53,483 nt of DNA from Candidatus Limnocylindria bacterium (GCA_041496945.1 JBGQFO010000005.1:1-53483), one strand, 5' to 3'; shown: positions 1 through 53,483, counted from the first letter of the stretch. A program made the numbers and translations. Notes: generated by a model not told the origin, from the sequence alone.

Positions 1-194
1 CAAACGTGTCGGTCGACTACGAGTCGCTCGACATGGACCACGGCATGACGACGGCGATGGGTCAGTTCCACGAGGGCTGCTATCGCATGGGGCTCTCCTT
101 CGGCATGGCCGGTTCGTGGCGTCTCACGATCCACGTCGCGCGCGGCGCGGCCGAAGAGAAGCTCGTTCTCGTCCTGCCCTGGGTGGGCCTGTGA
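1..194 (+). CDS. YtkA/FixH-like protein, C-terminal part (probably runs in from the window edge)
   Basis: MDHG...Y...L.FGMAGSW.LTI.V pattern typical of YtkA-like domains; stop overlaps the next GTG start. Confidence 0.55.
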   Translation, partial: NVSVDYESLDMDHGMTTAMGQFHEGCYRMGLSFGMAGSWRLTIHVARGAAEEKLVLVLPWVGL

Positions 195-595
195 CCGCGG
201 GCTACGCCGAGGAGCTCGTCGCGGAAGCACGTCATCCCGTCGGTGACGGCGCGCTTACGTCACCACGCCGGACCGCGCGACTCACCAACCCCGTGTGCGG
301 CGACGAGATCGACCTCGACCTTGACCACGACGGCGCCCGCATCACCGATCTCGCGCACCGGACGCGCGGCTGCTCCTTCACCCGCGCCTCCGCCTCGCTC
401 CTCGCGCGTTACGTGACTGGCATGAGCGTCGCGAGCGCGCGCGAGCTCGCCGCAGCGCTGCGGCGTGATCTCGCGGGATCCGCACCGCTCCCGCCGGAGC
501 TCGCGGCGCTCGGGGCCGTGCGCATCTACCCGGCCCGCCTTCGCTGCGCTCTCCTTCCGTGGGACGCGCTCCGGAGCGCCCTCAGCGAGGTGTGA
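191..595 (+). CDS. SufU/NifU-like Fe-S cluster scaffold protein
   Basis: NPVCGD, GCSFTRAS and RLRCALLPW motifs (three Cys plus Asp); GTGA overlap at 191-194 gives the start. Confidence 0.85.
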   Translation: MTAGYAEELVAEARHPVGDGALTSPRRTARLTNPVCGDEIDLDLDHDGARITDLAHRTRGCSFTRASASLLARYVTGMSVASARELAAALRRDLAGSAPLPPELAALGAVRIYPARLRCALLPWDALRSALSEV

Positions 596-1719
596 CCCGG
601 CTCGCGCGGATGCTCGTCGCGCTCTTCCTCGTCAACGCCGTGGCGGTCGTCGTCATCTGGTGGGTCGCTCTCGAGCCGCACACCTTCGGCAGCCTCGCGG
701 GCGGACTGAATGCCGCAGGTCGGATCGCCGGTCTCGTCGGCACGTACCTCGTCCTCGTCCAGCTCATCCTGCGCACGCACATCCCCTGGCTCCTGAGTGC
801 GTTCGGCAAGGACGCGCTGAAGAAGTGGCACACCTGGAACGCGTACGTCGCGTTCGGGCTGATCGGCGCGCACGTGGTCCTGCAGGTCGTCGGCTATGCG
901 CTGCAGGACCGCATCGACGTCGTGAGCGAGCTCGGCCTCCTCGTCGCCCATTACGAGGGCATGGTCCTGGGCATCGCCGGGTTCGTCCTGCTCGCCGGGC
1001 TCACGCTCATCGCGATCGACCCGATCCGCCACCGCCTTCCGTGGCCGACCTGGCGCGCCCTCCACCTCTACACGTACGTCGCGATCGCGCTGTCCGTCCC
1101 GCACATGATCGCGACTGGCAGCGACTTCATCGACGCTCCGATCGCGGTCGCGTACTGGACTGCGCTCGAGGTCGCCGTCCTCGTGATCCTCGTTGTGGCC
1201 CGCGTGCCGCCGGTCTGGCGCATCGCGACCGCCGCTGGGCGGCCGCATCCCGCGATCGTCGCTGTGGGTGCCCTCGTGATCGCCACCTACCTGGTGGGGA
1301 CCGTCCGGCTCTCCCCCGCGCTGCCGGTGGAGCTCGCGGTCGCGTCGCCGACACCGCGCGGCACCGCGCAGTCGTCACCCGCGTCGTCCGTCGCGAGCCC
1401 GCATCCCTCGCCGACCGCGAGCGTCATCACGGGCACCACGGTGGTCGTCGGCCTGGGGTTCGAGACGCCCTATGGGACCGCGCAGGTGAGGCTCCTCCTC
1501 AGCGACGGGCGCATCGCCGACATCGAACCGATCCTCATGCCGTCGGCGACGCGGCAATCACGGACCATCAGCAACTCGGTCGAGCCATGGCTTCGAAAGC
1601 GCGCGATCGCGGCGCAGTCCGCACAGTTCGAGATCCTCTCCGGCGCCACCTACACGAGCCGCGCGTACATGGCGTCGCTCGAGAGCGCGTTGCGAGCGGC
1701 CGGGCTGGAGCAGCCGTGA
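592..1719 (+). CDS. Ferric reductase-like (MsrQ-like) transmembrane protein fused to a C-terminal FMN-binding domain
   Basis: Multiple TM helices with four His (WHTW, GAHV, LHLY, PHMI), a Pro/Ser/Thr linker, then an FMN_bind domain with flavinylation motif SGATYTS; GTGA overlap start. Confidence 0.85.
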   Translation: MTRLARMLVALFLVNAVAVVVIWWVALEPHTFGSLAGGLNAAGRIAGLVGTYLVLVQLILRTHIPWLLSAFGKDALKKWHTWNAYVAFGLIGAHVVLQVVGYALQDRIDVVSELGLLVAHYEGMVLGIAGFVLLAGLTLIAIDPIRHRLPWPTWRALHLYTYVAIALSVPHMIATGSDFIDAPIAVAYWTALEVAVLVILVVARVPPVWRIATAAGRPHPAIVAVGALVIATYLVGTVRLSPALPVELAVASPTPRGTAQSSPASSVASPHPSPTASVITGTTVVVGLGFETPYGTAQVRLLLSDGRIADIEPILMPSATRQSRTISNSVEPWLRKRAIAAQSAQFEILSGATYTSRAYMASLESALRAAGLEQP

Positions 1720-2456
1720 CGCGCCGGACCGAGAACGTCATGGGCGATCTGCCGTTCACGGTCGCGGTCACGGGAGAGGTCGATCCCGCGGTGCTCGATG
1801 CGGTCTTCGCCGATCTGCGCTGGGTCGATCGCACCTTCAGCCCGTTCATCGCCGAGAGCGCGATCAGCCGGATCAACGCCGGGAGACTGCGCGAGCAGGA
1901 CGCCGAACCGCTCGTGCGCGACGTGCTCGCGCTCTGCCGGGCGTACGAGGTCGAGACCGACGGGTACTTCTCGGCGTGGGCATCGGGACAGCTCGACCCC
2001 TGCGGCCTGGTGAAGGGCTGGGCGATCGACCGCGCGCGCCAGATGCTCGAACGCGCCGGTCACCGCTCCTACTTCGTCGACGGTGCCGGCGACGTCTTCG
2101 CGCGCGGCGAGCGCGCGCCGGGCCTTCCCTGGCGTGTGGGCATCCGCCATCCGGTGCAGCGGGACCGCGTCGTGTCGGTCGTCCCGGCCGCCGATCTCGC
2201 GGTCGCCACGTCGGGTACGTACGAGAGGGGCGCGCACATCCGCGATCCACACACCGGCCGCGCGACGACGGAGCTCGTCAGCCTGACCGTCGTGGGCCCC
2301 GACATCGTTGCCGCCGACGTCTACGCCACGGCGGCGTTCGCCATGGGCCGCGCTGGGCTCGGGTTCATCGAAAGCGTCCCGGACTACGAGGCGTACGCGA
2401 TCGACGCGGAGCTCTTCGGAGCGTCGACGACCGGATTCGCGGAGCTCGTCGCGTAG
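1716..2456 (+). CDS. apbE: FAD:protein FMN transferase (ApbE family)
   Basis: LDPCGLVKGWAID, DGAGD, W.VGI.HP, VATSG.YERG.HI.DP, ADVYATA motifs; GTGA overlap at 1716-1719. Confidence 0.9.
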   Translation: MTRRTENVMGDLPFTVAVTGEVDPAVLDAVFADLRWVDRTFSPFIAESAISRINAGRLREQDAEPLVRDVLALCRAYEVETDGYFSAWASGQLDPCGLVKGWAIDRARQMLERAGHRSYFVDGAGDVFARGERAPGLPWRVGIRHPVQRDRVVSVVPAADLAVATSGTYERGAHIRDPHTGRATTELVSLTVVGPDIVAADVYATAAFAMGRAGLGFIESVPDYEAYAIDAELFGASTTGFAELVA

Positions 2457-3200
2457 GTGCGAATGGTCCTCGCGATCGGCCTCGTCTTGGCGGTGTCGCT
2501 GGCGTGTGCACCGGAAGCGGTCTCGCCGTCACCCTCACCGAAGCCGGCGTACTGCGCCGACGCGCGACCGGGCGCGCTTCAGGAGATCGCCGGCACGCGA
2601 GCGAGCCCGTACGTGGTGCATCACCCGGCCACGCAGAGCGCACGCGTCCCGACGGTCGTGTTCCTCCCTGGCGGCTCCGCTCAGCGCAGGAATGCGCAGC
2701 GCGTCTGGGATGCCTACCTCGACGGAGCCAAGGGCATCGATGCGTTCCGCGTCGTCATCCCCTACTGGCCGGACATCGAGATGGTGGAGGGCTTCCGTCG
2801 CACGGTGGACGTCGTCGACGAGGTGCTCGCGTGCTACGGCGGCGACCCGCATCAGGTCCACCTCGCCGGGTTCTCGGCCGGAGGTCAATCGGCGTTCGAC
2901 CTGATGCTCGAGCGCCCGGAGCGTTTCGCGACGCTGCTCGGCGCGCCGGGCGAATTCCAGCTCGGAACGACACCCGCGAAGGTCGCCGCGCTGAAGGGCA
3001 AGGCCGTCTTCAACGGCGTCGGCGAGCTCGACGACGAGGGCTGGCACAAGGGCGTTCGCGACGCGCACGAGGCGCTCACGCGCGCCGGCGTCGAATCCGT
3101 CTACGTCGAGTTCAAGGGCCAGGGTCACGGCGCCAGTGCGGACTTCCCAAAGGACCTGCTCGTCGAGTTCTGGACAAAGCACTCCACGTTCGACCACTGA
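2457..3200 (+). CDS. Alpha/beta hydrolase (esterase-like), probable lipoprotein
   Basis: Signal peptide with lipobox SLAC; GFSAGG nucleophile elbow; GELD acid and GQGH His. Confidence 0.75.
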   Translation: MRMVLAIGLVLAVSLACAPEAVSPSPSPKPAYCADARPGALQEIAGTRASPYVVHHPATQSARVPTVVFLPGGSAQRRNAQRVWDAYLDGAKGIDAFRVVIPYWPDIEMVEGFRRTVDVVDEVLACYGGDPHQVHLAGFSAGGQSAFDLMLERPERFATLLGAPGEFQLGTTPAKVAALKGKAVFNGVGELDDEGWHKGVRDAHEALTRAGVESVYVEFKGQGHGASADFPKDLLVEFWTKHSTFDH

Positions 3201-3261
3201 GCGCGGTCGCGACGCAGCAGGTGTGCTTGCCGGTCGCCTGCGCCGTGGCACTCTAGACGCG

Positions 3262-4065
3262 ATGGATCTGGGTCTGGGCGGCAAGTCCGTGCTTGTCGCG
3301 GCGGCATCGAAGGGCCTCGGCCGGGCGTCCGCCGAGCTCTTTGCGGCCGAGGGCGCGAAGGTCGCGATGTGCAGCCGCAGCGAGGCGGCGATCACACGCG
3401 CGGCCGAGGAGATCGGGCGGGCGACCGGAAGCCGGACGATCCTGCCGATCGCCGCGGACCTCTCCACGCTCGAGGGCTGCGAGGCATTCGTGCAGACCGC
3501 GCTCGCCGCCCACGGCGCGATCGACATCCTCGTGGTGAACGCCGGCGGTCCCCCACCCGGTCGCTTCGATGAGCTGGACGACGCGGCGTGGAAGAAGGCC
3601 TTCGACCTCACGCTCATGTCCGCGGTGCGGCTCACACGGCTGGTCCTCCCGCAGATGCGCAAGCAGAAGGGCGGCTCGATCGTGTACTCCACCTCCACGA
3701 GCGTCCGGCAGCCGACGCAATACCTGAACCTGATCCTGTCGAACGCGCTGCGCGCTTCGGTGCACGGGATGCTGAAGACGCTCTCGTCCGATCTGGCGAA
3801 GGAGGGCATCCGCGTGAACGCAGTCCAGCCCGGCCGCATCGCGACGGATCGCATCATCGAGCTCGACACCGACAACGCCAAGCGCCAGGGCACGACGCCC
3901 GAGGCGATCAGGAAGCGTTACGAGGACACGATCATCCCGATGGGGCGCTACGGGCGACCCGAGGAATTCGCGGCCGCGGTCGTCTTCATCGCCTCGCCGC
4001 GCGCGTCGTACATCACCGGGGCGTCCCTCCAGGTGGATGGCGGCATGCTCCAGAGCATGTTCTAG
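3262..4065 (+). CDS. SDR family oxidoreductase (FabG-like)
   Basis: MDLGL.GK, AASKGLG, NAGGPPPG, GIRVNAVQPG, YITG..LQVDGG. Confidence 0.9.
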   Translation: MDLGLGGKSVLVAAASKGLGRASAELFAAEGAKVAMCSRSEAAITRAAEEIGRATGSRTILPIAADLSTLEGCEAFVQTALAAHGAIDILVVNAGGPPPGRFDELDDAAWKKAFDLTLMSAVRLTRLVLPQMRKQKGGSIVYSTSTSVRQPTQYLNLILSNALRASVHGMLKTLSSDLAKEGIRVNAVQPGRIATDRIIELDTDNAKRQGTTPEAIRKRYEDTIIPMGRYGRPEEFAAAVVFIASPRASYITGASLQVDGGMLQSMF

Positions 4066-4069
4066 CCGC

Positions 4070-5416
4070 GTGATCGTCACCGAGCGGCTGCGGCCCGACG
4101 TGTTCCGCCTGCCGATCGAGAAGATCCGCGCGGGCTACAAGTCCGACATCTACTTCGCCCGCACCAAGCTCATCCTCGAGCGCGACGAGCGTCGTGACCG
4201 CGTCACCATGCAGGTGTTCCAGAAGCATCCCGATGCGGTGGTCGTCGGCACCGATCAGACGCTGGCGCTGCTGCATGTCGGCGCCGGCGCGTATCGCGAT
4301 CGCACGCGCGCGGAGGAGCTCTTCACCCGCTACCTCGCGGCCGAGCGCCGACTCTACGCGCGTTGGCTCGCGCTTCCGCGCGGCGGCTGGGATGGCTACG
4401 CGCCGATCGCGCGCGAGGTGTTCGACATCGCGCACGAGCTCGCGGGGCTCTGGCAGCCCGCGTGGCAGGACCTCGCGGTGTCCTCGCTCTACGACGGCGA
4501 GATCGCCGGACCGCACGAGCCGGTCATGCACATCGAGGGCGACTACGCCTCCTTCGCCCATCTCGAGACGCTCTACCTCGGCGCGCTCTCGGAAGGGACG
4601 CGCGTCGCGACAAGCACGCGCGACGTCGTCGCGGCGGCCGGCGGCAAGCCGGTGATCATGTTCGGCGCGCGCCATCAGGGCCACGAGGCGCAGGCCGGCG
4701 CGGGCTACGCCGCGTACGTCGGCGGCGCGGTCGGCGTCTCGACCGACGAGCAGGGCGAGTGGTGGGGGTCGACGGGCCTCGGCACGGTCCCGCACGCGCT
4801 CATCGCCGTCTACGGTGGCGACACCACGGTCGCCACGCTGAAATTCGACGAGTACATCAACCGTGCGCCGGACGCGCTCGGCCACCTCACCGCCAGGGGG
4901 ACGCCGGAGGGTCACGTGAACGTCACCGCCCTCGTCGACTTCCGCAACGACGTCGTGAACACGTCGCTGGGGGTGGCGCACGCGCTCGGGCAGCGTCTCT
5001 GGGGCGTTCGCGTCGACACGAGCGAGTCGCTCATCGACGTGTCGGTGCTGAAGGAGATCGAGGCCGCTCACGGGGCCGTACCGGGTGACGACGTGCACGG
5101 CGTGACGCCGCGGCTCATCTTCCTGCTCCGCCGAGCGCTCGACGAGGCCGGCTACGGTCATGTGCGGATCGTCGCGTCGGGCGGCTTCGATGCGGCGAAG
5201 ATCCGCCGTTTCGAGGAGCTCGGCGTCCCGGTCGATGTCTTCGGCGTCGGCTCGGCTCTCGTGTCCGGCACGGGGTATGACCACACCGCCGACATCGTTC
5301 GGGTGAACGGCAAGGCGCTCGCGAAGACCGGTCGGCACTACATCGCGAGCGACCGGCTGCACGCCGTGGACTGGAGAACGCTCGTCGCGGAGGCGGATTG
5401 GGCCCGCTCGAGCTAG
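4070..5416 (+). CDS. Nicotinate phosphoribosyltransferase-like protein (type II PRTase)
   Basis: SD.YF, HLET.YLG, FGARH, GTVPHALIA, LVDF.ND, GVRVDT, IVASGGF, FGVGS motifs. Confidence 0.8.
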   Translation: MIVTERLRPDVFRLPIEKIRAGYKSDIYFARTKLILERDERRDRVTMQVFQKHPDAVVVGTDQTLALLHVGAGAYRDRTRAEELFTRYLAAERRLYARWLALPRGGWDGYAPIAREVFDIAHELAGLWQPAWQDLAVSSLYDGEIAGPHEPVMHIEGDYASFAHLETLYLGALSEGTRVATSTRDVVAAAGGKPVIMFGARHQGHEAQAGAGYAAYVGGAVGVSTDEQGEWWGSTGLGTVPHALIAVYGGDTTVATLKFDEYINRAPDALGHLTARGTPEGHVNVTALVDFRNDVVNTSLGVAHALGQRLWGVRVDTSESLIDVSVLKEIEAAHGAVPGDDVHGVTPRLIFLLRRALDEAGYGHVRIVASGGFDAAKIRRFEELGVPVDVFGVGSALVSGTGYDHTADIVRVNGKALAKTGRHYIASDRLHAVDWRTLVAEADWARSS

Positions 5417-6141
5417 TCGTCCTCGTCGCGGGGCTTGTCGTGGCCGGCCTGGCGAAGGGGATCTCCGGGATGGGGTTGCCGCTCATCGCCACACCGATCC
5501 TCGCCGGCGTCTTCGGTCCGCGGATGGCCGTGACCATCGTCACCATCCCGATCTTCGCCGCGAACTCCCTGCTGCTGATCCAGGGTTTCCGGCGGCGCGA
5601 GCTCCTGCGGGGCATCGTCCCCTTCATGGTCGCCTCGGTCATCGGTACGGCGATCGGCACGCTGCTGCTCGCACAGCTGGATCAGCGCACCTTCGCGATC
5701 CTCATCGCGGCGATGGTCGCGGTGTTCCTCGCGCGCGGCGACCGCCTCCTGGGCGACGATCCCGCCGCGCTGCGCGCTCGGATCCTCGGACCCCTCGTCT
5801 GTTTCGTCGGCGGCGTCCTGCAGGGGACGACGTCGATCGCGAGCCCGCTCGTCGGGTCGTACTTCCACGCGCAACGCCTCGCGCCGGCCGACTTCGTGTT
5901 CGTCCTTGCCGCGATCTTCGAGCTGAACAGCATCGTCCAGCTGATCGGGTATTCGCTCCAGGGTCTGTACACACCCGAGATCGTGACGATCGGGCTGCTC
6001 GGCCTCGTGCCGACGCTGCTCGCGCTCGCACTCGGGATCTACGCGCGCGGTCGGCTCGATCCGGCGCTCTTCCGCAGGCTGATCGTCATGCTCCTCGTGG
6101 TCTCGGTGGCCAATCTCCTGTGGCGGACGTTCCTCGTATAG
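5398..6141 (+). CDS. Sulfite exporter TauE/SafE family membrane protein
   Basis: AG.AKG.SG.G.PLIA.P N-terminal motif, about 8 TM helices; TTG start preceded by GGAGG. Confidence 0.85.
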   Translation: MGPLELVVLVAGLVVAGLAKGISGMGLPLIATPILAGVFGPRMAVTIVTIPIFAANSLLLIQGFRRRELLRGIVPFMVASVIGTAIGTLLLAQLDQRTFAILIAAMVAVFLARGDRLLGDDPAALRARILGPLVCFVGGVLQGTTSIASPLVGSYFHAQRLAPADFVFVLAAIFELNSIVQLIGYSLQGLYTPEIVTIGLLGLVPTLLALALGIYARGRLDPALFRRLIVMLLVVSVANLLWRTFLV

Positions 6142-6144
6142 GCG

Positions 6145-7182
6145 CTACCCGCGCTCGTACCGGAGCACGACCTCCCCAAGCGTGATGTGATCGCCCTCGC
6201 GGAGCGGCTGCTCGCCATCGATCTTCGCGCCGTTCACCAGCGTCCCGCTCGTGCTTCCGACGTCCGCCACGACGTGCTCGCCGTCCCTCGGCGTGATCCG
6301 CGCGTGGCGGCGCGACACGCTCGGATGCGCGAGCTGGATATCGGATGCGACCGCGCGGCCGAGCACGTACTCGCGTTCGAACACGCGGAAGGAGTCGTCG
6401 AGCGCCTTCGTCGCGACCAGACGAGCGGGTACGCACGGTGGCTCGTCGACGATGCGCAACGCCGCGATGATCACGCGCTCCTGCGCACCCCAGAGACGCG
6501 CGACGGCGGCGCGGTATCCACGCCGCGCCGCGCCCTCGCCGGCGTTCCGCGTGGCGTCCGTGTGGATCGCGCGAACCAGACCGCGCAGGAAGGGCACGAG
6601 CGCGTCCAGGTCGGCGCGCTCCCTCACCGCCGCGAGATCGATGCGGCCGCGATCGACACGGAGCGGCGTCGCGAGAGCCGTGCCGGCGGCGATGAAGCGC
6701 GTGGCGACGTCGTCGTTCCAGAGCCGTCCGCCGTATGCCGCACCGGCGTACTCGCCGATGAGCGCGTTCGCGAGGTTCGCGAGCTCGAGCGGCTTCCACA
6801 CGTTCGTCGCGGCGGGCGGCTCGTCGAGGACGGTCGGCTTCTTCGCGCCGAACACGGCGCGGCGCAGCAGCTGCTCGCGCGCGGCCGGGTCGAGGATCGG
6901 GATCGTGCGGCCGGCGAGCATCGAGAGCGATGCGCGCACGCCGCGCGCCGCCGGCTCCGGTCCGATGTTCGCCGGGCGTGCGGCCCGCGCGGTGAACGAG
7001 AACGAGCCGGCATCCGAGGCCCGCAGCGCCGCGAGCGCCTCGCCCCCGACCGTCGGACCGGTCCACGCGGCCACGGGTCGACCGTCCACGAGGTCGATCT
7101 CGCCCGCGGGTAACGTCAACGTCCCGCTCGCGCGGGTCGTCTCGAGCAGCCGAAGGATCGCGGCTACATCGGGGCTCCCCAT
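6145..7182 (-). CDS. FHA domain protein with N-terminal DUF4388/PATAN-like domain
   Basis: C-terminal GR..SDI.L...SVSRRHA...D.GST.GT.VNG FHA signature; N-terminal ILRLL...SGTL.L...G.I.L.DG..V.A; TATAGT just upstream of the ATG at 7182. Confidence 0.75.
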   Translation of the reverse strand: MGSPDVAAILRLLETTRASGTLTLPAGEIDLVDGRPVAAWTGPTVGGEALAALRASDAGSFSFTARAARPANIGPEPAARGVRASLSMLAGRTIPILDPAAREQLLRRAVFGAKKPTVLDEPPAATNVWKPLELANLANALIGEYAGAAYGGRLWNDDVATRFIAAGTALATPLRVDRGRIDLAAVRERADLDALVPFLRGLVRAIHTDATRNAGEGAARRGYRAAVARLWGAQERVIIAALRIVDEPPCVPARLVATKALDDSFRVFEREYVLGRAVASDIQLAHPSVSRRHARITPRDGEHVVADVGSTSGTLVNGAKIDGEQPLREGDHITLGEVVLRYERG

Positions 7183-7246
7183 GACACCGCGACTATAGGC
7201 GGGCGTGCACCGGGCGACCCGCACACCGGCACCTAGGATTACCGGC

Positions 7247-7903
7247 GTGGAGGTCGTGGAGGGGCTGCATGCCGTGCGTCTCATCGGCGCGAACGCGTTC
7301 CTCATCGCCGAGGATGAGCTGACGCTCGTCGACGCCGGTCACCGCGGCTCCATCGTGATGCTGCGCCGCTACGTCGAGCGGATCGGCCGCAGGATGTCGG
7401 ACATCCGGCGCATCGTCTGCACCCACGGACACCCCGACCACATCGGCGGTGTCAGCGAGATCGCCCGAGCGACCGACGCGCAGGTGCTCATGCACCCGGC
7501 CGACATGGAGCGGCTGCGCATCAAGCTGAGCGAGGTCTTCAGCGGACGGCCGGTGCCCGGCGCGATCATCGCCTACCTCACGCGGGCGCCAGACGCGTCG
7601 CCCCTCGTCGACGGCGACGTCGTCCCGGCCCTGGGTGGCCTTCGGGTGATCCACACACCCGGACATACGCCGGGCAGCATCTGCCTCTACTCGCCCGAGC
7701 GGCGTCTGGTGATCGTGGGCGACATCCTCCAGCGCCTCCGGGGCGTGGTCACCTACCCCAACTACATCTTCACCGACGACATGGGCCTGGCGCGCCGCTC
7801 CATCGCGCGCCTGGCCGAGCTGGACATCGAGACCATCCTCTTCTCGCACTACCCCGCGTTGCGCGAGGGCGCGCGCGACGCGCTGCGGAGCCTGGCCTCA
7901 TGA
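7247..7903 (+). CDS. MBL-fold metallo-hydrolase
   Basis: THGHPDHIGG, TPGHTPGS, GD and SH motifs; TAGGAT 7 nt before the GTG. Confidence 0.9.
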   Translation: MEVVEGLHAVRLIGANAFLIAEDELTLVDAGHRGSIVMLRRYVERIGRRMSDIRRIVCTHGHPDHIGGVSEIARATDAQVLMHPADMERLRIKLSEVFSGRPVPGAIIAYLTRAPDASPLVDGDVVPALGGLRVIHTPGHTPGSICLYSPERRLVIVGDILQRLRGVVTYPNYIFTDDMGLARRSIARLAELDIETILFSHYPALREGARDALRSLAS

Positions 7904-10434
7904 GCCTCGTCACGCTGAACGACATCCTCGAGAAGTCCGCGGCGAAGTTCGGCTCGAAGGACGCGCTCATCATCAAACCGGGGTTCCGCACGCGGGCCTG
8001 GAGCTACCGCGATCTCGCCGACGTCGTGCCGCGCATCGCGCGACACCTCGCGGAGAACGGCGTGAAGAAGGGCGACCGTGTCATCACCTTCGGCGTGAAC
8101 CGGCCGGAGTACGGGATCGCGGTCCTCGCGGCGCTGCGCGCCGGCGCGATCATCGTGCCGCTCGACGTCAACTCGACCGCCGAGTTCGCCGCGAAGATCG
8201 TCGAGCGCACCCGGGCCACGGCCGCGCTCGTCACTGTGCAGACAAAGGAGCGCGCGGCGACGCTGGGCATCCCGCTCCACGAGATGGAGGTCCTGCCCGA
8301 CCACGCCCGCGGCAAGGAGCCGTTGCCGAAGGCCGACGTCGGCCCGGACGATCTCGCGGAGGTCATGTTCACGTCGGGCACGACCGGTGAGCCGAAGGGC
8401 ACGATGCTGACGCACCGCAACCTGCTATCGAACGCGCTTGCCTGCACTCAGATCTTCCCCATCGGCCCAAGCCAGCGACTGCTGTCGTTCATCCCGCTCT
8501 CGCACATCTTCGAGCAGAGCCCGGGGTTCCTCTGCGTGCTCATCGCGGGCGCCTCGGTCGTCTACCCGACCAGCCGCCAGCCGGCGGTCATCCGGCGCAC
8601 GTTCAAGGAACGCCGCGTCTCGATGATCCTCATCACCCCGGCGGCGGTCCGATCGCTCTTCATCGCCATCGAGCGCAAGGCCCAATCGGACGGAAAGGGC
8701 CCGCTCTTCGCGAAGCTGCGGCGCGTCGCGCGCAGGCTTCCGATGCCGCTCCGGCGTCTCCTGTTCATCAGCGTGCACCGGCAGTTCGGTGGCCGCTTCC
8801 GCTACATCGTCTCGGGCGGCGCGGCCCTCGATCCCGCGCTGGGCGAGGCGTGGCGCGACCTCGGGGTCGAGGTCCTTCAGGGCTACGGGCTGTCCGAGAC
8901 CGCGCCTGCGCTCACCTTCAACCGGCTCGATCGCAATCGCTTCGGCTCGGTCGGCGTCCCGGTGCCCGGCGTCGAGGTGAAGATCGCCGAGGACGGCGAG
9001 GTGCTCGCGAAGGGTCCGAACATCTTCAAGGGCTACTGGGAGAACGAGGAGGCGACGCGGGCCGCGCTCGTCGGCGAGTGGTTCCACACCGGCGATCTCG
9101 GGAAGTTCGACGCGGACGGCTTTCTCTGGCTGCACGGTCGCAAGAAGGACATGATCGCCCTGCCCGACGGGCTCAAGGTCTACCCCGAAGACGTGGAGAA
9201 CATCCTGGCCGGGGATCCGCGGATCCAGGATCTCGCCACGCCGCTCCGTCCCACGCTCGCGGTGGTCGTCGGGCTCGAACGGCCGGGCGAGACATTGCAC
9301 GTCCACGCGGTGTTCGTGGAGCCGAAGGATCCCGACACCGTCGCCTCGATCGTCCGTTCGGCGAACGAGCGGCTGTCCGGCGCGCAGCAGATCCGCGGCT
9401 GGACCGTGTGGCCGGACGATCAGTTCCCGACGACGCCCACGCAAAAGGTGAAGAAGCGTGAGGTCGTCGAGCGCATCCTCACGATGGGCAAGGCCGAGGC
9501 GCCGACGCGGCCGGCCGCCGCCGCGGCGCGCGAGCTCACCGAGATCGAGCGCCTGGTCGCGAACACCGCGAACGTACCCGACGAACGGGTGTGGCCCGAG
9601 GCGCAGCTGTCCGCCGACATCGGCCTCGACTCGCTCGGCCGCGTCGATCTCCTCGGCGTGCTCGAGGAGGAGCTCGGCGTCTACATCGACGACGCCGCGC
9701 TCACGCCGAGCGCGACCGTGGCCGACCTCGAGAAGATGGTCGTGGCGGCGCGCGACAACAAGCCCGAGACCGGAATCTTCGGCTGGCCGCTCTCACCACT
9801 CACTCGATCGGTCGGGCTCATCCTCCAGCAGTTCGTGCTCTGGCCGCTCGTGCGCATCTTCTACCGCGTGAAGGTCACCGGCACGGAGAAGCTGAGCGGG
9901 CTGCGCGGCCCGGTCATGTTCGCGCCGAACCACTGCCTGCACTGGGACAACGGCATCATCCTCACCTCGATCCCGGTCGCGTGGCGCTGGCACCTCGCCG
10001 TGGCGGCGGCGGCGGACGACGTCTTCGGCAACCGCCTCAACGGCATCTTCTCGGCGATCCTCGCGAACGCCTTCCCGCTCGCGCGCGAGGGCGCCATCCG
10101 CCGCAGCCTCGAGCTCCTCGGCGCGCGGCTCGACCGCAAGTTCTCGGTGCTCATCTACCCGGAGGGCAAGCTCACCATCGGCGGGCCGACGCAGCCTTTC
10201 AAGTCCGGCACCGGGCTCATCGCGGTCGAGGGCGGTACGCCCGTCGTTCCGATGAAGCTGAAGATCGGCAGCGTGTCGATCCTCGACCACTGGGACCGCA
10301 AGTGGGATCGCGAGCTCTCGAACGGCTGGCGCGGCAGCGTCGAGGTCGTCTTCGGCGATCCGCTCTACTTCCCCGCCGGCACGCCGGCGGGCGAGGCGAC
10401 CGCGAAGCTGCAGGCGGCGGTCGCGGCGCTGTAG
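7900..10434 (+). CDS. Acyl-CoA/acyl-ACP synthetase-ACP-lysophospholipid acyltransferase fusion
   Basis: FTSGTTGEPKG, QGYGLSE, HTGD adenylation motifs; GLDSL phosphopantetheine site; NHxxxxD and YPEG PlsC motifs. Confidence 0.9.
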   Translation: MSLVTLNDILEKSAAKFGSKDALIIKPGFRTRAWSYRDLADVVPRIARHLAENGVKKGDRVITFGVNRPEYGIAVLAALRAGAIIVPLDVNSTAEFAAKIVERTRATAALVTVQTKERAATLGIPLHEMEVLPDHARGKEPLPKADVGPDDLAEVMFTSGTTGEPKGTMLTHRNLLSNALACTQIFPIGPSQRLLSFIPLSHIFEQSPGFLCVLIAGASVVYPTSRQPAVIRRTFKERRVSMILITPAAVRSLFIAIERKAQSDGKGPLFAKLRRVARRLPMPLRRLLFISVHRQFGGRFRYIVSGGAALDPALGEAWRDLGVEVLQGYGLSETAPALTFNRLDRNRFGSVGVPVPGVEVKIAEDGEVLAKGPNIFKGYWENEEATRAALVGEWFHTGDLGKFDADGFLWLHGRKKDMIALPDGLKVYPEDVENILAGDPRIQDLATPLRPTLAVVVGLERPGETLHVHAVFVEPKDPDTVASIVRSANERLSGAQQIRGWTVWPDDQFPTTPTQKVKKREVVERILTMGKAEAPTRPAAAAARELTEIERLVANTANVPDERVWPEAQLSADIGLDSLGRVDLLGVLEEELGVYIDDAALTPSATVADLEKMVVAARDNKPETGIFGWPLSPLTRSVGLILQQFVLWPLVRIFYRVKVTGTEKLSGLRGPVMFAPNHCLHWDNGIILTSIPVAWRWHLAVAAAADDVFGNRLNGIFSAILANAFPLAREGAIRRSLELLGARLDRKFSVLIYPEGKLTIGGPTQPFKSGTGLIAVEGGTPVVPMKLKIGSVSILDHWDRKWDRELSNGWRGSVEVVFGDPLYFPAGTPAGEATAKLQAAVAAL

Positions 10435-10436
10435 CG

Positions 10437-11357
10437 CTAGCGGCTCGTGGGCTTCACCAGCGAGCGCAGCTTCGTCAGCGGCGCGTGCATGTCCACGCTC
10501 ATGAACGCGTACTGACGGCCGGCGCGGTTCGTCGCCGACGCGTGTGACCCGTCCGCGGCGAGGACGACGATGTTGAAGGGGGCGTCCGCGAGCGCGTTCG
10601 CGTCGGCGATCGCGCGTCGGGCGACGCTCGGCGGGCGCAGGCCGGACGCGAGCCGGTCCACGGCGGTCTTCGCGGTCAGGTTGCGCAGCGCGAGCTCGCC
10701 GAAGCCGGTGCAGCACGCGCCGCCGGACCGCGTATCGCAGTAATTGCCCGCGCCGACGATCGGCGAGTCGCCGACGCGCCCCGGATACGCATAGCCCCAC
10801 CCGCTCGTCGTGACGGCCGAGGCGATGTTGCCCTTGCGATCGAGCGCGATGAAGTTCACGGTGCCGAAGCGTTCGGCGATGACCCGCTCGACCAGTGGCA
10901 GGAGCTTCTTCGATCGCCTGACGCTCGCCGGCGTCTGCCGGATGCCCCGGAGCTGCTCGAGCCAGAGCCTGCGGGTGGACGGCGTCAGGTTCTGGATCTT
11001 CTCCGCGCCGATCTCCGCGGCGAAACGCGCCGCGCCCTGGCCGACGATGAGGACGTGCTTCGAGCGCTCCATGACCGCGCGCGCCACGGTGATGGGGTGG
11101 TGGAACCCGACGAGCGCCGCGACGGCGCCGGCGCGATGCGTCGTGCCGTCGACGATCGAGGCGTCGAGCTCGACCTCGCCGTGGATCTTCGGGAGCCCGC
11201 CACGGCCGACGCTCGTGTCGGTCACGTCCGCCTCGACGATCCGCGCGCAGGCCTCGACCGCGTCGAGCGCGCTGCCGCCGCGGCGCAGGATGCGCGTGCC
11301 GGCGGGCAGCGCCTTCGCGCCATTGCCGCTCGCGACGATGATCGGGACCGGTCTCAT
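10437..11357 (-). CDS. Isoaspartyl peptidase/L-asparaginase (Ntn hydrolase)
   Basis: SALDAVE, ELDASI.DG, GTV autocleavage Thr, TSG, GRVGDSP.VGAG, CTGFGE; ATGA overlap at 11354-11357. Confidence 0.9.
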   Translation of the reverse strand: MRPVPIIVASGNGAKALPAGTRILRRGGSALDAVEACARIVEADVTDTSVGRGGLPKIHGEVELDASIVDGTTHRAGAVAALVGFHHPITVARAVMERSKHVLIVGQGAARFAAEIGAEKIQNLTPSTRRLWLEQLRGIRQTPASVRRSKKLLPLVERVIAERFGTVNFIALDRKGNIASAVTTSGWGYAYPGRVGDSPIVGAGNYCDTRSGGACCTGFGELALRNLTAKTAVDRLASGLRPPSVARRAIADANALADAPFNIVVLAADGSHASATNRAGRQYAFMSVDMHAPLTKLRSLVKPTSR

Positions 11358-11959
11358 CTCCCCGTCATGCTCCGCACCACGCGAAAGCCGTGGCCGCTCA
11401 GGTCCTCGGTGGGCCGGAAACGCTTCGCGGGAAGGCACTCGGCGAGCGGATCGAGGTACGAGCCGCCGCGGAGCACGCGGCCGTCGACCCAGGTGTTCGT
11501 CCATTCGCGCACGTTGCCGACGAGGTCGAGCACGCCCTCGGGCGTCGCGCCCGCGACGTTCGCGCCCACGGCCGTGGTGCGCCTGGTGCCCGACTCCCGG
11601 ACGTTGGCGCGCGTCTGGTCGGCGGCCTCACCCCAGGGCCAGCGACGCCCGGCCACGCCGCGCGCCGTCTTCTCCCACTCGCGCTCGTCGGGCAACCGAT
11701 ACACGCGGGCGGTCGCGAGGCTGAGCCAGCGGCAGTAGGCGACGGCGTCCGCCCACGACACACCCTCCGCCGGATGGTCCGCCGGGCCGTTCGTCCACCG
11801 CACCGGCCGGTGTGACGTCTCCCCGACGAACGCGGCGAGCTCCGCGTTCGTCACGAGCCATCGCGCGATGGCGAACACGTTGACGTGGAACGTCCGCGGC
11901 GGGTCGTCGAGGAGCGCGTCACCGGCTGGGATGACGACGACGTCTGGCTCAACGGGCAC
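11354..11959 (-). CDS. Formylglycine-generating enzyme (SUMF1/EgtB) domain protein
   Basis: VTNA, HP..VSW.DA..YC.W, RLP.E.EWEK.ARG, DL.GNV.EW, RGGS, GFRVV; TACATT 6 nt before the GTG. Confidence 0.85.
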   Translation of the reverse strand: MPVEPDVVVIPAGDALLDDPPRTFHVNVFAIARWLVTNAELAAFVGETSHRPVRWTNGPADHPAEGVSWADAVAYCRWLSLATARVYRLPDEREWEKTARGVAGRRWPWGEAADQTRANVRESGTRRTTAVGANVAGATPEGVLDLVGNVREWTNTWVDGRVLRGGSYLDPLAECLPAKRFRPTEDLSGHGFRVVRSMTGR

Positions 11960-12017
11960 GCGCGGAATGTATACGCGGTCGCGGCGGGTCGCCCGAACGG
12001 GGGACCGCGTTTCCCCT

Positions 12018-12230
12018 ATGCGCCCGAGGCGCGAAGCGTTCCGCGAGCCGAAGATGACGGCGATGCTCGAACTCGACATCCGACCGATGGTCTGGGACGC
12101 GAGCGTGATCGCACCCTCGGAAGTGGACGAGGTGACGGTCATCCTTCGCGTGACCTACAACACGCTCGAGGCGATCTGCGGGGACCTCTTTGACGTCACC
12201 GAGACCGCTCCCGAGCGCCGACCGAACTAG
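12018..12230 (+). CDS. Small hypothetical protein (70 aa)
   Basis: Fills the gap between FGE and fadD genes; protein-like acidic/hydrophobic composition, unlike shadow ORFs; start uncertain. Confidence 0.5.
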   Translation: MRPRREAFREPKMTAMLELDIRPMVWDASVIAPSEVDEVTVILRVTYNTLEAICGDLFDVTETAPERRPN

Positions 12231-12248
12231 AGAGCGCGGCGCCGGCAC

Positions 12249-13991
12249 CTAGACCGGCGTCGCGACCTTCTCCCGCCTGCTCTTGTCCTCGGCCGCGAGC
12301 TGACGGCGGAGCGTCTTGCCGATGAGCGTCTTCGGCAGCGAATCGCGGAACTCGATCTCCCGCGGCGCCTTGAACGGCGCGAGCTGCGTGCGCGCGTGCG
12401 CCATCAGCTCATCGGCGGTCGCGGTCTTTCCCGCCTTCAGGACGACGAACGCCTTGACCTCTTCGCCCTTGATCGGGTGCGGCACGCCGATCGCGGCGCT
12501 GTCGGCCACGGCGGGATGCGTCGCGAGCGCCTCCTCGACCTCGCGCGGGTAGACGTTGAAGCCGGAGACGATGATCATCTCCTTCTTGCGGTCCACGATC
12601 GCGTAGTAGCCATCCGCGTCGACGGTCGCGATGTCGCCGGTGTAGAGCCAGCCATTCCGCAGCGTCTTCGCGGTCTCCTCGGGCTGGTGGTAGTACCCAT
12701 CCATCAGCTGGGGTCCGCGGAGCACGAGCTCGCCCGGCTCGCCGGCCGGCATCTCTCGCTCGCCCGTCTCGACGTCGACGATCTTGCACTCGACGTCCGG
12801 GTATGGGACCCCGATCGTCCCGATCTTCTGCTTCCCCTTCCCGTACAGCGGGTTGCAGTGCGTGACCGGCGCGGCCTCCGTGAGCCCGTAGCCCTCGACC
12901 AGGTTCGCGCCGGTGAGCTCGACGAACTTCCGATGCGTCTCGACCATGAGCGGCGCGGAGCCGCTGATGCACGCACCGATCGACCGCAGGTCGTACTTCG
13001 TCGCGAGGGGCGAGTTGATGATCGCGTTGTAGATGCGCGGCGCGCCAGGGAACGTCTTCGGCTTGTGGCGCGCGATGTCCTTGAGCACGTGCTCGAGATC
13101 GAACTGCGGCTCGAGGACCATCGCCGCGGCGGCCTGCACCGCCTGCGTCATGACCACGGTCAGGCCGTACACGTGGAAGAACGGCATGACCGCCATGCCG
13201 ACGCCGGTGCCATCCTCCTCGGCCGCGAACCACGAGCGACACTGCAGCGTGTTCGCCACGAGCGCGCGGTGCGAGAGCATCGCGCCCTTCGAGACCCCGG
13301 TCGTCCCGCCGGTGTACTGCAGCACCGCGATGTCGTCCTTTGTGACGCCGGCGTCGAAGGGCGCCTCGGGCGAGCGCTTGAGCACGTCGGCGAACGACTG
13401 CGCGCCCGCGTCGCCGGCGAAGGGCTGGCGATGGCCGTCCTTCTTCTCCTTCGCCAGCGTGAAGAGCGTGCGCAGGACGGGCGGCATGAACTCCTTGATG
13501 TTCGTCACCAGGACGTTCCTGATCCGCGTCCCTTCGCGAGCCGCCTTGACCACGGGGTACAGGCGCGAGAGGACGACGATCGTCTCCGCGCCGGAGTCGA
13601 CCAGCTGGTGGCGAAGCTCAGGGACGGTGTAGAGCGGGTTGCAGGGGACGACGATCGCGCCGGCGCGCAGCGCGCCGAAGAACGCGATCACGAACTGCGG
13701 CGTGTTGGGCAGCATGATCGCGACGCGATCGCCCTTCTTCACGCCCATCGCGCGCAGCCCGTTCGCGAGACGCCAGGCGTCGTCCGAGATCTGGCGCCAG
13801 GTGCGCTTCGCGTTGAAGAAGATCGTCGCCGTGGCCTTCGGATAGCTCTCCGCGGCGTCATCGAGGAAGGCGTGCAGCGTGGTGTCCGGGTAGCGCAGCG
13901 TCGCGGGGACACCCTCGTCGTAATGCTTGGTCCACGGACGCCCCGCGAGCGGCGCCTTGTCCTTCGCGACGACCGGGATCCGTTTCGCCAT
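12249..13991 (-). CDS. fadD: Long-chain-fatty-acid--CoA ligase
   Basis: YTGGTTGVSKG, EGYGLTE, YTGD, DRKKEMI, PKT.IGK; SD GGGGAGGT. Confidence 0.92.
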   Translation of the reverse strand: MAKRIPVVAKDKAPLAGRPWTKHYDEGVPATLRYPDTTLHAFLDDAAESYPKATATIFFNAKRTWRQISDDAWRLANGLRAMGVKKGDRVAIMLPNTPQFVIAFFGALRAGAIVVPCNPLYTVPELRHQLVDSGAETIVVLSRLYPVVKAAREGTRIRNVLVTNIKEFMPPVLRTLFTLAKEKKDGHRQPFAGDAGAQSFADVLKRSPEAPFDAGVTKDDIAVLQYTGGTTGVSKGAMLSHRALVANTLQCRSWFAAEEDGTGVGMAVMPFFHVYGLTVVMTQAVQAAAAMVLEPQFDLEHVLKDIARHKPKTFPGAPRIYNAIINSPLATKYDLRSIGACISGSAPLMVETHRKFVELTGANLVEGYGLTEAAPVTHCNPLYGKGKQKIGTIGVPYPDVECKIVDVETGEREMPAGEPGELVLRGPQLMDGYYHQPEETAKTLRNGWLYTGDIATVDADGYYAIVDRKKEMIIVSGFNVYPREVEEALATHPAVADSAAIGVPHPIKGEEVKAFVVLKAGKTATADELMAHARTQLAPFKAPREIEFRDSLPKTLIGKTLRRQLAAEDKSRREKVATPV

Positions 13992-14036
13992 GCCGCGACC
14001 TCCCCAGACCTGCTCGCGAAAAAGAGTACGCCGGTC

Positions 14037-14762
14037 TCAGTGCTCGGCGACGTGGATCGCGGCGATGCCCAGCGCGAGCCGCTCGAAGCGCACCTGAGCG
14101 AAGCCCGCGTCGCGCAGCCGTTCGGCGAGGCGCTCGGCGCCCGGGAAGCGCGCCACCGAGCGTGGAAGGTACCGGTACGCCTCGACATCTCCGCCCAGGA
14201 GCGTCGCGATCCGCGGCGCGATGCCGCGGAAGTAGACGCCGAATGACCTGCGCACGACCGTCGCCGGCGGCGTGCTGAGCTCGAGGATCACCGCCCGACC
14301 GCCGGGTCGCAGCACTCGACGCATCTCCCGCAGACCCGCGTCGAGATCGCCGAAGTTGCGCACCGCGAACCCCGCGACGACGCGGTCGAACGACGCGTCG
14401 GCGAAGGGCAGCGCCTGCGCGTCGGCGTGGCGCGCGTCGAAGCGCGGTGCGAGCGGGCTGCGCGCGGCACGCCGGCGGACCCGGTCGAGCATGCCGTCCG
14501 AGAGATCGATGCCGGTGACGCGTGAGGTCGGATCGGAAGCGGCGAGCAGATCGAATGACAGATCGCCCGTCCCGACACCGACATCGAGCGCGATCTCGCC
14601 CGGGCCGAGCCGCGCGAGTGACACCGCGCGGCGCCGCCACCCGACGTCGCGGCCGAGCGAGAGGACGCGGTTCAGCCGGTCGTAGCGGGGAGCGATGAGA
14701 TCGAACATCGCCGCGATCTTCTCGTCGCGCGGCGCGCGCGTGGGGTCGCCGGAGCGAGCCAT
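14037..14762 (-). CDS. menG: Demethylmenaquinone methyltransferase (UbiE/MenG)
   Basis: MFD.IAPRYD.LN.VLS.G.D..WR, LDVG.GTGD, DA..LPF.D.SFD, F.VRN, AY.YLP.S. Confidence 0.9.
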   Translation of the reverse strand: MARSGDPTRAPRDEKIAAMFDLIAPRYDRLNRVLSLGRDVGWRRRAVSLARLGPGEIALDVGVGTGDLSFDLLAASDPTSRVTGIDLSDGMLDRVRRRAARSPLAPRFDARHADAQALPFADASFDRVVAGFAVRNFGDLDAGLREMRRVLRPGGRAVILELSTPPATVVRRSFGVYFRGIAPRIATLLGGDVEAYRYLPRSVARFPGAERLAERLRDAGFAQVRFERLALGIAAIHVAEH

Positions 14763-14848
14763 CGCGCATCACGCTACTGCGGCGTGCGCGAAGCGCACAC
14801 GCCTAGCAGCCGAGCACGGCGAAAGCCGTGCGAGTACCGTGACCGCGA

Positions 14849-15661
14849 GTGAACGCCATCGTCACGCTCCCGCTGGTGCTCGCGGTGGTGCTTGTCGAGC
14901 TCGCGGTGGGCGGCGCGTTCCTGATCTGGTTCCTCGACCGCCGCGGGCAGGCGCCCGGCGGATTCCTGAAGCTCACCGCCGCGGTCGACGCGCTCTGTGC
15001 CGCGGCCGCGGTGGGTCTCATCCCGACGATCATCCCGCGCGATCTGCAGAAGCTCGGCCTGGATGCGGGACCGCTGGCGTCATTCGGACAGGCGCTCGTC
15101 GTGTTCCTCGTGCTCGTCGTGATCCAGCTCGTGCTGACCTTCGTCCCCCTGCGCGACCTGCGCAACGTCGCCGGCATCCTCGCGCTGCTCGTCGGGATCG
15201 GCACGCTCGAGGTGGCGGCGATCTCGCGCCCGAGCCAGTCGCCGTTCGACGTGTTCGCCCTGCTCGCGTTGCCGCTCGGTGCGCTGGCTCTTGGCGGGAC
15301 CGATGCGGCCATGCTCCTCGGCCACTGGTACCTGGTGACGCCGAAGCTCAGCCCCGGTCCGCTCCAGGCCGCCGCCCTCGTGATCGTCGCCGCGGTCGTC
15401 CTGCAGATCGGGCTCGTCGCGGTCACCTACGCGCGCGGTGATCTCGTCGGCACGACCTCGCAGGTCGGGCTCATCGTCGCGCTCGGGCTGCGCATCGGTG
15501 TCGGCCTGCTCATGACGCTTGGCGTCGCGCTGGGGGGATGGTGGACGGCTCGCACGAATACGCAGTCATCGACCGGCCTGCTCTATGTGGGCCTGGGCAC
15601 CGCGCTCGCCGGCGAGATCAGCGCGCGGGTGTTGTTCTTCCTGACCGGGGCCGCCGTTTAG
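14849..15661 (+). CDS. Uncharacterised polytopic membrane protein (about 8 TM, AMLLGHWYL motif)
   Basis: Strongly hydrophobic ORF; TACCGT 8 nt before the GTG. Confidence 0.75.
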   Translation: MNAIVTLPLVLAVVLVELAVGGAFLIWFLDRRGQAPGGFLKLTAAVDALCAAAAVGLIPTIIPRDLQKLGLDAGPLASFGQALVVFLVLVVIQLVLTFVPLRDLRNVAGILALLVGIGTLEVAAISRPSQSPFDVFALLALPLGALALGGTDAAMLLGHWYLVTPKLSPGPLQAAALVIVAAVVLQIGLVAVTYARGDLVGTTSQVGLIVALGLRIGVGLLMTLGVALGGWWTARTNTQSSTGLLYVGLGTALAGEISARVLFFLTGAAV

Positions 15662-15861
15662 CGCTTCTTCTTCGTCGCCTTCGCACGTTTCGCGGAGTCG
15701 CGCTCCCGGATGGTCTGCTCCACCGTCTCGAACTTCCGCAGGGTGCCGCGCCGATCCTTCTGCTGCGACCGGTTCCAGTCCGCGTCACCCACCGACCGCC
15801 GGGCGCGGTCGGCGTCGCGCATCGCCGACTCCACGATCTTCGCGATCTTGCGAACGGGCAC
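15658..15861 (-). CDS. Small basic hypothetical protein (67 aa)
   Basis: Lys/Arg-rich, helical-looking; TAGCAT 6 nt before the GTG. Confidence 0.65.
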   Translation of the reverse strand: MPVRKIAKIVESAMRDADRARRSVGDADWNRSQQKDRRGTLRKFETVEQTIRERDSAKRAKATKKKR

Positions 15862-15883
15862 GCGCCAATGCTAGCGATGCCGG

Positions 15884-16654
15884 CTAGCGGTTCCGCTCCG
15901 ACCGCACGAATCCGGCCGTGCCGATGAGCATGAACATCGCGAATTCGGCCACGATGATCGCGAGGTTGGTCGAGAGACCCTCGAGCGCCACGCCCTGCTT
16001 CCCGCTGTAGAAGATGTCGCGCATGATGTCGACCGCGTAGCGCATCGGCGACAGCCGCGACAGGATCTCGAGGGGCAGCGGCAAGGTCATGATCGGATTG
16101 AACACGCCGGCGAGGAAGAACTGCGGCAGCATCACGAACGGGAAGATCTGATTGGCCTGCCGCTGGCTCTCCAGGCGCGAGAGGATCAGCACGCCGAACG
16201 CGCCGCCGTAGATCGCGACGAGCAACAGCACCGGGATCATCGAGACGATGACCGGAAGCGTGAGCGGGACGCCCAGGATCACTCCGAAGGCGATGATGGC
16301 GACGGCCTGCGGAAGGGACACGAGGGATTCGCCGAGGATCTTCCCGAAGATGATCGTGTAGCGCGAGATCGGCGAGACGAAGATCTCCTGGCTGAAGTCC
16401 TGCTCGCGGTCGGCGATGAGCGAGATCACCCCAAGGGCCCCGGACTGCCAGACCGTCTGCGCCAGCACGCCGGTGAAGACGTACTGCAGCAGGTTGATGC
16501 CGCTTGCCGTGCCGAACCCCGCCTGAAGGGTCGTGCCGAGGATGCCGATGAAGATCAGCGGGAAGCTGAGGTCGGCGATGATGCGCGTGCGGTCCCGGAG
16601 CAGCTTGATGAGGTCGCGATGCGCGAGCGTGAGCACGCCCGAGAGCTCATGCAT
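15884..16654 (-). CDS. ABC-2 type exporter permease
   Basis: 6 TM, DRE...E.FVSP, PQFFLAG.F.P, P..YAVD. Confidence 0.9.
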   Translation of the reverse strand: MHELSGVLTLAHRDLIKLLRDRTRIIADLSFPLIFIGILGTTLQAGFGTASGINLLQYVFTGVLAQTVWQSGALGVISLIADREQDFSQEIFVSPISRYTIIFGKILGESLVSLPQAVAIIAFGVILGVPLTLPVIVSMIPVLLLVAIYGGAFGVLILSRLESQRQANQIFPFVMLPQFFLAGVFNPIMTLPLPLEILSRLSPMRYAVDIMRDIFYSGKQGVALEGLSTNLAIIVAEFAMFMLIGTAGFVRSERNR

Positions 16655-17582
16655 CCTTCAACCCCGCGCCGACGATCTCGAGGTACGCGTCCTCCAGGCT
16701 GGGCGCGTGCGTGCGGACCAGCGACAGCGGCGTCTCGATGGAGCGGAGCACCGGGTGCACTCCGCGTCCCGTGAGCATGACCTTGAACGGCCCATCGCCG
16801 GAGACGGGGAGCTCCAGTCGCGCGAGCTCGCCGCGCAAGCGACGGCGGTCGTCGCAGTCGATGACGATGTACTCCTCGACCAGCTGTGACTTGATCTCCG
16901 CCGGCGAGCCGAACGAGACGACACGGCCGTTGTCGATGATGCAGATGTGGTCGGCTTCCTCGGCCTCCTCGAGGTAGTGCGTCGTGAGAAAGATCGTCGT
17001 GCCCGCCTCCCGTCTGATGGTCCCGAGGTATTCCCACAGCGTCCGGCGACTCGGGACGTCGAGACCGGCGGTCGGCTCGTCGAGGAAGAGGACCTTCGGG
17101 CGATGGAGCAGGCTTCGCACGATCTCGAGCTTGCGGCGCATGCCACCGGAGAACGTCCGGACCGGCTTGTGGATGTCCTCGGTGATGCCGAGCAGGTCGG
17201 CGAGCGCGTGCACCTGCTTCCGGTACGGGCTCGGCATGAGCGCGAAGGTCGGCGCGTACGGATAGAGGCCGTAGAGGATCGCGTGGAAACGGACGTTCTC
17301 CTCCGCGGTCAGATTCAGGTCGAGGCTTGGCTTCTGGAAGATGATGCCGACGATCCGCCGGACCGCGCTCGCCTCACGCGCGATGTCCAGCCCGTCGATC
17401 GTCGCGCGGCCGCTGGTCGGCGCGAGCGTCGTGGTGAGGATCGAGATCGTCGTCGTCTTCCCGGCGCCGTTCGGACCGAGGAGCGCGAAGAACTCGCCCG
17501 CCTGCACCTCGAAGCCGATGCCGTCGACGGCGTTGCGGTCGGCCTTCTTGTAGCGCTTGACCAGCTCTTCGACGCGGATCAC
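16647..17582 (-). CDS. ABC transporter ATP-binding protein (DrrA/NodI-like)
   Basis: GPNGAGKTT, FSGGMRRK, LFLDEPT, LTTHY; TAAACT 6 nt before the GTG. Confidence 0.93.
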   Translation of the reverse strand: MIRVEELVKRYKKADRNAVDGIGFEVQAGEFFALLGPNGAGKTTTISILTTTLAPTSGRATIDGLDIAREASAVRRIVGIIFQKPSLDLNLTAEENVRFHAILYGLYPYAPTFALMPSPYRKQVHALADLLGITEDIHKPVRTFSGGMRRKLEIVRSLLHRPKVLFLDEPTAGLDVPSRRTLWEYLGTIRREAGTTIFLTTHYLEEAEEADHICIIDNGRVVSFGSPAEIKSQLVEEYIVIDCDDRRRLRGELARLELPVSGDGPFKVMLTGRGVHPVLRSIETPLSLVRTHAPSLEDAYLEIVGAGLKDA

Positions 17583-17628
17583 GCGCCGAGTTTATCGACG
17601 CCCCGTGAAGATGCGGCACAATCTGCGC

Positions 17629-18120
17629 ATGAAGAAGGACGTCGGGCCACTCGAGAGCGACGGGGTCTGGGTCATCCACGGCGGCCACGCGACGCCAAAG
17701 GCTGCTCGGACCGGCGACCCGAGGCCGGACATCGAGGCGCTCGACTTCAACAACCCCTACGGCTACGACATCGAGCGCGTGTGGTTCCAGGGCAAGATCG
17801 TCTTCGCCAGCGAACAGGGCGAGCTCGACATCGACGAGACCAAGGTGAAGGTGGCGCAGGAGTACCAGGTCGTCTACTCGGTCGAGCTCGACGGACGCGG
17901 GAAGCTGAAAGACGGCGCGGAGCCGGACCGCGTGCCAGGACAGCTGAACATCTACGACACCGTGCCCGGCATGCCCGGCTACAGCCCCATCTGGCAGTTC
18001 AACTACGTCATCGTCCCGCGTGACTACCCGGCGAACACGCTGCGCTCGGAAGAGGACTGCGTGCGGAGCTGCTACCCGATCAAGAGGAGTCGCGTCTTCG
18101 AGAACTGACCGGTGCTCTAG
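17629..18120 (+). CDS. DUF7482-like protein, probable selenoprotein (UGA at 18106-18108 read as Sec; the conventional call would end at 18108)
   Basis: D.VPG..GYSP.W motif; readthrough gives FEN-U-PVL-TAG, matching the NCP C-terminus I recall for this family; CACAAT 6 nt before the ATG. Confidence 0.65.
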
Positions 18121-18137
18121 GGCCCGCGGTCAGCGGG
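18109..18137 (+). promoter_or_regulatory. Candidate bacterial SECIS element
   Basis: CCCGC-GGTCA-GCGGG hairpin at 18123-18137; GGUC loop starts 20 nt after the UGA. Confidence 0.45.
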
Positions 18138-18624
18138 AGACGCGCCTCCGCCGATGCTCGCGAGCGGGCTCCTCGTCGAGCTCTTCCCACTCGCGAGAGC
18201 TGTACATGTTCGCCGCGAGCCCGGCGTCGACGAAGACGGTGATGAGGCCGGCGATCGTCAGCAGGAACGGCACGGGCGACGGCGCCTGATTCCCGAGCTC
18301 GAGGCCGCGGAGGATGGCGGAGACGCCATACAGCCCGACGATCGCCACGCCCGCCAGGATGTCGAGCTGCGCGAGTCCACGCTCCTCCGGGACGATGTCG
18401 AAGCGCTCGGTGAGCGCGGCGATCGCGGCAAGACCGGCGACGAACGCCGTCGTCACGCACAGCCACTGCGCGACGATCACGTACCCATTCGTGTCGCGCG
18501 AGCCGAGCCCGAGCCAGGCCATGATGTCGGCGAGCGTCACGCCGAGCGCGAGCCCACACACCAGGAACGCGAGGTGTGAGCGCGGCGAGAAGCCCAGACG
18601 ACGGCCCTGCAGGAGTTCCTTCAC
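18130..18624 (-). CDS. Membrane protein, DUF2231-like (4 TM)
   Basis: Four hydrophobic helices and a charged C-terminal tail; TAGCAT upstream of the GTG. Confidence 0.65.
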   Translation of the reverse strand: MKELLQGRRLGFSPRSHLAFLVCGLALGVTLADIMAWLGLGSRDTNGYVIVAQWLCVTTAFVAGLAAIAALTERFDIVPEERGLAQLDILAGVAIVGLYGVSAILRGLELGNQAPSPVPFLLTIAGLITVFVDAGLAANMYSSREWEELDEEPAREHRRRRVSR

Positions 18625-18687
18625 GGGAGAGCCATGCTAGCGGCTCGGCGCCTCGTGGTGCGGAGGACCCTCCGCGATCTCGGGCAG

Positions 18688-18852
18688 TCAGCAGCCCGGC
18701 TCGCCGTCGTGACCGCAGCAGTTCTGTCGGAGCGCGACCCGCACCCAGAGGTTGCGGCCTGCGACGGCGAATCGTCGAGGCAGTGGGATGTCCGAGTCGA
18801 CGAAGTTGCGCACGGCTCGCCAGGCGGTGCCGCGACGGCGAGGGGCGTGCAC
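18688..18852 (-). CDS. Small Cys-rich protein (54 aa) ending CCGHDGEPGC
   Basis: Basic amphipathic N-part plus CCGHxGEPGC tail; GATAGT 6 nt before the GTG, back-to-back with the 18870 promoter. Confidence 0.65.
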   Translation of the reverse strand: MHAPRRRGTAWRAVRNFVDSDIPLPRRFAVAGRNLWVRVALRQNCCGHDGEPGC

Positions 18853-18869
18853 GTTCGTACTATCGGCAT

Positions 18870-19298
18870 ATGGCGAGCGAGGACGCAACCCGCATACGCA
18901 CGGCGCACGGCGACCTCACTCTCGAGGAGATCGCCGAGCTGCTGCCGGGCACCGGCGAGATCATGCAATCCGTCGGGAACGCCTGGTGGAAGTGCGCCCA
19001 CGCGGCGCGGGGCGGCAACTTCGCACTCGCCGCGTACTTCGCGCGGCGCGTACGCGGGCTCCAGCGCAAGCTCGCGATCGTCCGCCCGAAGTACGAGCCT
19101 GACCTCGCGGCGTTCGATGCCGAATACATCGCGCCGGTCCTCGCGGCCTGCGATGCCGGTGACCGCGCCGCGTTCGACCGCGCCTACGACGCCGCCGTGA
19201 CGAGGGCGAACGAGCTCCATGTGAAATGGGCCAAGGCCTACATCCGTTGGACACTCCCGCCGGAGCCGCCGACCGACCTCGACCTCACGTCCGGCTAG
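18870..19298 (+). CDS. Hypothetical all-helical protein resembling cytochrome c'-like four-helix bundles but lacking CxxCH
   Basis: PG.GEIM, A..GN..LA.Y, F..AY......AN.LH pattern; TACTAT 6 nt before the ATG. Confidence 0.7.
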   Translation: MASEDATRIRTAHGDLTLEEIAELLPGTGEIMQSVGNAWWKCAHAARGGNFALAAYFARRVRGLQRKLAIVRPKYEPDLAAFDAEYIAPVLAACDAGDRAAFDRAYDAAVTRANELHVKWAKAYIRWTLPPEPPTDLDLTSG

Positions 19299-19342
19299 TC
19301 GCGAGGCGCACGGTCAGGGCGCGTGATCCTAGGCTTGCGCGC

Positions 19343-19945
19343 GTGCTCGGAGACTGGGCCACGTTCTTCCTCGCGCTGCTGCTCGTGCCGGTGCTGCTCA
19401 TCGAAGAGACGAGCACCGACCCGGGCGCGGTGCAGCTCGCGACCGCGGCGAACGCGTTCATCTGGCTCGCGTTCGCGCTCGACTACGCGATCGATCTCTG
19501 GCGCGCGGCCGATAGACGGCGCTACGTGGAGACGCACTGGTTCGACCTCGCGCTCGTCGTCGTGTCGCCGCCGCTCCTCGTGCCGCCCGAGGCGCAGGCC
19601 CTCCGCGTGCTGCGCGCGTTGCGCCTGCTGCGCGCGTTCGCGGTGGTCGGCATCGTCGCCGAGCGCCTCGACCGCCCGCTATCCCGGCAGGCGGCGCTCG
19701 CGATCCTGGCCGTGCTTGGCACGCTGCTGCTCGCCGGCGGCGTGCTCATCACCGCCGCGGAGCCCGCGTCCATCCCGACCGTCGCGCAGGGCTACGCCTG
19801 GACGATCGCGACGCTCATCACCGCAGGGCACGCAGCGCCCGAGCCGACCACCGCGATCGGACACGCGATCTCGACGCTCATCGTGATCATGGGTCTTGGG
19901 ACGTTCGCGGCGCTGGCCGCGAGCATCGCCGGACCGCGTCGTTAG
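19343..19945 (+). CDS. Voltage-gated ion channel-like protein (6TM, short) with non-canonical filter
   Basis: WFDL in S3, S4 LRVLRALRLLRA, pore helix then ITAGHAA.EP.T..G; TAGGCT 7 nt before the GTG. Confidence 0.8.
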   Translation: MLGDWATFFLALLLVPVLLIEETSTDPGAVQLATAANAFIWLAFALDYAIDLWRAADRRRYVETHWFDLALVVVSPPLLVPPEAQALRVLRALRLLRAFAVVGIVAERLDRPLSRQAALAILAVLGTLLLAGGVLITAAEPASIPTVAQGYAWTIATLITAGHAAPEPTTAIGHAISTLIVIMGLGTFAALAASIAGPRR

Positions 19946-19947
19946 GT

Positions 19948-19967
19948 GACGTCAGCCAGGTGACGTC
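19948..19967. terminator. Hairpin between convergent genes
   Basis: GACGTCA-gccagg-TGACGTC inverted repeat; no U-tract. Confidence 0.3.
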
Positions 19968-19969
19968 CC

Positions 19970-21955
19970 CTAGGGGTGGGCGTCGAACCAGTCGGCGATG
20001 CGCCTCGCGTGCTCGACCCGGTTCCGCGGCTTCCCGCCGCGCGTGAGGTCGTGGTTGTCGTCCGGGAAGCGCACGAACTGCGTCTCGACGCCGTGCAGCC
20101 GCAGCGCGGTGAAGAACTGCTCGGCCTGCTCGATCGGGCAGCGCAGATCGCGTTCGGCGTGGAGGATGAGGAGCGGCGTCTTCACGTTCGGCACGTAGGT
20201 GAGCGGTGAGCGCTCGACCAGCTTCTGCGGATCGCTCCACGGTGAGGCGTCGCCCATCTCGTATTCCCAGAAGTGCCAACCAATGTCCGAGACGCCGAAC
20301 GCAGACACGTTATTACTGATGCTGCGCTGCGTCGCGGCGGCGCGGAAACGATCGGTGTGTCCGATGATCCAGTTCGTCATGAACCCGCCGTAGCTGCCAC
20401 CGGTGACGTAGAGGCGCTTCGGGTCGACCCAGTCGAGGGCCAGGGCGTGATCGACGCCGGCCATGAGGTCCTCGTAGTCCTTGCCACCCCAGTCACCGAC
20501 GCAGGCGGTCGAGAACTTCTCGCCGTAGGCATGGCTGCCGCGCGGATTGGTGAGGAGCACCGCGTAGCCGCGGCCGGCGAGCATCTGGAACTCGTGGAAG
20601 AACCCGTTGCCGTAGGCACCGTGCGGTCCTCCGTGCACCTCGAGGATGAGCGGCCACTTCTTCGCCGCGTCGAAGCCGCGCGGCTTCATGATCCAGCCCT
20701 CGATCGTCCAGCCGTCGGCTCCGGTGAACTCGATCCGCTCCGGCGGCGCGACGTAGCGCGAGCCGAGAAGCTCGCCGTTCAGGTCGGTGAGGCAGCGCAG
20801 CGATCGACCCAACTCCCCTGCCGCGACGTCGCCGGGCAGCGTCGCGTTCGAGAACACGCACGCGAAGCGCTTCGCGTCGGCGGCGAGCGAGAGGCTGACC
20901 ACCTGATGTGGTCCGACGGTCTCGGCGCGCACATCGCCGCCGGCCGCGGCGACGCTGTAGACGTTCGCGGTGCCCTGGTCCGAGCCGACAAAGATGATCC
21001 GCGCGCGGTCAGCGCTCCAGGTCGGCGGGAGCGTCTGCGACTGCGCGCGCATGTCGGACATGACGGTGGAGCCCACGGTGCGGTCCCACCCCGTCGTCAG
21101 GTCGCGCCCGGCGCCGCCGCGCGCCGGGAAGACGAAGACATGGACGTTCTTCGCGGAGGAGCCGACGGCCTTCGCGACGCCGTAGCACGCGATCGCGCTT
21201 CCGTCGGGCGAGAAGCGCGGGTTGCCGTATGACCCGGCGCCGTCCGTGACACGCCATCCGCCGCCCGCAAGCGACGCGACGTGGATGTCGGCGGCGGTGT
21301 TGCGCTCGCGATCGTCGGTGCGGTTCGAGACGAACGCGATCATCGCGCCGTCCGGCGACCACGAGGGCTGCAGGTCGTCCCAATCGCCGTCGGTCACCTT
21401 CCGCGCGGCACCGCTCTGGTCCACGACCCACACGTGCCGGCGGCGGCCGTCCAGCAGGAATCCCTCGTCGGTCTTGTAGCGGAGGCGGTCGTATACCCGG
21501 ATGCCGTCGTCCGCGGCCTCGTCGACCTTGGCATCCCGCCGCGTGAAGGCAAGGCGCGCGCCCTCGGGCGACCAGGTCACGTCGCCGCAGTCGTCCTCGC
21601 CGGTCGTGAGCTGGCGCGCCTCGCCGCCATCCAGCGACAGCACGAACAGGTTCTTCGGCTTGCGCTTCTTCGGGTCGTTCGCGACAGCGTTGCGATCCGA
21701 GACGAAGGCGATCGATCGGCCGTCGGGTGACCAGCGCGGCAGTGCGTCCTGGCCTGTCCCATAGGTCAGGCGCATCCCGGGCGAGCTGCCGTCGAAGGGA
21801 ACGATCCAGATGGACGAGCGATACCCGTTCGCCTCTCGATCGATGGTCCGCACGACGTACGCGACACGCGTGCCGTCCGGCGAGATCTGCGCGTCGGCGA
21901 GGAAACAGAAGTCGTAGAGATCCTCCGAGGTCATCGGAGCGGGAAGCTGTGTCAC
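19970..21955 (-). CDS. S9 family peptidase (acylaminoacyl/dipeptidyl peptidase) with PD40 beta-propeller
   Basis: WSPDG repeats, HGGPH, GGSYGG, D.RCP, NH triad; start at 21955 (GTG) or 21934 (ATG). Confidence 0.93.
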   Translation of the reverse strand: MTQLPAPMTSEDLYDFCFLADAQISPDGTRVAYVVRTIDREANGYRSSIWIVPFDGSSPGMRLTYGTGQDALPRWSPDGRSIAFVSDRNAVANDPKKRKPKNLFVLSLDGGEARQLTTGEDDCGDVTWSPEGARLAFTRRDAKVDEAADDGIRVYDRLRYKTDEGFLLDGRRRHVWVVDQSGAARKVTDGDWDDLQPSWSPDGAMIAFVSNRTDDRERNTAADIHVASLAGGGWRVTDGAGSYGNPRFSPDGSAIACYGVAKAVGSSAKNVHVFVFPARGGAGRDLTTGWDRTVGSTVMSDMRAQSQTLPPTWSADRARIIFVGSDQGTANVYSVAAAGGDVRAETVGPHQVVSLSLAADAKRFACVFSNATLPGDVAAGELGRSLRCLTDLNGELLGSRYVAPPERIEFTGADGWTIEGWIMKPRGFDAAKKWPLILEVHGGPHGAYGNGFFHEFQMLAGRGYAVLLTNPRGSHAYGEKFSTACVGDWGGKDYEDLMAGVDHALALDWVDPKRLYVTGGSYGGFMTNWIIGHTDRFRAAATQRSISNNVSAFGVSDIGWHFWEYEMGDASPWSDPQKLVERSPLTYVPNVKTPLLILHAERDLRCPIEQAEQFFTALRLHGVETQFVRFPDDNHDLTRGGKPRNRVEHARRIADWFDAHP

Positions 21956-21993
21956 GTGTCGAGCGGCATAGGAGCCGGGGTATCGTGCCATAC

Positions 21994-23529
21994 ATGGCCC
22001 GCATCGACGCGCGAACGCGAACGGGGATCCTCGTTGGGGCGCTTGCCATGTTCCTCGCCCTGGATGTGGCCTTCCTGGTCTCTCTCGTCGGGTTGCCGTT
22101 CACGCCGTTCGCGCTCGGCCAGGCGATCATCGACGTCCTCCCGGGGTTCATCTCGATCCCGCTCATCGAGACGCTGCAGTTCTGGGCGAAGGGCCTGCTG
22201 GTCGTCGGTGTGCTCGCGCTCTTCTTCGTCTCCGGCGGCGCAGCCGGGGCGTTCGCCGTCGCGCCGGATCGTCGCGACCGCGTCGTCCTCGCGACGGTCG
22301 CGGCCCCATGGGCCATCGCGGTCGCTCTTGGCCAGCTCTTCGCCCCGCTGCGCATCGACTTCGCGACGAGCGTCATCGACGCCGGCGTCGGGATCGCGGC
22401 GAGCGCGATCGCGCTCGCCTTCCTGACGCCCGCGTCCTTCGACCGCGCCGCTCCGGCGCCGGTCCGCCGTCGCGTTCTCCTGAGCGGTGCCGGCGTTGCG
22501 GCATTGGTCGCGATCGGCGCGCTGCCGCTCTCGCGCATCCTGTCGAGCGCGGGAGGTCAGATCGGCAACATCCCGCAGACGGCGCGCCGGCTGGCCCAGC
22601 GCCCGGCGATCCCCGCCGGCGACCCGTCACTCGACGCGATCACCGGGGTCACCCCGCGCATCACCGCGAACGAGGACCACTACACCGTCGACACGACCCT
22701 GGTGAAGCCACGCGTCGACGCCGCGGCCTGGAAGCTCGAGATCACCGGCAACGTCGAACGCCCGTACACGATCGGCTACGACGAGCTGCTCGACCTCGAC
22801 GCGATCGAGCAGGTGCGCACGCTCGAATGCATCAGCAACCCGATCGGCGGCGAGCTCATCTCGACCGCGGTCTGGACCGGCGTGCGCATGAAGGATCTTC
22901 TCGACCGAGCGAGCCTGAAGGCGAGCTCTTTCAAGGTCGTGCTCACCTCCGTCGACGGCTACAGCGACTCGTTCTCCGTCGCGAAGGCGATGGAGCCGGA
23001 CACCTTCGTCGCGTACCTCATGAACGGGACGACCCTGCCACAGGAGCACGGCTACCCGGTACGCGTGCTCGTGCCGAACATCTACGGCATGAAGAACGTG
23101 AAGTGGCTGCGGCAGATCAAGGTCGAGACGTTCGACTTCAAGGGCTACTGGCAGCAGCAGGGCTGGGACGACGCCGCGATCATCAACACCAACACGCGCA
23201 TCGACGTGCCAGGCCGCAGCGTCCGCTGGAACGGCGGCGAGGTCACGGTCGCGGGCATCGCGTTCGCGGGCTCGCGCGGCATCAAGCAGGTCGAGCTGTC
23301 GTTCGACGAAGGGAAGAGCTGGCTTGCGGCGACGCTCGAGGCCGCCCCCGGGCCCCTGACCTGGGTGCGCTGGGCCGCGCGCTGGACGCCACCAGGCCCC
23401 GGGACGCGAACGGTGTGGGCGCGGTCGACCGACGCGAAGGGCGACATCCAGACCCCGGTCCAGCGGCAGCCCTTCCCAAGCGGCGCCACCGGCTACGACG
23501 CCATCGCGCTCAACGTCATCCGCGTCTAG
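21994..23529 (+). CDS. Membrane-anchored molybdopterin-dependent oxidoreductase (sulfite oxidase family)
   Basis: LECISN, WTGV, MNG..LP..HGYPVR..VP..YG.K.VKWL, GYW...GW; N-terminal TM region; TATCGT 7 nt before the ATG. Confidence 0.9.
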   Translation: MARIDARTRTGILVGALAMFLALDVAFLVSLVGLPFTPFALGQAIIDVLPGFISIPLIETLQFWAKGLLVVGVLALFFVSGGAAGAFAVAPDRRDRVVLATVAAPWAIAVALGQLFAPLRIDFATSVIDAGVGIAASAIALAFLTPASFDRAAPAPVRRRVLLSGAGVAALVAIGALPLSRILSSAGGQIGNIPQTARRLAQRPAIPAGDPSLDAITGVTPRITANEDHYTVDTTLVKPRVDAAAWKLEITGNVERPYTIGYDELLDLDAIEQVRTLECISNPIGGELISTAVWTGVRMKDLLDRASLKASSFKVVLTSVDGYSDSFSVAKAMEPDTFVAYLMNGTTLPQEHGYPVRVLVPNIYGMKNVKWLRQIKVETFDFKGYWQQQGWDDAAIINTNTRIDVPGRSVRWNGGEVTVAGIAFAGSRGIKQVELSFDEGKSWLAATLEAAPGPLTWVRWAARWTPPGPGTRTVWARSTDAKGDIQTPVQRQPFPSGATGYDAIALNVIRV

Positions 23530-23555
23530 CGCGGTCGTCCTAGGCTTTCGGCGAG

Positions 23556-23936
23556 ATGGCAAAGAGACGCTTCACCATCAGCGCGACGCTCCCCGCGTAT
23601 CTGCCACCGCGCAATGAGTGGCGCCGCAGGGTCCACGCCGCGGTGCTCGAGGCGCAGACCTTCCGCGGCGTCGGCTATCGCGAGAACGACCAGCTCGAGC
23701 TGCGCGTGTCGCTGTTCGGTCCGCGCGACCTCGACATTCACGAGGTCGACGAGCGCGTGAAGGACATCGCCGACGCGCTCGAGGGCCGCATCGCCGGACG
23801 GCGCAGCCGCCGGCGGATCGCACCGATCGTGTCGAGCGGGCAGATCCAGCGGGTCATCCTCGAGAAGGACACGCGCACGGTCCGCGGGCGCCCGCTCGGC
23901 CTCATCACCATCGCGCGCTACCGACGGCGCGATTGA
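23556..23936 (+). CDS. RusA-like protein with degenerate active site
   Basis: EVDERVKDIADAL aligns to RusA DLDNLQKAAFDAL; SSGQI aligns to DDAQV. Confidence 0.6.
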   Translation: MAKRRFTISATLPAYLPPRNEWRRRVHAAVLEAQTFRGVGYRENDQLELRVSLFGPRDLDIHEVDERVKDIADALEGRIAGRRSRRRIAPIVSSGQIQRVILEKDTRTVRGRPLGLITIARYRRRD

Positions 23937-25417
23937 CCGGGACGTCTGGGCGGCTCGGGAGCGGCGCGCTCGTCTGGGCCGGCTTCGACGGCGAGCATGC
24001 ACCCGGCGCGCTGCTCGACGGCATCCGTGACGGGCACCTCGGCGGTGTCCTGCTCCTGGCGATCCGGGGCAACGTGCGATCGAAGGCGCAGGTCCGCGAG
24101 ATGCTCCGCGAGATCCAGCGGGCGGCACGCGACGGCGGCCTTCCGCCGCTGCCCGTCGCCGTCGATCAGGAGGGCGGTCAGGTCGTGCGCGTCGCGTATC
24201 GCGCGGTGTTCCCGAGCGCGATGGCCATCGCGGCGACCGGCAACCCGGCGTACGCCGAGCGTGCCGGGCGCGCCGTCGCCCTCGGCCTGCGCGCGGACGG
24301 CATCACCGTGAATCACGCGCCGGTGTGCGACGTGAACGTCCAGGCGCGCAATCCGGTCATCGGGACGCGTTCGTTCGGCGACGATCCGGCACGGGTCGCC
24401 GCGTTCGCGGCCGCCTGGGTGCGCGGGTCCGAGGGCGCGGGCGTCGCGACGACGCCGAAGCACTTCCCCGGTCACGGGGAGACGCCCGTCGACTCTCATC
24501 TCAATCTCGTCGACGTCACCGCCGATCGACACACGCTCGAGACGCGAGATCTGCCGCCGTTCCGCGCGGCGTTCGGCGCCGGCGCCTCGATGGTGATGAC
24601 CGCGCACGTCCGCTATCACGCCTTCGACAAGAACGTCCCGGCGACGCTCTCCCGGCCGATCCTCACGGATCTGCTGCGTGGCGAGCTCGGCTTCGACGGC
24701 CTGTGCATCACGGATTCGCTCGACATGACCGGCATCGAGGTCGACTCGCCGGACCGCGTCGTCGGTCGCGCCGTCGACGCCGGCGTCGACGCGGTCATGG
24801 TCACGAGCCAGCTCGATCGCCAGCTTGCCGCCGGCAGCTGGATCGCCACGGCCGCGTCGCCGGGCCGTCTGCGCGAGGCGCTCGCGCGCGCGACGGTCTT
24901 TCGCGAGCGGTTCGGCCGCGAGGTCCCCGACGACGACATCGACGACGGCCCGGCGCGCACGCTGGCAGCGGAGATCGCGGCGCGGTCGATCACGCACCTC
25001 GGGCCGCCACTGCCGCCCCGGGGCGGCGCGGTCCGCGTCGTGGCCTTCGAGCCATCGCGGGTGTCGCCCGCGGAGGAGCTCTCCGATCCCGTCGGCACGC
25101 TCGAGCGCGCCCTCCGCGCGCGCCTCGGCGACCGCATGACGTTCGCGCGACGCGGTCGGCTGCCCGACGGATCGGGGCCCACGATCGTCTGCACGTTCAA
25201 CGCGCTCTTCGACGCGGAGCAGGCGCGCGCGCTCCCCGCGCTGCTGGGGGACGACGGTGTGCTCGTGGCGCTGCGCAGCCCGTACGACGCGTCACTGGCG
25301 CGCGGTCACGCGGCGTTGCTGGCCTATTGCGACGTGCCCGTGTCTCTCGACGCTGTGGCCGCGGTGCTCGCGGGCGAGCAACACGCGACCGGTCAGCTTC
25401 CCGTCCGGATGCCGTGA
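23933..25417 (+). CDS. nagZ: Beta-N-acetylhexosaminidase (GH3)
   Basis: VDQEGG.V.R, APV.DV, NPVIG.RSF, KHFPGHG...DSH, MTAHV, ITDSL.M; TTGA overlap start (uncertain). Confidence 0.9.
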   Translation: MTGTSGRLGSGALVWAGFDGEHAPGALLDGIRDGHLGGVLLLAIRGNVRSKAQVREMLREIQRAARDGGLPPLPVAVDQEGGQVVRVAYRAVFPSAMAIAATGNPAYAERAGRAVALGLRADGITVNHAPVCDVNVQARNPVIGTRSFGDDPARVAAFAAAWVRGSEGAGVATTPKHFPGHGETPVDSHLNLVDVTADRHTLETRDLPPFRAAFGAGASMVMTAHVRYHAFDKNVPATLSRPILTDLLRGELGFDGLCITDSLDMTGIEVDSPDRVVGRAVDAGVDAVMVTSQLDRQLAAGSWIATAASPGRLREALARATVFRERFGREVPDDDIDDGPARTLAAEIAARSITHLGPPLPPRGGAVRVVAFEPSRVSPAEELSDPVGTLERALRARLGDRMTFARRGRLPDGSGPTIVCTFNALFDAEQARALPALLGDDGVLVALRSPYDASLARGHAALLAYCDVPVSLDAVAAVLAGEQHATGQLPVRMP

Positions 25418-26493
25418 GCCTCGCGGAGCCCGCACGCGCGATCGCCCTTGCCGCGATCGGGTCGCTCATGACGGCGTGCGTGGTACGCGTCGAGCGGCGC
25501 GGCGCGATCGACACGTTCGCGGTCGGCACCCTCTGCCCGGATCCTGAGGCCGGACCGGACGCGCCATGCGGGGCGGGGTCGCTCTTCGACCTCGCGTCGC
25601 TCACGAAGCTGGCCACGACCGCGCTCGTGCTCTCGTTCGTGCGCGAGCGCGTGCTCGACCTGGCCATGCCGTTCCGCGATCTGGTGCCGGACTTCCGCGG
25701 CGAGAAGAAGGACCGCGTGACGCTCGAGCAGGTGCTCACCCACACCGCCGGCCTCACCTGGTGGCTACCGCTCTGGCGCGACGCGGCCGGTCTCGACGAG
25801 GCGGCGTGGCGTGCGGCGCAGGAGCCGCTCTCACAGGACCCCGGCACCTTCCGCTACAGCGACCTCGGGTACCTCATGCTCACGCAGGCGCTCGCGGTCG
25901 TCGGGAGGCAGCCGTTCGCAGAGCTCGTACGCGAGCGCGTGCTGGGACCGGTGGAGGCGACGACCTGTGACTTCGGTCCGCGCCCGAGCGAGCAGACAGT
26001 GGCGACGGAGCGCGACGCCGAGTGGCGCCGGAAACGACTGCGCGGTGAGGTCCACGACGAGAACGCGTATGCGGTCGGTGGCGTGGCGGGCCACGCCGGG
26101 CTGTTCGGGACGGCCGCCGACGTCGCGGCGATCGCGCGGGTCTACCGTGACGGCGCGGTGATCGGCAACGACCTCGCCCGCCTCGCGCGGACGGAGCACG
26201 CGCGTGGTGACAACGCTCGTCGCGGCCTCGGCCTCGCGCTGCGCGCGCCGCGCGACGCGATGGTCGGCCGGTACTTCAGCGAGGCTGCGTACGGACACAC
26301 CGGGTTCACCGGCACCTCGCTCTGGATCGATCCGGCGCTGGACCTCACCGTCGTGATCCTCACGAACCGCGTCTACTTCGGCCGGGCCAACGACGACGCC
26401 ATCTACCGCTTCCGGATCGCGGTGCATGAGGCGGTCTCGCGGCCCTTCGCGGAGCACGCGGAGCGTGTCTCCTCGCCGAAGGCGAGAGATTGA
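25414..26493 (+). CDS. Serine hydrolase, beta-lactamase fold (AmiE/NamA-like MurNAc-L-Ala amidase candidate)
   Basis: FDLASLTK, LTHTAG, YSD, G.VHD.NA...GG.AGHAGLF, GHTGFTGT; context next to nagZ. Confidence 0.85.
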   Translation: MSLAEPARAIALAAIGSLMTACVVRVERRGAIDTFAVGTLCPDPEAGPDAPCGAGSLFDLASLTKLATTALVLSFVRERVLDLAMPFRDLVPDFRGEKKDRVTLEQVLTHTAGLTWWLPLWRDAAGLDEAAWRAAQEPLSQDPGTFRYSDLGYLMLTQALAVVGRQPFAELVRERVLGPVEATTCDFGPRPSEQTVATERDAEWRRKRLRGEVHDENAYAVGGVAGHAGLFGTAADVAAIARVYRDGAVIGNDLARLARTEHARGDNARRGLGLALRAPRDAMVGRYFSEAAYGHTGFTGTSLWIDPALDLTVVILTNRVYFGRANDDAIYRFRIAVHEAVSRPFAEHAERVSSPKARD

Positions 26494-26497
26494 GAGA

Positions 26498-27601
26498 GTG
26501 ATCGCGCTCGGTCTCATGTCGGGGACCTCGGGCGACGGCGTCGACGCCGCGGCGATCGAGCTCGACGTGCCCGTCGGCGAGGGCGGCGTCCGCGTGCTCG
26601 CGACGGCGAGCGCCCGCTACCCCGCGGTCCTGCGTACGGCGGTGCTGGCCCTGGGAGAAGGGGGTCCCGCGCAGGCTTCCGAGATCGCGCGCCTCCATGG
26701 CCTGCTGGGGGACGAATACGCCGGTCTCGCCGCGCGGGTGATCGCCGACCTGGGCCGTCGGCCCGACGTCATCGCGCTGCACGGTCAGACGGTCGCCCAC
26801 CTGCCGGACGAGCACGTCACGCTGCAGCTCGGCGACGCCGCGCGCGTCGCGAGCCGCACCGGTGCGGTCACGGTCAACGACTTCCGCAGCGCCGACGTCG
26901 CCGCGGGTGGCCAGGGCGCGCCCCTCGTGCCCTTCGCGGACCTCGTCCTGTTCGCGCGGCTCGCGCCCGTCGCCACGCTGAACCTCGGCGGGATCGCGAA
27001 CCTCACGATCATCCCGAACGCGCGTCCCGAAGCGGTCGTCGCGTTCGACACCGGCCCGGGGAACATGGTCCTCGACGGCGTCTCCGCGGCCATCGGCGCG
27101 ACGCACGACATCGACGGGCGCGGCGGGGCCCGCGGGAACGTCGACCAGGCGGCGCTCGGCGAGCTCATGCGCGAGCCGTATTTCGCGCGCCGCGCACCGA
27201 AGAGCACCGGGCGCGAGCTGTTCGGTGCCGCGTTCGCGCAACGCGCACGTGACCTGGTGGTCTCGCACGGCAGGTCCCATGACGACGCCCTCGCCACGGC
27301 CACGGCGCTCACGGCGTGGTCGATCGGCGAAGCGCTGCGGCGCGAGTCAACGCGCCCGGTGTCGCGCGTCCTCGTCGCCGGTGGTGGCGCGCGGAACCCG
27401 TCCCTCCTCCGCATGCTCGCCGACGCGCTCGCGCCGACCCCGCTCGAGACCACCGACACGTTCGGCGTGCCGTCCGCGTATCGCGAGGCCATCGCCTTCG
27501 CGATCCTCGCTGCGTACCGGTTCCGCGGTCTGACCAACACGCTGCCCTCCGCGACCGGCGCGTCGCGCGCCGTCTCGGCCGGCGCGCTCCATCTACCGTG
27601 A
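26498..27601 (+). CDS. anmK: Anhydro-N-acetylmuramic acid kinase
   Basis: GLMSGTS.DGVD, HGQT, DFR.AD.A.GGQGAPLVP, NLGGIAN, FDTGPGN, KSTGRE.F. Confidence 0.95.
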   Translation: MIALGLMSGTSGDGVDAAAIELDVPVGEGGVRVLATASARYPAVLRTAVLALGEGGPAQASEIARLHGLLGDEYAGLAARVIADLGRRPDVIALHGQTVAHLPDEHVTLQLGDAARVASRTGAVTVNDFRSADVAAGGQGAPLVPFADLVLFARLAPVATLNLGGIANLTIIPNARPEAVVAFDTGPGNMVLDGVSAAIGATHDIDGRGGARGNVDQAALGELMREPYFARRAPKSTGRELFGAAFAQRARDLVVSHGRSHDDALATATALTAWSIGEALRRESTRPVSRVLVAGGGARNPSLLRMLADALAPTPLETTDTFGVPSAYREAIAFAILAAYRFRGLTNTLPSATGASRAVSAGALHLP

Positions 27602-27605
27602 TCAC

Positions 27606-28520
27606 ATGAAGGGCGGGCTGGTCGTCGGCATCGACGCCGGCGGCACGAAGACGCGGGCCTTCGCCGTCGACCGCGCGGGAGTGGTCGTCGGCCGCGGTGC
27701 GGGTGGCGGCGGGAACCTGCTCTCGTCGTCGGATCCGCAGGGCTCCATCGGTGCGGCGCTCAACGGGGCCCTCGGCGGCAGATCGGCGGACGCCGTCGTG
27801 CTCTCGGCCGCGGGTGGCGATCGGAAGGCCGATCGCGAGCGCGGGCGCGAGCTCCTCGCGCGGGTCGCGCCGGCGGGCGCGCAGCTGCTCGTCACGCACG
27901 ACGCGATCGCGGCCTTGTACGCCGGGAACCCCGCGGGCTGCGGCGTCGTGCTCATCGCGGGCACGGGCTCGATCGCCTACGGCCGCAATGAAGAAGGAGA
28001 GGAGGACCGCGCCGGCGGCTGGGGGCACCTCATCGGGGACGAGGGCTCCGCGGTGTGGTGCGGGCTCGAGGCGCTGCGCGCGGTCGCTCATGCCGTGGAC
28101 GGGCGCGGCGCGCCGACGCGGCTCACGCAGCTGCTGCTCGGGGAGCTCGGCGTCGCGGAGTTCGCGGACGTGCTTCCGCACCTCTACGGACGGCCGCATC
28201 CGGCGCCCGCGACCCTGGCCGCCACGCGCGCCCTCGCGGTCGCCTCGAGCGAAGGCGATGCCGCCGCGAGCTCGATCCTGCAGCGCGGCGCGGTCGCGCT
28301 CGCGCGCGCGGCCGCGGTCGTGGCGCTCGGCCTGGTCCTTCCCGGGGGTCCGGTGTACCTCTCTGGTGGCGCGTTCGAGACGCTCCCACTGCTCCAGCAG
28401 CTCGTCCGTCTCGAGCTCCTGGGCGTGCTTCCGCGGGCGAGCGTGGAGCCCGTGCGCGAGGAGCCCGCGATGGGCGCTGCGCGAATGGCGATGGAGCTCG
28501 CGTGGAGCACGCCGCGATGA
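27606..28520 (+). CDS. BadF/BadG/BcrA/BcrD-type N-acetylglucosamine/MurNAc kinase
   Basis: GIDAGGTKT, HDA, IAGTGSI, GGWG..IGDEGS. Confidence 0.88.
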   Translation: MKGGLVVGIDAGGTKTRAFAVDRAGVVVGRGAGGGGNLLSSSDPQGSIGAALNGALGGRSADAVVLSAAGGDRKADRERGRELLARVAPAGAQLLVTHDAIAALYAGNPAGCGVVLIAGTGSIAYGRNEEGEEDRAGGWGHLIGDEGSAVWCGLEALRAVAHAVDGRGAPTRLTQLLLGELGVAEFADVLPHLYGRPHPAPATLAATRALAVASSEGDAAASSILQRGAVALARAAAVVALGLVLPGGPVYLSGGAFETLPLLQQLVRLELLGVLPRASVEPVREEPAMGAARMAMELAWSTPR

Positions 28521-28536
28521 CACCCCGGGACGAACG

Positions 28537-29358
28537 ATGAGCGGCGCGGACCGCCGCACCGAGGCGCGCAATCCGCGCGCCGCCGCGCTCGCGACCCTCA
28601 GCACGCGACAGATCCTCGAGCTCATGAACGACGAGGACGCGAGCGTGCCGGCGGCCGTCCGCGGCGCGATCACGGCGATCGCGCAAGCGACGGACGAGAC
28701 CGCGTCGGCCATCGCGAAGGGCGGTCGCCTTCGCTACTTCGGTGCGGGCACGAGCGGGCGTCTTGGCGTGCTCGACGCGAGCGAGGCCTCGCCCACGTTC
28801 GGCGTCGGCGAGCAGGTGGTGCGCGGCGTCATCGCCGGCGGTGACGAGGCCCTGCGCAGCTCGATCGAAGGCGCGGAGGATGACGCCGGCGCGGGCGCAC
28901 GCGACGCGCGCGAGCACGTGCGGTCGGGCGATGTCGTCGTCGGCATCTCGGCTTCGGGCCGTGCCCGATACGTCATCGCCGCGCTGGTCATGGCGCGCGA
29001 GATCGGCGCGCGGACGGTCGCGCTCACCTGCGACGCGACGTCGCCCCTGGTGACCGACGCCCACATCGTCATCGCGCTCGACGTCGGTCCGGAGGTGCTC
29101 GCCGGTTCGAGCCGCCTCAAGGCCGGCACGGCGGCGAAGCTCGTCCTCAACATGCTCTCGACCGCCGCGATGATCCGCGCCGGCCGCACGCGAGGCGACC
29201 TCATGGTCGATCTCCGCGCCACGAACGCGAAGCTGCGCGAGCGTGCGGTCCGCATGGTCCGCGACGAGACCGGCCTCGACGAGAACGCGGCACGCGCCGC
29301 CCTCGAGGCGCACGCCTGGAGCGTGCGGCAGACCCTCGAAGCTCATCGCCAGCGCTGA
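28537..29358 (+). CDS. murQ: N-acetylmuramic acid 6-phosphate etherase
   Basis: TE.RNP, GAGTSGRLG.LDASE..PTF, GPEV..GS.RLKAGTA.K..LNM.ST, N.KL..R. Confidence 0.95.
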   Translation: MSGADRRTEARNPRAAALATLSTRQILELMNDEDASVPAAVRGAITAIAQATDETASAIAKGGRLRYFGAGTSGRLGVLDASEASPTFGVGEQVVRGVIAGGDEALRSSIEGAEDDAGAGARDAREHVRSGDVVVGISASGRARYVIAALVMAREIGARTVALTCDATSPLVTDAHIVIALDVGPEVLAGSSRLKAGTAAKLVLNMLSTAAMIRAGRTRGDLMVDLRATNAKLRERAVRMVRDETGLDENAARAALEAHAWSVRQTLEAHRQR

Positions 29359-29387
29359 AAGTCCGGCCAGACCTATCATCACCGCCC

Positions 29388-29834
29388 GTGCCTGAACAGC
29401 CGACACCAACACCGGTGGCACCCGCACCGCCCAGGGCGGAGGAGACGCGGCCCGACCCGCTCGCGGCGTCGGTCGCGGCTGCGGTGAGCAAGCTCCGGCG
29501 CGACGCGGGGCTCTCCGAGCGCGCCGCGGCGAAGAGGCTCGGCACCTCGCAGACCCAGCTCCGGCGCATGGAGGATCCGCGGTACCTCCCATCGCTCCGT
29601 TCTCTCGCGCGCGTGGCCCAGGCCTATGGCGCGCAGCTCAAGGTGGCGTTCGAAGCGCAGGACGAGAAGTCCAAGGAGCGCGCGACTGCGCCGAAGGCCG
29701 CCGCGCCGAAGCCGTCGCCGGCGGTGAAGCCCGCGCGGACCGCAGCCGCGTCGACCTCACGAAGTCGGCGACCTGCGGGTCGTGCCCGCGGCGTACGAGC
29801 CAAGACGCGACGCGCGCCGCGACGCCGCGGCTAG
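29388..29834 (+). CDS. XRE-family HTH protein with Ala/Lys/Arg-rich tail
   Basis: LRRDAGLS...AA..LGTSQ..L.R.E....PSL.SL.R.A; TATCAT 8 nt before the GTG. Confidence 0.75.
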   Translation: MPEQPTPTPVAPAPPRAEETRPDPLAASVAAAVSKLRRDAGLSERAAAKRLGTSQTQLRRMEDPRYLPSLRSLARVAQAYGAQLKVAFEAQDEKSKERATAPKAAAPKPSPAVKPARTAAASTSRSRRPAGRARGVRAKTRRAPRRRG

Positions 29835-29913
29835 TACCAGGGGGGCAGGACCACCGTCATCCTTGTTCGCGCATCCGCCGGTGCCGAGCATGCCCGGTCC
29901 AAGGGGAGGCGCG

Positions 29914-30465
29914 GTGACCCATCCGCTCCACTGGGCTCTGTCTGTCGTCGGTCGCGTCGATCCGCGCGCCCGGCTCTCCGAACGCGTCGCGCTCTACCTT
30001 GACCAGCACCTTCCCGACGACCACGTCGTCCTCGCGCGCCACGCGCCGCGTGACGGGGGCGAGCGCATCCCGATCGTGATCATCGACCGCCGCGGCCTGG
30101 TCGTCATCGAGCCACGCGACGACGAGGGCGACCTGGTCTGCTATCAGGACCACTGGTACCGCCGGATCGACGGCGGGGTCGCGCAGAGCATCGGCGACGC
30201 ACCTTCGATCCGCGCGCGCGAGAACGCGAAACGCCTGCACCGCGATCTCGGGACAGGCGGCGTCACGAATGTGCCGGTGGACGCGCTCGTCCTCCTGACA
30301 CGCGCCCGGCCCGATGACGTGCGCAGCTCGTGCGTTCCCGTGATCGCCGGTCTCGATCCGCTCGTCCGGCACCTGCTCGCGCGCGACGTGAGCCCCGCGG
30401 ACCCCGACCGGACGCGCGCGGTCACCGCGGCGCTCGCGCACAACATCAACCTCGCGATGGTCTAA
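29914..30465 (+). CDS. NERD-like domain protein (degenerate PD-(D/E)xK)
   Basis: E.V...L...LPDD.VV, I..VII...GL.VIE, G......W; SD GGGGAGG before the GTG at 29914. Confidence 0.6.
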   Translation: MTHPLHWALSVVGRVDPRARLSERVALYLDQHLPDDHVVLARHAPRDGGERIPIVIIDRRGLVVIEPRDDEGDLVCYQDHWYRRIDGGVAQSIGDAPSIRARENAKRLHRDLGTGGVTNVPVDALVLLTRARPDDVRSSCVPVIAGLDPLVRHLLARDVSPADPDRTRAVTAALAHNINLAMV

Positions 30466-30474
30466 GCGCGCGCG

Positions 30475-31293
30475 CTAGGCACCGACGGGCTTGGGGACAC
30501 GAAGAGCGGCGAAGAGGTCGGTCTCCAGCGGCGGTCCACCCGGGTCGGGGAATGCGCGGATGAAGGCCTCCTCCCGCATGAGCTCCCCGGCCTTCGTGCG
30601 GACGCGGTTCCACATGTTGAGATCGGGCGATTGCGTCCGGTGGGCCTGCATCGCGTTGATCTTCAGGGCCTCGTACTTCGTGATGTCGATCGCCGCGCCC
30701 AGCCGATCGCGTGTCCAGCGCTGCGGCTTCACCGCGAGCGTTCCCATGTAGTCGGCGAATCCGGATTCCAGGCGCAGGAGGCTCTCGACGAATTCGGCGC
30801 CGACCACGAAGCGATAGCAGCGCTTCACGTGCACGTGATCGCCGAGCTCGGGTTCGTGACGCGCGATGCCAGCGAGCTCCACCGCGCGCAGCGCGCGCAG
30901 CCCGGTCGCGATGTGGTCGGGATGTCCGTAGCCGCCATCGGGCCCCCAGGTGATCACGACATCGGGCCGCACGCGGCGAAGCCAGCGGACGATGTCCCGG
31001 ATCACGTACTCCTCGTTGACACCCTCGACGCCGCCGTCCGGGTACTTGAGGCAGGTGACCGAAGCCACGCCCATGCGCCGTCCGGCCTCCGCGAGCTCGA
31101 GCGCGCGCGTCGCGCCGACCTTCTCGCGTGCCACGGTCGGCGAGCCCTCGCCGCCGGCCCAGCCCTTCTCGCCCTCGGTGAGGCAGAGGCTGTGGACGGC
31201 GATGCCCTCCATCGCATAGCGGAGGATCGTGCCACCCGTGCCGAAGGTCTCGTCGTCGGGGTGCGCGAGGATCGTCGCGAGCGTTCCCTTCAT
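30475..31293 (-). CDS. PIG-L family deacetylase (MshB/Mca/BshB-like)
   Basis: AHPDDE, T.GE.G, RPDVVIT.GPDGGYGHPDH, H.TQ. Confidence 0.92.
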   Translation of the reverse strand: MKGTLATILAHPDDETFGTGGTILRYAMEGIAVHSLCLTEGEKGWAGGEGSPTVAREKVGATRALELAEAGRRMGVASVTCLKYPDGGVEGVNEEYVIRDIVRWLRRVRPDVVITWGPDGGYGHPDHIATGLRALRAVELAGIARHEPELGDHVHVKRCYRFVVGAEFVESLLRLESGFADYMGTLAVKPQRWTRDRLGAAIDITKYEALKINAMQAHRTQSPDLNMWNRVRTKAGELMREEAFIRAFPDPGGPPLETDLFAALRVPKPVGA

Positions 31294-31329
31294 CGCTGGG
31301 CACGATACCGCGCCGTATGCTCGTCCAGC

Positions 31330-32016
31330 ATGAGCGGCACCGCCCGCATCGTCGTCGTCGAGGACGACATGTCCGTTGCGGAGCTCGTCACCCTGTACCT
31401 GCGGAACGCCGGGTTCATCGTCGAGCACGCCCCCACGGGTGCGCGCGCCCGTGCGCTCTTCGACGAGATGCACCCGGCCCTGGTGGTCCTCGACCTCGGA
31501 CTTCCGGATGCCGACGGCATCGACCTCCTGAAGGAGCTGCGCGCGAAGGCCGATACGCCGGTCCTGGCCCTGACCGCGCGCGCGGAGGACGCGCAGCGGA
31601 TCGCCGGGCTGGACGCCGGCATGGACGACTACATGACCAAGCCGTTCAACCCAAAGGAGCTCGTCTCGCGCGTGCGTGCGATCCTTCGGCGCGCCTCGGG
31701 GATGCCGGGGGGCGGTCGCGTGCTCAGCGTGGGGAACGTCACGCTCGACCCGGCGCACCACGAGGTGCGCGTCGGCGAGACGCTGGTGACGCTCCGCGCG
31801 AAGGAGTTCGAGCTGCTCGAAGCGTTCTGCCGGCAGCCGGGGATCGTTCTTACACGGGACAAACTTCTGGAGGACGTCTGGGGCTTCGCGTATCCGGGTG
31901 AGACGCGCACTGTGGACGTGCACGTGAAGCAGCTGCGCGACAAGCTCGTCGGCGCCGACGCGAAGATCGAGACGGTCTGGGGAGTCGGCTACAAGCTGGT
32001 CTCTCCGGCCGGCTGA
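31330..32016 (+). CDS. OmpR-family response regulator
   Basis: VEDD, LDLGLP..DG, DDY.TKPF, winged helix RTVDVH...LR.K, TVWGVGYK. Confidence 0.95.
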   Translation: MSGTARIVVVEDDMSVAELVTLYLRNAGFIVEHAPTGARARALFDEMHPALVVLDLGLPDADGIDLLKELRAKADTPVLALTARAEDAQRIAGLDAGMDDYMTKPFNPKELVSRVRAILRRASGMPGGGRVLSVGNVTLDPAHHEVRVGETLVTLRAKEFELLEAFCRQPGIVLTRDKLLEDVWGFAYPGETRTVDVHVKQLRDKLVGADAKIETVWGVGYKLVSPAG

Positions 32017-33383
32017 TGTTCCGCAGCGTCGGCGGCCGGCTGTTCCTCTCCTATCTCGCCGTCGTCGTCGTCGGTCTGCTGGCGGCGTCGCTCACCATCT
32101 CGGGCCTGCTCGTCCGTTACGAGAACGAGGTGCTCCAGCTGCGCCTCGCCGAGCTCTCTGCGCCACTGCTCACCGCGATGACGTCCGCGCTCCGCGCGAA
32201 CCAGCAGCCCGGTGCCGTGGTCGACGCGCTCACCGAGCAGGCGAAGTCGGCGAACGCGCGCCTCCTCATCATCACCAGCGCGCGGCGCGTCCTCGTCGAC
32301 AGCGAGAACACGCTCACGAACCAGACGCTCGATCGGCCGACGAACGGCAATTTCGGCTCCTTCACCGACAAGCAGGATCAGTGGCTCTTCCAGCAGCAGA
32401 TATTCCGGCCGAACGCCACCGGCGTCCTCCCCGCGATCATCGTGGTCGCGCGCCCACGCGCCGCGTTCGCCGACGCGCTGCGGATCCTGCTGCCGTCGCT
32501 CGCGGTCGCGGGCGCGGTCGCGGCGGGATTCGCGCTCATCGTCGCCGGGCTGCTCTCGCGCACGATCACGCGCCCGCTGCGTGACCTCGTCGCGACGGCG
32601 CGGCGCTTCGCACGCGGCGACTACCGCGCGCGCGTCACGGTCACGGGCCCGAGCGAGGTCGCCGAGCTCGGCGGCGCGTTCAACGACATGGCCGGTGAGA
32701 TCGAACGCGCCCGCGGCAGCGAGCAGGCCTTCCTCGCCGATATCTCGCACGAGCTTCGCACGCCGCTCACCTCGATCCAGGGATTCGCGCAGGCGATCAG
32801 CGAGGGCGAGGCCAGCGGGGCCGCGATCACCCCGGCGGCGAACATCATCCAGCGTGAGTCGCGCCGACTCATGCGCATGGTCGAGGGTCTCCTCCAGGTC
32901 GCGCGCCTCCAATCCGGTGCGCAGGAGCTCGCGAGGGAGCGGGTCGAGCCGTCGGCGCTGCTCGCGACGGCGCGCGCCGCGCTCGAGCCACAGGCGCAGG
33001 AGGCCGGCGTGCGGTTCGCATTCGCGGAAGCGCCGGATCTGCCGGTGGTGCGCGGGGATCCCGATCGGCTCGCCCAGCTGTTCCTGAATCTGCTCGACAA
33101 CGCGGTGAAGCACTCGCCGAAGGGCGGCGTCATCGCGGTCAGCGCGACGCAGAGCGACGGCCACGCGGTCGTGACCGTGCGCGACCAGGGCTCGGGGCTG
33201 CCGCAGGGCGCGGACAAGCGGCTCTTCCGGCGCTTCTACCGCGGCGAGAACGCGCATCAGGGCGGCGCGGGCCTCGGGCTCGCGATCGCGCAGGCGATCG
33301 CCGAAGCCCACGGCGGCTCGATCACCGCGAGGAACATCGACGCCGGCGGCGCGGAGTTCACGGTGCGGCTGCCCTCGGCCTGA
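32016..33383 (+). CDS. HAMP-domain sensor histidine kinase
   Basis: 2 TM, HAMP, SHELRTPLT, NLLDNA.K, D.G.G, G.GLGL.I. Confidence 0.95.
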   Translation: MFRSVGGRLFLSYLAVVVVGLLAASLTISGLLVRYENEVLQLRLAELSAPLLTAMTSALRANQQPGAVVDALTEQAKSANARLLIITSARRVLVDSENTLTNQTLDRPTNGNFGSFTDKQDQWLFQQQIFRPNATGVLPAIIVVARPRAAFADALRILLPSLAVAGAVAAGFALIVAGLLSRTITRPLRDLVATARRFARGDYRARVTVTGPSEVAELGGAFNDMAGEIERARGSEQAFLADISHELRTPLTSIQGFAQAISEGEASGAAITPAANIIQRESRRLMRMVEGLLQVARLQSGAQELARERVEPSALLATARAALEPQAQEAGVRFAFAEAPDLPVVRGDPDRLAQLFLNLLDNAVKHSPKGGVIAVSATQSDGHAVVTVRDQGSGLPQGADKRLFRRFYRGENAHQGGAGLGLAIAQAIAEAHGGSITARNIDAGGAEFTVRLPSA

Positions 33384-33415
33384 CCGGGCTCGCGGGCCGT
33401 ATCCTCCATCTCCTC

Positions 33416-34000
33416 ATGGCGCTCGGCGGGATCATCAGAGGGAAGCGCACCACGCTCCGCACGCCGACCGAGGACGACCTCGGCGCGTACGGGCGATGGA
33501 TGTCGGACATGCGCGTGCGCGCCCTCGTGCGCCCATGGCACGAGCCGGCGATGCCGGCGACGTGGAAGGAGCGCCTGACCGAACAGACGAAGGAGAAGAA
33601 CGGCGCGCTCTGGTCGATCGAGGCCGACGGCGGGGTCGTCGGTCTGGTCCGGGTCGGCTTCGGCTGGGAGCCGCATCGCGACACCGCGCACCTCCACGAC
33701 CTCGTCGTCGACCCGGACGAATGGCGAAAGGGCCACGGTTTCGACGCGTCGCTCGCGCTGCACCGCTACCTCTTCGACTACCTCGATCTCCGGCGGGTGA
33801 CCGTGAACTTCACCGTCGAGAACGCCGGCGCGCGGCGCATCGCCGACCGGCTCGGCTACGTCGAGTTCGCGCACAAGCACGAGGTCCACTTTCGAGACGG
33901 GGCCTATGTCGACGAGCTCGAGCTGCTGATGGAGCGGCCGGTGTGGGACGAGCGCTGGGGCAAGACCGAGCGCGAATACCAGCCGCTGGGAGCGCGCTGA
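33416..34000 (+). CDS. GNAT acetyltransferase (RimJ/RimL-like)
   Basis: LR.PTE.D, W.KG.G, L.L.RV, N..A....LGY, F.DG.Y.D. Confidence 0.85.
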   Translation: MALGGIIRGKRTTLRTPTEDDLGAYGRWMSDMRVRALVRPWHEPAMPATWKERLTEQTKEKNGALWSIEADGGVVGLVRVGFGWEPHRDTAHLHDLVVDPDEWRKGHGFDASLALHRYLFDYLDLRRVTVNFTVENAGARRIADRLGYVEFAHKHEVHFRDGAYVDELELLMERPVWDERWGKTEREYQPLGAR

Positions 34001-34560
34001 TGTTCGGACCCCGGATCATCGGCGACGACGGCGTCGAGCTGCGAACGCCGACGCTCGAGGATTACCACCTCTTCGCGAAGTGGCAGCTCGAGCCCGCGGT
34101 CACGCGCTTCTGGGGACCGCGGCTGCAGGACGAGCCGCCGTCGGGCGCCGAGGAGCGCATGAAGAAGGACGGCGAGAGCCGGACCTCGCTCCTGTGGACG
34201 ATCGCGTACGCAGACGAGCCGGTGGGCTTCACCGGCATCTTCGGCATCGATTGGGTCCGGCGCGATGGTGAGACGGGGATCTTCATCGGCCGACACGATC
34301 TCTATGGCCGCGGGATCGCGAGCGAGACGGTGCGCCTGCGCATGGCCTACATCTGGAACGAGCTCGGTCTGCACCGCACCCACAACTGGATCGCACTCCC
34401 CAATCAGGGGAGCTGGCGCGCGAACAAGAAATCGGGGTACGCGCAGGTCGGCACATATCCGCGCGTGGGATTCCGATCGGGCGAATGGATCGACGAATGG
34501 CTGGGGGAGGCATTCCCACACACGTTCCCGCAGGATCGAATGCCACCACCGTGGAAGTAG
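34000..34560 (+). CDS. GNAT acetyltransferase (RimJ/RimL-like)
   Basis: GIFIG....GRGIA, ELGLHR, N..S.R...K.GY, G.W.D; TGATG coupling. Confidence 0.85.
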   Translation: MFGPRIIGDDGVELRTPTLEDYHLFAKWQLEPAVTRFWGPRLQDEPPSGAEERMKKDGESRTSLLWTIAYADEPVGFTGIFGIDWVRRDGETGIFIGRHDLYGRGIASETVRLRMAYIWNELGLHRTHNWIALPNQGSWRANKKSGYAQVGTYPRVGFRSGEWIDEWLGEAFPHTFPQDRMPPPWK

Positions 34561-34565
34561 TTTCC

Positions 34566-34574
34566 TGCTACCAT
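34566..34574 (+). promoter_or_regulatory. Extended -10 promoter for the zinc-ribbon gene
   Basis: TG-c-TACCAT. Confidence 0.5.
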
Positions 34575-34577
34575 TGA

Positions 34578-34700
34578 CGTTGTCCGAAAGGACAGCGGCG
34601 ACGAGAGTCATCCACGCGGGTCGAGTGAGGCGTTTCTTCCTCCCAAGCCCTGGCGAATGCTCAAGGCGTCAGCAACACATAAAGGGAGGAAGCTTCAAGA
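34578..34700 (+). ncRNA. Candidate cis-regulatory 5' UTR RNA
   Basis: Two GNRA hairpins plus a perfect 9-bp helix CTTCCTCCC (34636-34644) with GGGAGGAAG (34684-34692) covering the SD. Confidence 0.5.
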
Positions 34701-35027
34701 ATGAGCTTCACCGACAAGACCCTGACCTGCAAAGACTGCAGTCAGGAATTCATCTGGACTTCTGGGGAACAGGAGTTCTACCAGTCCCGCGGTCTCGTGA
34801 ACGAGCCAGGACGTTGTCCGTCCTGCCGCTCGGCACGGCGTGCTTCCGGCGGCGGCGCCGGCGGGTACAACCGCGAGGCGAGCGGTCCCCGTGAGTTCTT
34901 CACGGCGACCTGCAGCAACTGCGGGAACGAGGCGCGAGTCCCGTTCCAGCCACGTGGCGACAAGCCCGTGTACTGCAGCTCGTGCTTCGAGCAGGTCCGG
35001 CCGTCCGCTTCTCGTCGTTACGCCTAA
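34701..35027 (+). CDS. Zinc-ribbon protein (zf-trcl plus CxxC-x17-CxxC domain)
   Basis: DKTL.CKDC..EF....GEQEFY..RG..NEP.RC..CR and C..CG....VPF.P....PVYC..CF; strong SD. Confidence 0.92.
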   Translation: MSFTDKTLTCKDCSQEFIWTSGEQEFYQSRGLVNEPGRCPSCRSARRASGGGAGGYNREASGPREFFTATCSNCGNEARVPFQPRGDKPVYCSSCFEQVRPSASRRYA

Positions 35028-35050
35028 CCGCTAACAGCAGAAGACAGAGG

Positions 35051-35080
35051 GAGCCCGTCGCAAGACGGGCTCTTTTCTTT
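35051..35080 (+). terminator. Rho-independent terminator
   Basis: GAGCCCGTC-GCAA-GACGGGCTC then TTTTCTTT. Confidence 0.88.
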
Positions 35081-35674
35081 CTACTTCAATCTCTCGAGCC
35101 AGCGATGGCCGGGGTCGACCGTCCAGAGCCACGCCGTGAGCGTCGCGCGATGCGCCGGATCCAGACGCGGGAGCACGGTGAGCAGATCGGCCTCGTCGCT
35201 GGGGCGCGCGCCCTTCGACTTGTAGAGCAGCTGGATGTCCGGCCGGATGTACGGGATGCCGTCGTTACTGAAGCGGCCGATGTCCTTCGCCAGCGCGCCG
35301 ATGTCGTTGTTGCGGCGGTAGGTCCAGCGCGTGCCCTGGCGCTCCTCGACGAGTACCTCGAGCTGCCAGGCCTCGTGGCCCCTCTCGCGTGCCCAGAGCT
35401 CGTGCGCCGAGCCGGCCAGCGGCCCCTTCTCCCACGGCACGAGGTCGCCCTGCTGCGCGATGACGTATTCCCACCCCACCAGGTGCGCGCGGATGCGCTC
35501 CTCGTCGCCGCGGAGGACCGCGATCTCGATGTCGTGATGGGCGCGCGTCTGCCGGCCGAGGAACAGGTCGAGCGCCCAGCCGCCGGCGATCCACCACGGC
35601 ACGGCGATCCCCCGCAGGAGCTCGGCGACCTGCTGCGGCGCGAGCGGCTCCCACCGCGGGGTCTCCGGTGTCAT
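35081..35674 (-). CDS. Nucleotidyltransferase, ANT(2'')/Lnu-like family
   Basis: WWIAGGWALDLFLG..TR.H.DI, P.I.P.IQLLYK. Confidence 0.8.
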   Translation of the reverse strand: MTPETPRWEPLAPQQVAELLRGIAVPWWIAGGWALDLFLGRQTRAHHDIEIAVLRGDEERIRAHLVGWEYVIAQQGDLVPWEKGPLAGSAHELWARERGHEAWQLEVLVEERQGTRWTYRRNNDIGALAKDIGRFSNDGIPYIRPDIQLLYKSKGARPSDEADLLTVLPRLDPAHRATLTAWLWTVDPGHRWLERLK

Positions 35675-36072
35675 CGGTAGTCGTACACCCGCGTCGTCGG
35701 GAGGCGATACGAGATGCGCTCCTCCGTGTTGAATCGAGCGATGGCGCCCTGCGCGCGCTCCTCGCCGTGGTAGCGGATCGCCAGACGCGCGATGTCGCGG
35801 TGGGCGACCGCGGGGTCGGTGATCGCGCGTACCCGACCGTCGATGCGCATGTACTTGTAGCCGGTCTCGTCGTACACGAGGAGCGACACACGCGGGTCAC
35901 GCGCGAGATTCGACTCCTTCGCGCGTCCGGCCTTCGTGTTGAACACGATCTCGTCGCCGTCGAGCACGTACCACATCACCGTGAGATGCGGAGAGCCGGA
36001 GGGGTTCATGGTCCCGAGCACGGCGAAGCGCTTCGCCTCGAGGAACGCACGCTGCTCGGCGGTGAGCGCCAT
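35671..36072 (-). CDS. PPOX-class (split barrel) F420-dependent oxidoreductase
   Basis: AVLGT.N..GSPH...WY, R.K..NL.RDPRVSL. Confidence 0.88.
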   Translation of the reverse strand: MALTAEQRAFLEAKRFAVLGTMNPSGSPHLTVMWYVLDGDEIVFNTKAGRAKESNLARDPRVSLLVYDETGYKYMRIDGRVRAITDPAVAHRDIARLAIRYHGEERAQGAIARFNTEERISYRLPTTRVYDYR

Positions 36073-36815
36073 CAGCGGAACAGGTCCCGGTCCGCCGGCC
36101 GCACGTAGTCGCGCGCGGTCTCGGTCGTGCCGTTCGGCGGCAGGCCGCGCACGATCGCGGCGGGACAGCGATCGAGCTTTCCCATCACCAGCTCGGCCAT
36201 CGCGGCGACCTCGTCGGCGATCGCGATCTCGGTGACGCGCAGCTCGTAACCCTCCGGATCGAACTGGCCGACGTAACGCTTGAGCGCGGGCAGGCCCGCG
36301 ATGCCGATGGCGACGTTCATGTGGCCCTCGCGCCACGCGCGACCGAATGTGTCGGTCACGATGACCGCCACGTTCTTCTTTGTCCGTTCGCGGAGCGTCT
36401 CGCGGAGCCGCTTGGCAGAGGCATCGGGGTCCATCGGAAGAAGGATGACCGTGTCGGGCGCGCCGGCGTTGGACCGATCCACGCCCGCGTTCGCGCAGAT
36501 GAACCCGTGGCGCGTCTCGCTGATGAGCACGCCGCCCTTCCAGCGCACGACCTTCACACTCTCCGCCAAGACGACCTCGAGCTGGCGCGGGTCCTTTCCG
36601 GATTCCTTGGCCATCGCGAGCGCGCGCGGGCCGGGCTCGACATCGGCAAGACGCACGATGCGGCCCTCCGCCTTCGAGACGACCTTCTGCGCCACAGCCA
36701 GGACGTCGCCATCGCGCAGCGTCTCTCCCTGCGCGGCCACCGCGCCCGCGATGAGCGCGGCGAGGTCGTCCCCCGGATGGATCTCGGGGAGGCCGTCGAC
36801 CGCGGTGACGGTCAA
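36072..36815 (-). CDS. cofE: Coenzyme F420-0:L-glutamate ligase
   Basis: PEI.PGDDL, QKVVSKAEG, ANAGVD.SN, LP.DPD.SA, DTFGR.WR.G, ADE; TTG start inferred. Confidence 0.92.
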   Translation of the reverse strand: MTVTAVDGLPEIHPGDDLAALIAGAVAAQGETLRDGDVLAVAQKVVSKAEGRIVRLADVEPGPRALAMAKESGKDPRQLEVVLAESVKVVRWKGGVLISETRHGFICANAGVDRSNAGAPDTVILLPMDPDASAKRLRETLRERTKKNVAVIVTDTFGRAWREGHMNVAIGIAGLPALKRYVGQFDPEGYELRVTEIAIADEVAAMAELVMGKLDRCPAAIVRGLPPNGTTETARDYVRPADRDLFR

Positions 36816-36833
36816 TGAACGTACGATGGCTCC

Positions 36834-37826
36834 ATGTTGACACTCGGCTGGAAGGCGTCGGCCGAGCAGTTCGGGCCGCGCGACCTGCTCCGCTACGGCG
36901 TCCTCGCCGAGGAGCTCGGCTTCGACAGCGCCGTGGTGAGCGACCACTTCCACCCCTGGCGCGATACCGGCGGGCATGCGCCGTTCTCGTTCGCCTGGCT
37001 CGGCGCGATGGGCGCGAGCACGAAGCGAATCCGCCTGGGGACGAGCGTGGTCACGCCGACGTTCCGCTATCACCCGGCGATCGTCGCACAGGCCTCGGCC
37101 ACGCTGGAGCTGCTCTTCCCCGGACGCTTCTTCCTCGGCGTCGGCTCGGGCGAGTCGATGAACGAGACGCCCGTGACCGCGGGCGAGTGGCCCGAGCCCG
37201 GCGAGCGCGTGCGGCGGCTGCGCGAGGCCGTCCGCCTCATGAAGAAGCTCTGGACGGAGGACTACGTGACGTTCGATGGGAAGTACTTCAAGACGCGCGA
37301 AGCGAAGATCTTCGACAAGCCGGCGGGCGGCGTCCGGCTCTACATCGCGGGCGCGGGTCCGCAGGTGGCCGAGTTCGCCGGCAAAGAGGCCGACGGATTC
37401 ATCTGCACGTCCGGAAAGGGCGCGGAGTTGTATCGCGACACGCTCCTGCCCGCGCTCGAGAAGGGCGCGCTCGACGCCGGCCGCGATCCGGCCACGATCG
37501 AGAAGACCATCGAGATGAAGGTGTCCTACGACAGCGACCGCGAGCAGGCGCTGTCCGATACGCGGGAGTGGGCCGCGCTCGCCCTGCCGGCGGAGGACAA
37601 GGCCGGCGTCGAGGATCCGCGGGAGATGGAGCGGCGTGCGAAGGCCGGCGAGGCCAAGGCGCACACGCGGTTCATCGTCTCGACCGACCCCGACGAGCAC
37701 GTGGCGAAGATCCACGAATACGTCGTCTGGGGCTTCACGCACCTGGTCTTCCACTTCCCCGGCCAGGATCAGGAGCGCGCCATGCGCCGCTACGCCCGCG
37801 ACATCCTGCCGCGCCTGCGCCGGTGA
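36834..37826 (+). CDS. fgd: F420-dependent glucose-6-phosphate dehydrogenase
   Basis: KASAEQF.P, VSDHF.PWR..GGHAPFS, GTSV.TPTFRY.PA, GFICTSGKG.ELY as in mycobacterial Fgd1. Confidence 0.85.
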   Translation: MLTLGWKASAEQFGPRDLLRYGVLAEELGFDSAVVSDHFHPWRDTGGHAPFSFAWLGAMGASTKRIRLGTSVVTPTFRYHPAIVAQASATLELLFPGRFFLGVGSGESMNETPVTAGEWPEPGERVRRLREAVRLMKKLWTEDYVTFDGKYFKTREAKIFDKPAGGVRLYIAGAGPQVAEFAGKEADGFICTSGKGAELYRDTLLPALEKGALDAGRDPATIEKTIEMKVSYDSDREQALSDTREWAALALPAEDKAGVEDPREMERRAKAGEAKAHTRFIVSTDPDEHVAKIHEYVVWGFTHLVFHFPGQDQERAMRRYARDILPRLRR

Positions 37827-38269
37827 CCGATCTCGACGCAGCCTCTGTGGAGCTGCTCGATCACGCGCGCATCGCGCACCTCGCGACGGCAGACCAGTAC
37901 GCGCGACCGCACGTCATCCCGATCGTCTTCGTCTGGGGCGAGGGGCTCCTGTACTTCCCCCTCGACCGCAAGCCGAAGCGCGAGGACGACTGGCACGCGC
38001 TTCGACGCGTGCGCAACATCGAGACGAACGGTCGCGTGTCGATCGTCGTCGACCGCTACGTCGACGCGGACTGGTCGAAGCTCGCCTGGGTGCTCATCGA
38101 GGGACTCGCCACGATCCTCGAGACGGGCGGAGAGCGCGACACCGCGGCGGTCGCGCTCGCGGCGAAGTATCCGCAATACCGCGACGGCAGCCTCATAGGT
38201 CGGCCGGTCGTTCGCGTCGCCATCGAGCGGAGCGTTCACTGGAGCGCGGGGGAAACCGCACCCAAGTAG
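37823..38269 (+). CDS. PPOX-class F420-dependent oxidoreductase (Rv0121-like)
   Basis: A.LATAD...PH.IP.VF, D.KPK, L.R..NI..N..VS..VD.Y...W..L.WV, KYPQY. Confidence 0.85.
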   Translation: MTDLDAASVELLDHARIAHLATADQYARPHVIPIVFVWGEGLLYFPLDRKPKREDDWHALRRVRNIETNGRVSIVVDRYVDADWSKLAWVLIEGLATILETGGERDTAAVALAAKYPQYRDGSLIGRPVVRVAIERSVHWSAGETAPK

Positions 38270-38300
38270 CGTCCCGACGAGGGCTAAACTTCCGCGTCTC

Positions 38301-39314
38301 ATGGAGTTCGGCTTCACCCTGAAACCCGACATCTCCCTCGAGCGCGCGGGATCGCTCGCGCGACTCGCGGAGCAATGCGGGTTCGCCTACGGCTGGATCT
38401 TCGACAGTCACGTGCTCTGGAAGGAGCCGTACGTACCGCTCACGATCATGGCGCAGGCGACGACGACGCTGCGGCTCGGCACGTGCGTCACCAATCCCGC
38501 GACGCGCGAGCCGTCGGTCACGGCGAGCACGCTCGCGACGCTGCAGCTGCTCTCGGGCGGACGTTTCGACCTCGGCATCGGGCGGGGCGACTCGGCCCGG
38601 CGCGTCATCGGCAAACCGCCGACGACGCTCGCGGTGCTCGAGGAAGCCACCCGGGTCATCAAGCAGCTCGCCGAGGGCGGCGCCACGACCTACGAGGGCA
38701 CGACCATCCGCCTCGAGTGGGCGCCGCCGTATCGCCTGCCGGTGTGGATCGCGGGGTATGGGCCGAAGGCGCTCGAGGTCACGGCGCGGATCGCCGACGG
38801 CGCGATCATCCAGCTCGCCGACCCCAGCCTCGTGGGCTGGTGCGTCGGCCTGCTGCGCGACGGCGCGCGCAAGGTGGGCCGCGACCCGAACGGGATCGCG
38901 GTCATGGCCGCGGCCGCCTCGTACGTCGGTCCGCGCGACGTCTCGCTCGAGCGGGTGCGCTGGTTCCCCGCCCTTGTCTCCAACCACGTCGTCGATCTCG
39001 TCAAGCGCTACGGCGAGGCCGGGCTGCCGAAGGACCTCACCGCGTACGTGAAGGACCGCAAGGGCTACGACTACCAGCATCACGCCGAGGTCGGCTCGTC
39101 CAACGCCGCCTTCGTCGACGATGAGTCGGTGGAGCGCTTCTGCGTCGTCGGCGATGTGAACGCGCACATCGCCAAGCTGCGCGCGCTGGCGAAGGTCGGC
39201 GTGCGGCAGTTCAATCTCTACCTCATGAACCGCGACGAGGAAGAGCAGCTCCAGATCTACGGCGAGAAGATCATCCCCGCGCTCCGCGACGTGATGCCCG
39301 CCGCGATCGCCTGA
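38301..39314 (+). CDS. LLM-class F420-dependent oxidoreductase (TIGR03842/CPS_4043-like)
   Basis: W.FDSHVLW.EP, GTCVTNP.TR, GIGRGDSA.R, YGPKAL, V.NHV.DL, GYDY..H, RFC. Confidence 0.85.
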   Translation: MEFGFTLKPDISLERAGSLARLAEQCGFAYGWIFDSHVLWKEPYVPLTIMAQATTTLRLGTCVTNPATREPSVTASTLATLQLLSGGRFDLGIGRGDSARRVIGKPPTTLAVLEEATRVIKQLAEGGATTYEGTTIRLEWAPPYRLPVWIAGYGPKALEVTARIADGAIIQLADPSLVGWCVGLLRDGARKVGRDPNGIAVMAAAASYVGPRDVSLERVRWFPALVSNHVVDLVKRYGEAGLPKDLTAYVKDRKGYDYQHHAEVGSSNAAFVDDESVERFCVVGDVNAHIAKLRALAKVGVRQFNLYLMNRDEEEQLQIYGEKIIPALRDVMPAAIA

Positions 39315-39326
39315 TCCGGACCGGCG

Positions 39327-39833
39327 CTAGCGCTTCACCCGCATCGCGCCGATCTTCCATCCGTACGACCACACGTCGAGGCCCGGCGTCTTCAGCCCGT
39401 GAGCACCGAGGATCGTGCCGACGTGAGCGCGATGGTCGCTCCCGTGATGCGCGAACTGCGCGAGCATCGTCCACGCTTCCAGCTCTTCCGGCGGGTCGGT
39501 CCGAGCGTCGATCACGACGCGATCGGGGTCGAACTCCTTGCCCGCGAACACCCGCTCGACACCGGCGCGCACCTTGTCGAGCACCCCGCTGATCTCGTCG
39601 AGCGACATGAGGCGGTCCTCATCGAACGCGGCGTCGACGACGGGGAAGCCGATGAGCGCGAGGTACAGCGTGTCGCCGCCGACGATGTGCGCGAGCGTGC
39701 GGCGGATCGTTCCGTACGTGCCCGGCGCGGTGAGGTCGAGCTGTGCGTCGGTGAGCGCCCGGCAATGCTCGATCAGCTTCTCGGTCGCCCACACATCATG
39801 GCGCAGCTGCCGGAGCATCGGCGGCGTCGCCAT
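39327..39833 (-). CDS. DinB family protein
   Basis: H..WA, GTYGTI..TL.HIV, HG.DHR.H. Confidence 0.88.
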   Translation of the reverse strand: MATPPMLRQLRHDVWATEKLIEHCRALTDAQLDLTAPGTYGTIRRTLAHIVGGDTLYLALIGFPVVDAAFDEDRLMSLDEISGVLDKVRAGVERVFAGKEFDPDRVVIDARTDPPEELEAWTMLAQFAHHGSDHRAHVGTILGAHGLKTPGLDVWSYGWKIGAMRVKR

Positions 39834-40346
39834 CTACTTGACCTCGCGGCTCGCGCCGAGCTCCATGGCGTACGGCCAGATCTGCAGGTCCACGGTCTCG
39901 AGACCGTGCGCGCCGAGGATCGTGTTGATGTGCGTGCGGTGGTCGGTCCCGTGATGGACGAACTGCGACGCCGGGGCCCAGGCGGCCATCTCGAAACGCG
40001 GAGCGCCGGGCGGACGGAGCGGCGTGTCGGTGAGGATGCGCTCCGGGTCGGGTGGAGAGCCGAAGAGCTGCTCGACGGCGTCGCTGACGTGCCCGAGATG
40101 CGTCGCGATCTCGTCGAGCGTGGCCGGATGGTCCGCGCGGAACGGCCTCTCGTGCAGGACCGTCCCGCGCAACCGGACGAGGTAGCCCTCCTCGGCCGTG
40201 ACGATGTGGGCGAGCGTGTTCCGGATCGTTCCGTACGTCCCCGCCACGGTGAGGTCGAGCTGCGCGTCGGTCAGCGCCCGGCAGCGCGCGATGAGCTTTT
40301 CGTTCGCCCAGATGTCGTGGCGCATCTGGCGGTGGAGGTAATCCAT
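39834..40346 (-). CDS. DinB family protein (tandem paralog)
   Basis: Same motifs; CRALTDAQLDLT.GTYGTIR.TLAHIV nearly identical to its neighbour. Confidence 0.88.
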   Translation of the reverse strand: MDYLHRQMRHDIWANEKLIARCRALTDAQLDLTVAGTYGTIRNTLAHIVTAEEGYLVRLRGTVLHERPFRADHPATLDEIATHLGHVSDAVEQLFGSPPDPERILTDTPLRPPGAPRFEMAAWAPASQFVHHGTDHRTHINTILGAHGLETVDLQIWPYAMELGASREVK

Positions 40347-40354
40347 CTACCGCC

Positions 40355-41767
40355 TCACGTTTGAAGGAGCGGCGAGCCGCGCTTCACGAACTTCCCGCGA
40401 CCCTTCTTCCCGAGCCACGTGTCCCTGTCTACGATCACCTCGCCGCGCGAGAGCACGGTCGTGGCCTTGCCCTTCACCCTGCGCCCCTCGTACGGGTTGT
40501 AGTCGACGCGCATGTGGTGTGTCTTCGCGGATAGCGTCTGCGTCGCCTTTGGGTCCCAGATCACGATGTCCGCGTCGCTGCCGACCGCGATCGTGCCCTT
40601 GCGCGGGAACATGCCCATGATCTTCGCCGGCGTGGTCGAGGTGAGCTCGATCCAGCGGTTGAGCGTGATGCGCTTTCCGACCACGCCGCCGTCGAAGAGC
40701 AGCACCATGCGCGTCTCCACGCCCGGAGCGCCGTTGGGGATCTTCGAGAAGTCACCCTTCCCGAGCTCCTTCTGCTTCGGCAGGCCCCTCCAGCCCTCCT
40801 TCATGCAGAAAGGGCAGTGGTCGGTGGACACGACCTGCAGGTCGTTTCGCGCGAGACCCTTCCAGAGCTCGTCCTGATGCCACGTGGGTCGGAGCGGCGG
40901 GCTCATCACGTACTTCGCGCCGTCGAAGCCCGGCTCGTCGTAGTTGTCGATCGAGAGGAACAGATACTGCGGGCAGGTCTCGGCGTATGCGGGGAGGCCG
41001 CGGTCGCGGAAGAGCCGCACCTGCTCGAGGGCCTGCGCGGCCGAGAGATGGACGATGTAGAGCGGGATCCCGCCGGCCATCTCCGCCAGGCGGAACGCGC
41101 GGTTGGTGGCCTCGGCCTCGGCCTCCGGCGGACGCGTGAGCGCGTGCCACTTCGGCGCGGTGTTCTTCTTCGCGAGCGCTCGCTTCACGAGGACGTCGAT
41201 GACGCCGCCGTTCTCCGCGTGCATGCAGATGAGTCCGCCGTTCTCACCCGTCCGCGTGAGCGCCTTGAAGATCGCGGCGTCGTCGACCATGAACACGCCC
41301 GGGTAAGCCATGAAGAGCTTGAAGCTCGACACGCCCTCCCTGACCATCGTGTCCATCTCCTTCAGGACCTTGTCGTTCACGTCGCGCACGATCATGTGCA
41401 GGCCGAAGTCGATCGCGGCCTTGCCCTGGGCCTTCTTCATCCAGGTGTCGCGGGCCTTCGCGAGTCGCTCGCCGAAGCCCTGCACGGCGAAGTCGACGAT
41501 GCTCGTCGTGCCACCGAACGCGGCCGCGATGGTGCCCGTCTCGAAATCGTCGGAGGCCATCGTTCCGCCGAACGGGAGCTCCATGTGCGTGTGCACGTCG
41601 ATGCCGCCAGGGATGACGTATTTGCCCGAGGCGTCGATCCTCTTCGCGCCGGGGACCCTCAGACTCTTGCCGATCGAAGCGACCTTCTCGCCGTCGATCA
41701 GCACGTCGCCGCGATAGGTGTCGGCCGCGGTGACGACGGTGCCGCCGGTGATGAGCGTCTGTGTCAT
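40355..41767 (-). CDS. hydA: Dihydropyrimidinase (D-hydantoinase)
   Basis: PGGIDVHTH, FKLFMAY, HAENG, YIVHLS, ETCPQYL, STDHCPF, IPNG.PG.E.R. Confidence 0.95.
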   Translation of the reverse strand: MTQTLITGGTVVTAADTYRGDVLIDGEKVASIGKSLRVPGAKRIDASGKYVIPGGIDVHTHMELPFGGTMASDDFETGTIAAAFGGTTSIVDFAVQGFGERLAKARDTWMKKAQGKAAIDFGLHMIVRDVNDKVLKEMDTMVREGVSSFKLFMAYPGVFMVDDAAIFKALTRTGENGGLICMHAENGGVIDVLVKRALAKKNTAPKWHALTRPPEAEAEATNRAFRLAEMAGGIPLYIVHLSAAQALEQVRLFRDRGLPAYAETCPQYLFLSIDNYDEPGFDGAKYVMSPPLRPTWHQDELWKGLARNDLQVVSTDHCPFCMKEGWRGLPKQKELGKGDFSKIPNGAPGVETRMVLLFDGGVVGKRITLNRWIELTSTTPAKIMGMFPRKGTIAVGSDADIVIWDPKATQTLSAKTHHMRVDYNPYEGRRVKGKATTVLSRGEVIVDRDTWLGKKGRGKFVKRGSPLLQT

Positions 41768-41859
41768 TGCTCCCCCCTCTGTGGACCGGAACGGCGGGAT
41801 GCTAACCCCGTTTGACCTAGACTTTCTCGATCACCGACACCGCTTCCCGCACTCGGCGC

Positions 41860-43773
41860 ATGACCGCGAGCGACATCCGCTCGCGCGGCGAGGCCCGCCT
41901 CGCCGACGCCCGCCGGCGGCTCGCGACGCTCGAGGCCGCCACGCCGAGGGACCGGGATGCCCTCCTCCGCGGGGTCGACGAGCTTGTGCTCGCGCTGACG
42001 AACGTGTCGAGCGAGCTCGGTGTCCTCGTGAACGTGCACCCGGACCTCGCCGCCCGCGAGGCGTGCGAGGCGATCCAGGTCGCGGCCACGGAGCTTGGCG
42101 TCCGCTTCGGACAATCCCGCCCGATCTACGACGCTCTCTCGGCGGTGCGCCTCGACGGACTCGATGGCCCGGCCCGGCGCGCGGTGGAGCTCACGCTGCG
42201 GGACATGCGGCGAGCCGGCGTCGCGCTCGACGAGGCGAAGCGCGTGAAAGCGCAGCAGCTCCGCTCGCGTATCACCACCCTGTCACAGGCGTACGGCCGG
42301 AACCTGCGTGACGACGTGCGGACGGTCGAGCTTCCGGCCTCCGCGCTCGAAGGAACGCCGGCCGACTACCGCGCGGCGCACCCCGCCGACGCGCGCGGGA
42401 TGGTGAAGGTCACCACCGACCCGCCGGACATGGCGCCACTCATGACGTACTCGAAGGATGCGTCCGCGCGCCTCGCGCTCTCGAAGGCGTACTACGACCG
42501 CGCGCGCGGGAACCTGGATGTCTTCGAGCAGCTCCGCGCCGCGCGCAACGAGCTCGCGCTCACGCTCGGCTATCCGAGCTTCGCCGCGTACAACCTCGAG
42601 GACAAGATGGTCGGGACACCCGAGGACCTCGACCGGTTCCTCGACGACGTGCGCGCCGCGGCGAAGACACCGGCCGAGGGACAGTACGCGTCGCTCCTCG
42701 ACTGCGCGCGGCGCGAGGACCCGGGCATCGACCGGATCGGGCAGTGGGACCAGCAGTACTTCGTCGCGCGTGTGAAGGACGAGAAGTTCCGGTTCGATCC
42801 GCGCGAGGTCCGGCCGTACCTCGAGTACAACTCCGTTCGGCAGGCGATCCTCGATCTCGCGTCCGAGCTCTTCGGCCTCGTCTTCACGCCGATCGAGCCG
42901 GAGGAGACGTGGCACGAAGATGCCGCGCAATTCGCGGTGACGATGGACGGAAGACCCGCGGGCTTCATCTCGCTGGACATGCATCCGCGCCCCGGCAAGA
43001 ACAAGTGGGCGACCTCGTTCGGCTACAGGCTCGGTCTGGCGGGCCGGCAGCTCCCGCACAACGTGCTCGTCTGCAACTTCCCCGACCCGAAGGCCCAGAG
43101 CGGACCGGCGCTCATGGAGCACCAGCAGGTCGTCACGTTCTTCCACGAATTCGGCCATCTCGTCCACGGCATCGTGCGGGGTAACGTCGTCGAGTGGGCG
43201 CGCCTGGGCCGGCCGGCGGAGAACGACTTCATGGAGGCGCCGTCACGCTTCCTCGAGGACTACATCTTCGAGCTGGGGGTGCTGCGGCGGTTCGCGAAGC
43301 ACGTCGAGACCGGCGCGCCGATCCCCGAGGATCTGGTCGGTCGTCTGCAGGCGGCGCGCGACTTCGGCCGCGGCGTGCAGGTCGAGCAGATGACGGTGCA
43401 GAGCCGGCAATCCTTGCGTCTGCACGATCGCGATCCGAAGGGCCACGACTCCCGCACCGTCGCGCGCGAGGTCGCCGACCGCGAGTCGCGTTTCGCGCAG
43501 CTCGACGGCTCGAACTGGCCGGTGAACTGGGAGCACATGGGGAGCGAGGGATACGCCGCCGCGTACTACACCTACCTTTGGAGCGACGCCATCGCAGCCG
43601 ACATCCGAAGCGGCTTCGCCAACGGCCTCATGGACAGGACGCAGGCCCGCCGCTACCGCGATCTGATCCTCGCTCCGGGCGGCAACATCCCGGCAGCCGA
43701 TGCGGTCGCGAGCTTCCTCGGCCGGCCCTACAACACGAACGCCTTCAAGGAGCGTCTCGCCAGGAGCGCATAG
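41860..43773 (+). CDS. M3 family metallopeptidase (thimet oligopeptidase-like)
   Basis: D..PR.GK, FHEFGH, DF.EAPS, Y.A.YY.YLWS. Confidence 0.93.
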   Translation: MTASDIRSRGEARLADARRRLATLEAATPRDRDALLRGVDELVLALTNVSSELGVLVNVHPDLAAREACEAIQVAATELGVRFGQSRPIYDALSAVRLDGLDGPARRAVELTLRDMRRAGVALDEAKRVKAQQLRSRITTLSQAYGRNLRDDVRTVELPASALEGTPADYRAAHPADARGMVKVTTDPPDMAPLMTYSKDASARLALSKAYYDRARGNLDVFEQLRAARNELALTLGYPSFAAYNLEDKMVGTPEDLDRFLDDVRAAAKTPAEGQYASLLDCARREDPGIDRIGQWDQQYFVARVKDEKFRFDPREVRPYLEYNSVRQAILDLASELFGLVFTPIEPEETWHEDAAQFAVTMDGRPAGFISLDMHPRPGKNKWATSFGYRLGLAGRQLPHNVLVCNFPDPKAQSGPALMEHQQVVTFFHEFGHLVHGIVRGNVVEWARLGRPAENDFMEAPSRFLEDYIFELGVLRRFAKHVETGAPIPEDLVGRLQAARDFGRGVQVEQMTVQSRQSLRLHDRDPKGHDSRTVAREVADRESRFAQLDGSNWPVNWEHMGSEGYAAAYYTYLWSDAIAADIRSGFANGLMDRTQARRYRDLILAPGGNIPAADAVASFLGRPYNTNAFKERLARSA

Positions 43774-43788
43774 CGCGAGCCTCCGAGT

Positions 43789-44415
43789 TCAGCCGCCCGC
43801 CGCGAGCGGGATCGCTACGAACAGCGGGACGAGCTGCACCAGCACCGGAAGATCGAACGGGCTGCGCATCCCCATGACCTGCGGCCACGACGCCCAGTGC
43901 GAGAGGCCCGCGGCCGTCCCGAAGGCGACGAGCACCCACGCGGTCCAGGTCGGGACGAGGGCACCGTCGACGAGCGCAGCGCCCAGGAGCGCGATCGCGA
44001 AGAACCCGCCGATCATGAATATGTTGGAGAGCGAGCCGCTCCAGTGCCCGAGTGCGTCGAAGACCGCGCCCGCGGCGCCGTCGCGGGCGGCCCACACGGT
44101 GAGGTCGAGCCGGAACGCGAGATCCGCCAACCAGAGCGGAGCGACCAGCCCGTAGAGGATCGCGGCCGCGAGCGCGAGGCCGCTTCCGGTCGACCGCGCG
44201 ACCGCACCGAGCGCGATGCCCATGAGCACGGTCGCGATCGCGAAGAGCCAGGCATGCGCGCGCCACTGCGTCTCGTGCTCACGGATGACGCGGAAGTAGT
44301 CGAGCTGCGGCAGCATCCACACGCGCTCGCGTGCGAGCGACGGCATCGTCGCCGCGACGAGCGAGGATGCGGCCGCGACGATGAGCAGCAGGCCCGCGAC
44401 GCGCACGTCGGTCAT
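43789..44415 (-). CDS. Hypothetical membrane protein (DUF4386-like)
   Basis: About 6 TM helices, LVP.W..W motif. Confidence 0.65.
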   Translation of the reverse strand: MTDVRVAGLLLIVAAASSLVAATMPSLARERVWMLPQLDYFRVIREHETQWRAHAWLFAIATVLMGIALGAVARSTGSGLALAAAILYGLVAPLWLADLAFRLDLTVWAARDGAAGAVFDALGHWSGSLSNIFMIGGFFAIALLGAALVDGALVPTWTAWVLVAFGTAAGLSHWASWPQVMGMRSPFDLPVLVQLVPLFVAIPLAAGG

Positions 44416-44433
44416 CGAAGTGGACCTCGCGTC

Positions 44434-45273
44434 CTACGGCCGGACGATGTCGGCATACATGTCGGGCCGACGGTCGCGGTAGAACTGCCAGGTGTCGCGC
44501 ACCTCGCGGACGAGGTCCATGTCGAGGTCCGCGACCAGCAGCTGCTCCTCCTTGTCCGACGCCTGCGCGATGATCTTGCCTCGCGGGTCGGCGAAGTACG
44601 ACGAGCCGTAGTAATCGTTCTTCCCGAACTCGCTCTCGACACCGACGCGGTTGATCGTCCCCACCCAGTAGCCGTTCGCGATGGCGTGCGCGGTCTGCTC
44701 GATGAACCAAAGGTGCATCGAGAGCCCGCGCGAGGTGGCCGATGGGATGAAGACGAGCTCGGCGCCGTGTAGGCCGAGCATGCGCGCGCCCTCGGGGAAG
44801 TGACGGTCGTAGCAGATGTACACGCCGACCTTGCCGACAGCCGTGTCGAACACCGGGTACCCGCTGTTCCCCGGTCGGAAGTAGAACTTCTCCCAGAAGC
44901 CCGGCAGGTGCGGGATGTGGGTCTTCCGATACTTCCCGAGGTACTTCCCGTCGGCGTCGATGACGGCGGCGGTGTTGTAGTAGATGCCGGGCTGATCCTC
45001 TTCATACATCGGCACGATGAGGACCATGCCGTGCTTTTTCGCGCGCTCCTGCATCGCTTTCGTCGTGGGCCCCTCGGGGATCTTCTCGGTGTAGGCGTAG
45101 CCCTTGCGGTCCTCGACCTGGCAGAAGTAGGGGCCGTAGAACAGCTCCTGAAGGCACGTGACCTGGGCGCCCTGCTTCGCGGCGTCGTCGATGTACCGGA
45201 GGTGCTTTTCGACCATCGTGTCCTTGTTCCCGGTCCAGGACGTCTGGACCAGCGCCGCCTTCACCTTCGCCAT
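44434..45273 (-). CDS. Nitrilase-family amidohydrolase, probable beta-ureidopropionase
   Basis: QELF.GPYFC, YRK.HIP, FWEKFYF.PG, ICYDRHFPE, DRRP..Y; near hydA. Confidence 0.88.
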   Translation of the reverse strand: MAKVKAALVQTSWTGNKDTMVEKHLRYIDDAAKQGAQVTCLQELFYGPYFCQVEDRKGYAYTEKIPEGPTTKAMQERAKKHGMVLIVPMYEEDQPGIYYNTAAVIDADGKYLGKYRKTHIPHLPGFWEKFYFRPGNSGYPVFDTAVGKVGVYICYDRHFPEGARMLGLHGAELVFIPSATSRGLSMHLWFIEQTAHAIANGYWVGTINRVGVESEFGKNDYYGSSYFADPRGKIIAQASDKEEQLLVADLDMDLVREVRDTWQFYRDRRPDMYADIVRP

Positions 45274-45304
45274 CGGTTGCCCCCTTTGCTGCGAGGGCGC
45301 TAGG

Positions 45305-45946
45305 TTAGCGCGCCTTTCGCGCGACGCGCTTCTGCCGCTGCCGGAACTCCCGGACCTTGTTGCGGCTGCCGCAGGTGTTCATGTCGCACCAGCGGCGGCT
45401 GTGATTCTTGGTGCGGTCCACAAAGAGCCAGGCGCAGGTGTCGTCGGAGCATTCGCGCAGCAGCGCCCGATCGTGGTCGCTCGTCAGGATCTCCGACGCC
45501 GCACGCGCGATCGGCCACAGCGGTCGCGCCAGGTCGTCGGTCTCGGGCCATTTCCACTCGAAGCTCTCCGCCATCCGCTGGACGCGGGCGTTGCCCATCG
45601 CGTCAGCGGCCTCGGCCCCGATGACCTCGACGTCCTCCGCCGCAGGGCGCTCGTCCCTCGCGATGTTCGCGAAGGCGCGCCAGATCGCCTCACGAAGGGC
45701 GACGCTGCGGCGATGTATCTGCGTGGCCTTCTCCGGACGACGCTCCGCCTCGGACAGCAGGCGCTTCGCCTCGGCCGCGCCGAGGAAGCCGGCCTGCCGC
45801 GTGAACTCCACCAGGTCGGCGTACCGCTGGATGTGCTCGTGACCGGTCCCCTCGTACCGGCCGCTGCGCGTGTTCGTGAAGTCGGTGGAGATGTCCCCAC
45901 CGATGAATTCAAGGGCGTGATCGAGGACCGTCGGTATGTGCTGCAT
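45305..45946 (-). CDS. ABATE/CGNR zinc-finger domain protein (putative regulator)
   Basis: DF.NT N-terminus; C....C.WLF.D.....RRWC.M..CG.R.K. Confidence 0.92.
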   Translation of the reverse strand: MQHIPTVLDHALEFIGGDISTDFTNTRSGRYEGTGHEHIQRYADLVEFTRQAGFLGAAEAKRLLSEAERRPEKATQIHRRSVALREAIWRAFANIARDERPAAEDVEVIGAEAADAMGNARVQRMAESFEWKWPETDDLARPLWPIARAASEILTSDHDRALLRECSDDTCAWLFVDRTKNHSRRWCDMNTCGSRNKVREFRQRQKRVARKAR

Positions 45947-45973
45947 GTAACTTTCAAACCTGCCTATTACTGG

Positions 45974-46002
45974 TTGACGGGCTAGAGCCTACGGCGTAGC
46001 GT
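45974..46002 (+). promoter_or_regulatory. Sigma70-type promoter for the small-peptide genes
   Basis: TTGACG (45974-45979), 17 bp, TAGCGT (45997-46002). Confidence 0.75.
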
Positions 46003-46014
46003 TCGGCATGTCAA
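45986..46014 (-). promoter_or_regulatory. Sigma70-type promoter for the CGNR gene
   Basis: Minus strand TTGACA (46014-46009), 17 bp, TAGGCT (45991-45986). Confidence 0.8.
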
Positions 46015-46015
46015 C

Positions 46016-46041
46016 AACCGTCTAAATACGAATAGCCGGTT
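46016..46041. promoter_or_regulatory. Candidate operator (inverted repeat)
   Basis: AACCGTCTA-aatacgaa-TAGCCGGTT, 8 of 9 arm positions complementary, AT-rich. Confidence 0.6.
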
Positions 46042-46061
46042 TATGAGAAGGAGGTCACCGC

Positions 46062-46163
46062 ATGGAGCTGCTCATCGCTCTCGGCGCGTTCGTCCTGGTG
46101 GACGTGCTCGCCATCCGCTTCGGCTTCGACAGCCGTCCGCTGCCCGTCCGCAAGGACGACTAG
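46062..46163 (+). CDS. 33-aa single-TM peptide MELLIALGAFVLVDVLAIRFGFDSRPLPVRKDD
   Basis: SD AAGGAGGT 6 nt before the ATG; GC3-rich codons; too short for the ORF track. Confidence 0.8.
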   Translation: MELLIALGAFVLVDVLAIRFGFDSRPLPVRKDD

Positions 46164-46192
46164 GTCGTCCATCGACCAGAGGGAGGAGACCC

Positions 46193-46390
46193 ATGGAGCT
46201 CATCTTCGTTCTCGGCGCGTTCCTGGCGCTCGACGCCGTCGCGTTCTTCCTCGACAGCAGGGGCGATCGCGCCCTCCTGCATCACGACCAGGCGCTCGAC
46301 GCCATCCGCCACGGCGACATCGACCTCTACCGCCAGGAGATCGCGCGCATGGAGCAGGAGATCGCGAGGGGCGCGTGGCGAACGCTCTGA
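46193..46390 (+). CDS. 65-aa small membrane protein, paralogous N-terminus (MELIFVLGAFLALDAVAFFLDSR)
   Basis: SD GGGAGGAG; N-terminus resembles the upstream peptide. Confidence 0.8.
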   Translation: MELIFVLGAFLALDAVAFFLDSRGDRALLHHDQALDAIRHGDIDLYRQEIARMEQEIARGAWRTL

Positions 46391-46398
46391 ACGGCCTC

Positions 46399-47751
46399 TT
46401 AGGCGGGGAGCTGTCCGGTGGCGGCGAACCGGTCGGCCACGTCGAGTGCCTCGTCGATGGCCTTGACCCCGAACCGGATCTCGTCCTCGCTGACGGTGAG
46501 CGGCGGGGCGACGAAGAGCATGTTCCAGCGGTTGAGCACGTAGACGTCGCGTGACATGAGCGCGTTCTTGAGCGCGTTCTGCAGCTTCGCCGACGGCCCG
46601 TTCCAGCGCTCGAGCATCTCCTTGGTCCCGCGGTCCTTCACCAGCTCGATGCCGATGAAGAGTCCCTTGCCACGCACGTCGCCGACCGACGGGTGCCGGG
46701 TGGCGATGGTGCGGAGCTCCTTCAGGAGCAGCTCCCCCATCTTCGCGCCCCGCTCGATGATCCGCTCGTCGCGGTAGGCCTTCACCGTCGCGACTCCCGC
46801 CGCGCACGCGAGCGGGTGACCCGCGTAGGTGAGGCCGGCCCAGAGGACGTTCGTGTCGAAGTGCTTCGCGATCTTCTCGTTGACCATGACGCCGCCGAGA
46901 GGCACGTAGCCCGAGGTCACGCCCTTCGCCAAGGTCATGATGTCGGGCACGACGCCCTCGTGTTCGACCGCGAACCACTTGCCCGTGCGGCCGAAGCCGG
47001 TCATCACCTCATCGATGATCAAGAGGATGCCGTGCTGGTCGCAGAGCGTGCGCAACCCGCGGAGGAAGCCGTCGGGCGGCACGATGAGTCCGCTGCTTCC
47101 GACGATCGGCTCGAGGTAGATCGCCGCGACGTACTGCGGCCCCTCGTACCAGAGCACCTCTTCGATGTGGGCGAGCGCCTTCTGCGCGTCGCTGCCGAAC
47201 ATCGAGCGGTACGGGTCGGGGTTGAGGAAGTGGACGATACCAGTGATGCCGGGCTCGTTCGCCCAGCGGCGGTTGTCGCCGCCCAGGGACGCCGCGCCCG
47301 CGGTCTGCCCGTGGAACGAGCGCCACTGCGAAAGGATCTTGTGCCGGCCGCTGTACATGCGCGCGATGCGGATCGCGTGTTCGGTGGCCTCGGTGCCACC
47401 GGTGGTGAAGAGCGTCTTCACCAGGTCACCGGGGGCGACCTCGGCCAGGAGCGTCGCGAGCTCGGCGCGGTTCGCCTCACCGAACGACGGTGTGACGTAG
47501 CAGAGCCGCTCGGCCTGCTCCTGGATCGCCTTCACGACCTTCGGGTGGCCGTGGCCGAGGTTGACGTTGATGAGCCCGGAAGAGAAGTCCAGGATCCGGC
47601 GCGCGCCTGAGTGAAGCCACGAGCCCTCGGCCCGATCGATGACGATCTGCGAGAGCGCGCCCTGTGCCGACCAGGAGACAAAGACGTGCTCGCGCGTCTC
47701 GCGAGCGATCTCCCCTGCGTCGACCGACGGCTTCTTCGTGTCGAGCGCCAT
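46399..47751 (-). CDS. Class III aminotransferase (beta-alanine/taurine--pyruvate type)
   Basis: LDFSS.L.NVNLGH, SFHG.T, EPI.G, DEVMTGFGRTG, T.AKG, G.TY.GHP; TACACT 6 nt before the ATG. Confidence 0.92.
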   Translation of the reverse strand: MALDTKKPSVDAGEIARETREHVFVSWSAQGALSQIVIDRAEGSWLHSGARRILDFSSGLINVNLGHGHPKVVKAIQEQAERLCYVTPSFGEANRAELATLLAEVAPGDLVKTLFTTGGTEATEHAIRIARMYSGRHKILSQWRSFHGQTAGAASLGGDNRRWANEPGITGIVHFLNPDPYRSMFGSDAQKALAHIEEVLWYEGPQYVAAIYLEPIVGSSGLIVPPDGFLRGLRTLCDQHGILLIIDEVMTGFGRTGKWFAVEHEGVVPDIMTLAKGVTSGYVPLGGVMVNEKIAKHFDTNVLWAGLTYAGHPLACAAGVATVKAYRDERIIERGAKMGELLLKELRTIATRHPSVGDVRGKGLFIGIELVKDRGTKEMLERWNGPSAKLQNALKNALMSRDVYVLNRWNMLFVAPPLTVSEDEIRFGVKAIDEALDVADRFAATGQLPA

Positions 47752-47806
47752 GGGCGGAGTGTACGTCGCAACAGCGGCACCGAGGCGCAGGCGATACGCT
47801 CGGCGC

Positions 47807-48739
47807 GTGAAGCTCGGCGCCACGCTGTGGCCGCAGAACACGACCTGGGAGGCGATGCGCGACGCCGCGCAGGTCCTCGACGGTGTCGGCTTCGAAACGA
47901 TCTGGACCTGGGATCACTTCTACGCGCTGGCCGGCGAGGAGGAGCGTCCGAACTTCGAGGCGTTCACGATCCTGGCCGCGCTCGCGCCGATGACGAAGAA
48001 CGCGCACCTCGGCGCGCTTGTGTCCGGCATCACCTACCGGCACCCCGCTGTCCTCGCGAACATGGCCGCGACGCTCGATCAGGTCTCGAACGGTCGCGCG
48101 ATCCTCGGGATCGGCGCCGCGTGGAATCAGACCGAGCACAAGGCCTACGGCATCGACCTCGGGACACCGGGTGAACGGTCACGCCGCTTCGCCGAAGGGG
48201 CGAAGGTCATTCGCGCGCTCCTGGACGGCGAGCGCCTGACCTACAAGGGCAAGTACTACCAGCTGAAGAACGCGGTGCTGAACACGCGTCCGGTGCAGAA
48301 GCGGCTGCCGATCATGATCGGCGGCGGCGGCGAGCAGAAGACGCTGCGCACGACGGCGAAGTACGCCGACATGTGGCACGGCTTCGGCCCGCCCGAGACG
48401 ATGAAGCGGAAGCTCGAGATCCTCCGCCAGCACTGCACCGAGGTCGGGCGCGATCCGAGCGCCATTGAGCCATGGGGCGGGCAGTGGATCTGCGTGCGCG
48501 ACGACGCCGAGGACGCGCGTCAGGTCCTCGACGACATCCGCGCGCACCACCACGGGATGAACCCGCCGACCGCGATCGTCGGGAACCCCGACCAGGTCGC
48601 CGCGAAATTGAAGGAGCACTGGGACGCCGGCGTGCGCGGCTTCATCCCCGGATTCGCCTACCCGTACGACACCGTGACCATGGAGCGGCTCGCGAAAGAG
48701 GTCCGCCCGCGCCTGCAGAAGCTGATCGCGGCGGCCTGA
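47807..48739 (+). CDS. LLM-class F420-dependent oxidoreductase (Rv1855c-like)
   Basis: W.WDHF, EA.T.LAALA, YR.PA.LA.MA.T.D..S.GR..LG.GA.W, IGGGGE.KTL; TACGCT 6 nt before the GTG. Confidence 0.88.
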   Translation: MKLGATLWPQNTTWEAMRDAAQVLDGVGFETIWTWDHFYALAGEEERPNFEAFTILAALAPMTKNAHLGALVSGITYRHPAVLANMAATLDQVSNGRAILGIGAAWNQTEHKAYGIDLGTPGERSRRFAEGAKVIRALLDGERLTYKGKYYQLKNAVLNTRPVQKRLPIMIGGGGEQKTLRTTAKYADMWHGFGPPETMKRKLEILRQHCTEVGRDPSAIEPWGGQWICVRDDAEDARQVLDDIRAHHHGMNPPTAIVGNPDQVAAKLKEHWDAGVRGFIPGFAYPYDTVTMERLAKEVRPRLQKLIAAA

Positions 48740-48788
48740 CCGGCACGGGCGCCGCGACGCCCATCTCTGTTAGTTTTCCTTTCGCCCA

Positions 48789-49943
48789 ATGAAGATCGGT
48801 GTCCCGAAGGAGACCATGCCCGGCGAGGCCCGGGTCGGCCTCGTCCCGGAGACCGTCGGCCGCCTGGTGAAGGCCAACAACACCGTCGTTGTCGAGCGTG
48901 GCGCCGGCACCGCCTCCTCGTTCACGGACGACGCATATGAGAAGGCCGGCGCGCAGCTCGTCGAGAACGCCTTCGAAGCGGACCTGGTCGCGAAGGTGCA
49001 GAAGCCGAGCGACGCCGAGATCGCGAAGCTTCGCTCGGGTACCACGCTCATCGCCTTCCTCCAGCCGCTCACGAACCACGAGCTCGTGCGCGCGCTTGCG
49101 GCGCAGGGCGTGACCGCGCTCTCGATGGATGCGATCCCGCGCATAACGCGCGCCCAGCCGATGGACGCGCTCTCGTCGCAGGCCACGGTCGCGGGGTACA
49201 AGGCCGTGCTGCTCGCGGCCGCGACACTGCCGAGGTTCTTTCCCATGCTCACCACCGCCGCGGGCACGATCGCCCCGGCGAAGGCCCTGATCATCGGCGC
49301 GGGTGTCGCAGGTCTGCAGGCGATCGCCACCGCGCGCCGCCTCGGCGCGGTGGTCGAGGCGTTCGACACGCGTCCCGTGGTGAAGGAGCAGGTGCAGTCG
49401 CTCGGCGCGAAGTTCCTGGAGATCGATCTCGGCGAGAGCGGCGCGGGCCAGGGCGGCTACGCGAAGGAGCTGTCGGAGGAGGCGCACCGCAAGGAGGTCG
49501 AGCTCCTCGCGAAGGCGGCGCGCGAGAACGACATCATCATCACGACGGCCGCGATCCCCGGCCGGAAGGCCCCGGTCCTCATCACCAAGGAGATGATCCC
49601 GACGATGAAGCCGGGCTCGGTCATCGTCGACCTCGCCGCGGAGACCGGCGGCAACGCCGAGCTCACCGAGCCGGGCAAGACCATCGTCACGCACGGAGTG
49701 ACGATCATCGGCCAGCTCAACGTGCCGTCATCGATGCCCTTCCACGCGAGTCAGATGTACTCGCGCAACATCGCGAGCCTCCTCGGTCTCATGCTGAAGA
49801 AGGACGGCACGTTCGACCTGAACCTCGGCGACGAGGTGGTGAAGGGCACGGTCATCACGCACGGCGGCCAGGTCGTGCACGGGGCGACGCAGAAGGCGAT
49901 GACGCCCGCGACCGCCCCGACCACGGCGCGGGTCGCTTCATGA
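48789..49943 (+). CDS. pntAA: NAD(P) transhydrogenase subunit alpha, part 1
   Basis: MKIGVPKE..GE.RV, PRITRAQ.MDALSSQ, GAGVAGLQA, GGYAKE, VDLA...GGN. Confidence 0.95.
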   Translation: MKIGVPKETMPGEARVGLVPETVGRLVKANNTVVVERGAGTASSFTDDAYEKAGAQLVENAFEADLVAKVQKPSDAEIAKLRSGTTLIAFLQPLTNHELVRALAAQGVTALSMDAIPRITRAQPMDALSSQATVAGYKAVLLAAATLPRFFPMLTTAAGTIAPAKALIIGAGVAGLQAIATARRLGAVVEAFDTRPVVKEQVQSLGAKFLEIDLGESGAGQGGYAKELSEEAHRKEVELLAKAARENDIIITTAAIPGRKAPVLITKEMIPTMKPGSVIVDLAAETGGNAELTEPGKTIVTHGVTIIGQLNVPSSMPFHASQMYSRNIASLLGLMLKKDGTFDLNLGDEVVKGTVITHGGQVVHGATQKAMTPATAPTTARVAS

Positions 49944-50272
49944 GCGACCTGCTGCTCGGCGCGTACATCTTCGTGCTGGCGATCTTCGTCGGGAACGAGG
50001 TCATCTCGAAGGTCCCGACGACGCTGCACACGCCGCTCATGTCCGGCGCGAACGCGATCCACGGCATCATCGTCGTCGGCGCGATGCTCGTCGCGACCGC
50101 GGTGCCGGGTCCGGCCGGGACCGTGCTTGGCTTCCTCGGTGTCGTGCTCGGCACGATGAACGTTGTCGGTGGCTTCGTGGTGACCGACCGGATGCTGCAG
50201 ATGTTCCGCGCGCGGCCGCGACCGGCCAAGCCAGCGGAGAAGATCGCGGCGACGCCGGCGGAGAAGAAGTAG
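49940..50272 (+). CDS. pntAB: NAD(P) transhydrogenase subunit alpha, part 2
   Basis: VP.TLHTPLMSG.NAI.G, N..GGF.VT.RML.MF. Confidence 0.95.
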   Translation: MSDLLLGAYIFVLAIFVGNEVISKVPTTLHTPLMSGANAIHGIIVVGAMLVATAVPGPAGTVLGFLGVVLGTMNVVGGFVVTDRMLQMFRARPRPAKPAEKIAATPAEKK

Positions 50273-51690
50273 TGGAGCAGCTCCGCGAGCTCGTCCCCTG
50301 GGTCTACTTCCTGGCCGCGGTCACGTTCATCCTCGGACTCAAGGGCCTCTCCGGTCCGACGACCGCCCAGCTCGGGAACCGCGTCGCGGCCACCGGCATG
50401 CTCCTCGCAGTCATCGCGACGTTCCTCGAGAGCCAGGTCGCGGCCGCCTGGGTGCTCATCGTCCCGGGCATCGCGATCGGCACGGCGGTCGGCTTCGTCG
50501 GCGCGCGCCGGGTGCCGATGACCGCGATGCCGCAGATGGTCGCGCTCTTCAACGGCGCCGGTGGCGGCGCGGCCGCGCTCGTGTCGGTGCAGGAGTACCT
50601 GCGCGCGACGGGCGCGGGTGACGCGACGGTCGGCGAGGTCATCGCGATCCTCCTCGGTCTCATGATCGGCGCCGTCTCCTTCTCCGGCAGCGCGATCGCC
50701 TTCGGCAAGCTGCAGGGCCTCATCAATGCACGCGCCTTCCGCTACACCGGCCAGCAGATCGTCACCGGCGGTCTGTTCCTCGGGATGCTCGCGGGCTCGC
50801 TCGCGCTCATCGCCGACGCCGCGGGGCTGGCGACGGTGCCGCACGAGCTCGTGCTCGGGATCGTCGGACTCCTCGCGCTGGCGTTCGGCATCGCTCTGGT
50901 CATGCCGATCGGCGGCGCGGACATGCCCGTGGTCATCTCGCTCCTGAACGCCTACACCGGCCTGGCCGTCGCGATGGCCGGCTTCTCCATCGGCAATCAG
51001 ATGCTCATCATCGCCGGCACGCTCGTCGGCGCGTCGGGCACCATGCTCACCCGCCTCATGTCGAAGGCCATGAACCGCAGCCTCGGGAACGTGCTCTTCG
51101 GCGCGTTCGGCGCCGCGACCGCGGTGGCCGCCGGAGCGAAGACCGACGATGGGCGCACCGTCCGCGAGATCAGCGCCGAGGACGCGGCGATCCAGCTCGG
51201 CTACGCGCAGAGCGTGATCATCGTCCCGGGCTACGGCCTCGCGGTGGCCCAGGCGCAGCACAGCGTCCGCGAGCTCGCCGATCTCCTCGAGGCCAAGGGC
51301 ATCGAGGTGCGCTACGCGATCCACCCGGTCGCTGGGCGCATGCCCGGGCACATGAACGTGCTGCTCGCGGAAGCGAACGTGCCGTACGAGAAGCTCTTCG
51401 ACATGGAGCAGATCAACGACGACTTCCAGCGCGCCGACGTCGCGCTGGTGATCGGCGCGAACGACGTGACCAACCCCGCGGCGCGCGCCGACAAGTCGAG
51501 CCCGATCTACGGGATGCCGATCCTCAATGTCGACCAGGCGCACAACATCATCGTGATCAAGCGCTCGATGAAGCCCGGCTTCGCGGGCATCGACAACGAC
51601 CTGTACCTCGACCCGAAGACCGGCATGCTCTTCGGCGACGCCAAGGAGGCGGTCGGCCGCGTGGTCGCGGAGCTGAAGAAGGCCGCGTAG
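50272..51690 (+). CDS. pntB: NAD(P) transhydrogenase subunit beta
   Basis: MT.MPQMVA, IGGADMPVVIS.LN, VPGYG.AVAQAQ, HPVAGRMPGHMNVLLAEA, GANDV.NP. Confidence 0.97.
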   Translation: MEQLRELVPWVYFLAAVTFILGLKGLSGPTTAQLGNRVAATGMLLAVIATFLESQVAAAWVLIVPGIAIGTAVGFVGARRVPMTAMPQMVALFNGAGGGAAALVSVQEYLRATGAGDATVGEVIAILLGLMIGAVSFSGSAIAFGKLQGLINARAFRYTGQQIVTGGLFLGMLAGSLALIADAAGLATVPHELVLGIVGLLALAFGIALVMPIGGADMPVVISLLNAYTGLAVAMAGFSIGNQMLIIAGTLVGASGTMLTRLMSKAMNRSLGNVLFGAFGAATAVAAGAKTDDGRTVREISAEDAAIQLGYAQSVIIVPGYGLAVAQAQHSVRELADLLEAKGIEVRYAIHPVAGRMPGHMNVLLAEANVPYEKLFDMEQINDDFQRADVALVIGANDVTNPAARADKSSPIYGMPILNVDQAHNIIVIKRSMKPGFAGIDNDLYLDPKTGMLFGDAKEAVGRVVAELKKAA

Positions 51691-51700
51691 CGCATCGCGG

Positions 51701-51904
51701 CTACGGCGCCGGGTCTTTGTCGCGCTTCTCGAAGGACTCCTCGACCTCGAGCTCGGCCGCGTAGGTCTCGAGGGTCCGGTTCGTGTCCTTCCGCTGCCAC
51801 ACCCGCCATGACAGGTAGCGGTGCTCGATCGCGGACCGCCACGCGAGCAGGATGATCACGACCATGACGGCGGTGACGAGGACGACGACGAGATCGCGTC
51901 CCAC
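51701..51904 (-). CDS. Small single-TM hypothetical protein (67 aa)
   Basis: GTG 2 nt after the nei stop; hydrophobic helix then charged tail. Confidence 0.55.
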   Translation of the reverse strand: MGRDLVVVLVTAVMVVIILLAWRSAIEHRYLSWRVWQRKDTNRTLETYAAELEVEESFEKRDKDPAP

Positions 51905-51906
51905 CG

Positions 51907-52782
51907 TTAGAGCCGATCGCGGCGATGTGGCACATGCAACGCCGGCACCGGAGCGGGGCGCGGCAGGTCGGCCGGTTTCACGTTCTGGCACGTCGGGCAA
52001 TACCACGACTTGCGCACCTCGTCAGGATGCCACCCCGACTCGACCATCGTGCCGCAGACGTGGCAGGGCAGACCCGCGCGCTCGTCGACCCACATGCGGT
52101 CGCTCGGGTCGAGCGTGAAGCGCGTGCGCCGCTCGCCGCCGTCGCGATTGAGCCGGATGAGCGTGCGCGCATGTTCGACGATCGCGCGCAGCGTCGCATC
52201 ATCGAGGTCACGCACCTGCGACCAGGGTGAGGTCTTCGCAAGGAACAGCGCCTCGACCTTGTAGACGTTGCCGATCCCGGAGATGACCCGCTGATCGAGC
52301 AGGGCGGTCGCGACATCGCGGTCCTCGTTCGCGCGCAGGCGACGCAACGCCTCATCGCTGTCGAACTCGTCGCGGATGATGTCGGGACCGAGCGCGCTCA
52401 CGATCCGGTGGAGGCCCAGCTCTTTCGCGGTGAGGAGCTCGACGATCGGCGGGTGGAAGCACGGCGCGACCACCTCGGCCGTGCGGATCACCACGCGCGC
52501 GTCGGACTCGGGTCGCCACCAGCGCTCGCCGGGGCGGTAGACGTGCCAGGTCCCGCTCATCTTCATGTGCGTGTGCAGCACGACCTCGTGCGGCGTGCCG
52601 AAGTGGATGAACAGGTGCTTGCCGTTCGACTCGACCTTGCTGACCGTGTTGCCGACGATCTCCTCGCGGCCGGCGGCCGCGCTCACCTTCGGATGCCCGA
52701 TCTCGAAGCCCGTTACGACTTGACCCACGAGCACGCGTCGCAACACCGTCGCGGTGCGGTGGATCGTGTCGCCCTCAGGCAC
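51907..52782 (-). CDS. nei: Fpg/Nei family DNA glycosylase
   Basis: MPEGDT, GKHL, H..M.G.W, LLDQ...GIGNVY..E, C..C...CP.CQ zinc finger. Confidence 0.93.
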   Translation of the reverse strand: MPEGDTIHRTATVLRRVLVGQVVTGFEIGHPKVSAAAGREEIVGNTVSKVESNGKHLFIHFGTPHEVVLHTHMKMSGTWHVYRPGERWWRPESDARVVIRTAEVVAPCFHPPIVELLTAKELGLHRIVSALGPDIIRDEFDSDEALRRLRANEDRDVATALLDQRVISGIGNVYKVEALFLAKTSPWSQVRDLDDATLRAIVEHARTLIRLNRDGGERRTRFTLDPSDRMWVDERAGLPCHVCGTMVESGWHPDEVRKSWYCPTCQNVKPADLPRPAPVPALHVPHRRDRL

Positions 52783-53483
52783 TGCGCTTCAGGTAGCCGC
52801 GCGGCGTGCGCGCGAAGCCCGCTTCCCGCAGCGGCTCGGCCATCGGCGACTCGTCGATGGGCTGGCCGTCGACCTCGTCGATGAAGAACGGTCCGTGCGC
52901 CTTGGCGGCCTCGGCCGCGAGCGCGCGTGCGATGAGCGCGCGGGTCCGCGCGGCGTCCAGCTCCTCACCGTCGACGAAGGTGAGGAGCGCGCGCTCCCCC
53001 CAAGGCACCGCGCGCGTGCCCGAGGAGGACGGCCGGTCCTTCGCCAGCCACGCCGCGAGAACACCGTCGATGAGGACGACGAGCGCACCGGCGGAGCGCA
53101 TCGGCTTTCGGGTCTCGTCACGATCGGGCCATCCCAGAGCGGCGCCATACGGATTCGCCGGATCGGTCGCGGCGATCGTGACGACCTTCTGCTCCCCCTC
53201 CGGTTCGCGCAGCGTCCGCAGCCGATCGACCGCGCCGGGGAGCGCGAACTGCGCCGCCCCGCGCCCCGCGACGAAGTAGCCACGCCGTACGCGTCCCGCC
53301 TCCTCCATCGACCGCAGCACGCCGTACACGGCGGAGAAGCCACCCGCGATCTCCTCGGCCTGCACCACCTCGCGCGTTATCACGCCGTAGCGATCGAGCA
53401 GCTGTCGTACGCGCGCGGTCAGGCGCTCGGTCGGCGTGAGCGACTCGTCGCGATACGTGGACACCAGCGACCAGCGCCCCGCG
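52775..53483 (-). CDS. lhr: Lhr family helicase, C-terminal region (partial)
   Basis: GRWSL, LL.RYGV..RE, GGF..VY..L..MEE.G..RRGYFV.G.G.AQFA, A.DPANPYG..L.WP; adjacent to nei. Confidence 0.9.
   Translation of the reverse strand, partial: AGRWSLVSTYRDESLTPTERLTARVRQLLDRYGVITREVVQAEEIAGGFSAVYGVLRSMEEAGRVRRGYFVAGRGAAQFALPGAVDRLRTLREPEGEQKVVTIAATDPANPYGAALGWPDRDETRKPMRSAGALVVLIDGVLAAWLAKDRPSSSGTRAVPWGERALLTFVDGEELDAARTRALIARALAAEAAKAHGPFFIDEVDGQPIDESPMAEPLREAGFARTPRGYLKRSA

Follow-up and report, generated by a model that had tools for sequence, protein, structure and literature searches.

The window, by which we mean the whole 53,483-nt stretch of DNA analysed here (GCA_041496945.1 JBGQFO010000005.1:1-53483, from Candidatus Limnocylindria bacterium, a soil member of the Chloroflexota), very probably encodes a 163-residue cytoplasmic selenoprotein in which the UGA at 18106-18108, the last codon of the annotated ORF, is recoded as selenocysteine (Sec). 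Insertion of Sec at this codon had been proposed in a preliminary description of the sequence, and it is now supported by a conserved TGA in relatives, an aligned Cys in more distant homologues, covariation in a hairpin downstream and the Sec machinery of the lineage.

A reading frame continuing past its annotated end

Translated with TGA read as U, the gene gives 163 residues and ends RSRVFEN-U-PVL (Table 1). Homologues align over window residues 1-163 with the single TGA inside. The preliminary description had read an in-frame CCG GTG CTC TAG after the TGA, which is confirmed on the sequence; it had also reported that the protein lacks a signal peptide, and by inspection of the window protein we likewise find none.

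Table 1 Coordinates of the predicted selenoprotein gene and its downstream element within the window
Feature	Position	Strand	Remark
Predicted full selenoprotein CDS	17629..18120	+	163 codons, UGA160 as Sec, plus true stop
ATG start	17629	+	Inferred: homologues begin MKKD.. or a few residues downstream
ORF as annotated	17629-18108	+	Ends at TGA 18106-18108
UGA probably read as Sec (U160)	18106..18108	+	TGA kept in relatives, Cys at the same column in distant units
Pro161-Val162-Leu163 codons CCG GTG CTC	18109..18117	+	Three codons after Sec; match C-P-[VI]-[VIL] of Cys homologues
True stop TAG	18118..18120	+	Stop at the same codon in 43/43 loci
Cys144 codon	18058..18060	+	Conserved in subfamily; candidate resolving Cys for Sec160
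Cys148 codon, second Cys of CVRSC	18070..18072	+	Private replacement of a near-invariant Gly
SECIS-like hairpin CCCGC-GGUCA-GCGGG, proposed SelB binding site	18123..18137	+	3' UTR; covariation in 43 loci

TGA is retained where a stop codon would drift

A six-frame search of the bacterium's own genome and 60 relatives returned 17 homologues (61-75% identity), each with exactly one in-frame TGA and an alignment reaching residue 163; an eighteenth match (G058, E 1.4e-4, residues 18-55), partial and with no stop inside, was left out of this set. A second scan, limited to a single genome for each species, yielded 39 loci, most of them in MAGs labelled Candidatus Limnocylindria or Chloroflexota. Over the compared stretch, thirteen of these duplicate loci of the first set, and the union comprises 43 distinct loci. 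The pattern applied to them was open to TAA, TAG, TGA or a Cys codon at the Sec column, and TGA stands there in 43/43 (42/42 without L023, from the unpublished genome G023). The codon that follows is CCG in 31, CCC in 10 and CCA in 2; the next is GTC in 20, GTG in 19, GTA in 2, GTT in 1 and CTC in 1; the third is CTC in 24, ATC in 12, CTG in 4, CTT in 2 and GTC in 1. This variation is mostly third-base or conservative and retains P-V-[LIV], a conservation judged on three residues per locus. An in-frame stop comes next in every locus, its identity drifting between TAG (30), TAA (8) and TGA (5). The TGA-CCN-GTN string that the preliminary description expected in relatives is therefore present almost throughout (TGA 43/43, CCN 43/43, GTN 42/43).

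To widen the set, eight 50%-identity representatives were aligned (A3) and used to scan metagenome contigs, giving 59 loci with 60 gene copies, four of them cut by contig ends. Among the 56 readable copies, 55 carry TGA, 48 after Asn and 7 after Leu, and one is a Cys form (TGC-CCG-ATC-ATC) in which reading continues. The scan pattern was built from Sec-type sequences, which biases this set toward Sec forms; such bias does not explain the absence of TAA and TAG. Neither codon, either of which the preliminary description would have counted against recoding, occurs at this column in any of the 17 homologues, the 43 loci or the 56 readable copies. Together the searches yielded 88 distinct genes of the form TGA-CCN-NTN-NTN-stop, a number defined by that pattern, and variants occur in soil and in marine metagenome contigs.

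In protein collections the family is large and shortened. The window protein matches 1078 clusters at 90% identity, which the source names 'hypothetical protein', and the best 120 database homologues all end ...FEN, that is, cut at the UGA. Among 50%-identity representatives there are 299 matches at E <= 0.001, and in 30 of the best 150 the last residue is the Asn just before Sec.

These truncated entries are what one would see were the TGA an ordinary stop, with the protein ending ...FEN and the downstream bases and hairpin serving some other role, for example as a 3'-end stabilising stem. An ordinary stop would, however, drift as the second one does, whereas the first is TGA in 43/43 loci and TGA or TGC in 56/56 readable metagenome copies. 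Moreover, the nine bases after the TGA vary as P-V-[LIV] codons do ahead of a fixed in-frame stop, and distant homologues have C-P-[VI]-[VIL] at exactly that place. We consider termination at this codon very improbable as the sole outcome, and return below to what the hairpin and the assembly contribute on either side.

A further alternative would have TGA decoded as Trp or Gly, in the manner of codes 4 or 25, or would make it a sequencing error or pseudogene lesion. Nothing beyond the in-frame TGA itself speaks for this, and we give it next to no credence: in 5/43 relatives the true stop of the same gene is itself a TGA, the aligned residue in homologues is Cys and not Trp or Gly, dedicated Sec machinery is present in the lineage, and the same TGA recurs in dozens of independent assemblies.

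Cysteine occupies the Sec column in DUF7482-related proteins

With phmmer, query residues of about 95-162 align to proteins composed of two, four or six units (E 3e-55 to 1e-20). When the 150 best 50%-identity representatives were re-aligned to the query, 120 units reached the Sec column, and 100 of these have Cys there; the rest have R (4), Y (3), L (3), A (3), W (2), or M, F, N, S and H (one each). The Cys units share a strongly conserved V-N-C-P-[VI]-[V..] motif. The preliminary description had placed the UGA on the conserved Cys of a VNCP motif, and the alignment bears this out. One Cys homologue with a single unit has the C-terminus VNCPVL, in architecture identical to N-U-P-V-L.

In Pfam, multi-unit Cys homologues fall under PF24298 (DUF7482), with E-values of 1e-10 to 3e-21. 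The window protein scores 11.6 bits against this profile (E 0.22) and six other Sec forms 14-20.6 bits, all below the gathering cut-off of 27.5 bits. An earlier suggestion that the window protein is DUF7482-like thus stands for the Cys homologues and for the shared motif, and fails for the window protein itself at the Pfam threshold. By sequence, the Sec proteins are best described as a single-unit family related to DUF7482 but not members by that threshold, a placement that is well supported. Both groups have the motifs GQ.NI.D..PG...YSP.W, N..RS, SGY and N-[C/U]-P-[VI]; the window protein comprises a single unit and has an N-terminal half of its own, whereas the DUF7482 profile spans two units, and the DUF7482 Cys forms are without Cys144. 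One Cys form (P0128) has a T9SS sorting domain; by eye, some have hydrophobic N-terminal signal-like segments and C-terminal anchors, and one (P0242) a cupredoxin-like tail. A search for the DUF7482 family in 14 control genomes of model organisms and in the bacterium's own genome gave no match, and a literature search for 'DUF7482' found no mention.

Recoding of UGA in bacteria competes with RF2. Both products might accordingly be made, with Sec insertion inefficient and the 159-residue form the main, and perhaps a functional, species; RF2 termination at the UGA would remove only four residues. We find this improbable, though less so than plain termination. The UGA, the three following codons and the hairpin are all under strong purifying selection, which implies that the full-length product matters, and the truncated form would be without the key residue, Cys at the Sec column being the best-conserved feature of the wider family.

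A covarying hairpin beyond the second stop

Two bases past the TAG lies a short hairpin, formed by CCCGC (18123-18127), the loop GGTCA (18128-18132) and GCGGG (18133-18137). There are 19 nt between the UGA and the loop, so that the first loop G is the 20th nucleotide. This hairpin, with its GGUC loop 20 nt past the UGA, had been picked out in the preliminary description, and is present on the sequence as described.

Taken alone, the window hairpin is not significant, a point in favour of ordinary termination: a 71-nt fold has z = +1.53, with 193/200 shuffles folding at least as well. In the 2.2-Mb, high-GC genome of the bacterium, hairpins that combine a 5-bp stem with a GGTC loop number 511, 83 of them with a TGA 14-26 nt upstream, and an Rfam search of the window hairpin returned no SECIS and no other credible match. 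No T-tract or terminator-like site accompanies it; the missing T-tract weighs against the TGA being an ordinary stop.

Conservation in relatives, and not the window hairpin by itself, places the feature far above chance. Covariation was assessed on an alignment of 43 sequences (A2), with a seven-pair helix and a four-base loop. Standard pairs fill 90% of cells in the 43 loci against 75.5% in shuffled alignments, and compensatory changes are found in six of the seven pairs, for example CCCGC/GCGGG, CCTGC/GCAGG, CCCAC/GTGGG and TTCGC/GCGAA. Covariation scores 0.429, compared with a shuffled mean of 0.180 (0/500 shuffles reach 0.429) and with at most 0.124 when the 3' partners are slid by one to three columns; these controls overstate independence because the sequences are related, but the eye readily picks out several different stems with compensating changes. 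In RNAfold predictions for 85 distinct downstream segments, the first hairpin has a GU-containing loop in 79/85, and the loop starts 17-22 nt past the UGA in 79/85. For the six exceptions another fold was chosen, with the same hairpin visible by eye. Loops vary by clade (GGUC(A), CGUGA, CGUGU and AGUU), and the stem is short, 5 bp in the window and 4-9 bp elsewhere.

The bacterial SECIS criteria of Zhang and Gladyshev, from 2005, reportedly call for a stem-loop a short way past the UGA whose apical loop has G(U). Such a GU-loop stem-loop shortly 3' of the UGA is what the family has, as seen in covariation, loop content and the spacing of 17-22 nt.

At UGA 18106-18108, the ribosome would thus be served by SelB with Sec-tRNA(Sec), held by the GU-loop hairpin at 18123-18137; Sec would be inserted, Pro-Val-Leu added and translation ended at TAG 18118-18120. 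Because only three codons follow the UGA, the hairpin falls just beyond the true stop. On the sequences compared, it is well supported that recoding would proceed by standard bacterial SelB-dependent insertion, its distinguishing feature being a SECIS element wholly past the true stop.

Sec decoding in the Limnocylindria lineage

The bacterium's own assembly (80.36% complete, 185 contigs) contains a selD gene (336.7 bits; contig C37:5616-6542, minus strand, locus L006) with an in-frame TGA at the active-site loop, read CAGUGAK. Since a Sec-containing SelD cannot otherwise be made, the lineage needs Sec decoding. The hairpin of this selD combines a 7-bp stem with a loop of GUG and lies farther from the UGA than that of the window gene; the two are unlike, so SECIS shapes differ within one genome.

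In the same 80%-complete assembly, selA was not found, there is no selB above cut-off and no selB winged-helix domain, and ARAGORN reports 40 tRNAs, none for Sec. The best Rfam match to tRNA-Sec there (39.3 bits against a threshold of 47) proved to be a tRNA-Leu and was rejected. The lack of selA, selB and tRNA-Sec in the assembly would suit a TGA that simply terminates.

Relatives supply what the assembly lacks. The selA gene is present in 25/25 other genomes of the genus and 36/36 of the family (tallies that include the unpublished G023 and G031), and it is over cut-off in all 16 relatives that carry the window gene. Five of these carriers were examined for the remaining components, and all five have selB over cut-off together with a tRNA-Sec scoring 73-75 bits. 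The selA and selB genes are adjacent on a single contig in at least three of the five; tRNA-Sec lies on a different contig in the relatives. A gap of a single contig could therefore account for the absence of both selA and selB, and tRNA-Sec would need a second gap. The genomic check proposed in the preliminary description, for selA, selB, selC and selD, thus comes out in part: selD is present in the bacterium's own genome and selA, selB and tRNA-Sec in its relatives, but the latter three were not found in its own assembly.

Predicted structure and the residues around Sec160

An AlphaFold2 model of the window protein, calculated from a 67-sequence alignment, has a mean pLDDT of 89.3 and a pTM of 0.78. 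It is mostly β, with one short helix (141-146) that bears Cys144. Sec160 is placed directly after the last strand (151-159), and for the final residues, U160 included, the mean pLDDT is 93. A Foldseek search of the PDB found no solved structure like the model (best E 1.2); a wide VIA-align comparison with 48,161 chains gave a best Z of 2.3, and a profile search of PDB sequences returned 0 matches at E <= 1. This lack of a structural match does not prove a new fold.

Invariant or near-invariant across Sec and Cys forms are Q105, D110, Y118, S119, N136, R139, S140, S147 and N159. By sequence, these conserved polar columns suggest a binding or active site rather than a scaffold. Cys144 occurs in 120/120 closest homologues and in 66/88 Sec-form genes with DNA, the other 22 having I, V or A, and it is absent from Cys-type DUF7482 units. 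Given its absence from those 22 Sec genes and from the Cys-type units, a Cys-Sec pair is not a general mechanism of the family.

The CVRSC motif to which the preliminary description drew attention does not hold up as a feature. Position 148 is Gly in 119/120 closest homologues and 87/88 Sec-form genes, with Cys only in the bacterium's own genome. Cys148 differs even from the Gly of a 97%-identical protein (P0002), and represents a private substitution or an assembly variant.

The window protein may carry out thiol/selenol redox chemistry in the cytoplasm. More specifically, we tentatively propose a nucleophilic or redox role for Sec160, directed at a small substrate or a thiol partner, and that Cys144 may resolve the intermediate as a selenenylsulfide in the Limnocylindria subfamily. 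The proposal is made because the conserved Cys is a lone one, has given way to Sec in many lineages and adjoins an invariant Asn. Metal or oxyanion handling by Sec160 are live alternatives.

Genomic surroundings and further Sec-form genes

The gene's neighbours in the window are an ABC-2 transporter pair, a membrane protein, an ion-transport protein and an S9 peptidase, which recur in at most 4/42 other loci. After ORFs had been filtered by codon-position GC, no partner family was present in more than 12/43 loci. An upstream minus-strand ORF family, seen at 30 loci in the unfiltered pass, was set aside as spurious long ORFs of high-GC DNA. Three window ORFs, 14849-15661 (+), 18130-18624 (-) and 18870-19298 (+), have no Pfam match at E <= 0.001; two are membrane-like by eye, the third is soluble and 142 residues long, and they are common to only 1-4 of 42 related loci. 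Ten loci of a marine clade share DUF3291, Rieske and other neighbours; their contigs are close kin, and we draw nothing from this.

Among representatives of the Sec form, inspection by eye suggests twin-arginine-like signal peptides in some, ordinary signal peptides in others and an N-terminal peptidoglycan-binding domain in yet others. Two Sec-form relatives (L083:1654-2205 and L120:4-555) look exported, with signal peptides judged by eye; the N-terminus of one resembles a TAT signal plus a lipobox (MKLSKLSRRSFVGLGLGSTAAFLLASC), and in the other there is a fusion to a PG_binding_1 domain (Pfam E 8.9e-13). A single metagenome contig (L084:1614-2887) carries two head-to-tail Sec-form copies. 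Both read TGA-CCC-NTN-ATC-TAG and have a GCCGG/CCGGC-type hairpin each, and the first of them starts with a twin-arginine-like signal peptide.

Near-identical Limnocylindria-type copies appear in MAGs labelled Acidiferrales, Udaeobacter, Saccharimonadales or Bathyarchaeia (L040, L046, L058, L064 and L068), labels that more likely reflect mis-binned contigs than gene transfer.

Outside the window, on the minus strand of contig C163 of the same genome, an ORF reads ...AFDVVILSWTL-TGA-CIAREGMVDALREVHRVLAPRG..., with the TGA at 2800 of the reverse-complemented contig. It is open for 191 codons before the TGA and 142 after, with a GGUCG-loop hairpin 20 nt downstream. By eye it is methyltransferase-like, and may be a second unannotated selenoprotein.

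Discussion

New selenoprotein families are found fairly regularly. Searched against NCBIfam release 20.0, which carries the NCBI selenoprotein family models, the window protein has no match at E <= 1; six other Sec forms and two Cys forms have none at E <= 0.1, apart from peptidoglycan-binding-domain matches in one. Table 1 of a May 2026 review (PMC13188914) lists 119 prokaryotic selenoprotein families or subfamilies. Taken whole, that table holds no PF24298 entry and no N-U-P motif. A literature search of titles and abstracts returned nothing describing the window family. The preliminary description had not recognised this as a described selenoprotein family, and in NCBIfam 20.0 and that review table we find none either. 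We propose a widespread new family, absent from the catalogue compared, that would use the ordinary bacterial mechanism; that it encodes Sec we hold with high confidence.

A broader picture is possible but rather doubtful: a large selenoprotein superfamily, truncated database-wide, with a fold unseen among solved structures, an undescribed Sec/Cys chemistry and exported branches. If the exported branches are true, they would amount to cofactor-less selenoenzymes outside the cytoplasm in soil and marine bacteria.

A position filled by Sec in some lineages is almost always a catalytic or redox residue. For this reason the Cys of VNCP[VI] becomes a target for experiments, and with it the uncharacterised DUF7482 repeat would gain its first functional handle. 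The gene would also offer a clean example of a bacterial SECIS wholly beyond the stop codon, a kind of element poorly represented in prediction tools, and would indicate that Candidatus Limnocylindria, common soil Chloroflexota, carry selenoproteins missed by annotation. If confirmed, the family would stand beside the approximately 119 prokaryotic selenoprotein families catalogued in 2026 (PMC13188914, Table 1).

Among catalogued families, the C-terminal-Sec families of Haft, 'UXX-star' (NF041114 and NF041211) and 'KCU-star' (NF033934), are listed in the same table (PMC13188914). As entered there, they share with the window family a Sec a few residues from the C-terminus, so that gene callers truncate the protein by a few residues and the SECIS hairpin must sit across or past the true stop. 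They differ in having no sequence relationship to the window family, whose motif is N-U-P-[VI]-[LIV]-stop.

Mammalian thioredoxin reductase ends GCUG-COOH, its C-terminal Sec paired with a Cys. There is no homology to the window protein, whose Sec160 ends an ordered strand in the model instead of lying on a flexible tail, and the candidate partner, Cys144, is 16 residues away and subfamily-specific. A possible analogy would nevertheless be a C-terminal Sec forming a selenenylsulfide with a nearby Cys, here Cys144.

The SECIS of E. coli fdhF presents a GGUC loop in which G23 and U24 are essential. Compared with elements of this type, the hairpin of the window family has a much shorter stem, shows no obvious bulged U and is confined to the 3' UTR; what the two have in common is a hairpin after the UGA that carries G-U in its apical loop about 20 nt downstream.
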